From Podarcis melisellensis (Eukaryota): a stretch of 64,000 nucleotides of DNA. The first letter of the stretch is position 1. Each line of letters opens with the position of its first letter. The notes beneath the pieces were generated by a model. The model was not told where the DNA came from. It made no database searches and worked only from the letters and a program-made list of their open reading frames with translations. Below are positions 1-64,000 of the stretch, piece after piece. Both the position numbers and the translations under genes were made by a program. The stretch lies in assembly GCA_964234715.1 (NCBI GenBank), contig OZ174289.1; one strand, 5' to 3'.

Positions 1-270
1 ACAGTTACTCCTAGTCTATAGCTTCTCAACTATCTGTTTAAATAAGATGCACTTTCTGTGAATCAAGGGGAAAGTTCCAAAAATTGTACGTATGTCTTAT
101 TGACTTATTATTAGTACCAACTGGTCTATGCCCAGTTTGAAATAACATGCCAGCACATATTTTCCACTTCCTCATGCATGCCCCAAGTAATTAGATTATA
201 ATACCTAGCACTACTGCAAAAAGCTACTTTCTGCAAGCATTCATTTCTAATAAAATTGTACAGTCCTTTA

Positions 271-279
271 AAAGGATAT
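271..279 (-). other. U12-type (minor spliceosome) 5' splice site, AT-AC class
   Basis: Minus strand reads GA|ATATCCTTT exactly where DIAPH2 homology stops, a perfect RTATCCTTT consensus. The 3' end of the intron was not identified in the window. Confidence 0.88.
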
Positions 280-398
280 TCCATTTCCACTTTGATGTCA
301 CTAAGGCGGTGGGCCAACTCAATTAAGTCTTCTTCTTTGTTTTCATCAAACACTTTCAACTGAATATCCAGTTCTTCATTCTCCTTCTCTTTTAGATC
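280..398 (-). CDS. DIAPH2: DIAPH2 exon (equivalent to human exon 11), 119 nt: DLKEKENEELDIQLKVFDENKEEDLIELAHRLSDIKVEM(D)
   Basis: Acceptor tag|GAT at 400-399; phase 0 start matches the upstream exon; ends ATG GA followed by ATATCCTTT (U12 donor). Confidence 0.93.
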
Positions 399-3300
399 CT
401 ATTATTCCATGAAATAAATTGAATAGTTTATCATAAAACGTATCTTAATGGCATACTTTTCAACTCTTCTATACCTACAGTACAACCAAGCATAACCACG
501 TAGTTGAAGGTCATATGTTGAGTTTACAACCACCGTATGTTCTTCTCATCCTTTGTATATTTAAGTAAGAAATATGTTTCGCCACAGTATGATACATACA
601 GACTTAGGACTATTGGTTGCTGATACATGTACATGATACACCATAGACAAAGCAAAAGTGTAACAGAAATTTTCACCTTATTATGTACTTTATAGGCATA
701 CAAACATCAAAAACTTCCTAGATCAAATAAAAACTTGATCCAGTACAGCAGCTGAAAAATACCTTGAAGGAGTCATGCAGCTATGACACAAATTGCTTGC
801 AACACTGACTGCATTTGAATGAAGCACATGGATATATTCAAGCACAACAGTCCCAAGTATGGCTTATTGAGAATTCTGCTTAAATTGCTGCTCCTACTCT
901 GCCACTACAACCGTGAATGCCTATTCCATGTAATGTGCTCATTAAGGAACTGGTTTTGCTCATGCATTCTCCATGAACAGTCATAAACTAAAATACTATG
1001 TGAAAGTGTTACCTTCAGTTGCATAATCACAGTAGACTGGCATCTTTATTTTGTAGTCATGTTGCACTATTAATGCTTGTCCACATTAACCTCAAAGTCT
1101 CAATTTGAACAATTCTAATTCAAATGAGGTTACAATGGTGCATATCTGTCCAGAATATGGAGCTCTTTCAATGAGTTTTTTTATTATTATAGACTGTCAG
1201 ACCTTATGTAAAAAGGTGTTGATGGTATTTAAATTTCTGAATTTTGAGAGTGGTCTGGCTGTGACAAATTCATTTCTTAAGACTACCCATGGCGAGTATC
1301 TATCCTTGGGTGGCACTCTCTGCTGGAAATGTATTTCATTCCCAGTTGTAGGTCCTACAAGGTGAAACTCTTCCTCCTAAGAAGTGTATGTATATGATCA
1401 TATCCTATTACCTTATATCAGAAAAATCACTCTGCCTTGATAGACTATGAAGACATATGAAAGGATAGACATTAAATCTATCATACTGAGTATAAAACAT
1501 ACTGGCTGAAGCAGCTTTGTTCATACTGGCTGTTCTAAGCAGCTTTGACTATACAGTGGAGCTCCCTTCCTTTAAATGCCTCCCTTCCTTTAAATGCTAA
1601 GTATGAACAATTATTGGCTGTTAATAATATGAATCTGGTTTAGTAGTTGATATCTACCAGTTTTTGTTTGATTTAAAATACTTCTAACAAATTGCAATGT
1701 ATGTATCATTACAACATACATCTGGTGAACTTTAAACCTCACAGTATGACTATTTTGCTTTCTGCATCCTGCATAGTACTCCTGTTTTCATATAAAACAA
1801 TTTTTTGCCTAGGTTCCTACTTGTGTTTAAATACTAGAGTAATTATTAATTTGTAACACAGTAAAAACAGCATGCATCAAAGTTGTTGTTGTTGTTTTAA
1901 AAGAAAAAAAGAAAAATCCAAACTTTTACAGCATGCCACACTAGAGATTGTTGGGATTAATATATCACCTTGAAGTTCTTTTACTATGATCCCTTTTATC
2001 TCGCAGATTTCAAAAGACATTCGATAATCACAAGTGAGGACATTCAAAGACGATAATAGGAGAAGTAAGATGACCAGGTGTGGCGCCTACAACAAAAATG
2101 TCAGCAATGTGGAGCCCACAGTTAGCCACATAGAACAGAACTCACTGTATTGAGGAATGATGACTATCCCATGTTCATACCAGAAGTATCAAGTAGGCAG
2201 AGACCTGTAAGTCATTGAACCATGCAACACTAAAAACTTATCTTGTTTTTAAGTAATAATATGGCGGTGTATAAATGCAAAGAAGATGCAAAGAAAGTCA
2301 AACTTTTCCCATGCATTATGCATAAATAATAAAACCTCTTGCAGGCAAAATGAAAGCATTACTTTGATGCAAACAATAGCAAACAAAAAGAAAGCAGTAT
2401 ATAATAATCATGTTATTTAAGAAATCAGTATGGTGCTTTTACTCACAAGAAAGCCTGCTGGATCTTGGTCTGCAATGTATTATGAAGGGGCTGAGAAACA
2501 TTATCAGAAATACTAACTTTTTCTTTCTAGATTTCTAACCATCCACAATCTACTTAACTTTGAAATAGTCCTGCTGACAAATAAAGTTTAGCTGAGAGTT
2601 ATCCTGAATTTAAGCTCATTGAAAAGGTCACGATCATTATCCAACACCTAGAACTGAATGATGAATTATCCCTCTATATCAGCTACTATTTGATCCAGGC
2701 CACTATTTCAATGAAGCAGAGAAACTTAGTTCAATCTTAAGAGGCCTTAGGTTGTGAAACACACTTAATATATTAATAAACCTATTTTAATTTACCCCAA
2801 ATGTTATTTTCACTAAAAACCTAATTATACTAACTTGAAGGCTACATACAAATAAGACGACTTGAATTTGTAGAATAAAAGGTTTAATTAAGGGTGAACA
2901 TCTGCCAGTCAGGATGTTCCACTATAAACCTGTCTGTGCAAAAGTTGTTCCTAAGAACCATTCCTTAATTGATCAGACCTACTAACACCCTGCTTTATTA
3001 AATGAGTAAGCAACTGATTATCTGCACTAATCTATCACCTTCACTTTACACATCTATATTCCCTCATTAAAATGTGGATCCTTAACTGCACATTCAAATT
3101 AATGTCTAAATTATGCCAAAGGTTAGGACATAATTATGACTGCAGACGGAATTTCAAATAACCTAATAAAAATATGAATCTAGACACAAACAGAAAATAA
3201 TTTTGCCTTCTATGCCTTATAAGATCCTTCGGAACCTGGCTGTAACGTATTTTCTGCTATTAACTTTTCAAGTTTTGTTGGCAAATATGAAACAAAAGCA

Positions 3301-3481
3301 AGCCTTTAGATAGATGTATTTTAATAAACATTTTTTTTCTGCCAGTCAACAACTATTTTAAATTTTCAATAATAAGATATGGTTATTTTTCAGACTACCT
3401 CTCTTATATTTATGTGTTGCGCAGGAAAAATGATAACTTCAATTGAAATACACCATTTTGTTCCCAGATCCAATTTGATAA

Positions 3482-3811
3482 AAAGGTAAATGGACCCCTG
3501 ACCATTAGGTCCAGTTGTGACCGACTCTGGGGTTGTGGAGCTCATCTTGCTTTATTGGCTGCGGAAGCCGGCATATAGCTTCCAGGTCATGTGGCCAGCA
3601 TGACTAAGCCACTTCTGGCGAACCAGAGCAGCGCACAGAAACGCCGTTTACCTTCCCGCTGCACTATCTACTTGCACTTTGACGTGTTTTCGAACTGCTA
3701 GGTTGGCAGGAGCAGGGACCAAGCAACGGGAGCTCATGGGGATTTGAACCGCCAACCTTCTGATCGGCAAGTCCTAGGCTCTGTGGTTTAACCCACAGCA
3801 CCACCTGCGTC
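3482..3811 (-). mobile_element. Sauria SINE
   Basis: Reverse complement of the Sauria SINE body (GACGCAGGTGGTGCTGTGGGTTAAACC... to an ACCTTT tail); degenerate flanking repeat caatttgata/aaatttgtta. Confidence 0.88.
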
Positions 3812-3843
3812 AAATTTGTTATACCTATACTAATTTTTTTAAA

Positions 3844-4203
3844 GGGACGCAGGTGGCACTGTGGTCTAAACCACTGAGCCTAGGGCTTGCCAACTGGCAG
3901 GTTGGCAGTTTGAATCCCCACGACACGGTGAGCTCCCGTTGCTTGGTCCCAGCTCCTGCCAACCTAGCAGTTCGAAAGCACGTCAAAGTTCAAATACATA
4001 AATAGGTACCGCTCCAGCGGGAAGGTAAACAGTGTTTCCGTGCACTGCTTTGGTTTCGCAGAAGCAGCTTAATCATGCTGGCCACATGACCCGGAAAAAC
4101 TATCTGCAGACAAACGTCGGCTCCCTCGGCCAGTAAAGCAAAATGAACACTGCAACCCCAGTCGTTCACAACTGGACTTAACTATCAGGGGTCCCTTACC
4201 TTT
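3844..4203 (+). mobile_element. Sauria SINE, full length
   Basis: GGGACGCAGGTGGCACTGTGG head with box B-like GTTTGAATCCC, tail ending CCTTACCTTT; TSD-like tatactaatttt(ttt)aaa at 3826-3843 and 4204-4218. Confidence 0.9.
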
Positions 4204-4289
4204 TATACTAATTTTAAAACAATGGTTTTATATATACATATATAAAAAATGGTATCTGCCAGAGTCCCAACAACCTGAGCAAATATGGA

Positions 4290-4405
4290 GTGGTATTTAA
4301 TGCTAGTCCTACTCAGAGTAGACCCACTGAACTTAATGGGCATGACTAAATTAGGTTCATTAATTTTAGTGGGTCTACTCTGAGTAGGACTTAGTTAAAT
4401 ACCAC
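4290..4405. repeat. Palindromic MITE-like hairpin
   Basis: Arms GTCCTACTCAGAGTAGACCCACT / AGTGGGTCTACTCTGAGTAGGAC are perfectly complementary; outer arms GTGGTATTTAA / TTAAATACCAC also pair. Confidence 0.75.
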
Positions 4406-4699
4406 CTACACTCACTCCCTCTTTTGAATGGGACAAGTAGCATTGTAAACTGAGACTACAACCAGACAAGCAAAGGAAAAGACAGTTTTTATAGAGCATT
4501 TCCATGGAGCATATGCATGTCACACAACAGTATGATATGATTACAGTTAAGTGCACAGCCCATCGACATAATTAATATAAACAATAAGCAGAAGTAGAGA
4601 AGAATGTAAAGACTAAAGGAAAACGTGCTAGCTCAATCACATCTTATATTCTGATTCCAAACTTCTGGGGGAATGTCTCACCATTATGTAGCCAAAATC

Positions 4700-5225
4700 G
4701 CTTGGAGAACCATAATGCTTGTAGCATACATAAAGAATGCCAGGCCCTTCTTTATGCAATCCCTTCCCTGAGAGGTTAGGAGAATGGCAACACAAGAACG
4801 GACCTTTTCTGTGGTGGCTCCATGTTTGTGGAATGCTCTCCCCAAAGGGACTCATCTAGCACAGGCATCCCCAACCTGCGGCCCTCCAGATGTTTTGGCC
4901 TACAACTCCCACAATCCCTAGCTAACAGGACCAGTGGTCAGGGATGATGGGAATTGTAGTCTCAAAACATCTGGAGGGCCGAAGGTGGGGGATGCCTAAT
5001 CTGGAACCATCATTACATGCCTTTAGGCACCAGGCAAAAACAGTCCAAGCTTTTGGACATTAAATAATTGGTGTAAGGGTGGGTGGGTGTTATTACGCTT
5101 ATTTAATTGTTATGCTATCTATTATTTTGCTTATTGTGTTTTTATTATTGTGCTCTGTAAAATGTGTTAATGTTGTACATCACCCTGGGATCTTTTGATA
5201 AAGGGCAGTATATAAAATGAATTAA
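4700..5225 (+). mobile_element. Degenerate L2 LINE 3' fragment, interrupted by a hAT MITE
   Basis: L2-like motif ACCTTTTCTGTGGTGGCTCC...TGTGGAATGCTCTCCC, then a T-rich 3' UTR and CACCCTGGGATC...GGGCAGTATATAAA tail. Boundaries approximate. Confidence 0.55.
4862..4998. mobile_element. hAT MITE (URR1-like, CTACAACTCCC family)
   Basis: TIR CAGGCATCCCC / GGGGATGCCT(A); internal palindrome CCCTCCAGATGTTTTG / CAAAACATCTGGAGGG; imperfect 8-bp TSD atctagca/atctggaa. Confidence 0.8.
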
Positions 5226-8190
5226 TGGTGGTGGTGGTGATGATATCTTGGGGGCGGGATGATTGAGGGGGAGAGACCCAAACAGCTTAGTGAGAACTAA
5301 GCATGCTCAGTGAACACAGAATGTTAATTGGTCAGGGTGAGGGAAACGGAAAGCCAGGGTGGGTAGAAAGAAAGATAGAATGGAGTATCCAGGAAGAGGA
5401 CCGATTGGCTGGAACCCTGGACAGGAACACTCTGCATATTTTGTTTAGAGTCCTTTTATTTTAAAACAGAGAATTAGGAAAAAATATAGAGTAATGTCAC
5501 ACCCAGAAGGTAACACTTGTAGTTTAGAACCCACAAGTTTTGAAAGAATATAGTAACCATAATTTATGTAACGGCTTATGTCTTCTTTCAAAAATTCTCT
5601 AAGCAAGCACAATTTATAGAAAATAAGGTGTGATCACCTCACAAAACTATTTTGTTTTCCTCGAGTTCAACCTATGGTCTATATAACCAATCCTTAGGGA
5701 AAGTCAAACTCATTAAATAGAATTAATCTAATTCTTCTTTGGCAGTGAAAAAATTCAACAGAGGATTGAGGTCATAATATTTTAAAATGCTAATGTTTTT
5801 AAGAAAATAGGTGATAAAGTTGCAGTTCTCCCCACTGAACCATATTATAGTTGCAGCATTTGCTTGATGAAATACCAAGTGTTCGATGTTATAAGAGAGT
5901 GTTGGGGAAAATTATAGCCACGTGTTAAAATGCAAAAGGCTGATGCTGCAAGGAGCACTTACCCAAGAAAGTTATTGTCACTTCTGCTATTTATACAGTA
6001 TAGGGGTGGCCCTGAACAGCCCATCTAATACTATTATGGAAGTGCATTTTCAGCAACCCATTTGTTTTTGTAGCTAAATAAATTCAGCTTTCCTTGGAAA
6101 ACGTAGAACCAATAATTAGATATAAGTGTTGTTCAGCTGTATACTGGGCTTTTAGAAAAAAAGAACATAACTGAAAGTATATTTTGATTTTATACTAATG
6201 GAATAAATTTAGCACAACAGCAAGCTAAACAGAGAATATGTTACATGTTTTTTTTTAAACTGAGGTTGATATTCAGTGTTACATTAGTAGAACCAAACGC
6301 TTGTGTTCAGCCAGTCTGATTTTTGCTCTCATTTCCCTAGACTAACATATCACAAACTGCATTGGAAGCTACCCAGGATTCCAAAAGCTGTTTTCTGTGT
6401 ACCATAGGTGCAGAGGGCTACTATTTGAGATCTTATAAATGCTGGTCTAAGAGTCATAACTCTTATTACTTGTTTATAGGAGCTGTTTATAATTGAAAAT
6501 TACAAGAGCATAGTTTTCTATTCTATATACACTTAAATTGACTAATGAGAAAAGAAGTTCTACCATCATGGCATCAGGAAGATGAAATGGATATCGGAGA
6601 TTGGAATTTTTATTACAAACTTCTAGGAGATTTTAAGAGCTTGCACAGGAGTCAAAGTATACTTATAACTTCAGTTCACACAAATAGATCCAACACGGCT
6701 ATCAAGTATAGGGTATGATTTGGGGAACATAAGATGTGCCACTAACAAACTATACCCAGATTAGCTTTAGACTTGCATTACCACAACAAACCATGCCTTC
6801 TTTTATCATTTTGTGATTTCCCTTCTATATGGGCTTCAAGATACTTTTCTTCATCACAGCTTGTTTAGAATTCAGAATCACAATCAAATATTGTTCTTGG
6901 CAACTATGATGGCATTCTATCAACTTAATTCTGGGTTATATTCAGTGCTCATGCAATGAGATTTCACCTTCATTCACTTTGTCCATGCAGCCCTCTGTGA
7001 AGCATCAAAATCAAAATAGAGAGTTGGGTCACCACGTGCCAGCATATATCTTTAACTTACTGGCAGTAGTGCCTTTGCATTAGTAAATCAGTGTGCAAAC
7101 AATTCACTCCCTTTATCTGTGCTCCAGCTGTTCCTGGTAAATAACACATTCTTTATTTACCAGATTCTTTTAGGGGACCTAGCAGCTATCATTTTCAATG
7201 TATGTCTTACCTTCTTCCTCTTAAAAAAATCTGAGAGTATTTTTTAGAAAAATAGTATGTATTTTAAATATACTGTAAAATGTTTTAAAATGCTAACTGG
7301 TAGGAGGGTGGCCTCCTTGAGGCTCCAGGAGAAAGACTTTCCAGCCTCTTCCCATCTCCTTATGCTGTGGTGACCTTCCCGGTGGAAGCCAAACAGGAGG
7401 AAGAGAAGCTGTGCCAAGCACAGCCCCGTCTTCAACACCACCAACACACCCCAGTCTGGATCCTCAGGTTGTCTTCCCATGCCGCTTCCCCAGGCACTCC
7501 CTGGGTCTCCAGAGTTGAGTTTTTAATCTGCGCTTAATCCATGAAGGATGAAACAAGGGAGCAAAGACGAGCTGGCTGGAAAAAATATGAGGAGGGGGAA
7601 GCTTCCTCTTCCCGGTTTCCCACTCGCCTCTCTCCCAATGTCCAGGCAGTACTAAATCAAGTAAGAAAGCAAACAAGAAAAAGTGGAGAGGTAGGGTACA
7701 AAAATTGCTCAGAACTTCCCAGCTGGCTGTGCCTCCCTTTCAGCATTTAGCAAAACTCATCTCTGTGATTTCCCTACACACCTTCTCTTCAAGCACTGGA
7801 CCTTATGGATGCCACCATCTTAGCACGGCAGGAGGTTCAAACATGGACCATAGGAACAGTGGCAATAGCCCCATCAGGAAGGCAGGGCTGCTGCACTTTT
7901 AATGTGAGCACTACAGAAAGAAATCTGTAGTGAAACAGGTGAAACTCTCATGACCAGGAGTTATAAACAGTGACGTTTGTGAGGGCGTTTAGAGAGGGAG
8001 TTTGAGGAGGAGAAGCCCACAATGCTGTCTCATGCTGCGTGTGAAACCAAGAGACATGGGCATTGAGGGGGCTGCTGCAGTAACCTGTGCCATGATTGTC
8101 TTCAGCCTGAGAACATGCAAAACTACACCTGCAGCAAGTGCAAGCTGGTTGCCTTGCTGGAAGAGAAGGTACAGCAACTTGAGGTCCACC

Positions 8191-8346
8191 CAGTGCTATT
8201 TTTCTAGAACGAGGTGCTGGAACTCACCATGAGCACCTCCCTTGTTCTCTTAGAATGGCAATATAGCCCACTTGAGAGGGGCTGGAGCCCACCTGAGAGG
8301 TGCTGGGACTGAGTTCCTATGCGTTCCCACCGGAAAAAAAGCCCTG
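8191..8346. mobile_element. hAT MITE, 156 bp
   Basis: TIR CAGTGCTATTTTT / AAAAAAAGCCCTG; perfect 8-bp TSD GGTCCACC at 8183-8190 and 8347-8354. Confidence 0.85.
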
Positions 8347-8443
8347 GGTCCACCTATCCACACTGGGCAAGATGTGGAGCGCACCTAAAGAAGTGGGAGG
8401 CGCCTAAAGAAACCAGTGTAGTTGCATAAAAAGTGCATATATA

Positions 8444-8643
8444 CAGTGGTACCTCGGGTAAAGTACTTAATTCGTTCCGGAGGTCCATTCTTAACCTGAA
8501 ACTGTTCTTAACCCTGAAACACTACTTTAGCTAATGGGGCCTCCTGCTGCTGCACCACCTGAAGCAAAATTCATAACCCAAGGTAATATTTCTGGGTTAG
8601 CGGAATCTGTAACCTGAAGCGTATGTAACTCGAGGTACCACTT
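8444..8643. mobile_element. Tc1/mariner (Tigger/pogo-like) MITE
   Basis: TIR CAGTGGTACCTCG / CGAGGTACCACT flanked by TA; same family recurs at about 19.3, 19.6, 45.2, 46.9, 55.4 and 57.9 kb. Confidence 0.85.
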
Positions 8644-8645
8644 TA

Positions 8646-10520
8646 ATATGTAGAAGACAGGGGAAATCACAAACTAAGAGTGTACAACACTTTCAGGGAG
8701 AAGCTGAGGCAGGTCAAAGCACAGAGAGAACTCAGGCTTGCAAGAGAGGTTAAAAAGAATTTTAAAAGTTTCTTCAGCTATGTTCAAAGCAAGAGGAAGG
8801 CAAGCAAGTAGTAAGTCCTCCACATGGAAAACTGCTATTGGGTGACAGAGAAAAGGCAGAACTGCTCAACATCTACTTTACCTCTGTCTTCACTCAAAAT
8901 GAAAGTGATGCCTAACCTGGTGATGACAGAATAAACAATGCAAGAAAGGAAAAGCCCAACATAGGAAAAGAGGTGGTACTTTAAATGAATTCAAATCTCC
9001 AGGACCTGATAACCTGCACCAAAGGCTACTAAAAGAGTTAGCGGATGGAATCTCAGAGCCTTTGTCTATAATCTTTGAGAATTATTGGAGAAACTGTGAG
9101 GTCCCCACTAGAGGTGGGCAAATGTCTGCATCTTCAAAAAGGTGGGAAAGAAGACACAGTTAACTACTGACCAGTGAGCTTGACACTGATACCAGGAAAG
9201 GTCCTAGAACAGATAATTCTACAGTCTGTTTTTGAGCACTTAGAAAAGGATGCTGTGATTACTAAAACCAAACATGGATTTCTCGAAAACAAGTCACGCC
9301 TGACTAAACTCATCGCGCGCGCGCTCTCTCTCTCTCTCATAGTGTTACAAGTTTGATGGATCAAGGGAATGCTGTGGATATAGTGTATCTTGATTTCTGT
9401 AAGGCTTTTGACAAAGTTCCCCATCTTGTGGAGAAGCTGGTAAAATGTGGGCTAGACGAAGTAACTATTAGATGGATTTGTAAATGGTTGACTGACCAAC
9501 TCAAAGAGTCCTCACTAATGGTTCCTCGTCATCCTGGAAAAGAGTGACAAGTGGGGTACTGCAGGGTTCTGTCCTGGGCCCGTTGTTGCTCAATGTAGTA
9601 ATAAACAACTTGCATGAAAGTACTGAGGGGATGCTCATAAAATTTGCAAATGACACCAAACTGGGTGGGGGTAGTTAATGTCACAGAAGACAGAATCAGG
9701 ATTCAAGATGACCTTAACATATTAGAAAACTAGGCCAAAACTAGCAAAACAAATTTCAGTAGGGACCAATGTAAGGTTCTGCACTTAGGCAGGAAGAACT
9801 AGCAGCACAAATATAAGATGTGGAACACCTGGCTTGCCAGTAATACATGTAAAAAGGATCTAGGGGTCCTGGTGGACCACAATCTTAACATGAGTCAACA
9901 GTGTCATGCAGCAGCAAAAAAAAGTAAATGCTATTCTAGGCTGCATCAAAAGAAGTATAGTCTTCCAAACAAGGAAAGTATAGCCCCTTTCTATTCTGCC
10001 TTGGTCACAACACACCTGGAGTACTGTATCCAGTTCTGGGCACCACAATTTAAGAAAAATATTGACAAGCTGGAACATGTACAGAGGAGGGTGACCAAGA
10101 TGATAAAGGGCCTGGAAACCAAGCCTTATTAGGAGTGGTTGAGTGGTATGTTTAGCCTGGAAAAGAAGAAACTGAGAGGAGATATGACAGCCATCTTAAA
10201 ATATCTCAAGGGTTGTCACATGGAAGATTGACCATGTTAGTCTTCTCCTGCTCTGGAGGCCAGGACCTGAACAAATGGCTTCAAAAGGAAGGAGATTCCA
10301 ACTAAACAGAAAAACTTTCTGACAGTGCTGTTTGAGAGAGGAACAGTATTCCTTGGGGGGGGGGGGACTCTCCTTCCTTGGAGATTTTTAGCAGAGGTTG
10401 GATGACTATCTGTCATGTATGCTTTAGCTGAAATTCCAACATTGTCGGGGGTTGCAGGGGGTTGGACTAGATGCCCTTGGGTCCCATCCAACTCTTCAAT
10501 TCTATTGTTCTATTATTCTA
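8646..10520 (+). mobile_element. CR1 LINE, 5'-truncated, ORF2 (RT) frameshifted
   Basis: Peptides SLTLIPGKVLEQII, VDIVYLDFCKAFDKVPH, QGSVLGP, KFANDTKL (decayed FADD), HLEYCIQFWAPQ; 3' tail of (ATTCTAT)-like repeats near 10500-10520. Confidence 0.93.
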
Positions 10521-11021
10521 ATGATATGCTCAATATACTTGTATTCTTTAATTACAGACGGCACCTTTTTCTTGCAATTAACAGCAAACACAAGATGGAA
10601 GTTTATTGTTATCTGTCATAATTGCAAAATTATGATAAATAATAAGTTAATAATTGCAAAATGCTTTGTTATCATTATCCTGCTCTTCTTGTAAGTCATT
10701 TGAAGATGGGGAGTTGATCCTTAAATACTGCAATTACAGATAGGAAAGTCTATCATGCAAAGGTGGATTTAAAACCTAAATCCCCATGTCTGTTTTACTT
10801 ATCCAATATACAGTATATACTAAAAACAGATAAATTCCTAGATGAACAGGATAACTAACCATGCTGTCGCATTTTGCTCCCATTTCACTATGATTACAAA
10901 TTATAAATAACCATTAAAGTCATACTTGGTTGCTGCATGAAAAACTTGTGTATTATTTATCATCATAAGGCAAGCAGTCATGGTATTCAGTGCATTAGTA
11001 GTACCTCGGCAAATAACTTAC

Positions 11022-11132
11022 TGGCAATATTTTCTTTAGTCCACAGCGCAGGAATTCATTTCTCAAGTGTATCCTAAAATCAAGATCTTCAGGGGAAGTG
11101 ACAAGGGCATTTATGAACTGCATGCAGGCTGC
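11022..11132 (-). CDS. DIAPH2: DIAPH2 exon (equivalent to human exon 10), 111 nt: AACMQFINALVTSPEDLDFRIHLRNEFLRCGLKKILP
   Basis: ttacag|GCA...CCA|gtaagt; phase 0-0; conserved formin FH3 motif FRIHLRNEF. Confidence 0.96.
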
Positions 11133-12621
11133 CTGTAATTAAAAATTATGGTAAAAGCAGCTTATTAGATTCAGCCTTCTCAATGCACACAAGCAATAAA
11201 CATAGTAGGGGGGAAAACGTTCTTAAATAAGGAAATGTACATTCTAACTAAAAACTTATTTTATGGAGCAACACAGTAATATACTTTACAATAAAACTAT
11301 ATTGCCAATAATGCATCCCACTTAGACTGACCTCCATGAAGTATGTGTCAAAAGCTGTGCATTATAATTAAATGCTGGTGTTTGAGTTAGATATAACACT
11401 GTAGATGGTGGAACTTATTATTAAGAGATATTATTAGGGCAGTGCGGCCTTTTTCATAACAAGTGGGCCACAAGAGTACTTCGACACATAACATTGCCTT
11501 GTCATGCACATGGGAAGGCAGAGCAAGGCCAAAATTTGGCGCACGCGCATATACACAAATCCTTGCAGCCCTCACACTGCCTTCCCAAAGGCAACTAAAT
11601 GAGGTGCTAGGCTTTGGGAAGGAGTGCAAGGCTCTGGCAAGGTAATAGAGTCCTCCCAGCTTATTTACAAAGCCAGGAAAGTGCAAATGAGACTTTGAGA
11701 AGGTGGCAGGAGGACTCGAGAACCCTGTCAGAGACTCGCACTTCTTTCCCAAAACTCAGCACTTCAGGATGGCAGTGTGAGGGCTGCAGGGCAGATGGTT
11801 GTCAAATGTTGCCAAGGGCTGCCCAAGAAGGTCTCAAGGACCACAGGCAGACCTCAGGCCACATTTTGGACCACCATGTATTAATTAGAGAGTACCAAGT
11901 TTAGCTAAAAGATTAAAAGCAAGTATTATTTGGGGAAAGCTACTGGCCAGCATTTTCTAAGAGGGAGCAAAGACTGAGCCTCATTTTTCGCCATTTAGTT
12001 TTTAGCAGCACTTCAAGTTATACATGAAATCTGTGCCCAGAGATACCAAAAGAGTGTAACTTTTCTATACAGACTGCTGCAAGCTGGTGAAATCTTCCAG
12101 TACCATACATGCATACAATGCTGTCATTGTACTTGCCTGAATGATCCTTGTTATGTTATGACTGTGACATGACTGAACAAGCCAAAGTACATGTCCAATC
12201 GAAAATTAATAGAGAGAAAAGGTGCCATCTGCTGTGATTGTTTTTGCCAGAAGAAATTCTGGCTTAATTGCTTGTATTAATACTGGTAAAGTGAACATTT
12301 CAGTCAGAAACGAGTTAATGAGTCTTGCAGTTGTACCTTCAGTCAAGGAGTTTGGATGAGAGAGATCATAAAACTTGCAAAAGCCTTTAAAGTGGATTCA
12401 CTGTGACACCAGTATAACTGAATGCATCAGAATGGCAGTTCACGTAATGCTATAAATATACAGGTTGATCTTAATATGTGATGTAAAGTTATATATTCTT
12501 GATCACAGGGAGTTTCCCCTTTTCTTTTATCTAGCTCTTACACTGGGCACCATAACAGAAGGTCTAAAGGGCAAAATGACAATAACTTTTAAGTGTCCCC
12601 TTTAAAAAAGGAAAAGAGAAC

Positions 12622-13146
12622 CTAGATTATTTAGACTACTGCGATGCGTTCTATATGGGGCTACCTTTGAAAGTGACTTGGAAACTACAACTAATCCAGA
12701 ATGTGGTAGCAAGGCTGGTGACTGGGAGTAGCCACCCGGACCATGTAACACTGGTCCTAAAGGATCTTCACTGGCTCCAAGCACAATTCAAAGTGTTGGT
12801 GCTGACCTTTACAAAAGCCCTACACCACCTCAGCCCAGTATACCTGAAGGAGCGTGTCTACCCCCATTGTTCAGTCACTGAGATCCTCCTCCAAGGGTCT
12901 TCTGGTGGTTCCCTCACTGAGAGAAGCAAAGTTACAGGGAACCAGGCAGAGGGCCTTCTTGGAAGTGGCACCTGCCCTTCAGATGTGAAGGAAATAAAAA
13001 ACTACATAACTTTTAGAAGATATCTGAAGGCAGCCCTGTATTGGTAAGTTTTTAATGTTTGATGTTTTACTATGTTTTGTATATGCTGTAAGCCACCCAG
13101 AGTACCTGGGGAAACCCAGCCAGATGGGCGGGGTATAAATAGTAAA
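12622..13146 (+). mobile_element. L2 LINE 3' fragment
   Basis: Translation LDYC..YMGLPLK..KLQLIQNVVARLVTG..DHVTLVLKDLHWL..FKVLVLTF, typical of the L2 ORF2 C-terminus, followed by 3' UTR and simple-repeat tail. Confidence 0.88.
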
Positions 13147-13147
13147 G

Positions 13148-13200
<53 letters not shown>
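13147..13200 (+). repeat. (GTT)18 microsatellite at the L2 tail
   Basis: Perfect GTT run seen directly. Confidence 0.95.
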
Positions 13201-14244
13201 AGACTATAAGGTACAGAAACTTCTCAAGGAAATTTTGCTGTTCCACAAATAAGGATAGTTAGCAGCAGTTTGAATAAGCATTCTGCCCTTGCAAGGAGTT
13301 ACAGTGATTAATTGTGATACTCTTCTCTGCAAGCAGCCTAAAGTTTTAAATAAAAGTGCAGGAAACATTCTCAAGTACACTTTGGTAGGAGTAAAAATTG
13401 ATGTAATGCAAATCTAGACATGTCCAAAAACACTAAATTAAAGGTTTTTCAGGGAGGGGGAATACAGATAAGGACATGCTTATTTTAGTGCGTTTTAACA
13501 AACATCAGACTAAGCAGACATCTAGGCTGGCACTGGAATCATACACATCTCCATGATATTTTTATACATCACTTTTATATGTCTGGACATTTTATATCAC
13601 CTAGGACCAAGTAATAAAAAGAATTTTGCTTTACATTGCTCAGTGTTACAGGAAAGAAACTTGGCAATTACACTCTTCATAACATAGCTTGCATTCATCA
13701 AAGAAAAGAGGATGCTATTGCAGCATAACCTTGACCTTTTATGGAACATAAGCTTTCCTTTTGGTTCTTTCTACCACTCAAAGTTTTCATATTGTCATGT
13801 CAAGATCACAAAAATAATTTTTGTCTTATGGCCTTAACCTTATAGGGCAGAAGTCATGAACTCAATCGTTATCTCATTCACAAGTTGGTATTCCAGGACT
13901 TGATTTTACCTTTCTTGTTATGCAGAGCTAATATACAATATGTGAGGGAAAACCCTCACAGTAATCTGAGTACCGGTAACCAGCCATCTGAGTACTGTAT
14001 ATTCACACCTAAAAATACAATAACCTACACCACTGACATACAAATGGAAAAACCTTTCTATTATGTAGATGAGTTATGCAGACCACAACTTAAGGGACTT
14101 TGTGAGTGCGTGGCCTCCACACACACATTTGTGCACACAATTCATCTCTTGAATGCAGAAGGATTCACTCACAATTCAAAACATGGAAACACTGTCCATG
14201 TAATAGAAACATATAGCCCCATGTGTATGGCTCACATGCAGCAA

Positions 14245-14430
14245 ATACATAGGAAGCCGCCTTACCCTGAGTCAGACCATCTAGCTCAATACTGTCTACA
14301 CTGACTGGCAGCAGCTCTCCAAAGTTTCAGACAGGGAACGTGCTCAGTCCTACTCAGAAAAGCCAATGACTGAACTAGAGACTTTCTGCATGCAGAACAG
14401 ATGCTTTACTGCTTAGCTACAGCCCTTTCC
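14245..14430 (-). mobile_element. tRNA-derived squamate SINE (not Sauria), degenerate
   Basis: Reverse complement starts GGGCTGTAGCTAAGCAGTAAAGCATCTG (tRNA-like head); body similar to the plus-strand copy at about 36470-36655. Confidence 0.6.
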
Positions 14431-14945
14431 CCAAGCAACAATTGAAAACTTTTGTGACTGGGAAATAACCTGCTAACTGGTTGGATTCTGCCCAGAAGCA
14501 GAAGACACTTGAACTAGGGCAGAACTAAACAAGAGTTAGGGAGAAGGAAGGCATATCATTGTGTGTGGAGACTATGCAAGTATTTATTTTCCCATGCTAC
14601 AGCCAATGAAACTATTTTCATGTAGAATAAAGGGCCATGTTTTTCATAAACAGAGACGTTAAAACTATTGGGCACTTAATTTCAAACACTTTCTCAAAAT
14701 TTTTTATTAACACTGCATTAAAGGAAAAAAGTTGTCTAATTTCAAATGTCTAAAATATACATGAAACTGTGAATTAAAGAATCTTGAAGCAAATATTTAT
14801 TTGGGCGCCAAACCTTTAGCCCTCCAAAAAAAGCTATGTCATAACTATATTCTTCAGCAGCCACTTGTTACACAATTTTTTTTACAAATCATTTAAATAG
14901 TCTAAACTAAGATAATAGTTATGGTTGTAAACCAAGGAATCCCAC

Positions 14946-15054
14946 CTGTAACTGCAAAGCTTCATGATTCTCAAGCCCCTCCACAATGTTTGAGAACCGC
15001 TCTCCATTATTTCTCTCAGCAGCAATTGTTATGGCTCCCAAAATTTTGTCCAGA
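14946..15054 (-). CDS. DIAPH2: DIAPH2 exon (equivalent to human exon 9), 109 nt: (V)LDKILGAITIAAERNNGERFSNIVEGLENHEALQLQ
   Basis: tttcag|T CTG GAC...TTA CAG|gtggga; phase 2 start completes the GT+T codon from the previous exon. Confidence 0.95.
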
Positions 15055-15669
15055 CTGAAACAGAAATTTGTTATTTTAAGAATAAGCGTTATAAGGCATT
15101 CATGTACTTTATCTCTTAGAATCTAATAGGCTACTCATTAACATATTTCTTTTTCTTAATAGGATTTTGTATTTTTTTCAAAGTATGTGTATACAAACAC
15201 AAAACTTAAACCAAGACATTATGGTTTGAATCTGGAGGTAAGTGAAGGAAGTTCACAGATAGAAAATTTTCACATTCTTTCCTCCAGTCAAATGCATCCC
15301 ATTAAAAGGCTATCTGGAAGGCTGCAGTGCCTTGCTGAACAATGTGCAGGGTGGGTGCTGGGGAAAGGGACAGTTGCTCAAACTGAGGTGGAGGTTCTCC
15401 AAAAAGGCTTCTCAGGCGACTCAGGTGGAAGAAAGGGATAGATAAGTTAAGGAAGTTCACAAAAGGAAACTATCTTAGGATTGAAGGCTATAATATTACC
15501 CTTCTCCATATTACAATATGCAGTATTATGTGTTTAGAGGCAGGTAGGTCAGTTTTAAAAATTTATCCAACATAAGGATTCATGGTTTGTTTTTTATGTC
15601 TGAAAACACACATACACACACACACTTCTTGCAACATACTTCTATTATGGAATGCTGATCTTAATTCTT

Positions 15670-15900
15670 TATTTTTATTCATTGTATTCCTATCCAACCT
15701 TTCCTCTGCAATGAGCTCAAGATGGCATCCATGATTCTTCTCTTTATCATTTAATCCAACAATTACACAGTTTGGTGGTTTAGACTGAGAGGCATTGATC
15801 GTCCCAAGTTCACCCAGTGAGCTTCTTGGCTAAGTGGGAATTTGAACCCTGGTTTCCAAAATCCACATCCAACACACTAAACACTACACCCCACTGGCCC
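15670..15900 (-). mobile_element. MIR/CORE-like SINE, degenerate
   Basis: Reverse-oriented motifs CCCAAGTTCACCCAGTGAG and GGAATTTGAACCCTGG, ending AACACTACACC. Confidence 0.6.
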
Positions 15901-16435
15901 ATGGTGCAAGAAAGTCACCACCCCTCTACTTCTCCTGTGACAATTCTACTCAGTTCTACCCAGTCTTTCTTTCTTTGCACTAAAAAAAGCATGCATTATG
16001 ACACTGTCAGCAATGCAGGTCGTGCCTCAAGCCAAAATTCACAGGACAGGAAAGTGTGAAAAGAAAACATGAGAAGAGCCCTGCTAGATCAAACCAAAGG
16101 CTTATCAAATGACGCATCCTGTTTCCCACAGTGCCAACCAGATGCCTAAAGGAAGCCCAGAAGCAAGTCATGAGAGTAACAGTCCTCTCCAGCAATTATT
16201 CCCCGGCATGCTGCTTCTGATCATGAAGGCAGCAAATAGCCATCAATACTACTGGACATTAATAACCTTATTCTCTATTCAAAGCAGGATGCTGCTGCTG
16301 TCAAGAGTAGGGATCATGAAGTCTCTTGGGCCATAAAATAGAAAGGCAAAATAGGTTGGGTGGACATAGAGAAGATCTTGGATATAAAACACTGAATTTA
16401 AATTGATCAATATCTAAGTGTATAATGTTACTTAC

Positions 16436-16572
16436 ACATTTTCTTCTCCAACAATACAAATGGCAGAAAGTATTTTTACTGTTTCAGTCATCATATTTGG
16501 TTGCTTTGGATCAATTGCTCTGGCAAGTAAAAGAAGGCTTCTTTCATCTCCTAGGATTCTTTGCAATCCATA
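16436..16572 (-). CDS. DIAPH2: DIAPH2 exon (equivalent to human exon 8), 137 nt: YGLQRILGDERSLLLLARAIDPKQPNMMTETVKILSAICIVGEEN(V)
   Basis: ttatag|TAT...AAT GT|gtaagt; phases fit both neighbours. Confidence 0.96.
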
Positions 16573-17163
16573 CTATAAAAAATAAAAATTGGAATAGTTA
16601 TATCCAAAATAATTCCCCTCTATACACACATGCTAATCAAATTACAGTTTCCACAACTTGAAATAAATTATTATAATATCAAAACATCTGTGAATGATAG
16701 CCTTCTAAATCCACTTTGGGGGCAAACCCTCTCCCCTCTGTCCAGTAAATGATGTGTCAATGAGGTTTTCAAGCTTTACTACTGTTTGTGACAGATTAGC
16801 TCCAATTCCAGAGGTGAGGATTTGGAAGAATCCTATCTGATCTCTGCTGGGTCTTACTTTATCTATGCTAATCAGCGGAAGCAATGAGAGAATCCAGTTT
16901 AAAAAACAACACTACCTGATGGGATTGCTACTTGAGGGTACCAGTTTAAATGTTAAAACTTCCTTGCTAAATTGCTTGCATTTCTAATTAAAAAGGTAAA
17001 GGTTGAATCTCAGCTGACTGAATATCCTTTGTTAAAGCTCAATGTGTTTGACTGGTTGAGCTGGTGCATCAGAATGCAAGCTATACTTAGTTCAATGGAG
17101 CTTATTCCCAGATATGTATGCATAGGTTTGCAATCATGCTACAAAAATGTTTAGTCTTTAAGG

Positions 17164-17422
17164 CAGGGGTTGGCAAGGTTTACCTTGCCTGGGCCGGTTC
17201 ACTCCAGCGGAGATCCCTCCGTGGGCTGGATCGCACGCATGTGTGAGCATGCGCACCCGTGATTTCTGGCATCTGCATCTGCGCAGACACAATTTCTGGC
17301 ACCGCGGAAGCGAGTCCCCGCACAGCACTGTGCCGGTTTAGCACAGTGCATGGGGACTCTCCAAGCGGGCGGCTCGGGGGCCGGTTAAACGACCCCCATG
17401 GGCCTTAGGTTGCTGCCCCCTG
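17164..17422. mobile_element. hAT (Charlie-like) MITE, 259 bp, GC-rich
   Basis: Termini CAGGGG...CCCCTG; perfect 8-bp TSD CTTTAAGG at 17156-17163 and 17423-17430. Confidence 0.85.
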
Positions 17423-18353
17423 CTTTAAGGCCACAGGACTCCTTCTGGAGAAAAACTGGTAATTCCACCTTCAATTTAGAAGGATGGGATGGGGGGATGC
17501 AGTGGACCTATATTAGAAACGAGTGTTGCATTGTCTTATTTTATTATCATGGAATTCCCCCAAAAAAGTAAGAATATTCCAGAAAAGTAGTCTATAATGT
17601 AATAGAAAGTCAAAGTTTTTGGTTCTCTATCCTTTCTTAAGTTACCAGTCAGTAAGCTCCACTGCATTCAAAAGGACTTACATTTGTGTGCACCTGGTTA
17701 GGATTGTGCTGTTAGTATAACATCTTTATAAGATCGCTAAGTATTTTTCCAGATTGAGTCCACCATGTGGACATACCAAGATGCACACCTCATGTGTTTG
17801 TGTGTGTATCAGTGTTTCCTTAATAATAATAAAAACCTATGTGGGGGCACTTTTTTCTTGCCACTGCTCCCTCTCATTCCACATAACTCTGAAGTATCGG
17901 TGGGTTCTGAGTTTAAGTTATTCCACATGCTACCAGTTAAGATTAGCAATTGTGAACAGCATGCAGATGCATGTTCATACTCAGCTTTATCTGAGAGGCT
18001 GGAGAGAAGGAGGGCCTTTAATGATGGCCATCCATGTGGTGCATAACCTCCAATCCCAACTCAACCACACAATACTTTAATCTGTTAAATGGACATCATA
18101 TCTTAGTGGACTGCAGGATGGAGCATGGAAACAATTGTGACTGTGTTCCTACTCTCAGAAATGTAATTGTGTGTATCTTCCAAAATTTCGAATGTAAGTT
18201 TTCACAACACTTTATATACTTGTTAACCAATGAAGTAACTGATAAATTAGCTGCCCATTATTCTCTCTTCTGACAGAAGTAATTACAGAAAAACAGGTAA
18301 AGTATTGTCACCCATAGGCCAAATTTCCCTTTCTTAATTTCAGCTGTTTATAA

Positions 18354-18355
<2 letters not shown>

Positions 18356-18423
<68 letters not shown>
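18356..18423 (+). repeat. Compound (AC)n(AG)n microsatellite
   Basis: Seen directly, about 70 nt downstream of a DIAPH2 donor site. Confidence 0.95.
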
Positions 18424-18425
<2 letters not shown>

Positions 18426-18491
18426 TGTCACTCATGACCACATAAACTGAACTCACTTGAAGGAAAAACCAGAAGAAACTGAAATTCTTAC

Positions 18492-18561
18492 CTTATTATT
18501 CATAAATGCTTTGAGGCACTGTATAAGCTTATGCTGATTCTTCTTGTCAATACTTTCTTGC
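18492..18561 (-). CDS. DIAPH2: DIAPH2 exon (equivalent to human exon 7), 70 nt: (Q)QESIDKKNQHKLIQCLKAFMNNK
   Basis: tttaaag|G CAA...AAT AAG|gtaaga; conserved CLKAFMNNK motif. Confidence 0.96.
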
Positions 18562-18657
18562 CTTTAAAGGGGGGGGGGGAGAATACCAACAGTAAGACAC
18601 TGTATTAACTGCTCCCCTTTTTTAACTATCCCTTTCACTGATCATGTCTGTACTTAC

Positions 18658-18732
18658 TGTCTCTTGTCCAGAAGCTTCTCAAGAACATCCAACAGAAGCC
18701 CAAGCCCTTCATGTCCAAAATTGTTAACCCAA
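18658..18732 (-). CDS. DIAPH2: DIAPH2 exon (equivalent to human exon 6), 75 nt: (S)WVNNFGHEGLGLLLDVLEKLLDKR(Q)
   Basis: atacag|T TGG...AGA CA|gtaagt; phase 2-2; followed by a 96-nt intron. Confidence 0.96.
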
Positions 18733-19244
18733 CTGTATAAAAATAAAATGCAAAATAGTTTACATTTCCTTTTTTACAGAATCACATTAGGCAAAAGTTA
18801 GTCATACGAACCAAGTACCTGTTACAGACAAAGGGGCTCCAATGCACATACAAGAGGTTGATGATAATGTTGAATGTGTATATAAACACAGAGATTAACC
18901 TCCAACATCTGTCTCACCAGCCTAGTTTGTGATATTAAGGAATCCAAAACTGCTAGCATCTTATGGAATAGAAAATTCCTGTGTTATAAGTATTACAGTA
19001 TTATGTGACATAATATTATTAGGTAATAAAACTACTTAACTGCCTCAACAGCAGCAGCACATGCACCACATGGATTAACAGTTTGTTTATCTGGAATCGT
19101 TAATCTTCTAAGCATTTTTCCCTCCCAATGGAAAAATTCACACAACACATTCACACAACAGAAACGCACACGAACACGCGTGCACACACGAAAGGCAGTC
19201 ATGTTCATAATCATCAATTAAGCTTAATAAAGCATGTTAACAAG

Positions 19245-19684
19245 TTAAGAGCGGTTTCAGGTTAAGAGCAGACCTCCGGACCGAATTAAGTTTGTAACCA
19301 GAGGTACCACTGTACTTGCTTCCTGTTTTTCTCAATCTTAAGGGTTTCATGAATATGATCTAGAGGATATGTAGTTCAAGGCCAGAGAAAGATGAATGAA
19401 CCTATGGCTCTACTAGGGATTTTGTGTTCCCTTTAACTCCTTTGAATTTAGTACTGCCCTGAACAATAGAAAGCAGGATTGAGACACCAACCCCACTGAA
19501 GCCCTTATTTGAATATTTTCTTAGTTCTTCCCATGGATTAGTTAACATGATTTCTTAGAGGCCTCTGTACCGTCAGTGCGCAATTTCTGTTCTCATCCTG
19601 AGGTAAAGTTCTTAACCTGAGGTACTACTTCTGGGTTAGTGGAGTCTGTAACTGGAAGGGTTTGTAACCCGAGGTACCACTGTA
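19245..19684. mobile_element. Two partial Tigger-like MITE ends (about 19245-19314 and 19580-19684)
   Basis: Both end in GAGGTACCACTG-TA and match internal parts of the 8444-8643 element. Confidence 0.7.
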
Positions 19685-22600
19685 TGTCACTTTTACTAAA
19701 CTAAGTATTGTAATTCAGCTGAAACTGAAATGTGTCTAAATAATGGCCAACTGCAGTCTGCAATCTAGCAACGTCCTACAAACACACATACCACACATAA
19801 CCACCACTGACCAGGAAGCTGAAATATTAATGCTGAAGGAGAAGAATGAACAATAGAGTTCTGGTAAACAGTATAAGTGCAGCAAGGGAAGTGAAAGAAT
19901 TTGGCTGCAGGAAAAATAGCACAGGACTTAGGTAAAGAGTTGTGTTTGGTGGTTGGACAGCTAAAGAAAAATTCTAGGCTTTGGTCAACAAAAGACTTAT
20001 TGGTGAGCCATTCTGAAGGCAAGTTGCAAGGCAGCAAGTCAAGATTCCCCTCCTATTTCCCAAAATAAAATGTCAGCAAATCTCACTGGCACGAATACCA
20101 ACCCTCCACATCACTCAGACATCTCTAGATTGGAAGTCTGTGGGCAGTTGATACTCCTCTCAGAGAGCAAAATACGGACCCCCTAGGCATCTAGTTACTG
20201 ATACACAGAATGTCCACTGTCCAAAGGCAGCATTTCTTTACTTTCTGGTATTATTTTTCTAACCCCATTCCCCAATGGAGTGGTTTACCAGTGAATATAC
20301 ATGTAAGTTTTTCTTCTTCCTCTATGATCTCTGAGCTCTACTGAATTAGACAGATAATCAACAAATCATAACCTTTCATTTCTGAATTTCTGATAATCTC
20401 TGGGAGCACTTTTTAAAATGTTTGCATCTTCCAGATTCTTCACTGACATTCAAACTATTCTTCTACTTGTGTACATACTGTTGCATAAGTGGTACCTAAG
20501 AAACTATGACATTTCTGATGCAGCTTTCAAAGTGTTTTTAGCCACTGCTAGTAAAGCAATGCTAGTAAAGGTAAAGGTAAAACACAATATATGCAAGAAA
20601 GACTATGGATATGTGAAAATGGCAATTCCATCAACACAAGAGGTCCATTAATTCAAATTTGCACTTCCCATATAAACTGTGGCTTTTATAAAATGAGCAA
20701 ATTGTTGTGAAAGTAAAGCATGCCTGAAGCAACAGACCTCGTGTGAAGAAATTCAGTGTTAATATGTTGTCATTCAATGTTAGTGCAACACCAGAGGGTA
20801 GAGTTCATTGGTATGTATGGTATGCAACAGAATGCACCTCTAATGGTGTTCCATTCCCAGCAGTAATCTCAAAGCATAAATCACATCACTGAACATCAAA
20901 TAAAAGAGTGATATTTCAAAGCTGCATGGAGAAATAGAGAATGGTAGGAAAATAGAAAGGTGTAGTCCTCCTTGCTCCAATAATCATATGGTCAACTGTT
21001 ACATGTTACAAGTTACAAGTTATTTAGTATTAAGTATGTGTAATAGTCAAGAAACTAATAAAAGTGTCTTTCCTTTTGCTCTTCTTTTGTATTAGTTATC
21101 TTTAAAATGTTACTTATGGTCATGCCAGCCCATGGTACCCATCACTGCCTAATGGGGGGAGAAAGACAAATGTTTTCCACAATGAGTTTACAGTTTAATC
21201 CTTACAGATTTATACAGATTCATTTATATGAGCTTCAGCACTGTCACAATGTAAACTATAAACTCATTGCAGCAAGGACCTGTGAAGGAGCAAGTACACA
21301 GGTGGCACTATATAAACAATAATATAATAACTTTATAATTTGCCTTGGGTTCCACATTTTCTTATTTTTACAATATAGTTGCTGAGGTAGATCAAGTCTT
21401 TTGAATTTATTTAAATTAGCAGTAGAGCTCCCAATAATTAATGGTAAAGCCTTTGCTAATTTGCTTTTCTCTATCACTCTCCCTGAAGCATTACCTTTAT
21501 GTCTGCAAACTTCCTGCCCAAGTTCATTCAACTGTACAAGCAGGAGAGCTGACACACAAATTTAAGTGGCCAAAGGAAAACCAAGAGGATACCTTCAGAA
21601 CAATGCAACTCAAGAGCTGCTGTTGACATTTTTGGAATTGTTGACTTCATATATCTAAAAGATTGAGTTTCTGAACTCAAATAAATGAGCAGAGTATTCA
21701 GCACACCAAGCATTCAATAATATTCCATTAATGCTTTGAACATGCAACAATCCCATTTATAAAACAAAACCTATAGCAAGCTTATATTTTTATTGCAGCA
21801 ATTCCCATCCTTTGTTGATAAAAAGCGAAATACTTTGAATAGTCACATGGAAAGCATAAAGGAACAGCTACTATCATATCCACAATTACCAACATATTTC
21901 AGCAGTCTGTCAAGAGTGTGTGCTAACTATTCATATTTTTTGTTCTGTATTTTATTTTTGGTGGTGTTTATACAACCCTCAGTCACTAGATGGCTCTCTA
22001 GAGCCATCTAGGTTCAAGATTGCTACTTGAAGCAATGCATAATAAAGATCATGAACAGACACAATAACTCATCAGAGTGAAAAAGACTATGGACTAATAA
22101 ATGACAATGTGTCTGTGAGGGAACCTAGAGGAAATTAAAAGTACTGGCTATAAAACTTTTACAAACCTCCCTTTGTTTTAATATCTTCTAAAGAGCATTG
22201 ACTTATGTTTGTGCAGAAATCAAACATGCAACTATGCAAAGGGCATGGCCTTCTTTGTAGTGGTGCTAAAACTGTGCATCACTTCCTCAATAAGGTTATC
22301 ACAAGTGGAATCATTGGTGTCTCACCAGTATTAAATATTAAAGCTGTTGGCTATCTTTGGGTGGTGCTGGTAGTGGTGATATTTTCTCTTTAGAAAGCCT
22401 TTAACATTTGGTGCCTCCCCCAACCCTCATGCTGCCTTCCTAAAGCCAGGTAAGCAATGCGCTGGGCTCTGAGAAGGAGGCATGAGGGCTCTCACACTGT
22501 CCTAGTCCTCCCATCTCCTTTGCAAAGCCTAGTGCTTTCTCTAGGCTTTGCGAGGAAAGCTTTGTGCCTCCTTCGCAAAGCCCAGTGCCTTGCTTAGCCA

Positions 22601-24577
22601 GGTCTGGGAAGGCAATGCAAAAGCTGGGGGGAATCAAACTTTGGTTTTGCTTCCCCCCTGCCACGCGACAAGGCAGCATGCTGTCTGCGGGTTCCATGTC
22701 AAACGACCTACCTGGTATGAAAAGTTGAGTCACCCCACTTTAGATTCTTTTTGCATCTATGTATGTATACATCTTGGGAACTCACACAATGGTGCTGTTT
22801 GTATGCTACTTTTATTATTCTGTATCCTGCACTAGGTAGCTTCAAAAAGCAGGGTAGAAAAATTAAACAAATAGGCATAACTTTTAAAGTACTAAACCCA
22901 ATTCCATAGTTCAAAACCACACACTTCTGAGAGCCTATTCCAATGAAGGTTAGGTCATACATACCCCATCTCATTCTCCTATGCCTACATGAAATAGTAA
23001 AGTATTAACATGTCTTATTTAGATTTAAGATTACAATTAATTCAGCAGATCATTGAGATATGAATTCACTGAATTTTGGACATATTTCGTTACCTTGGGT
23101 TACTAACCACAATTACTACCAGAAGTACACAGAACAAAGTGGAACTTCATTTCACTTCTATTACTATTCCATTTTGGAGGAAGGTTAAACAGAATCACAT
23201 TTTAATTTTTGCATTGCAATAGCCAAATTATTTAACTTGCAGTACTTGAAAAGAGTGAGCCTGTTACACACTGAAACATAGTAGTCAAGGAGGCTGTAGC
23301 ACTTAACTGACAGCACGCTAGTTGTAGATTTAACAAAATTCATGCCTATTAACTGCCTAGCCTCTCCTTCCATTTTCTTTATTTTCCCCATTATGTGACA
23401 TGGTTGATAATTTGTTTTTAGGGTTGAATGAATTGGTGGAGTAAGAGACGAGGGAAGGCATACTTAAGATTTTACTGTGCATGTTCATATTTAAAAAGTC
23501 TTGTTGAAAGGTTAAAGCAAGTTATATATAAGGCTCAAAGGAAACAAGAAGTAAAGCTGATCAAGCAAATAGTTATATTTTAATATTTGTACCACTGTTC
23601 TGCTCATATGTCATAAAAAAAACCACAAACCAGAGACTGTGAGCATTAAAAAAAGGATAAGGAACAACCACCTTCCTCCTAGGACTCTACCTTCAGATGT
23701 ATTCAAAGAGAGAACTCTAGCCTCAACCACAGCACAATCTAGTTTCAGGCTTAGACACAAAGTTATTAAGAATATGAATGTATTAGCAGTGATACTTCTC
23801 TGATAGAACCCAACAATACAAAATTCAACTGGATGTTAAAAGGAGGCTTGAAAGTCATCTGAATAAAGACAGCAGTAGAAACTATAGTAGCAACTGAGAG
23901 CACCAAGAAATAGATAAGCCCAAGAATCACAATTTAGACAAGATTCAAAAGGTGACAATAAAAGGGGGAAATGTGGCAAAAGAATAGATAACACTAATTC
24001 GTGAGATGAATGCAAGCACAATTAACAGAGAAGGCAGAGGTAACAATAAAACAGTGATGGGGTTGCAGTCTTAGTCTCAAGGACTCAGGCAGCCTGAATC
24101 TTTCAAAGCAGGTCTCTAAGGACTGAATTTGCTTTCTTGTCTTTACACTGGGACAGACACATCAAGGTCATGTTTACATGTTAAGTTTCCTTTCTCACTT
24201 TGCCTTCAGCAGCCAAAGGGAAGGGTCCTCAGAAATGTGCTGGGTTTGAAATACTTTGTCTAAGTATGCTATGTGTTTTGCAGTGTTAGGACCAGTATAA
24301 ACAAGAAGTACATTTTCATACAAGTATGATCCAGGAATAAAGAGCCAGACTCAGAATGCCTTAATTGGATGAAAATGCAGTGGTGTAAAACGCGAAAAAC
24401 AAACTGCTGGTTGTTGTCCACAGAAGTTGAACAATGCTGTCAAGAACGGTAAAAAGCTGATGTCATTGTCACCTGTCCTGATAGAGATATTCTGATAGCT
24501 ACAGCAGGTGCTGTGATTCTCCAGCAGCTTGGGCTTCACTCCTGGAGGGACACTCCATTGTCTCTTGAGACAGACCA

Positions 24578-24772
24578 ACAACCACTTTTAAAGCACTCTT
24601 ATGTCATGTTAACAGTTACAGCTTCCCCTAAAGAATCCTGGGAACTGTAGTTCTACAAAGGCCTCCTAACAGCTCTCAGCACACTTAACAAACTACAGTC
24701 CCCAGGACTCTTTGTGGAAAACCATGACTGCTAAAATAGTATAAGAATGTTTCAAATTTATGGTGTGGATAT
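24578..24772. mobile_element. Palindromic squamate MITE, degenerate
   Basis: Inverted arms AAAGAATCCTGGGAACTGTAGTT / AACTACAGTCCCAGGACTCTTT; a weaker relative lies near 35330-35510. Confidence 0.6.
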
Positions 24773-25160
24773 GATTCAGGTGTCAGGAATCCCTCACAAT
24801 GGTTCTCAAACTGGACAGCTGGGAGAGCAGGATTCACTGTGTGCCACTGTCCAGATCTGGCCAAAATTTGGATGCAGGAGAGCTGGGGGAAATTAACAAC
24901 ATCTGCAAAGGAATTCTCATTCCTCATAAGACAGACAAGGTCAGCTAATACTCCCAACTCATACAAAGGCTTCCTTGCTGTTCCCAATATTAAAGAATTC
25001 TGCTCTTTTAAAAGACTACTTGTTCACCACCTCATCCACTAATCTCAGTCTCACAGAAACCAATATACTGTTTTCACAAAATCTTTGCGTTTTGGAAGAA
25101 ATAAGCCAGAGTATATATCCAAGAGTAAATGGATCTAGAAGAACTATGCAACCAATGGGC

Positions 25161-25164
<4 letters not shown>

Positions 25165-25217
<53 letters not shown>
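25165..25217. repeat. (AT)n microsatellite
   Basis: Seen directly; source of the YIYIYI ORFs. Confidence 0.95.
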
Positions 25218-25220
<3 letters not shown>

Positions 25221-27085
25221 CCACCATCAGCCACCATAAAAATGACTTTGATCCCATAATGCCCCAGACACAAAACAGAGGCACTTTCATTCACAGGTTC
25301 ACATGATCACCCTTTTCCATTACCCATACCTTCCCACCCATCACCTTTTCTTAGGGGGGTGCAAGGGACTGCAGAAGGAATTAGGCAGGAAAACTCCAGT
25401 GAATGTCGTTTAGATACAAGTCCTTGTTTGCTATCCTATGCCATATACCTCACAAGCTACTTCCCATATATTTGAAGCTCACATCCATTGCTAAAAGTAT
25501 TAGAACAATTTTCTGTTCTAAGAAACAGGAATAGTTTTCGGAATGAAAATGCATACCCGCATTTTCACAGCAATCCTATCTATATTCGTATTTTTACTTT
25601 GTTACTGTGACAGAGTTGTTCCTGTGCAACCTAGTAGCAAAGGATAACTGATTATTACTAATAAGTCATGTGAAAACAAATGTAATATTTGTTACTATAG
25701 TGGTGAACGACTATAATAATAAATATAACAGAGTGTAAGAATCCCACAGTCAATTATGAAGCCAATTATATGTGATTTCTCAACACATTATTTACATCTT
25801 TGTGCTTAAATATGTTGTTTCCAAATCATTTTTTCTGCATGAATAGTAAATGCTAAAACTCAGACACAGCAATCCACACCAATCAGCTATATAACGAAGT
25901 GTTTCATGCTTAATGCTGTTTCTACCATCCCATTAAATTTAAGAGGTGACTGCTGTCATCGGATCTATCAAAGGTGATAGTTTGTGCTGGTTCTGGTAGC
26001 CTGCAAACAAAAGGGCCTAATGCTGTTATTGAACACATTTAAGAAGACAGATATTGAGGAACTAGGAAGGGCAAGCAACTCTTCAACAAGAATGTGTTAT
26101 ATAAAACTTTCAAGATCAAGTGAACCAGGCTCCATATTTATTGCACTCTGCTCCATGGACCAACTTTGACAGATTGGTGGGGTAACTCAGCTGTTATCCA
26201 ACCACTGTCATGATGATGCCAAGTGAATAGTAAGTGTTCCCAGCCGCCTGTTGAAGTTTACCCCCAGTGAAGGGGGAGAGGTCTGATCCACCATCATATT
26301 CCCTATGGGGAACACACTGGCAAAGCAGCCCCAAGCAGGACTGAACTCCATTCAACAGCTGATATCACCTCATGGAAGGCAGCAGCAGATACGACAGGTA
26401 GGCATGGTTTGGGGGAAATGGCCTTGCAAGTTCATACTCTATACCCTTTCCTTATCTACCACTCTCCTACCTCCCTTAAAACCTCTATTAAGACAAAACA
26501 TAATTAAATGAAGCATCTGTCAAAATTCCTTGCATACACCAGCCCACTATGATGTATTAAACAAGATGCGGAGACATTTTGAATTCAAGAAGGCATATTA
26601 ACAAAAATACCATACATAGAGCTTTTCACAGCTTACCCAGCAACAGGTATCATTTCTCAGTCTTTGGTTTCATTTACCAAGGATAAATAACCTAATTAAT
26701 TATTAAATGTTCAATCCTTCAAATAGATTTTTCAATGAAAGTAGGTCTTTAAATAAATGCTGCAGTCACAACAGTATCTCCTACACAGTATGGGGTTTTT
26801 TAAAGTTTGGGGGATCAAAATAGAAGCTGCATACAAACACACACACACACACACACACACAAATAGGGACTTCATCCTTTTGACACAAAAATCTAAATTA
26901 GGGTTTCTTCTACATGAAGTCCCAATTATGTTTTAAGGCCAAAGTAAATAATGCTCATAGTGAAAAACAAATCATAATCCCTGCAGCAGGAGACATTTTT
27001 ATTTGGAACTGGCTAATTCTGTACTTTTTTAACATACATCACTTTACAAATGCAATTTCCTTGGATAACAATTTTCATTACCTAC

Positions 27086-27225
27086 CTGACTGGATTACTC
27101 GTTAGAGAGACTCTCAGGGACTCTAAGCAGTTCAGAAGTTTTTCCTCTGAGATACCCGATCGTAGTTCATGGACATATTCTTGAGATGACAGAGTGCATT
27201 CGTGTTTACTATTTTTCAGGCCTCC
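27086..27225 (-). CDS. DIAPH2: DIAPH2 exon (equivalent to human exon 5), 140 nt: GGLKNSKHECTLSSQEYVHELRSGISEEKLLNCLESLRVSLTSNPV(S)
   Basis: aaaaag|GGA...GTC AG|gtaggt; conserved LESLRVSLT motif. Confidence 0.96.
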
Positions 27226-27664
27226 CTTTTTAGGGGAAGAAAAAGAGTGTTATAAATGTATCAGAATACAAAGAGTTATTTTACAAACACATATGTCAAC
27301 TTAAGCAAGACTGGTGTTTCACCATATCTCCAAGTTTCACTCTTATCAGAAAGTTGTTTTTGTTCCTATTTTTATTATGCATGTTGTGGTTTTTTATATT
27401 GTAATTTTATTGTGTGAACCACCCTGAGATATACAGATGATGGGCGGTGTACAAATTTAATTAATAAATAATGATGATGATCATAGTTCTTGCACATCCA
27501 GTGATCTATGGTGGCCCTGTGCAGAAATAACGGTTCTTTAACCATAGTTAAGGAATGAGTTGTTGGAATGTACTGTTCATTCCTACAATCCCTTCTCTTC
27601 TCATGCCTTCTCAATAAACTTTAAACCAGGGTTAGAAGTTACTGTGAAATCCAGTTAACCATAA

Positions 27665-29487
27665 CACTGCACAACACACAAAGTACCTCTGAATGTAAAC
27701 ACCCAATCTTTACTAATTTTGAGGTGCTGATCACGAAAATTACAATAACATTTGTTGATTGGCTCCTATTTAGGAGATAGAAAGACTGTCATGTAAAAAC
27801 GACCCAGTCCGCATTAAGTACGTAATTTCATTTGGCAATGTTATATTTCTAATTCCAGATTGTGAAATATGGCATCATAATGCATCAGTCTGTTATACAC
27901 ACCACTCCCAAGAACAAGGGCATGCAGCTGAATAATGCAGTTGAGTCACGACATTGCAACTTTAAGATGGCTGAAATAAGATGTTGAGATATCTGATAAG
28001 AAGTGAAGTCTCACAGGGTGAGCAAGTCATTTGTGTGACTTCATGTGTTAAGCTCCCATTACTCCTGTGTCATAAGTACTACACAAGTAATCCCTGCACT
28101 GTAAATCCAGAAGTAGTGATGCCTCATAAATGTGTTAACAATTGTTACATTAATAGGAAATGTTTGTAAGCCAGAAAAGGGCCATAACTCCAATAGTGTG
28201 GGGGAAAGGTGTTATCAGCTTTATTTTGGATGCAATATCAGGGAACAGGACAAGGCCTGGACCCCGCACATATGCTGCAGTATGTGTGCAAGAAATCTTC
28301 CAAAATGGCTGAAAGGCATAAAAGAGGGGTAATGTCATTTGCTGTTCCCTATGCACAAAAACGACTGCTCCTTCTACATGGTACTACCTGTTTCTGGAAG
28401 CATCACAAGGAAAAAGAAGTGGGCAGTAGTGTGCCTGAAAATACCATCTGATTCTCACCCATTCCAGTGAGAACACGCTGCCTACATGAAAGAAAGCTAT
28501 GACAACCTAAAATAGCTGTTAGACTGCTTTCAATACAGCAGGTATGGATGACATCTCTGTGGTGACTTGAAAGCAGTGTCTGTGTTGATGGGTCCGCAGC
28601 TGGGATATACAAATGCCACTAGGTTTTTTGTGTGTGACTAGGACTACCGAGCAAAGACATTCCACTATGTGAAGAGAGAACGGTCTCAACGGAAATCTCT
28701 GAAGGTTAGAGAGAAGAATGTGGTACACCCAGCACTGGCAGAAACACAAAAAAATCCACCGCTACACATCAAACTTGGTCTTATGAAAAACTTCATAAAA
28801 GCCATGGACTAAGACAGGATCAGCTTTCAATCTAACAAATTCCGTCAACTCAGTGCAGCAAAAATTAAAGACAGAATTTTTGTGGATCCTCGGATCCATG
28901 AGCTCTTTAAAGACCAGATGTTCGACAACCTGCTTCAAGGTGACGAGAAAAAAGTTTGGGATGCATTTTGTCTTGTGTCAACTAACTTCCTTGGGAATGT
29001 CAGGAGAGAAAACTACAAGGAACTGGTTGAGGTCACATTGTCTCTGTATCACAAATTTGGCTGCAAAATGCCCTTAAAGATACACTTTCTCCAATCCCAC
29101 TTGGATTTATTCCCCATCAGCTGCAATATGGTTAGTGATAAGCACGGTAAACAGTTTTCATCCGGAAATTGTAACATGGAGAAATGATACCAGTGAAAGT
29201 AGTCCATTTCCATGTTGGCTGACTACTGCTGGATATTTGCCAGAGACAATCCTGAGCAGCTATGCAAGTAACAAGCAAAGCAGCATGAGATGTAGAAGAA
29301 GGCTTTTACCAATACATGTCATATATACGTATTTCTTGATTATATAATAAACTATTGCAGCTCTCTAAGAAAAAGTAGTCAATTTTGTATTTTCATTGTC
29401 ATATTCATGCTCAGCACCTAAAAATCTATAGGAAATGGCTATTTTTATCATAGAGGCATGACTTTTGTCAAATTTTGTTGTGTAGTG
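27665..29487 (+). mobile_element. Chapaev3-type (CMC superfamily) DNA transposon with decayed transposase, 1823 bp
   Basis: TIR CACTGCACAACA / TGTTGTGTAGTG; 3-bp TSD TAA at 27662-27664 and 29488-29490; subterminal inverted motif AGGTGCTGA; transposase remnants QDKAWTPHICC, PPLHIKLGLMKNF, FLGN, KIHFLQSHLDLFP and MLADYCW, broken by frameshifts. Confidence 0.85.
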
Positions 29488-31552
29488 TAATTCATGCTAA
29501 CCTGTAAAACAAAATAAAGTTTAATTTGTAATTCTTTACCGATCAAAACAAGTAACAGCTTACACATTTCTTCAATTTCCCTTGTACTCAACAAAAACAA
29601 ATTAACAAAATTAAACAAAATTAATATCAATATCAAAATGACAAGGTTTCCATTTTTAGGCTAATCTTTAGTGCCTTTTTTGTAGTATACCTGCTATGGG
29701 ACATGTGTTTTGGGCATATGTGGGAGGAAGCACAGGCCACAGAAACAAGGAAGTGTATGCTTAAATACACGTCCATAGAAGTCATGGGTCTCAACAACCA
29801 TAGCTGGTTATCACATTTGTTAATGCAATCAGCATTCCACTTTGTGTTACCATCACAATGCAACAGGGAAGTGGTCTTAGTTCTTGAACAGTGTATACCT
29901 TTAAATAATTCCTAACTCAATTCATACAAAAATCTGTCAAATTTACATGTGATACATTTTTGCTTAAGGGAGGTTTTTGTTTTTTTTTACACTTCTTACC
30001 CTTCCCTTTCTATTTTATGGCAACTATAACTTGGCTGAATATTCACTAAAAATGAATGTCTAGAATTCAGAACTCAATAAACTCATCTTAAGTTAATCAA
30101 GGTGGCACAGTCGCTGATATTAATATCAGCTTGATCAGTAACACACATCAATTTTGCTTCAATTTTAAACAGAAATAGTTATACTGTGAGCAATATTATA
30201 ATGAAGCTTTGAATATTTGCTTTCTTTTTAATCCTGCCATAAAGCATCAACAGTACAAAGCTAGAATCTGTTCAAGCACTGTTTGTGAATTTAGTGTCTC
30301 TTCATTCACCTATTTTTAAGACTTTAGCTGCAAGTATGGCTTTGTTTTGTTTTAAATTCATGAATAACGGAAATGGATCTCAACATCAGAATGTACTATC
30401 TCTTGATACAGTTCATAAAGTAAAGGACAGAGGGTGAAAGAGCAGATGTGTGAGAGAGAGTGGGGTATTATCAATGCAGAAATCAAAAGACTGCTGACTA
30501 CTAAATTATTATGGCCCACTCTCACATGCATACATCAACTCTTTCCCCTTCTGTTCCTGACACTGAAAGCTGTACCGAAGGGTGAACATCCCAAACATAA
30601 CAAATGCTTTCCTCTTGAAGTGGAGGATCTGAAAGGTGAATACATTTAAATAATAATTGTATTTAGAGATTCGAAGTGCCTCTCCCCTAAATACTTCCCA
30701 TTCTACCACCTTCCAGAACAGTAAATTCAAACTACATGTTCAATGCAAACATCTGAATAGCAGTAACAGGCTTATACTGAAATGTAGCTTGTGGTGTCTA
30801 AGTATAGGTACTGTGAGTCGTTCCATACTTCTCTATAACTGTCTTTTTTATCCCCATTATATGTCTGTATAACAAAATTCCTGTTTCTCTTCACTGCCAC
30901 TTTGCATTACTGAAGTAATAATTCTAGCATCATCTTGGAAGGCAGTTTAAGAGTGAAGGTCAATATGAAAGCAGCACAAAAATGGTTTATAAAAAGAAAG
31001 ATTTGAAGCACACTACAGGAGACACCCAGAGCTTCCAAGCTAAAAATGTATAAAGGGGGGGGGGGAATCAAGAAAGGTTTCCCAGAAATGGAAAGCAGCA
31101 GACAAGGTACTAAAAATGCTGCTGCAAGCATTGCTGAACAAGTTTTTAAACTAATAAAAAGGCACTCCTAGAGTCAGCAGAGAAATGTAAGAGCAAACTA
31201 GTCAAAGAATGAAAAAGACAAGGTAATTTTCCATACTTATAGATTACAAAAAACCAGAAGCCTCAAAAGGCAGTCACTATATAAGCCATATGGACCTGTC
31301 ATCTGGAATTCATTAGCTTAAATCATATCAAGTTAAAACCTGCTTTCCAACATACACAAATCTGCAGGAGTGGCTATAAGACTTATCTAATCTAAGAATT
31401 TGACCATCATCACATATTGCAGGTGGTAATGCCAAAGCCTTATTACAAGACATGGAAAGAATTAGACAGACAATCATGATTCTGATCTCTATGGGATATT
31501 TACACGGAACTTTTCAAAATAGCCGACTATGCATAAGTCAATTCAGTATCAC

Positions 31553-33012
31553 TATGCCAATAACAAGGTCAGTGGAGGTGATGACATTCCAGCTGAACTA
31601 TTTAGCATTTTAAAAGATGATGGTGTTAAGGTGCTACACTCAATATGCCAGCAAGTTTGGAAAACTTAGCAGTGGCCAGAGGATTGGAGAAGATCAGTGT
31701 ACATCCCAATCCCAAAGAAGGGCAGTGCCAAAGAATGTTCCAACTACCGCACAATCGCACTCATTTCACACGCCAGCAAGGTTATGCTTAAAATTCTACA
31801 AGGCAGGCTTAAGCAGTATATGGACGGAGAACTCCCAGAAGTGCAAGCTGGATTTCAAAGGGGCAGAGGAAACAGAGATGAAATTGCAAACATGCGCTGG
31901 ATTATGGAGAAAGCTAGAGAGTTCCAGAAAAACATCTACTTCTGCTTCATTGACTACGCAAAAGCCTTTGATTGTGTCAACCACAGCAAACTGTGGCAAG
32001 TTCTTAAAGAAATGGGAGTGCCTGATCACCTCATCTGTCTCCTGAGAAATCTCTATGTGGGACAAGAAGCTGCAGTTAGAACTGGATATGGAACAACTGA
32101 TTGGTTCAAAATTGAGAAAGGAGTACAACAAAGCTGTATATTGTCTCCCTGCTTATTTAACTTATACGAAGAATTCATCATGTGAAAGGCTGGACTGGAT
32201 GGATCCCAAGCCGGAATTAAGATCGCCGGAAGAAATATCAACAATCTCAGATATGCAGATGAGGCAGAAAGTGAGGAGGAATTAAAGAACCTTTTAATGA
32301 GGGTGAAAGAGGAGAGCGCAAAATATGGTCTGAAGCTCAACATAAAAAAACAACAACAACTAAGATCATGGCCACTGGTCCCATCACCTCCTGGCAAATA
32401 AAAGGGTAAGAAATGGAGGTAATGAGAGATTTTACTTTCTTGGGCTCCATGATCACTGCAGATGGTGACAGCAGTCACGAAATTAAAAGACGCTTGCTTC
32501 TTGGGAGAAAAGCAATGACAAACCTAGACAGCATCTTAAAAAGCAGAGATATCACCTGGCCAACAAAGGTCCGTATAGTAAAAGCTATGGTTTTCCCAGT
32601 AGTGATGTATGGAAGTGAGAGCTGGACCATCAAGAAGGCTGATCGCCGAAGAATTGATGCTTTTGAGTTATGGTGCTGGAGGAGACTCTTGAGAGTACCA
32701 AGAAGATCAAACCTATCCATTCTTAAGGAAATCAGCTCACTGAGCGCTCACTAGGAGGACAGAACCTGAAGCTGAGGCTCCATTACTTTGGCCACCTCAT
32801 GAGAAGAGAAGACTCTGGAAAAGACCCTGATGTTGGGAAAGATTGAGGGTACAAGGAGAAGGGGACGACAGAGGATGAGAGGGTTGGACACTGTTCTTGA
32901 AGCTACCAACATGAGTTTGACCAAACTGCGGGAGGCAGTGGAAGACAGGAGTGCCTGGCGTGCTCTGGTCCATGGGGTCACGAAGAGTCGGACATGACTA
33001 AACACCAACAAT
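31553..33012 (+). mobile_element. BovB (RTE clade) LINE, 5'-truncated, disrupted RT
   Basis: YIPIPKKGSAKECSNYRTIALISHASKVMLKILQ, FIDYAKAFDCV, LRYAD(E), VVMYGSESWTIKKA; 3' end CATGGGGTCACGAAGAGTCGGACATGACT plus CAA tail. Confidence 0.95.
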
Positions 33013-33909
33013 GTTTAATCTTATATCACCAAGAACAACTGAATTGTGGGCCTGGAGCATTGGTTCAGAATATAATACTTTCATATGCAAACACAGATCA
33101 ATCTATATTTAATCCTCGCTTATTTGAAGCAACAACAGTTCAGAGGACCAACATAACAGAGAACAAAGACTAGTTTAAAAGCAGAAGCCATGCAAGGAAG
33201 AGAAGAAGGAAGCAAAGAAACCCAATGCTCATACAGGCTCATTCACATAAACATTCACTAAATCATTTTAGGGTTATGTCTGAACAGCCACTGTGGCTAA
33301 TTATTCATATTCTAATTCTCAGTGGTTTGGCACATACTCAGGTAGTAGAAGAGTGTATCTATGCTTATTTAGGCAAAAATTGTGTTTCCTCCCAAAATAC
33401 AGCCTCTATGTCTTTCCAGGGATGAGCAGGTAAGAAGTGTTTAGTGCTTTCTAATGAGTCAACATCATCATAATTACTTTCCATTTCATTTCAAGTGTTA
33501 GACTGCTTCATTTCTTCTCATTAAAGAAAAGCCACTCTGAAAACATTCACAGAACTATGCTATAACAAAATTATTTTTCAATTTGTTTTCAGAAGCAAGA
33601 ATGTACTCTTCTTCTATTTTAAACAGCCATAACCATTGACAAATTAGTGAGAGTTAATGTGTATATTAGTGAATGTTGCACTTAGCATTTATATAGAGAA
33701 TGTCAAGCATTTCAAGCACTTCACAGAAATTAGCATTTTCAACAGCCTTGTAAGGTAGGTCAGCATTCTTATTCTCATACTATACATGGGATGTCTAAGT
33801 AGAACCTCTAAGGGAGTAAAAACTATGGCAAAGGGAAAATTTGAACAGAGGATCTTATCTGCCTCAGATCTCACACTTTGAACCACTTTGCACTCCCTCC
33901 CTCTCTCGC

Positions 33910-34059
33910 NNNNNNNNNNNNNNNNNNNNNNNNNNNNNNNNNNNNNNNNNNNNNNNNNNNNNNNNNNNNNNNNNNNNNNNNNNNNNNNNNNNNNNNNNNN
34001 NNNNNNNNNNNNNNNNNNNNNNNNNNNNNNNNNNNNNNNNNNNNNNNNNNNNNNNNNNN
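33910..34059. other. Assembly gap (150 N)
   Basis: Run of n characters. Confidence 0.99.
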
Positions 34060-34441
34060 TGTCTTCCCGTGTAAAAGACTTTAGCAACTAATCCACACCT
34101 AATGACCCACCTAAGTGGTACTCAGGATATCACTCAAGAAATCACTCAAGATATCCCTCAAGTAATTAAGGAACAAAAGAAGAAAAGGCACACTAGCCTG
34201 GGAACTTCCTCTCTGCCCAGAACATTGGAGGCTATACACCACACCCCCTCAACAGTATTTATAGGAACTCAAACACTGAGATCCTGCTCTGTTCCAGTAA
34301 CAAGAAGCCGAAAGCACCAGCCTGAAGATGACGAGTGAGACCTCGTCGAAACGTCGCCTAGACACCCCAACTTTTACACGGGAAGACACCCGAGGACACC
34401 AAAACCTGCATTCCTGTACCCGTGAAAATCTACGAAAGCAA
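34060..34441 (+). mobile_element. Penelope-like element terminal (pseudo-LTR) fragment
   Basis: CTGAAGATG...GAAACGTC motif typical of PLE termini; 18-nt perfect inverted repeat 34060-34077 / 34371-34388; CpGs retained; no RT or GIY-YIG ORF visible. Confidence 0.7.
34316..34362 (+). ncRNA. Minimal type I hammerhead ribozyme motif
   Basis: CUGAAGA (34322-34328), U, stem II GACGAG/CUCGUC with loop UGAGAC, GAAA (34348-34351), palindromic ACGU stem III, GUC cleavage triplet ending at 34355; stem I only about 2 bp. Confidence 0.65.
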
Positions 34442-34480
<39 letters not shown>

Positions 34481-34506
34481 TATATATACATATACATACA
34501 TATATA
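34442..34506. repeat. Compound (TA)n(CA)n microsatellite
   Basis: Seen directly, abutting the Penelope-like end. Confidence 0.9.
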
Positions 34507-36469
34507 ACGTACACTGCATAATTCATACAGTAAACATTGCATTTCTCCCATATTTATAGTTTGCATATCTGCTGGAGACTTTCTCTCTCCTGAAATAATT
34601 TTTTTTTAAATTAACATAGTTAAAATGTTACTAGATAATTAAAAAGACACTCTCTCCACCTAACCTGCATCATTGGTAAGAGTTGTTCCCCCCCCCACAA
34701 ACCTTACTCTACAAAGCATTATAAAACTGAGTAATAGAATTCATAAAATTTTGGAAAAAAACCTTTTGCAGGTAAGCTTTATGCACATGGAAAGGAGATA
34801 AAAGAACCATTTTTCCCTTCAAAGAACAGTTTCTTTTAATCTTCATATACAGAATAAAAACTTCATTTTAATTAAATTAATTTATCTATTGTATTTCAGC
34901 CAAAAACTTTCTTTTCTGCCTGGAGTTTGGCTTTTAACGTGGAGGGTTTTTATGCATGTATGACCTCTTTTGCTGGAGCAGGAGTTGCTAAACGTGTCCT
35001 CTTTTGTTTAGACATATTTGTGTTTACTGTGATTGATTGGTCTGTCTGTAAGTCACTTTGAACTTTATGAGTAAAGCAACTAATAAATAACAATAATTTA
35101 TAAATAACAACAATTTATCCAGCACAAAATGGAAAAGGCAACTAACATACAGGTAAACAAAACAAAACAAGTTCATCAAAACAAACGTATGCCTTCCTGG
35201 GACCCTCTACAGCCTGAATAAGCTATTTCATAACGTAGACTTCAGTTCTTGAAATCTTATTATTTTAACAGGAGAAATATTCAATCCACATGTGATTTCT
35301 TAAACTGTCATATTCATGATTAACAGTATCTCTACACAATGGTCCAAAACTATTTTAACTACCATGGCTTCCCCAAAGAACACTAGGAAATATATTTTTT
35401 CAAGAACAGCAAATACTGTTGGATATCTTTTACACAGAACTACAGTTCCCAGCTATGTTGGGAATTTGACAGCAAATGAGTTTTTATACTGATGTTATAA
35501 ATATAGACATGCCTTACATGCTTCCCATAACTTCTACCATGACAGATATCAACTTAAATTGTTCTGCCACAATTTCATTTTCATGACCCATACCCATTAT
35601 GTAATCAATAAAGCTTCATTACAACCTCAAGCATGCTGCAATGAAAATTGGCTTCTCTACTCTGTTTGGATTACTGTTAATTGCTTTCTCCTCTGGCAAA
35701 ACAAGACATAGCTCTATAATTTACCTTGTTTTGTTTAGGTACTACATCGGTCACTTAAACCCATGAGGCTTTTACCTTTTCAGTTCATTATGGATCACCA
35801 GCTTCCTCTAAATAGTGGTTTTCTATACAGCAGCTATTTATGGTAATGGGCTTTTAATGCCCATGTGTTTGTCATGCATTGCATATGCACAATTACATTA
35901 GTAAACAAAAAAGGGTATCAAGTTCAGATGAAGTTTTTATTTTGGGCTGACACTGGGCAGAATGCAGTAAGGAGCCACAACAAATGAGAAGCAGTCAGAG
36001 GGAAAGAACCCATCAAAAAGGTGGGAGAAGCAGCTCTTTCAGGTCTATGCAGATTCCATGGTGCCTCAGTAGAGCTGGCTCCATCCCTATTGGGGATTTA
36101 GAAAGAAATACTATACAAATTTAGATGTTCTAATTTCTGCTAAGCGAAGAATAAGCACTCTGTGTTCCTTATTCTCTTGATCTACTAAAGGTCAGTGATC
36201 CTGTCTCAGGGCACTGTAAGTGCTTTATAAAGCATTTTGCTTTTGCATTGCTTTATAGACGCTCTCTCCAGAGAGGAGCAAATATTATCACTTACACATA
36301 TTCTCCACTCTAGAGAAAGCGATTAGAGTAAGATTTCTGTAGAAGAGGGATGAGGAAGCTATGGCCACACCAAATGCCTGCTAGGTTTGAATGCTGTCTC
36401 CAGCTGTGTGATTAATGCAGAAGTAAGTTTCAGTTGCCAACTTCTGTATGTGGAACGTAGTGCGGTGTA

Positions 36470-36655
36470 TTGGGGTGATATTCAGTGTTGGGAAACCTGC
36501 TTTGCTTGCAAAAGGTCACAAGTTCAATCCTCAGCATCTTCAGGTAAGGCTGGGAAACACCCCTACCTCAAAACTCTGGAGAGCAGCTGCCAGTTGGTGT
36601 AGATAAAACTTAGATTGGCCAATCATGTTGGTATAAACTAGCTCCCTATATTTCA
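36470..36655 (+). mobile_element. tRNA-derived squamate SINE, degenerate
   Basis: Box B-like AGTTCAATCC and body GAGAGCAGCTGCCAGT..GTGTAGA shared with the 14245-14430 copy. Confidence 0.6.
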
Positions 36656-37215
36656 TGTTCATTTTTGCCTCTGGAAACAAAATGTCATGGACCAGTCCTG
36701 GCAAAATGGTGCTGGGGGTGGGAATGAGTATTTAGCCCCTTGTCCTCTGGGTTTCTGGGGGGTTTCCTGTTGTTATCCTATCTCTCACAGCTGTAATAAA
36801 CCTACCATTAAAATTATGGACTGGTCATTTCTTCGTCAGAGGGCAAATGGGCAAATTTAGCAGGGGATCAAATACTTTTCCCCTCACTGTATGGCTTGAT
36901 TTTAGATACAAAGGCAGTAAAATTTCAATCCTTAAGTGCCTGGTTGCTTGGTCAAGCTACTAATGAACAGTCAGTCTTGAAAGGTTAATGAGGCTAGAGA
37001 TTCAACAGCTGAGATCAGTACAGATCTCTAAGCTCATTAGACCAATATCACTTGATAGCATCAACATCCTATTGCTTTGCTATATGGTAGGTAGAAAAAC
37101 AATAATTTATACCTCCTTGTAATATCTGCATTTGCCCACAAGACTGGTTAGGGGTACTGGTTAGAAGAGGAACTCTCCAGAAGATTATCAGTACTTTACA
37201 CAATAACTTTTAAAA

Positions 37216-38132
37216 TTGGGATGGCTAACCTTTTTTGGTACAAGGACAACACTGATGGCTTGTGGTGTGTGTGACCAATATTTGCTTGTACACAGGGGCA
37301 TACTTAGGCTGGCCTGTCAAAGATGCAGTCCAGAGAGGTACAAAAATCAAACCTCTCCACTTTGCCTCAGATGGGTATGAGCTTGCTCCCTGGGCCACTC
37401 CTCTGCTGCTCTGGACAGCTGGGCAAAGTATGCAGGCACCTCTGGGTGCCTTGGCAGTAAAATTCCGCCACTGGTGCAGGTCATTACAACAGCCCTGCAG
37501 GGCCCCCTCCCCAGTCGGCCAGCAGCACTATTAGAAACGTGAGCAGAGTGCCCAGCAGGGCACAGAGGGAAGAAAGACAGAGAGCTGGAGAGTGCTAAGG
37601 GCACAAGGGACAGTGGGGATTTGGATACATCGCCTAGCTAAGGGCATAAGAGGCGGGCAGGGGGGTGCCGATACAGCTCTTGCTGAGAGCACAAGGAAGC
37701 CTAGGTATGCATTTCCATGCAAACTGCACATACAGGAACACAGATCTGTCACATATATGCACACACACATACTATCAGAATTTCCAGACCTCTCCACTGC
37801 AGCCACTGAGATGGCTTTACACTTACGTTTCCATGAAAAATAAAAGGCAGCATTTCTTCCCACCCCATGCTCTTAGCTCAGGGGTAGAAATGATACATTT
37901 TAGTCTTAAAAAAAAAAGCAGAAGAACTTTGTTTCCAATCTTAGCATAGAATTGCCTAGTTCAAAGTTCAGAGGAGAAAAGACCATTCTGTCTGCTCTTT
38001 AGGGAGGCTCCATAAAAGAGTAGGTAGAAAGCTTTATCTCCTGATCAGATTGGGAAATACAGCTGCAGGGCCTGTTGTGTCCTTTCCTATGGCTTGGTGG
38101 GCCAAATGCAGGTCACAGGTTAGCCACCCTTG
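37216..38132. mobile_element. Possible old non-autonomous hAT element, about 0.9 kb
   Basis: Inverted ends GGGATGGCTAACC / GGTTAGCCACCC; imperfect 8-bp flanks ttttaaaa/tgctaaaa. Confidence 0.45.
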
Positions 38133-38472
38133 TGCTAAAACTATGTCCAGATGGGAGGCCTATTCACTAAATGTCCACTCCTATACCCACCCACCTAAAT
38201 TTCTATCATTAAAAAGCTGAAAACTTATTAAGTTTACTATTATGCTAACATTGCCATTTATTTTGCCCTACTGTAGTATGGGCAAACAGATTTTATACAT
38301 TCAAAAACCTGGAAAATCCATTTGAGAAGAGCTGATAGGAAAAAATAAAGAAAGAGAATATGTGTGCTATGCATAATAACTGTACCATACCAGCTTCAGC
38401 TTTCCTAAAACTATTGTTTTCTCCAGATTTGAAGAGGGCTTCATCCATCAGCTACAATTAACAATCCTTAAG

Positions 38473-38597
38473 GTCGTGTTGGGGAACCTGTGGGACTAGG
38501 ATTCCCATCATTCCTGACCATTAGCAATGATGATTGGGCCTGCTGGGAATCAGAGAGTAACAACATCTAGAATGACCACAGGTTCTCATTTCCTGCC
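38473..38597. mobile_element. URR1-like hAT MITE, degenerate
   Basis: GGGAACCTGTGG / CCACAGGTTCTC ends and CCCATCATTCCTGACCA core as in 4862-4998; further decayed copies near 54030-54170 and 57625-57715. Confidence 0.6.
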
Positions 38598-40871
38598 TTC
38601 AGAGTCTTCCTATTCCACCTAAAGGTATTAAATTATTCAGCAATTCTAAGTTTATTCTTATGTGAAGATGACTCACCAATCAATGCTGTTCTGCAGGGTA
38701 ACTTTGTTTACTTTTAAATTCAAATTCATTTATCACAGACTGTACTTTTACAGTCCATTACAATTAAACTCCAAATTTACACACACGCGTGTGTGTAGTG
38801 GGTTCTGGCCCAGAAACATTAAATCACTATTAAAAAAATTAAGTCTTATCATTCAACTGCATTTTTCTGGCAATTTGCCCTGTAATTCCAAGATGGTAAA
38901 AATGGTATGGTTCCCCACCACCACCACCACTTTTCCTTTTCATTAATCAACAAGATTTTAGGGATGGACCATTCTTCCTGGATAATGGAGATTTAAAATG
39001 CCCCCAAACAGTGTGGGCTACATCAAGGAATTCCTGTCCTTACTCTGCCAAGGCAATTCTCCTGACCTAGAATTTGTGGTGGCAAATCAAAGGCATACTG
39101 GCATCATGTAGTGAAAGAATCCAACGTGGCAGCATCTTTTTTCAAGATACAGCAGCAATCCTGGTGCAAATCAGGAATCACTCCTATGAAGTCACCATTT
39201 CTTTAAGCACTCCCTATTTGTAGCTATGATTCTCTTACCTTATCTGTGTTAATTGTGCAATGCATCAATATGATGGACTCATTTGGGACTTAATTTTCCT
39301 CTTTATTATTCTTCCCAAATAAAGGACAATGAAAGATGAACAAATGGGAGGGACTCAGATTTGCGATAGTAAAATTAGTGATTTAAGAAAAATGTTTCTG
39401 CACAATTTAATTATTGCCCTCTGATTCAAAGTTCTTTTATCTGGTTTCAAATACAGCTAGAGTGCATGCCTCATTCGCTGTACAATAAAACTATAATATA
39501 GAGCTCCTGACAGATTCCATCTATCTATTAAGGTGGTACTACTGCTGAAAAATATCAGCTAAAATACGTAATTCAAGCAGTATTCTGGCACTGAAGTATC
39601 AGCTAATCAGTCTTTAAGGCTATGATGCTCAAAATCTTGAAGAATGAGCAAACATCTCTTTATCAAAAGAGAATGAATTATCACTGTGGTTTTGGTAAGT
39701 CACAGGAACTTGGCTTATCTCAGAAGACTGGTTATTATTAATAGGCAGTTCCTAAAGCTCCTTAGCTCTATATGGTCTCTGCCTGAATTTAATGAAGACA
39801 GGTCAGATATTTTTCACACTTCTTTTCACCCACAGCATCTCTAACAGGATTTCTATGTATTTGGTAGTTAATTATATCAGGGACCACACCAAGCACACTA
39901 ATCCTTCTTCTGTCTCTTTAAGCAGTTAGACATGCTTGATCAAGGTATTTTTCATTTATACAGCTCCCAGCAATGCCATCAACATTGTCAAACTTACAAA
40001 ATAGCCAGATTTAGCTAATTAAGCAATGGCTGAAGCCCAATTCAAACCACTGTAAGTCTGAAATAGGTCCATTTTGAGCCTAACACTGATTGCGTACCTT
40101 ATTATTTATTAATTTACATATCACATATATAACAAAATTGCTTCTGAGCAATTTACAACTACAAAATCAATCCATAATTCAAATACACAATAATATGAAA
40201 ACTTCCTTATAAGAGCTGGCATCATCACATCCTGTAGGTCTAGAAGCATATCTACATAGACTATGTATGACAAGAGGTACTGTTGTTACAAGTAACCATG
40301 CCACCTGTCCATCCACATTACTCTTACTCAAACGTATTTAGGGAGTAATGCTAGATACTACCCAACAGTGGCAACCATGACAATTTTTATATAAAGCTTT
40401 TAGTACCAGAAAAATCTATGCTACAGTTTAATGAAATGTGCCCTTTAAAATGATTAAATAAACTCTGGAAACAGTTTATTTAAGAAATCACCAAATACAT
40501 AAAATAATTAATGGAAGTAAATAATTATTTTATGTATCTGGTGATTTCTTGAATTTCTTTGGGATTTAAGCACTCTCAAGTATTTCAAATCTAAACCTTT
40601 TGGCAAAATCAAAAACTGGAAGAGGATTTCATTTCAGAACTAGAATTCCACTCTTCCACCTACCCTCAGATTAAATTTAACCAATATTTTGAAATATGTA
40701 AATGAACTAAGATGATGTAACATGGCAGTTTCTGAAAACCCACTATCCGAAGTCATGCATGCATGTTTGTATGAAACAGGGCATCAGGAAAGGATCCTCC
40801 ATAAGCAAATACCACCCTCCCAATAACTACAGCTACGGCACTAGCTAAAGTATGCAGTGATAATTCTATGG

Positions 40872-41076
40872 CAGAGCTTTCCAAACGTTTCATGTTGGTG
40901 ACACACTTTTTAGACATGCATGATTTCGTGACACGGTAATTCAGTTTTACTAGCCAACCAGAGGCTAGACTAACACCTTTCCAGCCCTGGGAGGAGTGTG
41001 GGAAATGTTCACACAATACACCTACACACTGCAGCCAACACACTAAAATGTCCTGCGCACTGTTTGGAAAGCTCTA
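40872..41076. mobile_element. hAT MITE, 205 bp
   Basis: TIR CAGAGCTTTCCAAAC / GTTTGGAAAGCTCT(A); perfect 8-bp TSD TTCTATGG at 40864-40871 and 41077-41084. Confidence 0.87.
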
Positions 41077-43482
41077 TTCTATGGTATCTTCTATCTGAAT
41101 TCTCTTAAAACTGCTATTTTGAGAGATGGCTTTCAAACTCCATTTTCAAAGCCTTTCACCTGAATATTCCTAACCACAGTTCATAGTGGTTAATTCTTAA
41201 CAAGATTATTGTCTCTCAATTTCTTTTTGCTTGCAGCAACCTATCAGCATTACTCTGTTCATCTTCTTTTGCTATAAACATGCTAATATAAAGTGCTAAA
41301 GCTTGGTTCTGTTTCCTTTAATACAATATTCTGCGATGGAGAACATGAAAGGTGATTCAACAGTCAATTCTTTTAGTTGCTTATCTGTAATGAACTATAA
41401 AATGGACAGAAACTTTTTATATAGAGCAAGAATAATATTTATATTAATGTGAAATAATTTACCTTTTGAGTATATTATGGCTCAGTATTTAAGTTATTCA
41501 TTTTAGAAGACTGGTATAATACAAACAGAGGAACAAAGCAACCGCTTTGATATTTTTCAAGACAGTTCCACTGATGTATCTTTGTTACAATGAAAATGTA
41601 TAACCAGCAATACAAATTATTAAAACATACTTCAATCTTCATCTGCAGTATGTCACTTTACTACCTACAGGAGTGTATGTGTTAACACTGCAATAGCTGA
41701 AACACTAACATTTTTGACTAGTTTAAGTTCCTAAGAACCAAAACAATTCTATTCTATATGAAGCTAAAGAAAAATCTCAGCCTGTTTTCAGCACACAAGA
41801 ACTGAACACTGCTTCAAACCTTTATTTCCTGCTCTTTTTTAAAAAAAGCAGGCTTCGTTTACTTTGAGAGGCAACAAATTGCACAAAAGCAAAGAAAAAT
41901 GTTTCAACTGTAGCACTTTGTGCCTGGTTTGCATTTAAACCAGCTTCATTTCTGAAGTGTGTTCTGGAAACACATTCTGAGGAAATTCATTGTTCTACTT
42001 TCATGTTTTATTGTGTTAAATCTCTCACTGAAATTATAACTCAATTTTGCACTATGTCTGAATATATAAGGAACTGTCAAATCTGCTCCCAGTGAAAGAT
42101 TACAGCAGTTCTGCTGGTATGGGGCTCTAGTTTCAAATTGCTACCTCCACTACCAGTAGTTCTATTGCCTTCTGCATTGGGCTGTTTGTGTTCACTTTTC
42201 ACCAAAATCCACCCTAGATCAAGGATGTATATCAAGGAAAGAAATGGCAATAAGTAGCAAGCTCTATAGACAACTAGCTTTAACAGACATTACTACTAAG
42301 ATTTAAACAATAAGCATTTTTACATTTAAGTCCTAATGTTTATTTATTTCTTAAGTATATATACCACCTTTCTGCCAAGACATGGAAGGCAGATTACTAT
42401 TTTAGCACTAAAATATATGAATGTTATAATATGAACAGTTGGTTAGGTGTTTGGTGGTGGAAGGGACAGTCCAGATGAAGTAGGCACTGATGTTGACTAG
42501 CTGCCTCCTTTGCTTTCTTTTTCCTTTCCCCAAGGCAGCTGTGATAATGTCATGGAATAATTGCCTTAAAAACCTGTTAAACAGCAATGTGATAGATATT
42601 ATCCTGATTGGGGGAAAGAACAGGATCCGGTCAGCAGGCCAGATTCTGAACTACCCAACCCCCTGCAGGACACTTTAATAGGTAAGCCAACTTCAGAAAC
42701 AAAAACTCTTAAGTGTGCTTTCAAATCTTTTCCTTCCTTTCTTTGCCACTCAGCTTGAGTTCAGACTGTTGATGCAAAGAAAAATGCTCCTTTGCAACTT
42801 GGATTGAACTCAAGTCATGCTGCAAAGGAAGATCCCTGTAGCCAATACCAGCAGGGTTTGCAATCAGTACAGATCGGATCAGCATGGATGGCAATCTCTG
42901 CTTTCAGCAGGAAGAGGCTGCACTCCAGGGCTTCTGATCTGGAACCACACGGTTCTTAGCTTTCATGATGTAAGATAGTTAGGATATATATGTAAGAAAA
43001 ATGCAAAAGGTGTGCACTCCCCCCCCCCCCCCGCCCTTTTGCAGTAAGAAGCAAGAAAACCATTTTCACTGGATACTAGGGGGTGGAGATGGTAACCAAG
43101 CCCAGCAAATGCTGAATACTATATTCAGGCCCACATCACCCCCAACCCAAATATCACAATGAGAAGTAATTCATTACTGTCTGACAATAGAAATTACTAT
43201 TTTCAAACTATTGCACTTGCCATAATGAAGTTTTAATTTTGCTACTTAAGGCTGCATCTGAACTTTAAAAAAGCAGATTTGTTTAGGAAATCTGGAATAA
43301 AAAGTTGCATTTTAATGTAAGTTTACAGTATTGTTCTAAATTTGCATGCCAGAAATGCATTATACATATCAAAGAGACATTCAAGAGGCCAATACAAGTA
43401 CAATAATTGCAAACAATATGCACAGTTTCCCAAGTGTTATATTGTGGATCTGCAAGTGGTGACAGACTGCAGTGGTACTCAC

Positions 43483-43503
43483 CGGAACTTTATTTCCGAT
43501 AAT
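43483..43503 (-). CDS. DIAPH2: DIAPH2 21-nt alternative microexon: IIGNKVP
   Basis: tgcatgcag|ATT ATC GGA AAT AAA GTT CCG|gtgagt; phase 0-0 between ...SATAKS and GGLKNS...; resembles the IVGSKV(T/L) insert I recall from mammalian DIAPH2 isoforms; upstream pyrimidine tract and TACTAAT branch-like site. Confidence 0.85.
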
Positions 43504-45179
43504 CTGCATGCAGTGATCAACGGAGAGCAGTAATAAGAGATAAATAAAAAAAGCAGAATTAGTAAGCTGAAGCATTTCACACAAGTAGCCAAGAGATTAG
43601 TAGTTAGTAACTGTTAATGATATTTAATGTTAAAACATAGAATATATTCACAGAGTCATTTCAACAAGCTGAAAAACAAAATACAAACTGAATTATAATT
43701 GTATACTTCCAGAACATTTTAATATGAAGAAATGGGCTTATTTGGCTAGGGATATGTTATTTATTAGTTCATGCATACAGAAGAACTGAAAATGCTTATT
43801 TATTAGGCACACATTTAATACCTGCCATCAAAATTAAGCACACTCTTTTGAGTATCGTTTTATAAAAGTGGCATACTGCAGCAAATAACTTAATTTCCAG
43901 CAGTACTTTCATTATTTTCCACAAAAAATACTGTATTGAGGAGATGCCTGTAATACCAGCATTTTAATTTGGATGGTACTTCACTTGAATTAAAGAAACC
44001 CATCTGAATGTTTAAGTGCTTAAATGTAACGCATTGGAGTAATGTTTTTTCCAACATGAAATCTTATGTATTTCTCATCTCAAACTGGGAATTTGTTTTT
44101 AGAACTATCAGGGTTTGTGACAGGGGACAAGTTATTGCCCTACATCTCTCCTTTGCACTGATGTCCAAGGACATGGGATTGATTGATGAAAAATATGCAA
44201 CCCTGAATTGGGACAAACTAGCACTAGACAGTAAATGAATAATTATCTAGCAGGCAGTTATATACAGCTCTTATGGCACATGCAGATGTATGTTCTACAA
44301 CAATTATAGAAACATAGTGGCTCCTGTAAGTGGTCCCACCCCCAATTGCCACAAGTGTGTCTGCAGGATGACCTTGCCCGAAATGGGTGGGTGGGTGGGT
44401 GTGTCAGTAACAGATTTTCTAAACAAGTAAGTTGTCTCACTGCAAATTTTTTTTAGGAAGTGGTCTAATTGTTGTAATCTTATGTAAACTGTTTTGTGAA
44501 GACCACCTGAAAAGCCATAGATAAATACCGTAAATAAATTAAATAAAAGTGCAACACAACTGGCCACAACTGCTGGATAATAATAGAACAGCATTTTGCT
44601 ATGTACTTAGGCATTCCAACAGTCAATGCAGACAACTGCTATTGCACCAACACTGAGAACTTCGTGGTAGACCTGCCTGCTGCCTCATCAGAAAAGCATA
44701 GTCACATTACTACGTAGAGAGCATTTCTGAGTAAAGTAATATTTTTGATTTGCAGAAGGCACCAGTTTTATCTTGAACCCTTGATATAAACCAGATTCCC
44801 ACCTCACCCTATGTTTTAATGCCTTTCATTTCCTAAGAATGAGCCATAGTCAGGTAATAGAAGCAGTGTCAAAATCAGTATGTCTAAAGCAATGCCCAGT
44901 TCTCAAGCACCCACTCTAGTATTTTAACTGATTTAAATATTGAGTTATATTCTGAAAACACACCTAGAAACCTTATGGTGCACAGTGGGTAAAATTTATC
45001 CGAAAAATAAATTATAATTTCTCCACTTCCTGTATCCCAAATTGTGCTAGCAGGCCAGTAATTTTGGGAATCAGATACCAGCATGGACACTCACCCACAA
45101 TTCAAATAATATTTTCTGCATATAATTGTAGCAATAGGACTGCTCTATTTGGGTATTTTGAAATGTATGAATTGGAGTA

Positions 45180-45420
45180 CAGTGGTACCTCGTGTTATCA
45201 ACTTAATTCGTTCTGGAGGTCTGTTCTTAACGCAGAGCCATCCTTAACCTGAGGCGGCACTTTCACCAATGGGGCCTCCCCTGCCGCCGCACCACCAACA
45301 CACGGTTTCAATTCTTATCCTAGGGCAAAGTTCTCAACCCGAGGTACTACTTCCGGGTTAGTGGAGTTTGTAAACCGAAGTGTTTGCAACCCAAAGCATT
45401 TATAACCCGAGATACCACTG
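45180..45420. mobile_element. Tigger/pogo-like Tc1/mariner MITE, complete
   Basis: TA|CAGTGGTACCTCG ... CGAGATACCACTG|TA. Confidence 0.88.
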
Positions 45421-47366
45421 TACTGAATTGGCACATAACAGAGATAGGTAAGGGAGATAACAGATTAATCAGCATACTTTTTAAAATAAAATCATGCAAA
45501 CTGTCAAAGTCAGATAAGTGTTATCAGTAAGAGAAGAATGACAACATGCTTCATATAAGGCTGGCTCCAAGTTTAAGGGTCACAGTTAACAGTAATCTGT
45601 GCTAGACAGCTGGGGTACCCAACTGGGATTGTAGAGGTTGATGGGCAGTGGGATGACAGGTCTTTGAGAGTGGGCTATATATCTCTTGCACCTTCCCCTC
45701 ATGTTTTGAGATGTTTTGTTTCAACTCTGCATATATGTCATTTGGGTGCAATGCAAGGCTAAGTTCTGGTGAGACCCCTGGCTAGCCACATTTGTTTCCC
45801 AAAGGCATATAAATTAGTATATGCAAATTGCACTTCCACCCCAAGTTTTTTAAGTATGTAGCAACACGGGGTGGGGTGGGGGTGGCTATTTTAATTTCCA
45901 CATCACCAAGTATGTAAACATAAATGTAAATAATTAAAATGGTGAGTGGTTCACAGATCCAATCATCCAGCATGGATAGAGAGGGGGCAAGTGTAAGAAA
46001 TGGGGTGTCAACAGCTGCCCAAGGACCCCTGGTACCAACACCTGTCCTGGCTATCAAAGAAATGTTTTTAAATTCCTTAAGATCAAGGTCACAGTAGAAA
46101 ATAATGGCAAGTTACTGCACCTCACTGACACGTATTCATTTGTTTTTCAAACAGTACTCTGCTCAGTAAGATGCAGTTTGTGGACAACTTTACAGCTGAG
46201 ATTTTGCTATAAACATTGCCCCCTCTAGCTACACTTTTCTTGGCCTAGAGTTGGCTGGCAGAGTTTGGTTTAGCACCAAGTTCTGAAAAATGTGTTTGGT
46301 ATACTAACTATTCTTGTGTACTACTAAAAAATGGTGTGTGCTTTCTCCCTTCTAAAGCAAAGTTGGCATTAAAGTTATTGTACAAAGCACCACACTTGAA
46401 GAAACAGTTGTAGTTATTCATCCTCTGCCCACTCCCCTTCCCACCCCCCAGTCAGATAATGTACAGATTTCTTCCAGCTTTCTTTTCTCTCATCTGAAGA
46501 GCTGCTGCATATCAGAATGTTACTTATTAGACTTACATTTCAACCACGTGAAGCATATGCTAAGTTTGGACATAACTGGCAGGACATTAAAAATAAATAA
46601 ATCTTAAAGCTGGCACACCAAGCTGCTTTACTAATACAAGACAAAAAGCCATGCTACAACCTCTGGAAAAAGTATACCTTTATTATTCAGTGTTCAACTT
46701 AACTTTACGATCCTGAGATACATAACCATGCATAACTACCACATGTTTGTCCTAATCTGGCCTTTGACATGCAAGATGTATATTTTTAGGACCCACTCTA
46801 TTCTTGTAATTTGTTTTAGAATGTTTTAATGTTGTATCTTAAATTGTTGTGACCTACTCAGAGCCTAGGGCTTGCTGAACAGATGGTTGTCTCATGCTAT
46901 GAGCAGTTTCCAGTTACGAATGGCCCTCCAGAACAGATTAAGTACGTAACACGAGGTACCACTGTATTGTCAGTGCAATAGTATCCATTTGTAGTAAGGT
47001 TACTGGTTACTCAGTAACTAAATTACACTCAAACATAGAGCACAGGTACCCACTAAATTTGCAGTTGAACGGGCGAAATAAACTGTAGCATGGAAGACAG
47101 TAGCAGTAGATGATCAATTATTCACAGTGGAGCAGGTAAGGGGTCCTTACCCCAGCCCAGCCCACCACCGCCACCAATTCCTCCTACAATCCTTAGTAAT
47201 AATGGCTGCTTTGGATCTTTTCTTCGCTCCCAAGGAGATGAAGAGATCACAGAATTTGGACTCTATGACTGAGCTGCCATCCACCCCAAACTGACTATTG
47301 TAAGAGAAGCTTTGGAGCATATGGGGGTGGGGACAAAAGCAGTGATTTGCAGGTGGCTACCAATAA

Positions 47367-47664
47367 GGGATGCGGGTGGCGCTGTGGGTTAAACCACAGA
47401 GCCTAGGGCTTGCCGATCAGAAGGTCAGAGGTTCGAATCCCCGTGACAGGGTGAACTCCCATTGCTTGGTCCCTGCTCCTGCCCACCTAGCAGTTTGAAA
47501 GCACATCAAAGTGCAAGTAGATAAATAGGTACCGCTCCGGCGGGAAGGTAAACAGCGTTTCCATGCGCTGCTCTGGTTCACCAGAAGCGGCTTAGTCATT
47601 CTGGCCACATGACCCAGAAGCTGTACGCCGGCTCCTAATGGTCAGGGGTCCCTTTACCTTTACC
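47367..47664 (+). mobile_element. Sauria SINE with internal deletion near the 3' end
   Basis: GGGATGCGGGTGGCGCTGTGG head, GGTTCGAATCCC box B, (ACCTTT) tail. Confidence 0.9.
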
Positions 47665-50600
47665 CTGGGACCTTAGGGTAAAGGGCAGGTACAAGTAAAA
47701 TAAATTGGATTCACTAAATTTATCCTGAAAAAACAATATGGTTGATTTACCATAAAAAGGTTAGACTTTAAGGCCACTTAAGTGAACAAAGAAGGATTTT
47801 AATCAAGCCTCTCTAGTCCTGGTGTACCCATTATACCTCACTGACTTATACACACTTAAGCTTCCTCAACATCCTTAGTTCCAATGTTCACCAGTGAGAG
47901 CAAGGAGTAAGGTTACACTGTATAGCTCACTTCTCATGCACTGTATAAGTGTCTCTAAAAATTGGGCATTATATAGTTGTACATGTAAAGGTTTATTCTG
48001 GATCAGGAACCCCAACCTTTCAGAGTTCTAGATCCTAGTGAAGTCCCATTCCCATAGTCCTTACTCTCATGTTGGTCAACACAAAGCAAATATTGCCCCA
48101 ATTAGGATTTTACTGCTATGTAAAAATAAACTGGAATGGTTATATGAATTATTACAACAAAGTAGTATATTAATGCAAGGTTAGGAACACAGTTCTAATC
48201 ATTATTTAAAGATGATGATCTTTCCCCATACAAATACATCCTAAAAAATAGCTTTAAACCCTTCACATTATTCTTACCAATAATACTTTTAAATCCTGAT
48301 GAAGTTCAAGCAAAATATTTTCAGTCTATTATCCTATATTTTTGTTTTAATGAAGCTGTGAATTGCACAACTGAATTATATTGAGTAAGATGTAATGCCT
48401 TCAACTCAGATTTTTAAAGACATGTGTATTAGGCCCGTGTGTCCAATTAACAAAGTGGCTGCAATGTGTATTTTCACTCATAACAGCTGAGATCAACAAA
48501 TAAAACAAGTTATTTCAAATAAATTTAGTCATGTGTAGTTTAAGTTTGATTGTGTGTGCTGTTACACTGCCTCAACTTTGGAATTCTCTCCATTCTGCTC
48601 CACATTTATACACAAATTGGGCAAACACAAATATAATCTCATTTACTACTTCATTTTAATACATGATTATTCATGCACTGTTATCTGCATTTTGCACTCT
48701 GATTTAGTTATGTAGAATGATTATATTTCTGCCTTTAGGTATTTGAAAAATAGTACTGAATATGCAAGCTTGGGTTTCCCAAAGCACTTTACTATAAACA
48801 ATAACTTGAATACAAAACTGGGAAAAGATTCATTGGAATTTCAAAGTAAAACCGTGCACATCATGTAATTCTACTGAAATAAGGCTAGTGGCAAATTTCA
48901 CTTATCACTTGGAAACATATTTCTGCCCTTGGATACCCAGGCAAATTAGAAAGCATGCAGCTAGTATGTCTGGATAGTGCTACAATGTGTGACTTAAGTT
49001 GACATTCAACAGCTTGTAAAGGAGTGCCACAAGAGCTGAAGGAACAAATGGATTAGACATTAACTTCAGGTGGTTCTCGGCAACTGCTATGTATTGTGAA
49101 TGTTTTCCTTAAAGGAAAGCGAGGAAGTGATCAAGAGACATGCATGAAGACATGCATAAAATCTCTTTAACATTGGATTAAACCTAAAATCCTAAATAGT
49201 TTTACTCAAAAGCAATCTCTGTTCACTCACTTCTAAGTAACATTTAAGGATAAAGGTGTCTGTCGCATGTATGTTCAAAAATGTTTTAAATGGATACTGT
49301 GAAAATGATAAATTCATGCATCCTTTTATTTTCCTATTAAAAGAACAAGTTGGTAAACCACAGATGGAAATCTTCAGACCATCAGACCTCCTCATTTGGG
49401 GACAAAATCCAGTTCAGCTAAGCACCTGGCCTACATGACATACAACATCAGGTGTTCAGCAGGTAAAAACCTGGATCAGCCAAAGTGGTTTGCAGGCCCA
49501 ATCAACAAGCTCTTCAGAGCACCTGCAAATATCTGCACAAAGGACTTCACATGACCCAACGGTCTCCTGCTTGTTGGGTCCTGAAAACTCCCTTGCAGAA
49601 CATTCTACAGTGGGGTCTTGCACAGCATTCAGCTGATTGCCGCAGAGAACTCTGATACTTTGCATGATTTCTCAACAAAATGTGTGGGCAAAAAAAGTTA
49701 GGTTAGGTAATGTCATTGTGATTAACAGGTGTGTGGCCTCAACTGCCTGTCATATTTGGTCCATGGGTGTGTGAAAACAATCTGGTCCACTGTAGCTCCG
49801 CCAGCTCTGAGGTAGTCAACGGTCAGCGGGGAAATATACCTAGTGGGGGGAAATGCTTCCTCACTTAATGGAGAACTTCAGCATCATAAGACTTCACCTT
49901 TAAAAAAATTAAGAGTTCTTTGTATGCTCATTGAAAGTCAACATTCATTGAACATACAAATATGGTATTCTTATGAAGACACTTAAACTGTCCCACTTTC
50001 ATACTTGGAATGTGACACTGTGCCCGTTTCAAAGCCTAGAAGAGCAGATTACCTAACAAACTATACATATTGTCCCATGAAAAGCAACGGGTTATTTCAT
50101 GGGAAGGAAAGCTGCAAACTAGAATTCAACAACCTCAATCTAGGTCACTAAAGTGATGTTTTATTATTATCATCGTCATCAGGTGTTTATTATTTCCCAC
50201 TACTTCTGCAATTAGAATCACTGGTTAGGTTTCAAAGAACCATTTATGTATGTATATGAGTGCAGGGATGTAGTTATTGTGTTGTTTGTTATGTTATTAT
50301 GTTTGTGTTTTTATACTGTAAACTGCTCTGTGATTCTTGGATAAAGGGTGTTAAATAAATTTAATTAATTAATAGTAACAATAATAATGCAAGCAAAAGT
50401 CATTTTTCACAGTAGTTCCTTGCTACATCAAATAATTTAGTGAAGCTGTCCTAATAGGCTGTATATGGGACTGCCCTTTGAATGAATCAATTTGAAAGCC
50501 AGAAACTACAGAAACTAGGACAGCCAGCCAGTACCAAAGAACATGGTTTGAAACTAAGATACTTTTACACCTTGTTTTCAAATTACTATCAGCATCTCCC

Positions 50601-50924
50601 ACATTTGTGGCATTTACTGTGTAAGAGATACTGAGAAAAGCCCTAATGATTATTCTGGAGCAGTGGATTTAGGATACTTAATGGTTTACAGTAAAGACAG
50701 CATCATGTTTTAGATTACCAAGCAGTTGTGAAATATGTAATACATTCTAATTAAGGCTTTTATCCATCGTTGAAGGCATTTTAAAGGATTTTATGAAGAA
50801 AGCTTTGTAAGCACTCTAGGAAGGATAAACTAAAGCAGAAATCTGAAGATTTGAGTTGAAACTGCAGATGATGTTAAGAGTATTAGTCTGACCTATCTTT
50901 GAGGGTAGAAGACTTCCTACTTAC

Positions 50925-51029
50925 AGATTTGGCAGTTGCAGAAATGTACTGGACAACCATCTCACGTTTTGTGGTCAAGTCCTTATTCCGTAAAGGAGCT
51001 TTTCGTTCTTCATTCAGGTTCATGTCTTC
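50925..51029 (-). CDS. DIAPH2: DIAPH2 exon (equivalent to human exon 4), 105 nt: EDMNLNEERKAPLRNKDLTTKREMVVQYISATAKS
   Basis: ttacag|GAA...AAA TCT|gtaagt; phase 0-0; GBD motif EDMNL. Confidence 0.96.
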
Positions 51030-52212
51030 CTGTAAGTAAATAATCATAACGTTGCCAGGATTGGATTAATATTTCATAGTTTCAGTTAATCTTCATGAGT
51101 ACAGATGCTAAGAATTGCTCTATGTTTAAAGAGAAAGGAGGGATGACTGGTTTACTCTAGACAGGCTATTTCACATCATCATCCTAAGCTATCTGTTTAT
51201 ATGAGCAACATTAATGCACAATTTCCAGCATGCTCATATACACACATGCTCAATGCTAAGCAACAGAATGCAACAAGTCCAGTAGTGCAGTTAACTGCCC
51301 AAGTAATAATTTGGGGTATAACTCTTCACTCAAGAGCTATTGGCCGAGTACACACATCTCAGTAAAACAAAATAAACTATGTTTTAATGTGAGCATGCAG
51401 TGACCTGGTGCACACAGCTGGAATTTTGGTCATTTCACTCCTCTCTTGGTGCACCTATGAGGAAACAGGTTAGAGTCTGGTTTGTTATGTGGAAACCCAA
51501 ACTTGTATTTCGTTTCTCAAAAAGACCACAAGTAGTAAGCAATTTTAAAAAAATTGACTTACCACTTGTGTGGAGAAAAAAGAAACCACAAGCCCAGGTT
51601 CAAATGCAGTAACAACTTTAATTCTGGTCTGTTTCCTCCCTGGCAACAAAATATCAGGAGCAGAGAAGGTCCCATGGTTTCATCTGTGTGCATTAGCACA
51701 TTCACATTAAAACACAGCTTATTTTAACTATTTTAAAATGTTTCATGTAAACCAGGCCATAAACAAACTTCCTTCCATGATAACATTCCAGGTAAGGAAG
51801 CAAGCAATGACCTTGAGAAAGACACTGAGAATTGTCTCTCTATGATGACAATAGCTTTCCGCACCATAATCTGCATATACTGTTCATTCATTAGGCATCT
51901 CCACCACACTACAACTCCTGGCCACTGATTTATCTCAGTAAAAAATTCGGGGTAACATCCCCATGGCAACTGAAACGTGTCTTCCAGTCCTCTATCCAAG
52001 ACAATCAAATTAAAATGTACGTTGGAATATTCACACACTAATCTATCTCCTTCTCATTCACTATTTAATTAGTGTCTGCATTGGTCTTGGAGCAAGGATT
52101 AACCGTTTTGCTCAGAAGCTCAATAACAGATTTTCGACAACTGATAACACAGGAGTCTAATTTTATGTATTGTTCGCAATACAAACACATGCTTGTCAAG
52201 CAAAAAGCTTAC

Positions 52213-52389
52213 CATCATTTTTTCAAACAAATCCATAACTTCTTTTTCTGATAAATTCATTGAACGTTCATCAAATAGTGGCTGAGCCACTGGCAATTCA
52301 TTTATAGAAGCCTGGGAGTCAATGGGGTGCTGAATGAGAAGTTTCTCCTTTTTGACGCCCGATTTCCTAAAACTGGTTATTCTGTCACG
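52213..52389 (-). CDS. DIAPH2: DIAPH2 exon (equivalent to human exon 3), 177 nt: RDRITSFRKSGVKKEKLLIQHPIDSQASINELPVAQPLFDERSMNLSEKEVMDLFEKMM
   Basis: ttctgcag|CGT...ATG ATG|gtaagc; phase 0-0; contained in ORF 52120..52404. Confidence 0.96.
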
Positions 52390-54281
52390 CTGCAGAAAGA
52401 ACACAAATACTTTCTATTAGGGGTAACATATAAGAGAAAATCATTTACTTCCACTTTGCATGCTAAAATTAATAATCATGCTGAAGATAATTAAGCCATA
52501 CAGCTACAATTCTGAGACTGTACTTCAGAGCTTTGTTTTGCCTAATCATGGGGTGTACTCCCCTTTAAAATGCAATATTTCTGCACAGAATATAATGTAC
52601 AATTTGTCTATTTAAATCAGATGCAATTTTAGTCCAAATAATGTGGTGCATAGCATCACTTGCCTAGAAACAGGGCAATGTGTAGTCTTTTAAGTTCTGA
52701 GTCTCAAAATTCTCAACCAAGATAGCTCAAAATAGCTCAGAATTTGGTTTAAGAAAAAGTGAAATCTAAATCTGTATAAGTCAGACAAGTTGAGAAAATA
52801 TGCTCATTTTGTATAAAAGTATTTTGCTACTAATCAGGAAAATCTGGATCTGACTGGGATTTCAGAAGATATTAACCACCCATTTTGAACCGTATTTCCC
52901 CCCCAGCCTTTAATGCTAGAAATCACCATGTAAGGATGAATTTCCGAAACTAAACTCTATGCTTTTGTTCACAGATTTGTAATGTATACAGTTCTATCTA
53001 TATAGGTAAGCATTCAAAGTCTTCAGGTAATATCCAGTTCTCAACTGCAAACCAGAGGACGGCTGAACTGGATATATCCAAAATGGCAGAGCCATGGATT
53101 ACTTAATTACGTTCATGAGAGGCTTGGATCAAAACATTTTAAAAGTCACTCTAGGTTTAAGTACAGTCTCTTTTTTTAGGATTCATCAGACAAACAAGTT
53201 AGCTGTTATATTGCTTCAAGATCTTTTACAAGCATTAGCTGAAGGGAACGTTAAGCAGCACAGAATTATCAGTAAAATGGTTTAGTAGATTTCTTCTCTG
53301 TGCAAGTACTGCATGCAAGCTTGCATATTCAACAGCCACTACGTCTCCTACTGGATGGTCTTACAGGAAGCATGGGACAAAGTTTTGCTTAAAATGAATT
53401 AACTGGATACAACCCAGTTATGTGAGAGATGAGTAATATTGGAGCTCTACAGGAAATGCTTTTCACCCTTGTTCTCCATGCACATAAAATGCAAAATTAC
53501 AGTGATAGTCTATTTCTTCAAAGAATACAATAATTTGTAATATCCATTATAATGGATGTGTTCTTTAGCATACTTTAATAACACTTATTAAGTATTATTA
53601 TAATGGACGTTACCTGTGGCAAATATATCATGAGTGATATAGACAGCAGGTGTTTGTGGCACATTTTGATAGGAGCTGTAGAGCTCATATACGAACAGAA
53701 AGGCTAAAGTGAGGCAAGACTACAGGCACCTTAGCAGGCTATAAGTTAGATGCAAATACCACATCAAGGGATAGAGAAGTAAATGCTACCTCAAACTCTG
53801 GACTTGACTTGTAATGCACTTGCCAAAATGATTGGCCACCACTGCTCTGAAGTGTTACAGGGTGCCACATGTTATATTACTAATGAAAGAGACAGTATTC
53901 ACATCTACATCTGAAAGTCTTTTACAGCATCAGGGTTGAAAGGATTAAAATCAAGGAAGTATCAGGGGAAATAGTTATTTAAAACCAAATAGGCAAGAGA
54001 TAGCTTTTCCAAAGTTTGTTCCCTTATAGCAAGAACAGTGAACCTATGGCCCTTCAGGTGTTGCTGGAGCACAACCCCCTTAATCCCTAGACACTGGTAA
54101 TGCTGACTGGAGCTGATGGGAGTCAGAAGTCCAGCATGTAAAGGGCAAACAGCTTCCTCAGTCTTTCCTTACATGGTGGAACACTTCACAATATTCATTT
54201 CCTACTGGTCATAATTACTCTTATGCAGCAGAAGCAGCATGCACTAGAAAGAAACACAAACCCAGCATGTAAGACTCTTAC

Positions 54282-54314
54282 CATATCATCTGCCAAAGTT
54301 TTTATCTGAAGATT
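54282..54314 (-). CDS. DIAPH2: DIAPH2 33-nt microexon (equivalent to human exon 2): NLQIKTLADDM
   Basis: aactag|AAT CTT CAG ATA AAA ACT TTG GCA GAT GAT ATG|gtaaga with an upstream T-rich tract; matches recalled human NIQIKTLADDV. Confidence 0.92.
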
Positions 54315-55225
54315 CTAGTTAAGTTTTTAAAAAAAGAAGAAAAAAACAGTATATTACCCAACATACCTTTTGAAATTAACATGAAGTTCCCAAAGCTTAT
54401 TTTTTACTTGTTTCTAAAGCTTTTTTTCATTATTTTCTCACAAAATGCTTCCATACCAGGTATAACACATTTAAAGCCAGCACTACCAAATTTTATTTTG
54501 ACTGTATGTTACTAGTATACCATACCATATCACTTCAACCTCATTTTGACATTACTGTATCATTGTCAAAAAAAAGAGAAATTGGGTGTTGGGTGTTAAC
54601 AGAGAAAAATAAATAGCATCTAATATAACATTACATTGGACTGAACACACAGCAAAATATTTATACACAATACAGGACAGTCTTTGACTAAATAAATAAA
54701 CTGCTTAGGCAGCACTGTGGTTCACACCTTTTTGTCACCAAACAAAGCTTGGTTCAAAAAGTTTGAAGAAAACCTCTGAACTATATGATACTCTAAATAT
54801 ATTACAAGTGACAAAGACAAGGACAATTTTCTAGCCAGTCCTTGTTATAGCTTTGTCTAAGGAGCTTTCTGGCTGGGTTGGTTGACAGTGAGAAAGAAGA
54901 TGATATTAAGAGCTGTGTGAAGCTTTTCCTATCCTCATCAGAAGTCTTTCATTTCCTGGTAAAACCTTATTTTATTGTTTGAAGAATGGCCCAGAGATTT
55001 GCCTTAAGAGAAAATCAGCTTGTGAGGCATGAACAGCATCTTACACACTTTACTTAGTACAGGACATACCAAATGTACAGTCCCTCAAAATATGATGTAG
55101 CACTCTTTATACTTATACTTCCAATGATTTATCACAGAAATAAAATGGCTCAAGGCAACTGTGGATCAAGTTATTGTCCCCTTATAGTGCTAATAGAAAC
55201 ACGTACATTATCTTAATACAGCGGC

Positions 55226-55592
55226 AAAGGTAAAGGGACCCCTGACCATTAGGTCCAGTCATGGCCGACTCTGGGGTTGCGGTGCACATCTCGCTTTATT
55301 GGCTGAGGGAGCCGGCGTACAGCTTCCGGGTCATGTGGCCAGCATGACTAAGCCGCTTCTGGTGAACCAGAGTACTTAATTCGTTCCGGAGGTCCGTTCT
55401 TAAGCTGATACTGTTCTTAACCTGAAACACGACTTTAGCTAATGCAGGCTCCCACTGCTGCCGCGCCACCAGAGCACGATTTCTGTTCTCATCCTGAAGC
55501 AAAGTTCTTAACCCGAGGTACTATTTCTGGGTTAGCGGAGTCTGTAATCTGAAGCGTATGTAACCTGAAGTGTATGTAACCCAAGGTACCAC
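55226..55592. mobile_element. 3' half of a minus-strand Sauria SINE fused to a Tigger-like MITE lacking its left TIR
   Basis: AAAGGTAAAGGGACCCC...GGTGAACCAGAG runs directly into TACTTAATTCGTTCCGG...AAGGTACCACT. Confidence 0.8.
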
Positions 55593-55596
55593 TACA

Positions 55597-56372
55597 TAAT
55601 AATAAATTTTATTTATACCCCACCCTCCCCAGCCAACACCGGGCTCAGGGCAGCTAACACCCGATATAAAAACAAATTGATTGAGATACAACTTTAAAAA
55701 CAAGATTAAAATACAACATTAAAACACAGCCTCACTTCAATGGAAACTCAAATCAAAAACTTTTGGGGGATGAAAACGTCAAGTCTTCACCAAGGCTAAC
55801 TATCCAAACTGGTCCTACATGGGCCAGAAAAAAGCCAGGGAAGTCCCCAAATAGGAATTCCATCACAGGAGGAAAAAGGAAAAAAGAAAGAAAAGAAGGG
55901 GAGGGAATCAAGTTGATTCCAAGCCAAAGGCCAGGCGGAACAACTCTGTCATACAAGCCCTGCAGAAAGAAATCAGATCCTGCAGGGCCCTGGTCTCATG
56001 AGACAGGGTGCTCCACCAGGCCAGAGCCAGTGTTGAAAAGGCCCTGGCTCTGGTTGAGGCTAATCTGACTTTCTTAGGGCCCGGGACCTCTAGGGTGTTG
56101 CTATTTATGGACCTTAAGGTCCTCCGTGGGGTATACCGTAGGTACGAGGGTCCTAAGGCGTGAAGGGCTTTAAAGGTCAAAACCAGTACCTTAAATCTGA
56201 CCCTGTACTCCACCGGGAGCCAGTGCAGCTGGAAAAGCACTGGGTGAATAAGCTCCCATGGCAGAGACCCCGTGAGGAGCCTCACTGCAGCATTCTGCAC
56301 CCACTGGAGTTTCTGGGACAGCTTCAAGGGCAGAATTACAGTAGTCAAGCCTGGAGGTGACCTTTGCATGGA
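55597..56372 (-). mobile_element. L2 LINE 3' portion
   Basis: ORFs give VTSRLDYCNS and KLQWVQNAAVRLLTG...LHWLPVEYRVRFKVLVLTFKAL...RAFS; 3' tail near 55600. Confidence 0.9.
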
Positions 56373-56475
56373 TCACTGTGGCCAGGTTGGGGCAGGAAAG
56401 GTAAGGGACCTTTTTTTTTTACAGCGTTATTCTGGATAAAACTTATTGGCCTTTTGGCTAACATCAAGTGTAATA

Positions 56476-56840
56476 AAGGTAAAGGTAAAGGTACCCCTGC
56501 CCGTACGGGCCAGTCTTGCCAGACTCTGGGGTTGTGCGCCCATCTCACTCAAGAGGCCAGGGGCCAGCGCTGTCCGAAGACACTTCCGGGTCACGTGGCC
56601 AGCGTGACAAAGCTGCATCTGGCGAGCCAGAGCCGCACACGGAAACGCCGCTTACCTTCCCGCTGGTAAGCGGTCCCTATTTATCTACTTGCACCCGGGG
56701 GTGCTTTCGAACTGCTAGGTTGGCAGGCGCTGGGACCGAGCAACAGGAGCGCACCCCGCCGCGGGGATTCGAACCGCCAACCTTTCGATCGGCAAGCCCT
56801 AGGCGCTGAGGCTTTTACCCACAGCGCCACCCGCGTCCCT
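56476..56840 (-). mobile_element. Young full-length Sauria SINE
   Basis: CpGs intact; (ACCTTT)3 tail; perfect 15-bp TSD ACATCAAGTGTAATA at 56461-56475 and 56843-56857. Confidence 0.93.
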
Positions 56841-57866
56841 CGACATCAAGTGTAATATACTAGGTTTATTATATGAGGTACTTGAGTTCAATTAGTGTTG
56901 TTTTACTTGGTTCTCTCTCTCTTACAGACACACTAAAGTATATAAGAATTGACACATTTTGGAATTAGATTCTTCTCTCCCACATAGCCCTGAATTCAAA
57001 ATTCATTACATACACATAAACTCAACACTACTTTTTCATATAACAGTTTAGATCTAACTATGGAACTCATGCTGTATTCTAATTATCCTAAGTGTACTCA
57101 CCAATAGACACATTTCACTAAATTTTGCCTGTTACTGCCAAGTAAATTATGTTGGAGATGTTGTTCATTTAAGCAACTGGTTTTAATGTGCTTTATACAC
57201 TAATTTAAAGCGTAAAAATATTGATACTTCACTTTTAGGTCTATTGCAAACAAGGACCAAAGCTATTACAACTTGTGTTTCCTTATTTTTAACAATGACC
57301 AAATAACTTATCCAATGGCAAAACAAGTCTTTAGTGTTCAATCAATGATACCATGTGAAAGTATACATGTCAAGCTGTTACCAGTCAATTATTGCAGTTA
57401 GTGTCCCTGAAGTATATCTTTTACTGATGTTTAGCTCCATTAACAGTCTGAACTCTAATCTTCCTGTAATGGCAGAATTGATATGAGGAACTTGGGACTA
57501 AAATTCATCTTACTGACAAGACTACAAAGTTTCTGAAAAACGTATGATCCCAAGCTATTCAGAAAACTGAATATTTATATGGGCAGGAATAGTTTGCCTA
57601 TTTTAATTCATTTCTCTAAGGCACCCAGTCCCAACCTTGGGTCCCCAGATGTTGTTGGACTACAACTCACATCATTCCTGACCACTGGCCCTTCTACCTA
57701 GGGATGATGAGAAAGGCTGCTATAAAGAGTACATCCTTAATAACCAAAAAGCAACTGCGTTATTCCAACACTGTCCAGTTTGAAAAAAACTCTAAAAACA
57801 GCCACACAAAAATCACCTGCACCCCAATTTTGGCATATTTTTATTGAAACTTTTCATCATACAATA

Positions 57867-58054
57867 CACTGGTACCTCCGGTTGCACACAGGATCCGTTC
57901 TGGAGCTCCAGTCGGATCCCAAGGTGTGCATATCCGGAGGTGCCGCTTCTGCACTTCTACACATCACGAAACCCAGAAAAATACTTTCTGGTTTGCTGCG
58001 CACATATCCCAAAGGATATGGAACTGGAGGTGAACATACGTAGAGGTACCACTG
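57867..58054. mobile_element. Tigger/pogo-like MITE (second subfamily)
   Basis: TA|CACTGGTACCTC ... GAGGTACCACTG|TA with a different interior from the other copies. Confidence 0.8.
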
Positions 58055-60539
58055 TACAAATAAAAGAAAACTACTAAAAATAAAAAAGGAAAGGAAAGGA
58101 AAAGAGAAAAAAAATACAAAGCCCTCTCTCAAAAGTAGATCTTAACCCTTGTCTCACACAGAAGAGGGTGGATCCTCCCAGCTCTCACCTGGGAGCTTCC
58201 GTTTCTTCTCCCAGCCTCTTATCCTGGAAGATATTCCCTTCTCTGCGTCTCACACAGTGCTTTTCACAAGCCAGCCATCCCCTTCATACCCACACCCCAA
58301 TTTTGAACTCTCTGGTGGAAGCAGAGGAGAAAAGGAAGACTATGTTCAAGTTTACATTGTCCTTCTGGCTCTCCATTATTATTTAAGAAAATGCTTTGCT
58401 AAATTTCAAATTATGTAGCGTGCATGAAGGACAGTACATAGCTTGCAACTATTATACAAATGAATCTACTAAAAATACTATTAAAGCTACAGCACCAGTA
58501 AACCCATACAAGTATACAACAGCTTTATTTAAAAAATAATTTTAAAAAAGCTTAGTTTAACATATTAAATTCAGTGGCAAGCAGCTCTACCACATGGAAT
58601 TAACTTCAACTGACCACTAGGAGTCTCCACAGAACTAACAACAGTGAAACATTTGATGAGGAAAGTGCAAGAGCAGGAAGATTAGGGCAGCATTTCTGAG
58701 TAACCACACCCACAGCTTCTAAAGAGAAGGAAAACCACAAGGACAAGAAAGTGGGAGCACGCAATGGTATACAAAGCACCAAGAGAGTATACTTTGCTTA
58801 ACCACTAAGCATGTAACTGGCAGGACAGCAAATGGTCTAATTAAACCTTCTAGCTGAAGCATAGGTTTGTAACTAGTTTGAAGTGATGTCTGTGGTTTTC
58901 CTAGGTATACAGCAAGGCACGTTCGCTCTAATAAACAAATTACTGGGCCCACGTTAGATGTATCTCACACATAAGGCAAGAACATATAGTCTAATTTCAA
59001 AAACATCCAAACTCAAGACCTAGGAGAAATTGTTGCTGTCCCCTGACATCTTCCACCTGAGGCAGCAATAATCCAAATTCTGATCAAATGTTACACCACC
59101 TACAGAGCAGCACACAATGCTATGCATTTAGTTGCATCTAACACTAATGTTCTTATAGCAAAGATGGTTCAATGCATGTTTCAAAGTCCTAATTTAAAAA
59201 TAGTTGAATTTACACTTGGAAATGATCTTAGCATATAAATTAATTAAGTAATAAGTTACTTAATATTTTTGTACATTTTGTACATTTTTGTACATTTCAC
59301 AGAAAGACAATTAAGAATTATTGTGTTATTTTAAATTTATTTTGCATATGTGTAACAGTACACTATTTTGTACTACTACCAACCACCAACAAGTCTATTC
59401 ACATGAGGATAACCTCATCACATGCAGATGCTACAATTGAAAGAAGCACCCAAATTATCATTTTGATGATGAGAACATCAAATAAGACAGATAAGACTGT
59501 TCTCCTTTAGCTGCCTGCTGAAATCTTTTCTAGTTGGATCGGCCTATTCAGACACATAATTTGGGTATATTTTTATTACTTACGTGGATGCTGCTCTGGA
59601 GTTTTCCAGGAGGAAGGGTGTGATATATAAATTTAAATAAATAAATAAATAAATAATGCATGCTCTGGCCATACTTGTGAGGCAAGTTGCTTGTTAGGTG
59701 ACTAGAATGACTAGCAGATGTTCTAAAGGAAAGCTAATGATCAGAACATAGCTAGAGATATTTGAGCATTTTGAATGGAAGAGGCCAAGATAATGTGGAA
59801 GCTAAGGAAAGGGGGTGAGTGTAAGGTGTGTGTGCTTCACAAAACCATTTGGGGGGCAAAGTCAGAATGCCCTGGGGGTAGAATGCAAAACTCTCCAAAA
59901 ATGTAGTATACAAAAGCAGATATGCTACTTGACTACCCCTATGTTCTACTTGTGTATAAATAATCTAAGTGGTGCTGCCCATGGAACTTCTCACTACTCA
60001 AAGAACTGGAGAACACAAAACAATATGATAGTTGTCCGAATATACACTAAGTTAAAGTTTTGTTACCGTTCACAAACAGCACATTCTAAAATTCAAAACA
60101 TTTCCATATGCCAGATGTGACTGTAGACCCAACTCCTGGGAAATATAAATACTTGTAGTGATCAGTTGTCTAAAAAGTATGCCCAGTGTCCATCTACTGT
60201 AGAGGATGAAAATCTGTCCCTTGCTAGCAGATATGCTAGAACTCACAGGGTCCCAAAAGAAAGGATTCGTCCATTTGATCCAAACATAGGATTTCCAATA
60301 CTTCTAAGCCAAACCTAAAGCTTCACAAAAAGCATATGACCTCTTCCTTGGACAATATTACTTCAGAATGCAGATAGGGGATCACATGCTAAAATACAAT
60401 CCCATGTAAGAATACTTTCACACACAAAACCAGCCCACTGGCTTCAGTCATCCTCCACAACATAATAGCTGTTTTCAGAATCCTAGGGGGTAATTCAAAA
60501 CCACAACAGTAGAAATTCAGAAAAGGCACCACCAGTCAA

Positions 60540-61005
60540 GAGAATGCCAACATGTTCAATGAACAGTATCAATAAAGCCAACAGAAAACAAGATTTCCTT
60601 CAGAAAACAGAAATCTTGTTCAAATAAGGAGGAAAAGGAACACAAACTCTGGCAAAAGAAACACAAGCAGGAAATAAGGAATAAAAAACAATTTGAGGAG
60701 CACATCACTAAAAACAAAAAGGCCAACAATAACAAGGTATTTACATGCATTAGATGCAGGAAATTGCCAATGGAAGTCACTGGACCTTTGAACAACAAGG
60801 AAATCAAAAAAGGAAGGAAGAGGCAAATATTAAAATGGGAAATACGATTCAGTGTTAGCATATGTAAACTAATGCATATATATGTTTATAAGATCTGAAC
60901 TTGTAGTAACTAACCAGGAAAGAGACCCTAGACTTGTGATGGATGTCAGTGAAAACGCTGACCCAATAGGTAGCAGCTGTGAAAAATGCAAATGATGTTA
61001 ATGAC
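60540..61005 (+). mobile_element. Old CR1 ORF2 fragments
   Basis: Purine-rich segment with NNKVFTCIR..GPL-like translation and ACCAGGAAAGAGACC...GCAGCTGTGAAAAA-GCAAAT segment; more pieces near 63465-63560. Boundaries approximate. Confidence 0.5.
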
Positions 61006-61929
61006 CCAAATCAAAACGTTGTTATACCAATCACTCAATATTCTCAGTGGAGAGGATACATTAAGTAATATGTTTGAATGTTGAATATGCAAGTGTATTT
61101 GTAGAGACAATGGGTAGAACAAACACTATTAGAAACACTGCTAGATAAGTGTTTAATGGTCATTGTATGTGTATTTGTTTAAAAACCAATTATTATTTTT
61201 TTAAGGCAAACTCTATGTTAAGCAAAGTTGGCAACCCTTAAAGGCTGTCCCTTTACCTGCAAGGTATGATTTCAAACCATGTGATCAAAAATGGACAGCC
61301 TGACATTACTGTGACATGAGGTGCCAGACAGGTAGCTGGCACTGCCCATTTGTCAAACCAAGCCCTTGGGAGTAAGGGAAAATAAAGATTTGGCTGGCAA
61401 GCCTAATCCAGTCCTGCCTTGTTTAAAAGGCATTCCTTCACTCATCCTGTAATTTTGAGGTTCATTTTCATGGCATGAAACGAACTCCTGATCACTTTCA
61501 TGCTCATTGATATGGTTCCAAACTAAAGAAAAACCCTATTTCATGAATACTAAAATATAATAGACTGCAGCCCCAAGATTCTTTGCTGTTTCCATTTATG
61601 ACTCTTACATGATCGTTTAAGACTATAATCCTACACTTACCTTGAAGTCTCACTGAATTCAATAATACATACTTCTGAATGTGCATGCATATGAGTGTAC
61701 TATATAGAAAGTCTGGGCCCTGACATGCTCTGAAAGTATTTGCTGCCTATGTTTCTTTGTAAAGTTGGTAAACTTGGTGTGGTTTGTGGAGCCATTTGGG
61801 TGGGGAGGCACCAAATCCACACAAAGAGCCTCTTGACATAAATTACTATCCATACTGAAAAATCTGCAATTTCCCGTGTTTCAGTCTCTGCAATTCTCAA
61901 AATGACTCAGATTAAGTAACCTTCTACAA

Positions 61930-62489
61930 CAGTGTTTCCCAAACTTTTTTGGGCAACGGCACACCTGTTTACTGAAAAAAAATCTCACGGCACACCACCA
62001 TTAAAGCCCCGCCCCGTGACGTCAGCGCGCAGCGTCACGCCGGGAGGGACGCACGAAAGTGAAAGTTTTTTCCCTCCCCCTTGCCGGGGAACCTCCAAGC
62101 TTTGGGGGTGGGAGGAGGCAGCAGAGCGAGGGACTGAGGGACGGCGGCAACTGAGGCGGCGGCGGCTGTTGTGGTGGTGGCGGCGATAGCGGGCGGAGGA
62201 GGGGGCGGCGGCGGGGCTTGAGGAGCCGTCGCCGGGAGTTGCTGCTGCTGTTGTTGCTGCTGCTGCCCGGACATGCCGGCCTCCTCCTCCTCCGCTGTCT
62301 CGCGCTCCTCCCTTTTGCACGCGCTGCCCCGCCGCTCGGCACCACCACCGCGGAGCCGCCCCCGGCTCGACGCGGATCCTCGCCGCCGCCGCCTCTCACC
62401 GCCCGACTCGCCCGCCTCCCTCCCACGGCACACCAGCCAATGTCTGACGGCACAGTAGTGTGCCGCGGAACACCGGTTGGGAAACACTG
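61930..62489. mobile_element. Young non-autonomous hAT element (560 bp) carrying CpG-island-like cargo
   Basis: 13-bp perfect TIR CAGTGTTTCCCAA; perfect 8-bp TSD TTCTACAA at 61922-61929 and 62490-62497; repeated subterminal CGGCACAC motifs at both ends. Confidence 0.92.
62006..62066. promoter_or_regulatory. GC box + CRE + IRF/ISRE-type motif cluster inside the hAT element
   Basis: GCCCCGCCCC 62006-62015, TGACGTCA 62017-62024, half site GCGTCA 62032-62037, GAAAGTGAAAGT 62055-62066. Motif matches only; activity untested. Confidence 0.5.
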
Positions 62490-64000
62490 TTCTACAATAT
62501 AGACACATGTTGGTTTGTGTTCAAAAATGTTACAGGCAAATATTTTTTATATGCTTTGATGGAATCTACACACACATAAAAACATTCTGAAAATGCTTTT
62601 ATTAAACTGAAAAACAGCCATAGTAAGCATTCATTCCAATGGATACTTAAACTTATTTATATTCTGAAATGTTTGTTGTGGTTGTTCCAATATGCTGTCT
62701 AGCTAATGCCAGCTACAGCAAACAGAACCAACAATATATGGAAGAATTTGGTCATAATTTGTGCCAACATGGAAGCCAACTCTCATGAATTCATTACTGA
62801 CAGCATAGTATCAACATATATTTATACTTTGCTCATGTAGTCTGCATAAAACTCACTATTTTCCTATGCTACATCTGTACTTAAATTATTGTTCATTGGT
62901 TTAATTTCCCACCAGTTAGAGAAGTAACATGGATCCAAAGCTGGTGGAGTTCTGCAAACTGTTCTGAACGACTATCTCTTACTCTGTTTATAGAGATTTC
63001 TGCCTTCAGTTGAGTACAATAAGCCAATTGTTGCGTACTTTAGTTTTTTCTGATATGTGCACCATCCATAGTTCCAGAAGCTTACTGGAATATTTTGTTA
63101 AGGGGGAATTATTGGGTTGTTTTTGTTATGTATTTTCTGTTTTTTATATTGTGATTTTATGTTGTGAATTACCCTGAGATTTATGGGTATAGGGTTGTAT
63201 ATAAATTTTATAAATAATAATACAGAAACATGTCATTCAAATGACATTCATATGTGCATCAAGACATTCAGTAACTTTTAAGCAATTCCAACAGAAACTA
63301 ATGGGCTAAATACAGCCCATTCTTACACATGCTTACCCACGAAGCCGAAATACTATCACCAAACTGTTTAAAATGTAAAATGAAGTTCAATATAAATGTA
63401 AACTAATGCACATTAGGGAAATATATATATAATTTCACATATACACTGACAGGGTCAGAACAGACGGTAGCTAACCAGGAAAAGAATCTTAAGGTCTGAC
63501 CATATCCATCAAAGCTGAATGATGGAAGATTCAGGCTAGAGAAAAGGAAGTAATTCACTACCATCATTAATTATTATTCTTCATTAACATTTGCAATGCA
63601 GGAAGGGTTCGCACATTAGACTTCTACCATTTACATCCACATGTGTTTCCCAAAGTGAGCGATACTGCCCCCTGGGGGGTGCTGGAATGATCCAGGGAGT
63701 GGTAGTAGCCTCAGGTGTAACTGGGGGAGGGGTGCTGAAAAGGGGCAGTGGAAGCATAAGAAAATTTTGAAAAACCATTTGTACAGTACATGCTTCATCT
63801 GTTGTGAAATGATGCTTACTGCCAGATCTCTCCTGGATCCAGTGGTCATGCTGGATGAAAGGGGTAAACCTGGGCTTCAGTATACCCTTTTCAGCTTCAC
63901 CCAGGCCCAGGAAGTGGCTCACAGCTTACCTGCCTGTTGGGCCAATGACAGACGGCAGTGGCACAAGCCCTGACACTGGGCAGATCGACTGAGCCAGCAG

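Follow-up and report, generated by a model that had tools for sequence, protein, structure and literature searches.

The 560-bp transposon at positions 61930–62489 of the window, the whole 64-kb stretch of lizard DNA that was analysed, is probably a multicopy Pack-TIR. We consider it likely that it represents one recent insertion of a multicopy, non-autonomous hAT element of the Buster type that carries a piece of host DNA.

Results

Structure and insertion site of the element

The element is bounded by terminal inverted repeats (TIRs) that are perfect over 13 bp and match at 14/15 positions overall, starting at 61930 and 62489. The left TIR (61930–61942, plus strand) is the 3' end of the element when oriented by its transposase-bearing relatives, most of which place the element on the minus strand, and the right TIR (62477–62489, minus strand) lies inside the right conserved terminal region. 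An unstranded 8-bp target site duplication (TSD), TTCTACAA, occupies 61922–61929 and is perfectly repeated at 62490–62497, so the perfect TIR and TSD reported in a preliminary description of this DNA were found as described. The TSD fits the consensus of Buster elements, nnnTAnnn (PMC3517528), and the TIR length is inside the 5–27 bp range used as a criterion for Buster-family hATs. Within the 64-kb window the element is the sole pair of perfect TIRs (≥8 bp) with an 8-bp TSD, and a TIR and TSD pair at 11 bp was seen in none of 30 dinucleotide shuffles. All four CGGCACAC motifs of the window fall in the ends of the element, against 0.26 expected. The GC- and CpG-rich character previously ascribed to the interior (62000–62420) is evident from its GC content of 0.72 and CpG observed/expected ratio of 0.95, compared with 0.39 and 0.23 for the whole window. 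No second copy of the element was present in the 64-kb window, and an Rfam search of the window gave no match.

Exons of the host gene were located on the minus strand at 54311, 52389 and 18732, the last of which weakly matched diaphanous formins in the PDB (E 0.008). The host gene encodes a formin of the diaphanous type and runs along the minus strand. The earlier placement of the element in a DIAPH2 intron stood as regards the gene orientation, the formin match and the distance to the next exon (54311, 7.6 kb away); the formin is presumably DIAPH2, whose exon 1 lies outside the window. The element, as oriented by most relatives, its 79-codon open reading frame (ORF) and the host gene all share the minus-strand orientation. 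In the same gene, a 21-nt in-frame segment bounded by AG and GT (43483–43503, minus strand, IIGNKVP) may be a microexon.

Several other features of the window were recorded. A degenerate second hAT-like terminus (11/13 TIR matches), with GC-rich sequence behind it, runs from 63641 onward near the window end, and short stretches in both flanks of the insertion (61641–61681 and 62543–62624) are multicopy in the DNA runs and represent small degenerate repeats. One interspersed, moderately CpG-rich repeat family, with members 68–97% alike (3482–4203, 47365–47664, 55223–55593, 56478–56840 and related pieces), makes up the other CpG-rich patches of the window and is probably a squamate SINE. Broken reverse-transcriptase ORFs at 31617–32754 belong to a LINE that is presumably RTE/BovB-like, and a gap of Ns spans 33910–34059.

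Relatives of the element

The left conserved terminal region (61930–61997, minus strand) carries two CGGCACAC subterminal motifs and shares 78% identity with the 3' terminus of a full-length ZBED5/Buster-type element (L007, L008) across 68 nt. The right one (62423–62489, minus strand), with CGGCAC motifs and the TIR, shares 82–92% identity with termini of MITEs and Buster-type elements from metagenome contigs and corresponds to the 5' end of the element in most relatives. A pattern search with the right end matched four metagenome contigs. Two of them contain complete AT-rich MITEs of 299 and 267 bp (L001:809–1107 and L004:1128–1394) with nnnTAnnn TSDs and the same end design as the lizard element; in the other two, the ends adjoin fragments of hAT transposases. 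Both ends of the lizard element are matched by the two ends of L007, a 2320-bp ZBED5/FAM200-type element (L007:105–2424), and the ends of L002, L003, L007 and L008 are 78–87% identical to it, their products having FAM200/ZBED5 and Dimer_Tnp_hAT domains. The contigs that contain L007 and the two MITEs are themselves AT-rich. The CCGG-type end follows the transposase on its 3' side in L003, an arrangement not shared by L002, L006, L007 and L010. The GC content of these relatives is low (0.29 for L007, about 0.40 for the MITEs).

A tblastn search with the fetched transposases found no transposase in the element or anywhere in the 64-kb window, and no lizard transposase could be recognised among the results of a word search that used a Buster fragment. 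The interior matched none of the 11 fetched loci or their Buster transposases. The left-end pattern was absent from the metagenomes searched, as was the right-end pattern from the viral contigs searched. By every feature examined, the element is a non-autonomous hAT of the Buster family.

Mobility and copy number

The empty site that the preliminary description proposed to look for in related species was found in sequencing run X3 (organism B), where a contig of 1523 nt, covered as deeply as the flanks, spans the site but lacks 568 nt, the length of the element together with a single TSD. At the joint, 8 letters fit both sides and represent the single TSD. The element was recently inserted, by cut-and-paste, into an nnnTAnnn target. 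Despite the empty site, 0.88 of the sampled 31-mers of the element were present in X3, indicating that near-identical cargo-bearing copies exist elsewhere. Between 0.80 and 0.95 of the sampled 31-mers were present in 14 DNA-type runs covering five organism labels and seven studies. In addition, the flanking consensus was mixed at both termini (agreement 0.44–0.58, with a TAGA-type target), pointing to many insertion sites. These observations, in which multicopy status is read from 31-mers, contig depth and pooled flank consensus, bear out the earlier claim of multiple copies, and near-identical whole copies are present elsewhere and in related organisms.

Summed contig depth was 230 to 36,000 times the flank depth, but we rejected this sum as a copy number and kept it as a rough bound. 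With a rough correction for overlap (depth/31), the ends would be present in at least hundreds of copies and the least-covered core in about 8–50 or more.

Two further observations were made in run X23. Sixteen RNA reads, all in one direction, crossed from 62490 to 61923, passing from the right TIR through one 8-nt target into the left TIR; this reflects either a head-to-tail dimer of the family within a transcript from elsewhere or an excision circle. At a loose end at 61923, the consensus before the left target resembles another hAT terminus (agreement 0.54), so that in some copies a second hAT end may adjoin the element over a single target site, as composite elements do.

Mosaic organization of the interior

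The interior between the conserved ends is composed of two arms and a core. The GC-rich inner left arm (61998–62147, no strand assigned) has a GC box at 62009 and a CRE-like TGACGTCA at 62017, and its last part, 62133–62147, looks like a later local duplication. The GC box and the adjoining perfect CRE-like motif (62004–62025) are among the most deeply covered parts of the element; they may be a promoter-like module of the family's own or an older capture. The GC/CpG-rich inner right arm (62336–62422, minus strand) opens with a CGGCAC motif at 62337 and has a donor-like GTGAG at 62399. The loose ends of read contigs marked the points at which sibling copies leave the element: 62050, 62079 and 62085 in the left arm, 62377 and 62389 in the right arm, and also 62335. 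Since siblings diverge inside the arms, the family has these GC-rich arms in common, and siblings with different cargo, whose existence had been proposed as a check, were therefore found.

The core (62148–62335, minus strand) has other continuations at both edges. On the right, the junction at 62335 is reciprocal: the arm 62335–62423 follows another interior in X15, and the core with the ATG runs beyond 62335 in both X5 and X15, into other sequence, which on the minus strand reads as a CCAAT box and GC boxes upstream of the untranslated region (UTR). On the left, siblings in X3 join 62132 directly to a CAGCTGA motif whose equivalent position is about 62148, and in four contigs of X5 the sequence goes on from 62151 (edge 62148–62151) in a manner that keeps the reading frame (…AAAS-AGPMPAG). 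Each alternative context was represented by 4–5 contigs, a number compatible with a single-copy gene as well as with a longer subfamily of siblings, and the second contexts may be the donor gene or such a subfamily. The core is the least deeply covered part of the element in an alignment at 85% likeness, which also attracted unrelated GGC-rich contigs and, for reads, skipped 62234–62270 as a repeat.

From these data we infer that the captured block is about 62148–62335, or ~188 bp, and consists of ~61 nt of purine-rich 5' UTR, the ATG at 62274 and 42 codons rich in Gln, Pro, Thr and Ala. The preliminary description had taken some 420 bp as one captured 5' end. The single block did not hold, as the interior is a mosaic; what remains is a ~188-bp core that resembles a gene 5' end and has a second sequence context, and that is probably the captured 5' end of a host gene.

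The 79-codon ORF and the donor gene

On the minus strand, the ATG at 62274 opens a frame of 79 codons with a TGA ending at 62035, as previously claimed. We rejected its length as evidence for a gene, since an ATG ORF as long as this occurred in 41% of shuffled interiors. Codons 1–42 are cargo and the remaining 37 (codons 43–79) are supplied by the inner left arm. Because the GC-rich arm is common to siblings with other interiors, the ORF is a chimera, most likely non-functional and probably not a gene. Searches of Pfam and the PDB, a word search, an exact look-up and a search of the ESM Atlas found no relative of the ORF, and phmmer against 1.84 billion representatives returned seven matches, all to unrelated repeat proteins and three of them RCC1-like; a 42-residue, low-complexity piece from a long protein is a poor query for such searches, and two of them exclude full-length proteins by length.

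The claim that the ORF has no in-frame splice donor was confirmed. Its donor-like GT(A/G) sites, at 62054 (phase 1) and 62038 (phase 2), do not fit the next host exon, whose acceptor is phase 0. Donor-like GTGAG sites occur outside the ORF at 62399 and 61988. A folding z-score of −4.7 was rejected as a sign of structured RNA, as pairing of the TIRs and GGC/GCC runs on opposite strands likely explain it.

As for the donor, the ORF opens with MSGQQQ, the mammalian RANBP9 protein starts with MSGQ followed by Pro/Gln runs, and the cargo may be RANBP9-like. If capture took place, RANBP9 is a putative, somewhat favoured candidate. The N-terminal Pro/Gln stretch of mammalian RANBP9 is documented (PMC5424273); its N-terminal letters were not printed in the literature found. 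Protein searches with the ORF matched neither RANBP9 nor another relative, a result of little weight for a 42-residue low-complexity piece. Among the retrieved sequences and read contigs, no transposon-free, TIR-less parent locus was seen.

Transcription

Raw RNA reads of X23 were aligned to the element and its near flanks; the next host exon lies beyond this stretch, 7.6 kb off. Depth was zero over the unique flanks, and over the element there was no position at which many RNA molecules start. In the UTR/ATG part (62256–62378) the two directions were about equal (20/25, 33/36 and 37/40), whereas in 62133–62255 one direction was in excess, a region to which GGC-rich reads from other sources also match. 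Contigs of X15, a probable RNA run, match the core exactly, which indicates that the sequence is present in RNA from some locus. The simplest reading is that this copy is most likely a silent, neutral passenger of the intron.

Discussion

Pack-TIRs are defined by the ends of a TIR element around an interior that is not transposon-derived, with a unique parent of ≥90% identity that has no transposon in its flanks (Tan et al. 2021, PMC8277862). Here, TIR-element ends are present on both sides of the internal sequence. With respect to the origin of the interior, it matched none of the 11 fetched loci, among which the lizard autonomous element is not included, and junctions are found at both cargo edges. 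It is consistent with this reading that multicopy Pack-TIRs tend to capture GC-rich DNA (PMC8277862).

It is rather unlikely, in our view, that the element is an ordinary high-copy MITE whose interior is the family's own GC-rich sequence, for example the promoter and UTRs of a lizard autonomous Buster together with trinucleotide runs, with the ATG frame arising by chance. The length of the ORF is what chance would give, the ORF is without a protein relative, the arms occur in very many copies, and in most relatives the right end corresponds to the 5' end of the transposase, where an element's own promoter would lie. However, junctions delimit the core at either side, and elsewhere it runs into promoter-like and into frame-keeping sequence, the fetched relatives are AT-rich inside and at the 5' end and do not match the interior, and the depth of the core is the lowest in the element, as expected of a subfamily-specific insert. 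A one-off capture at this site, in which a resident MITE was gap-filled from a host template to give a single-copy Pack-TIR, would follow the commonest route in animals (PMC8277862), but it is already contradicted and hardly credible: the orthologous site in X3 is wholly empty, X3 nevertheless contains most of the element's words, and the core is multicopy.

The element could also act as a portable promoter, an unmethylated copy starting transcripts in the host direction that are spliced (e.g., from 62399 or 61988) to the next formin exon and thereby create an alternative 5' end. This role would suit an element that lies in the host gene's orientation, has kept its CpG density and contains GC boxes, a CRE-like motif and two GTGAG donor-like sites, and chimeric transcripts of Pack-TIRs are known (PMC8277862). 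We nevertheless think it very unlikely, given the lack of an RNA start peak, the zero depth in the flanks and the balanced RNA directions over the UTR/ATG part, which are as expected for read-through of scattered copies. Moreover, the CCAAT/GC sequence upstream of the cargo is absent from this copy, no in-frame donor is available, and high CpG content is expected of any young copy. A bolder picture, in which Buster hATs of wall lizards capture CpG-island gene starts again and again and multiply them into tens or hundreds of copies, many more than in the animal Pack-TIRs described so far, and in which some copies, this one included, stay unmethylated and serve as polymorphic alternative promoters of their host genes, is speculative and we hold it to be improbable.

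Under the preferred reading, a multicopy Pack-TIR, an ancestral MITE of the family would have acquired at least ~190 bp from the CpG-island start of a host gene. The capture route proposed for Pack-TIRs, a template switch in the course of repair or replication (PMC8277862), could have operated here. An autonomous Buster transposase that binds the CGGCAC motifs would then have multiplied the new unit in trans, and later deletions and exchanges among siblings would have produced the mosaic interior. It counts against this reading that the GC-rich arms may derive from the lizard's own autonomous partner.

If this is correct, a lizard hAT family carries a gene start at many sites, and its insertions differ between related genomes, providing empty and filled alleles that would allow tests of the capture mechanism and of whether a CpG island stays active after it has been moved. 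It is the pattern across the family, and not this single copy, that is of value.

Similar designs are known in other systems. Buster-family hATs, such as the MITE Mar of Drosophila willistoni (PMC3517528), the MITEs L001 and L004 and the ZBED5/FAM200-like elements L002 and L007, likewise have an 8-bp nnnTAnnn TSD, a short TIR starting with CAG, CGGCAC subterminal repeats and two ends built with the same asymmetry. Inside, they are AT-rich or are deletion derivatives of the transposase gene, whereas the interior of the lizard element is CpG-island-like and unrelated. With respect to the cargo, the multicopy Pack-TIRs of animals are closer. Pack-hAT-N8_XT of Xenopus tropicalis, a frog hAT that captured the 291-bp 5' UTR of CAPSL, likewise places non-autonomous hAT ends around a short GC-rich 5' fragment of a gene, and such elements likewise spread by repeated transposition into distinct target sites (PMC8277862). 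They have about 3–5 copies and a known parent, whereas the lizard family seemingly has tens of copies or more, is common to related lizards and has mosaic arms. In a survey of 100 genomes, 208 hAT Pack-TIRs were found, and only four Pack-TIRs overall among the reference-genome cases were multicopy, with few copies each (PMC8277862). The Pack-MULEs of rice are likewise non-autonomous TIR elements with GC-rich gene fragments and are often multicopy (PMC8277862). They belong to another superfamily (Mutator) and another kingdom, and their effects on host 5' ends have been demonstrated in rice. Mutator elements have long TIRs and a 9-bp TSD, and Pack-MULEs that are mosaics from multiple sources are known. 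The kind of element described here is thus already known; what appears unusual is its copy number, which is apparently rare in vertebrates.
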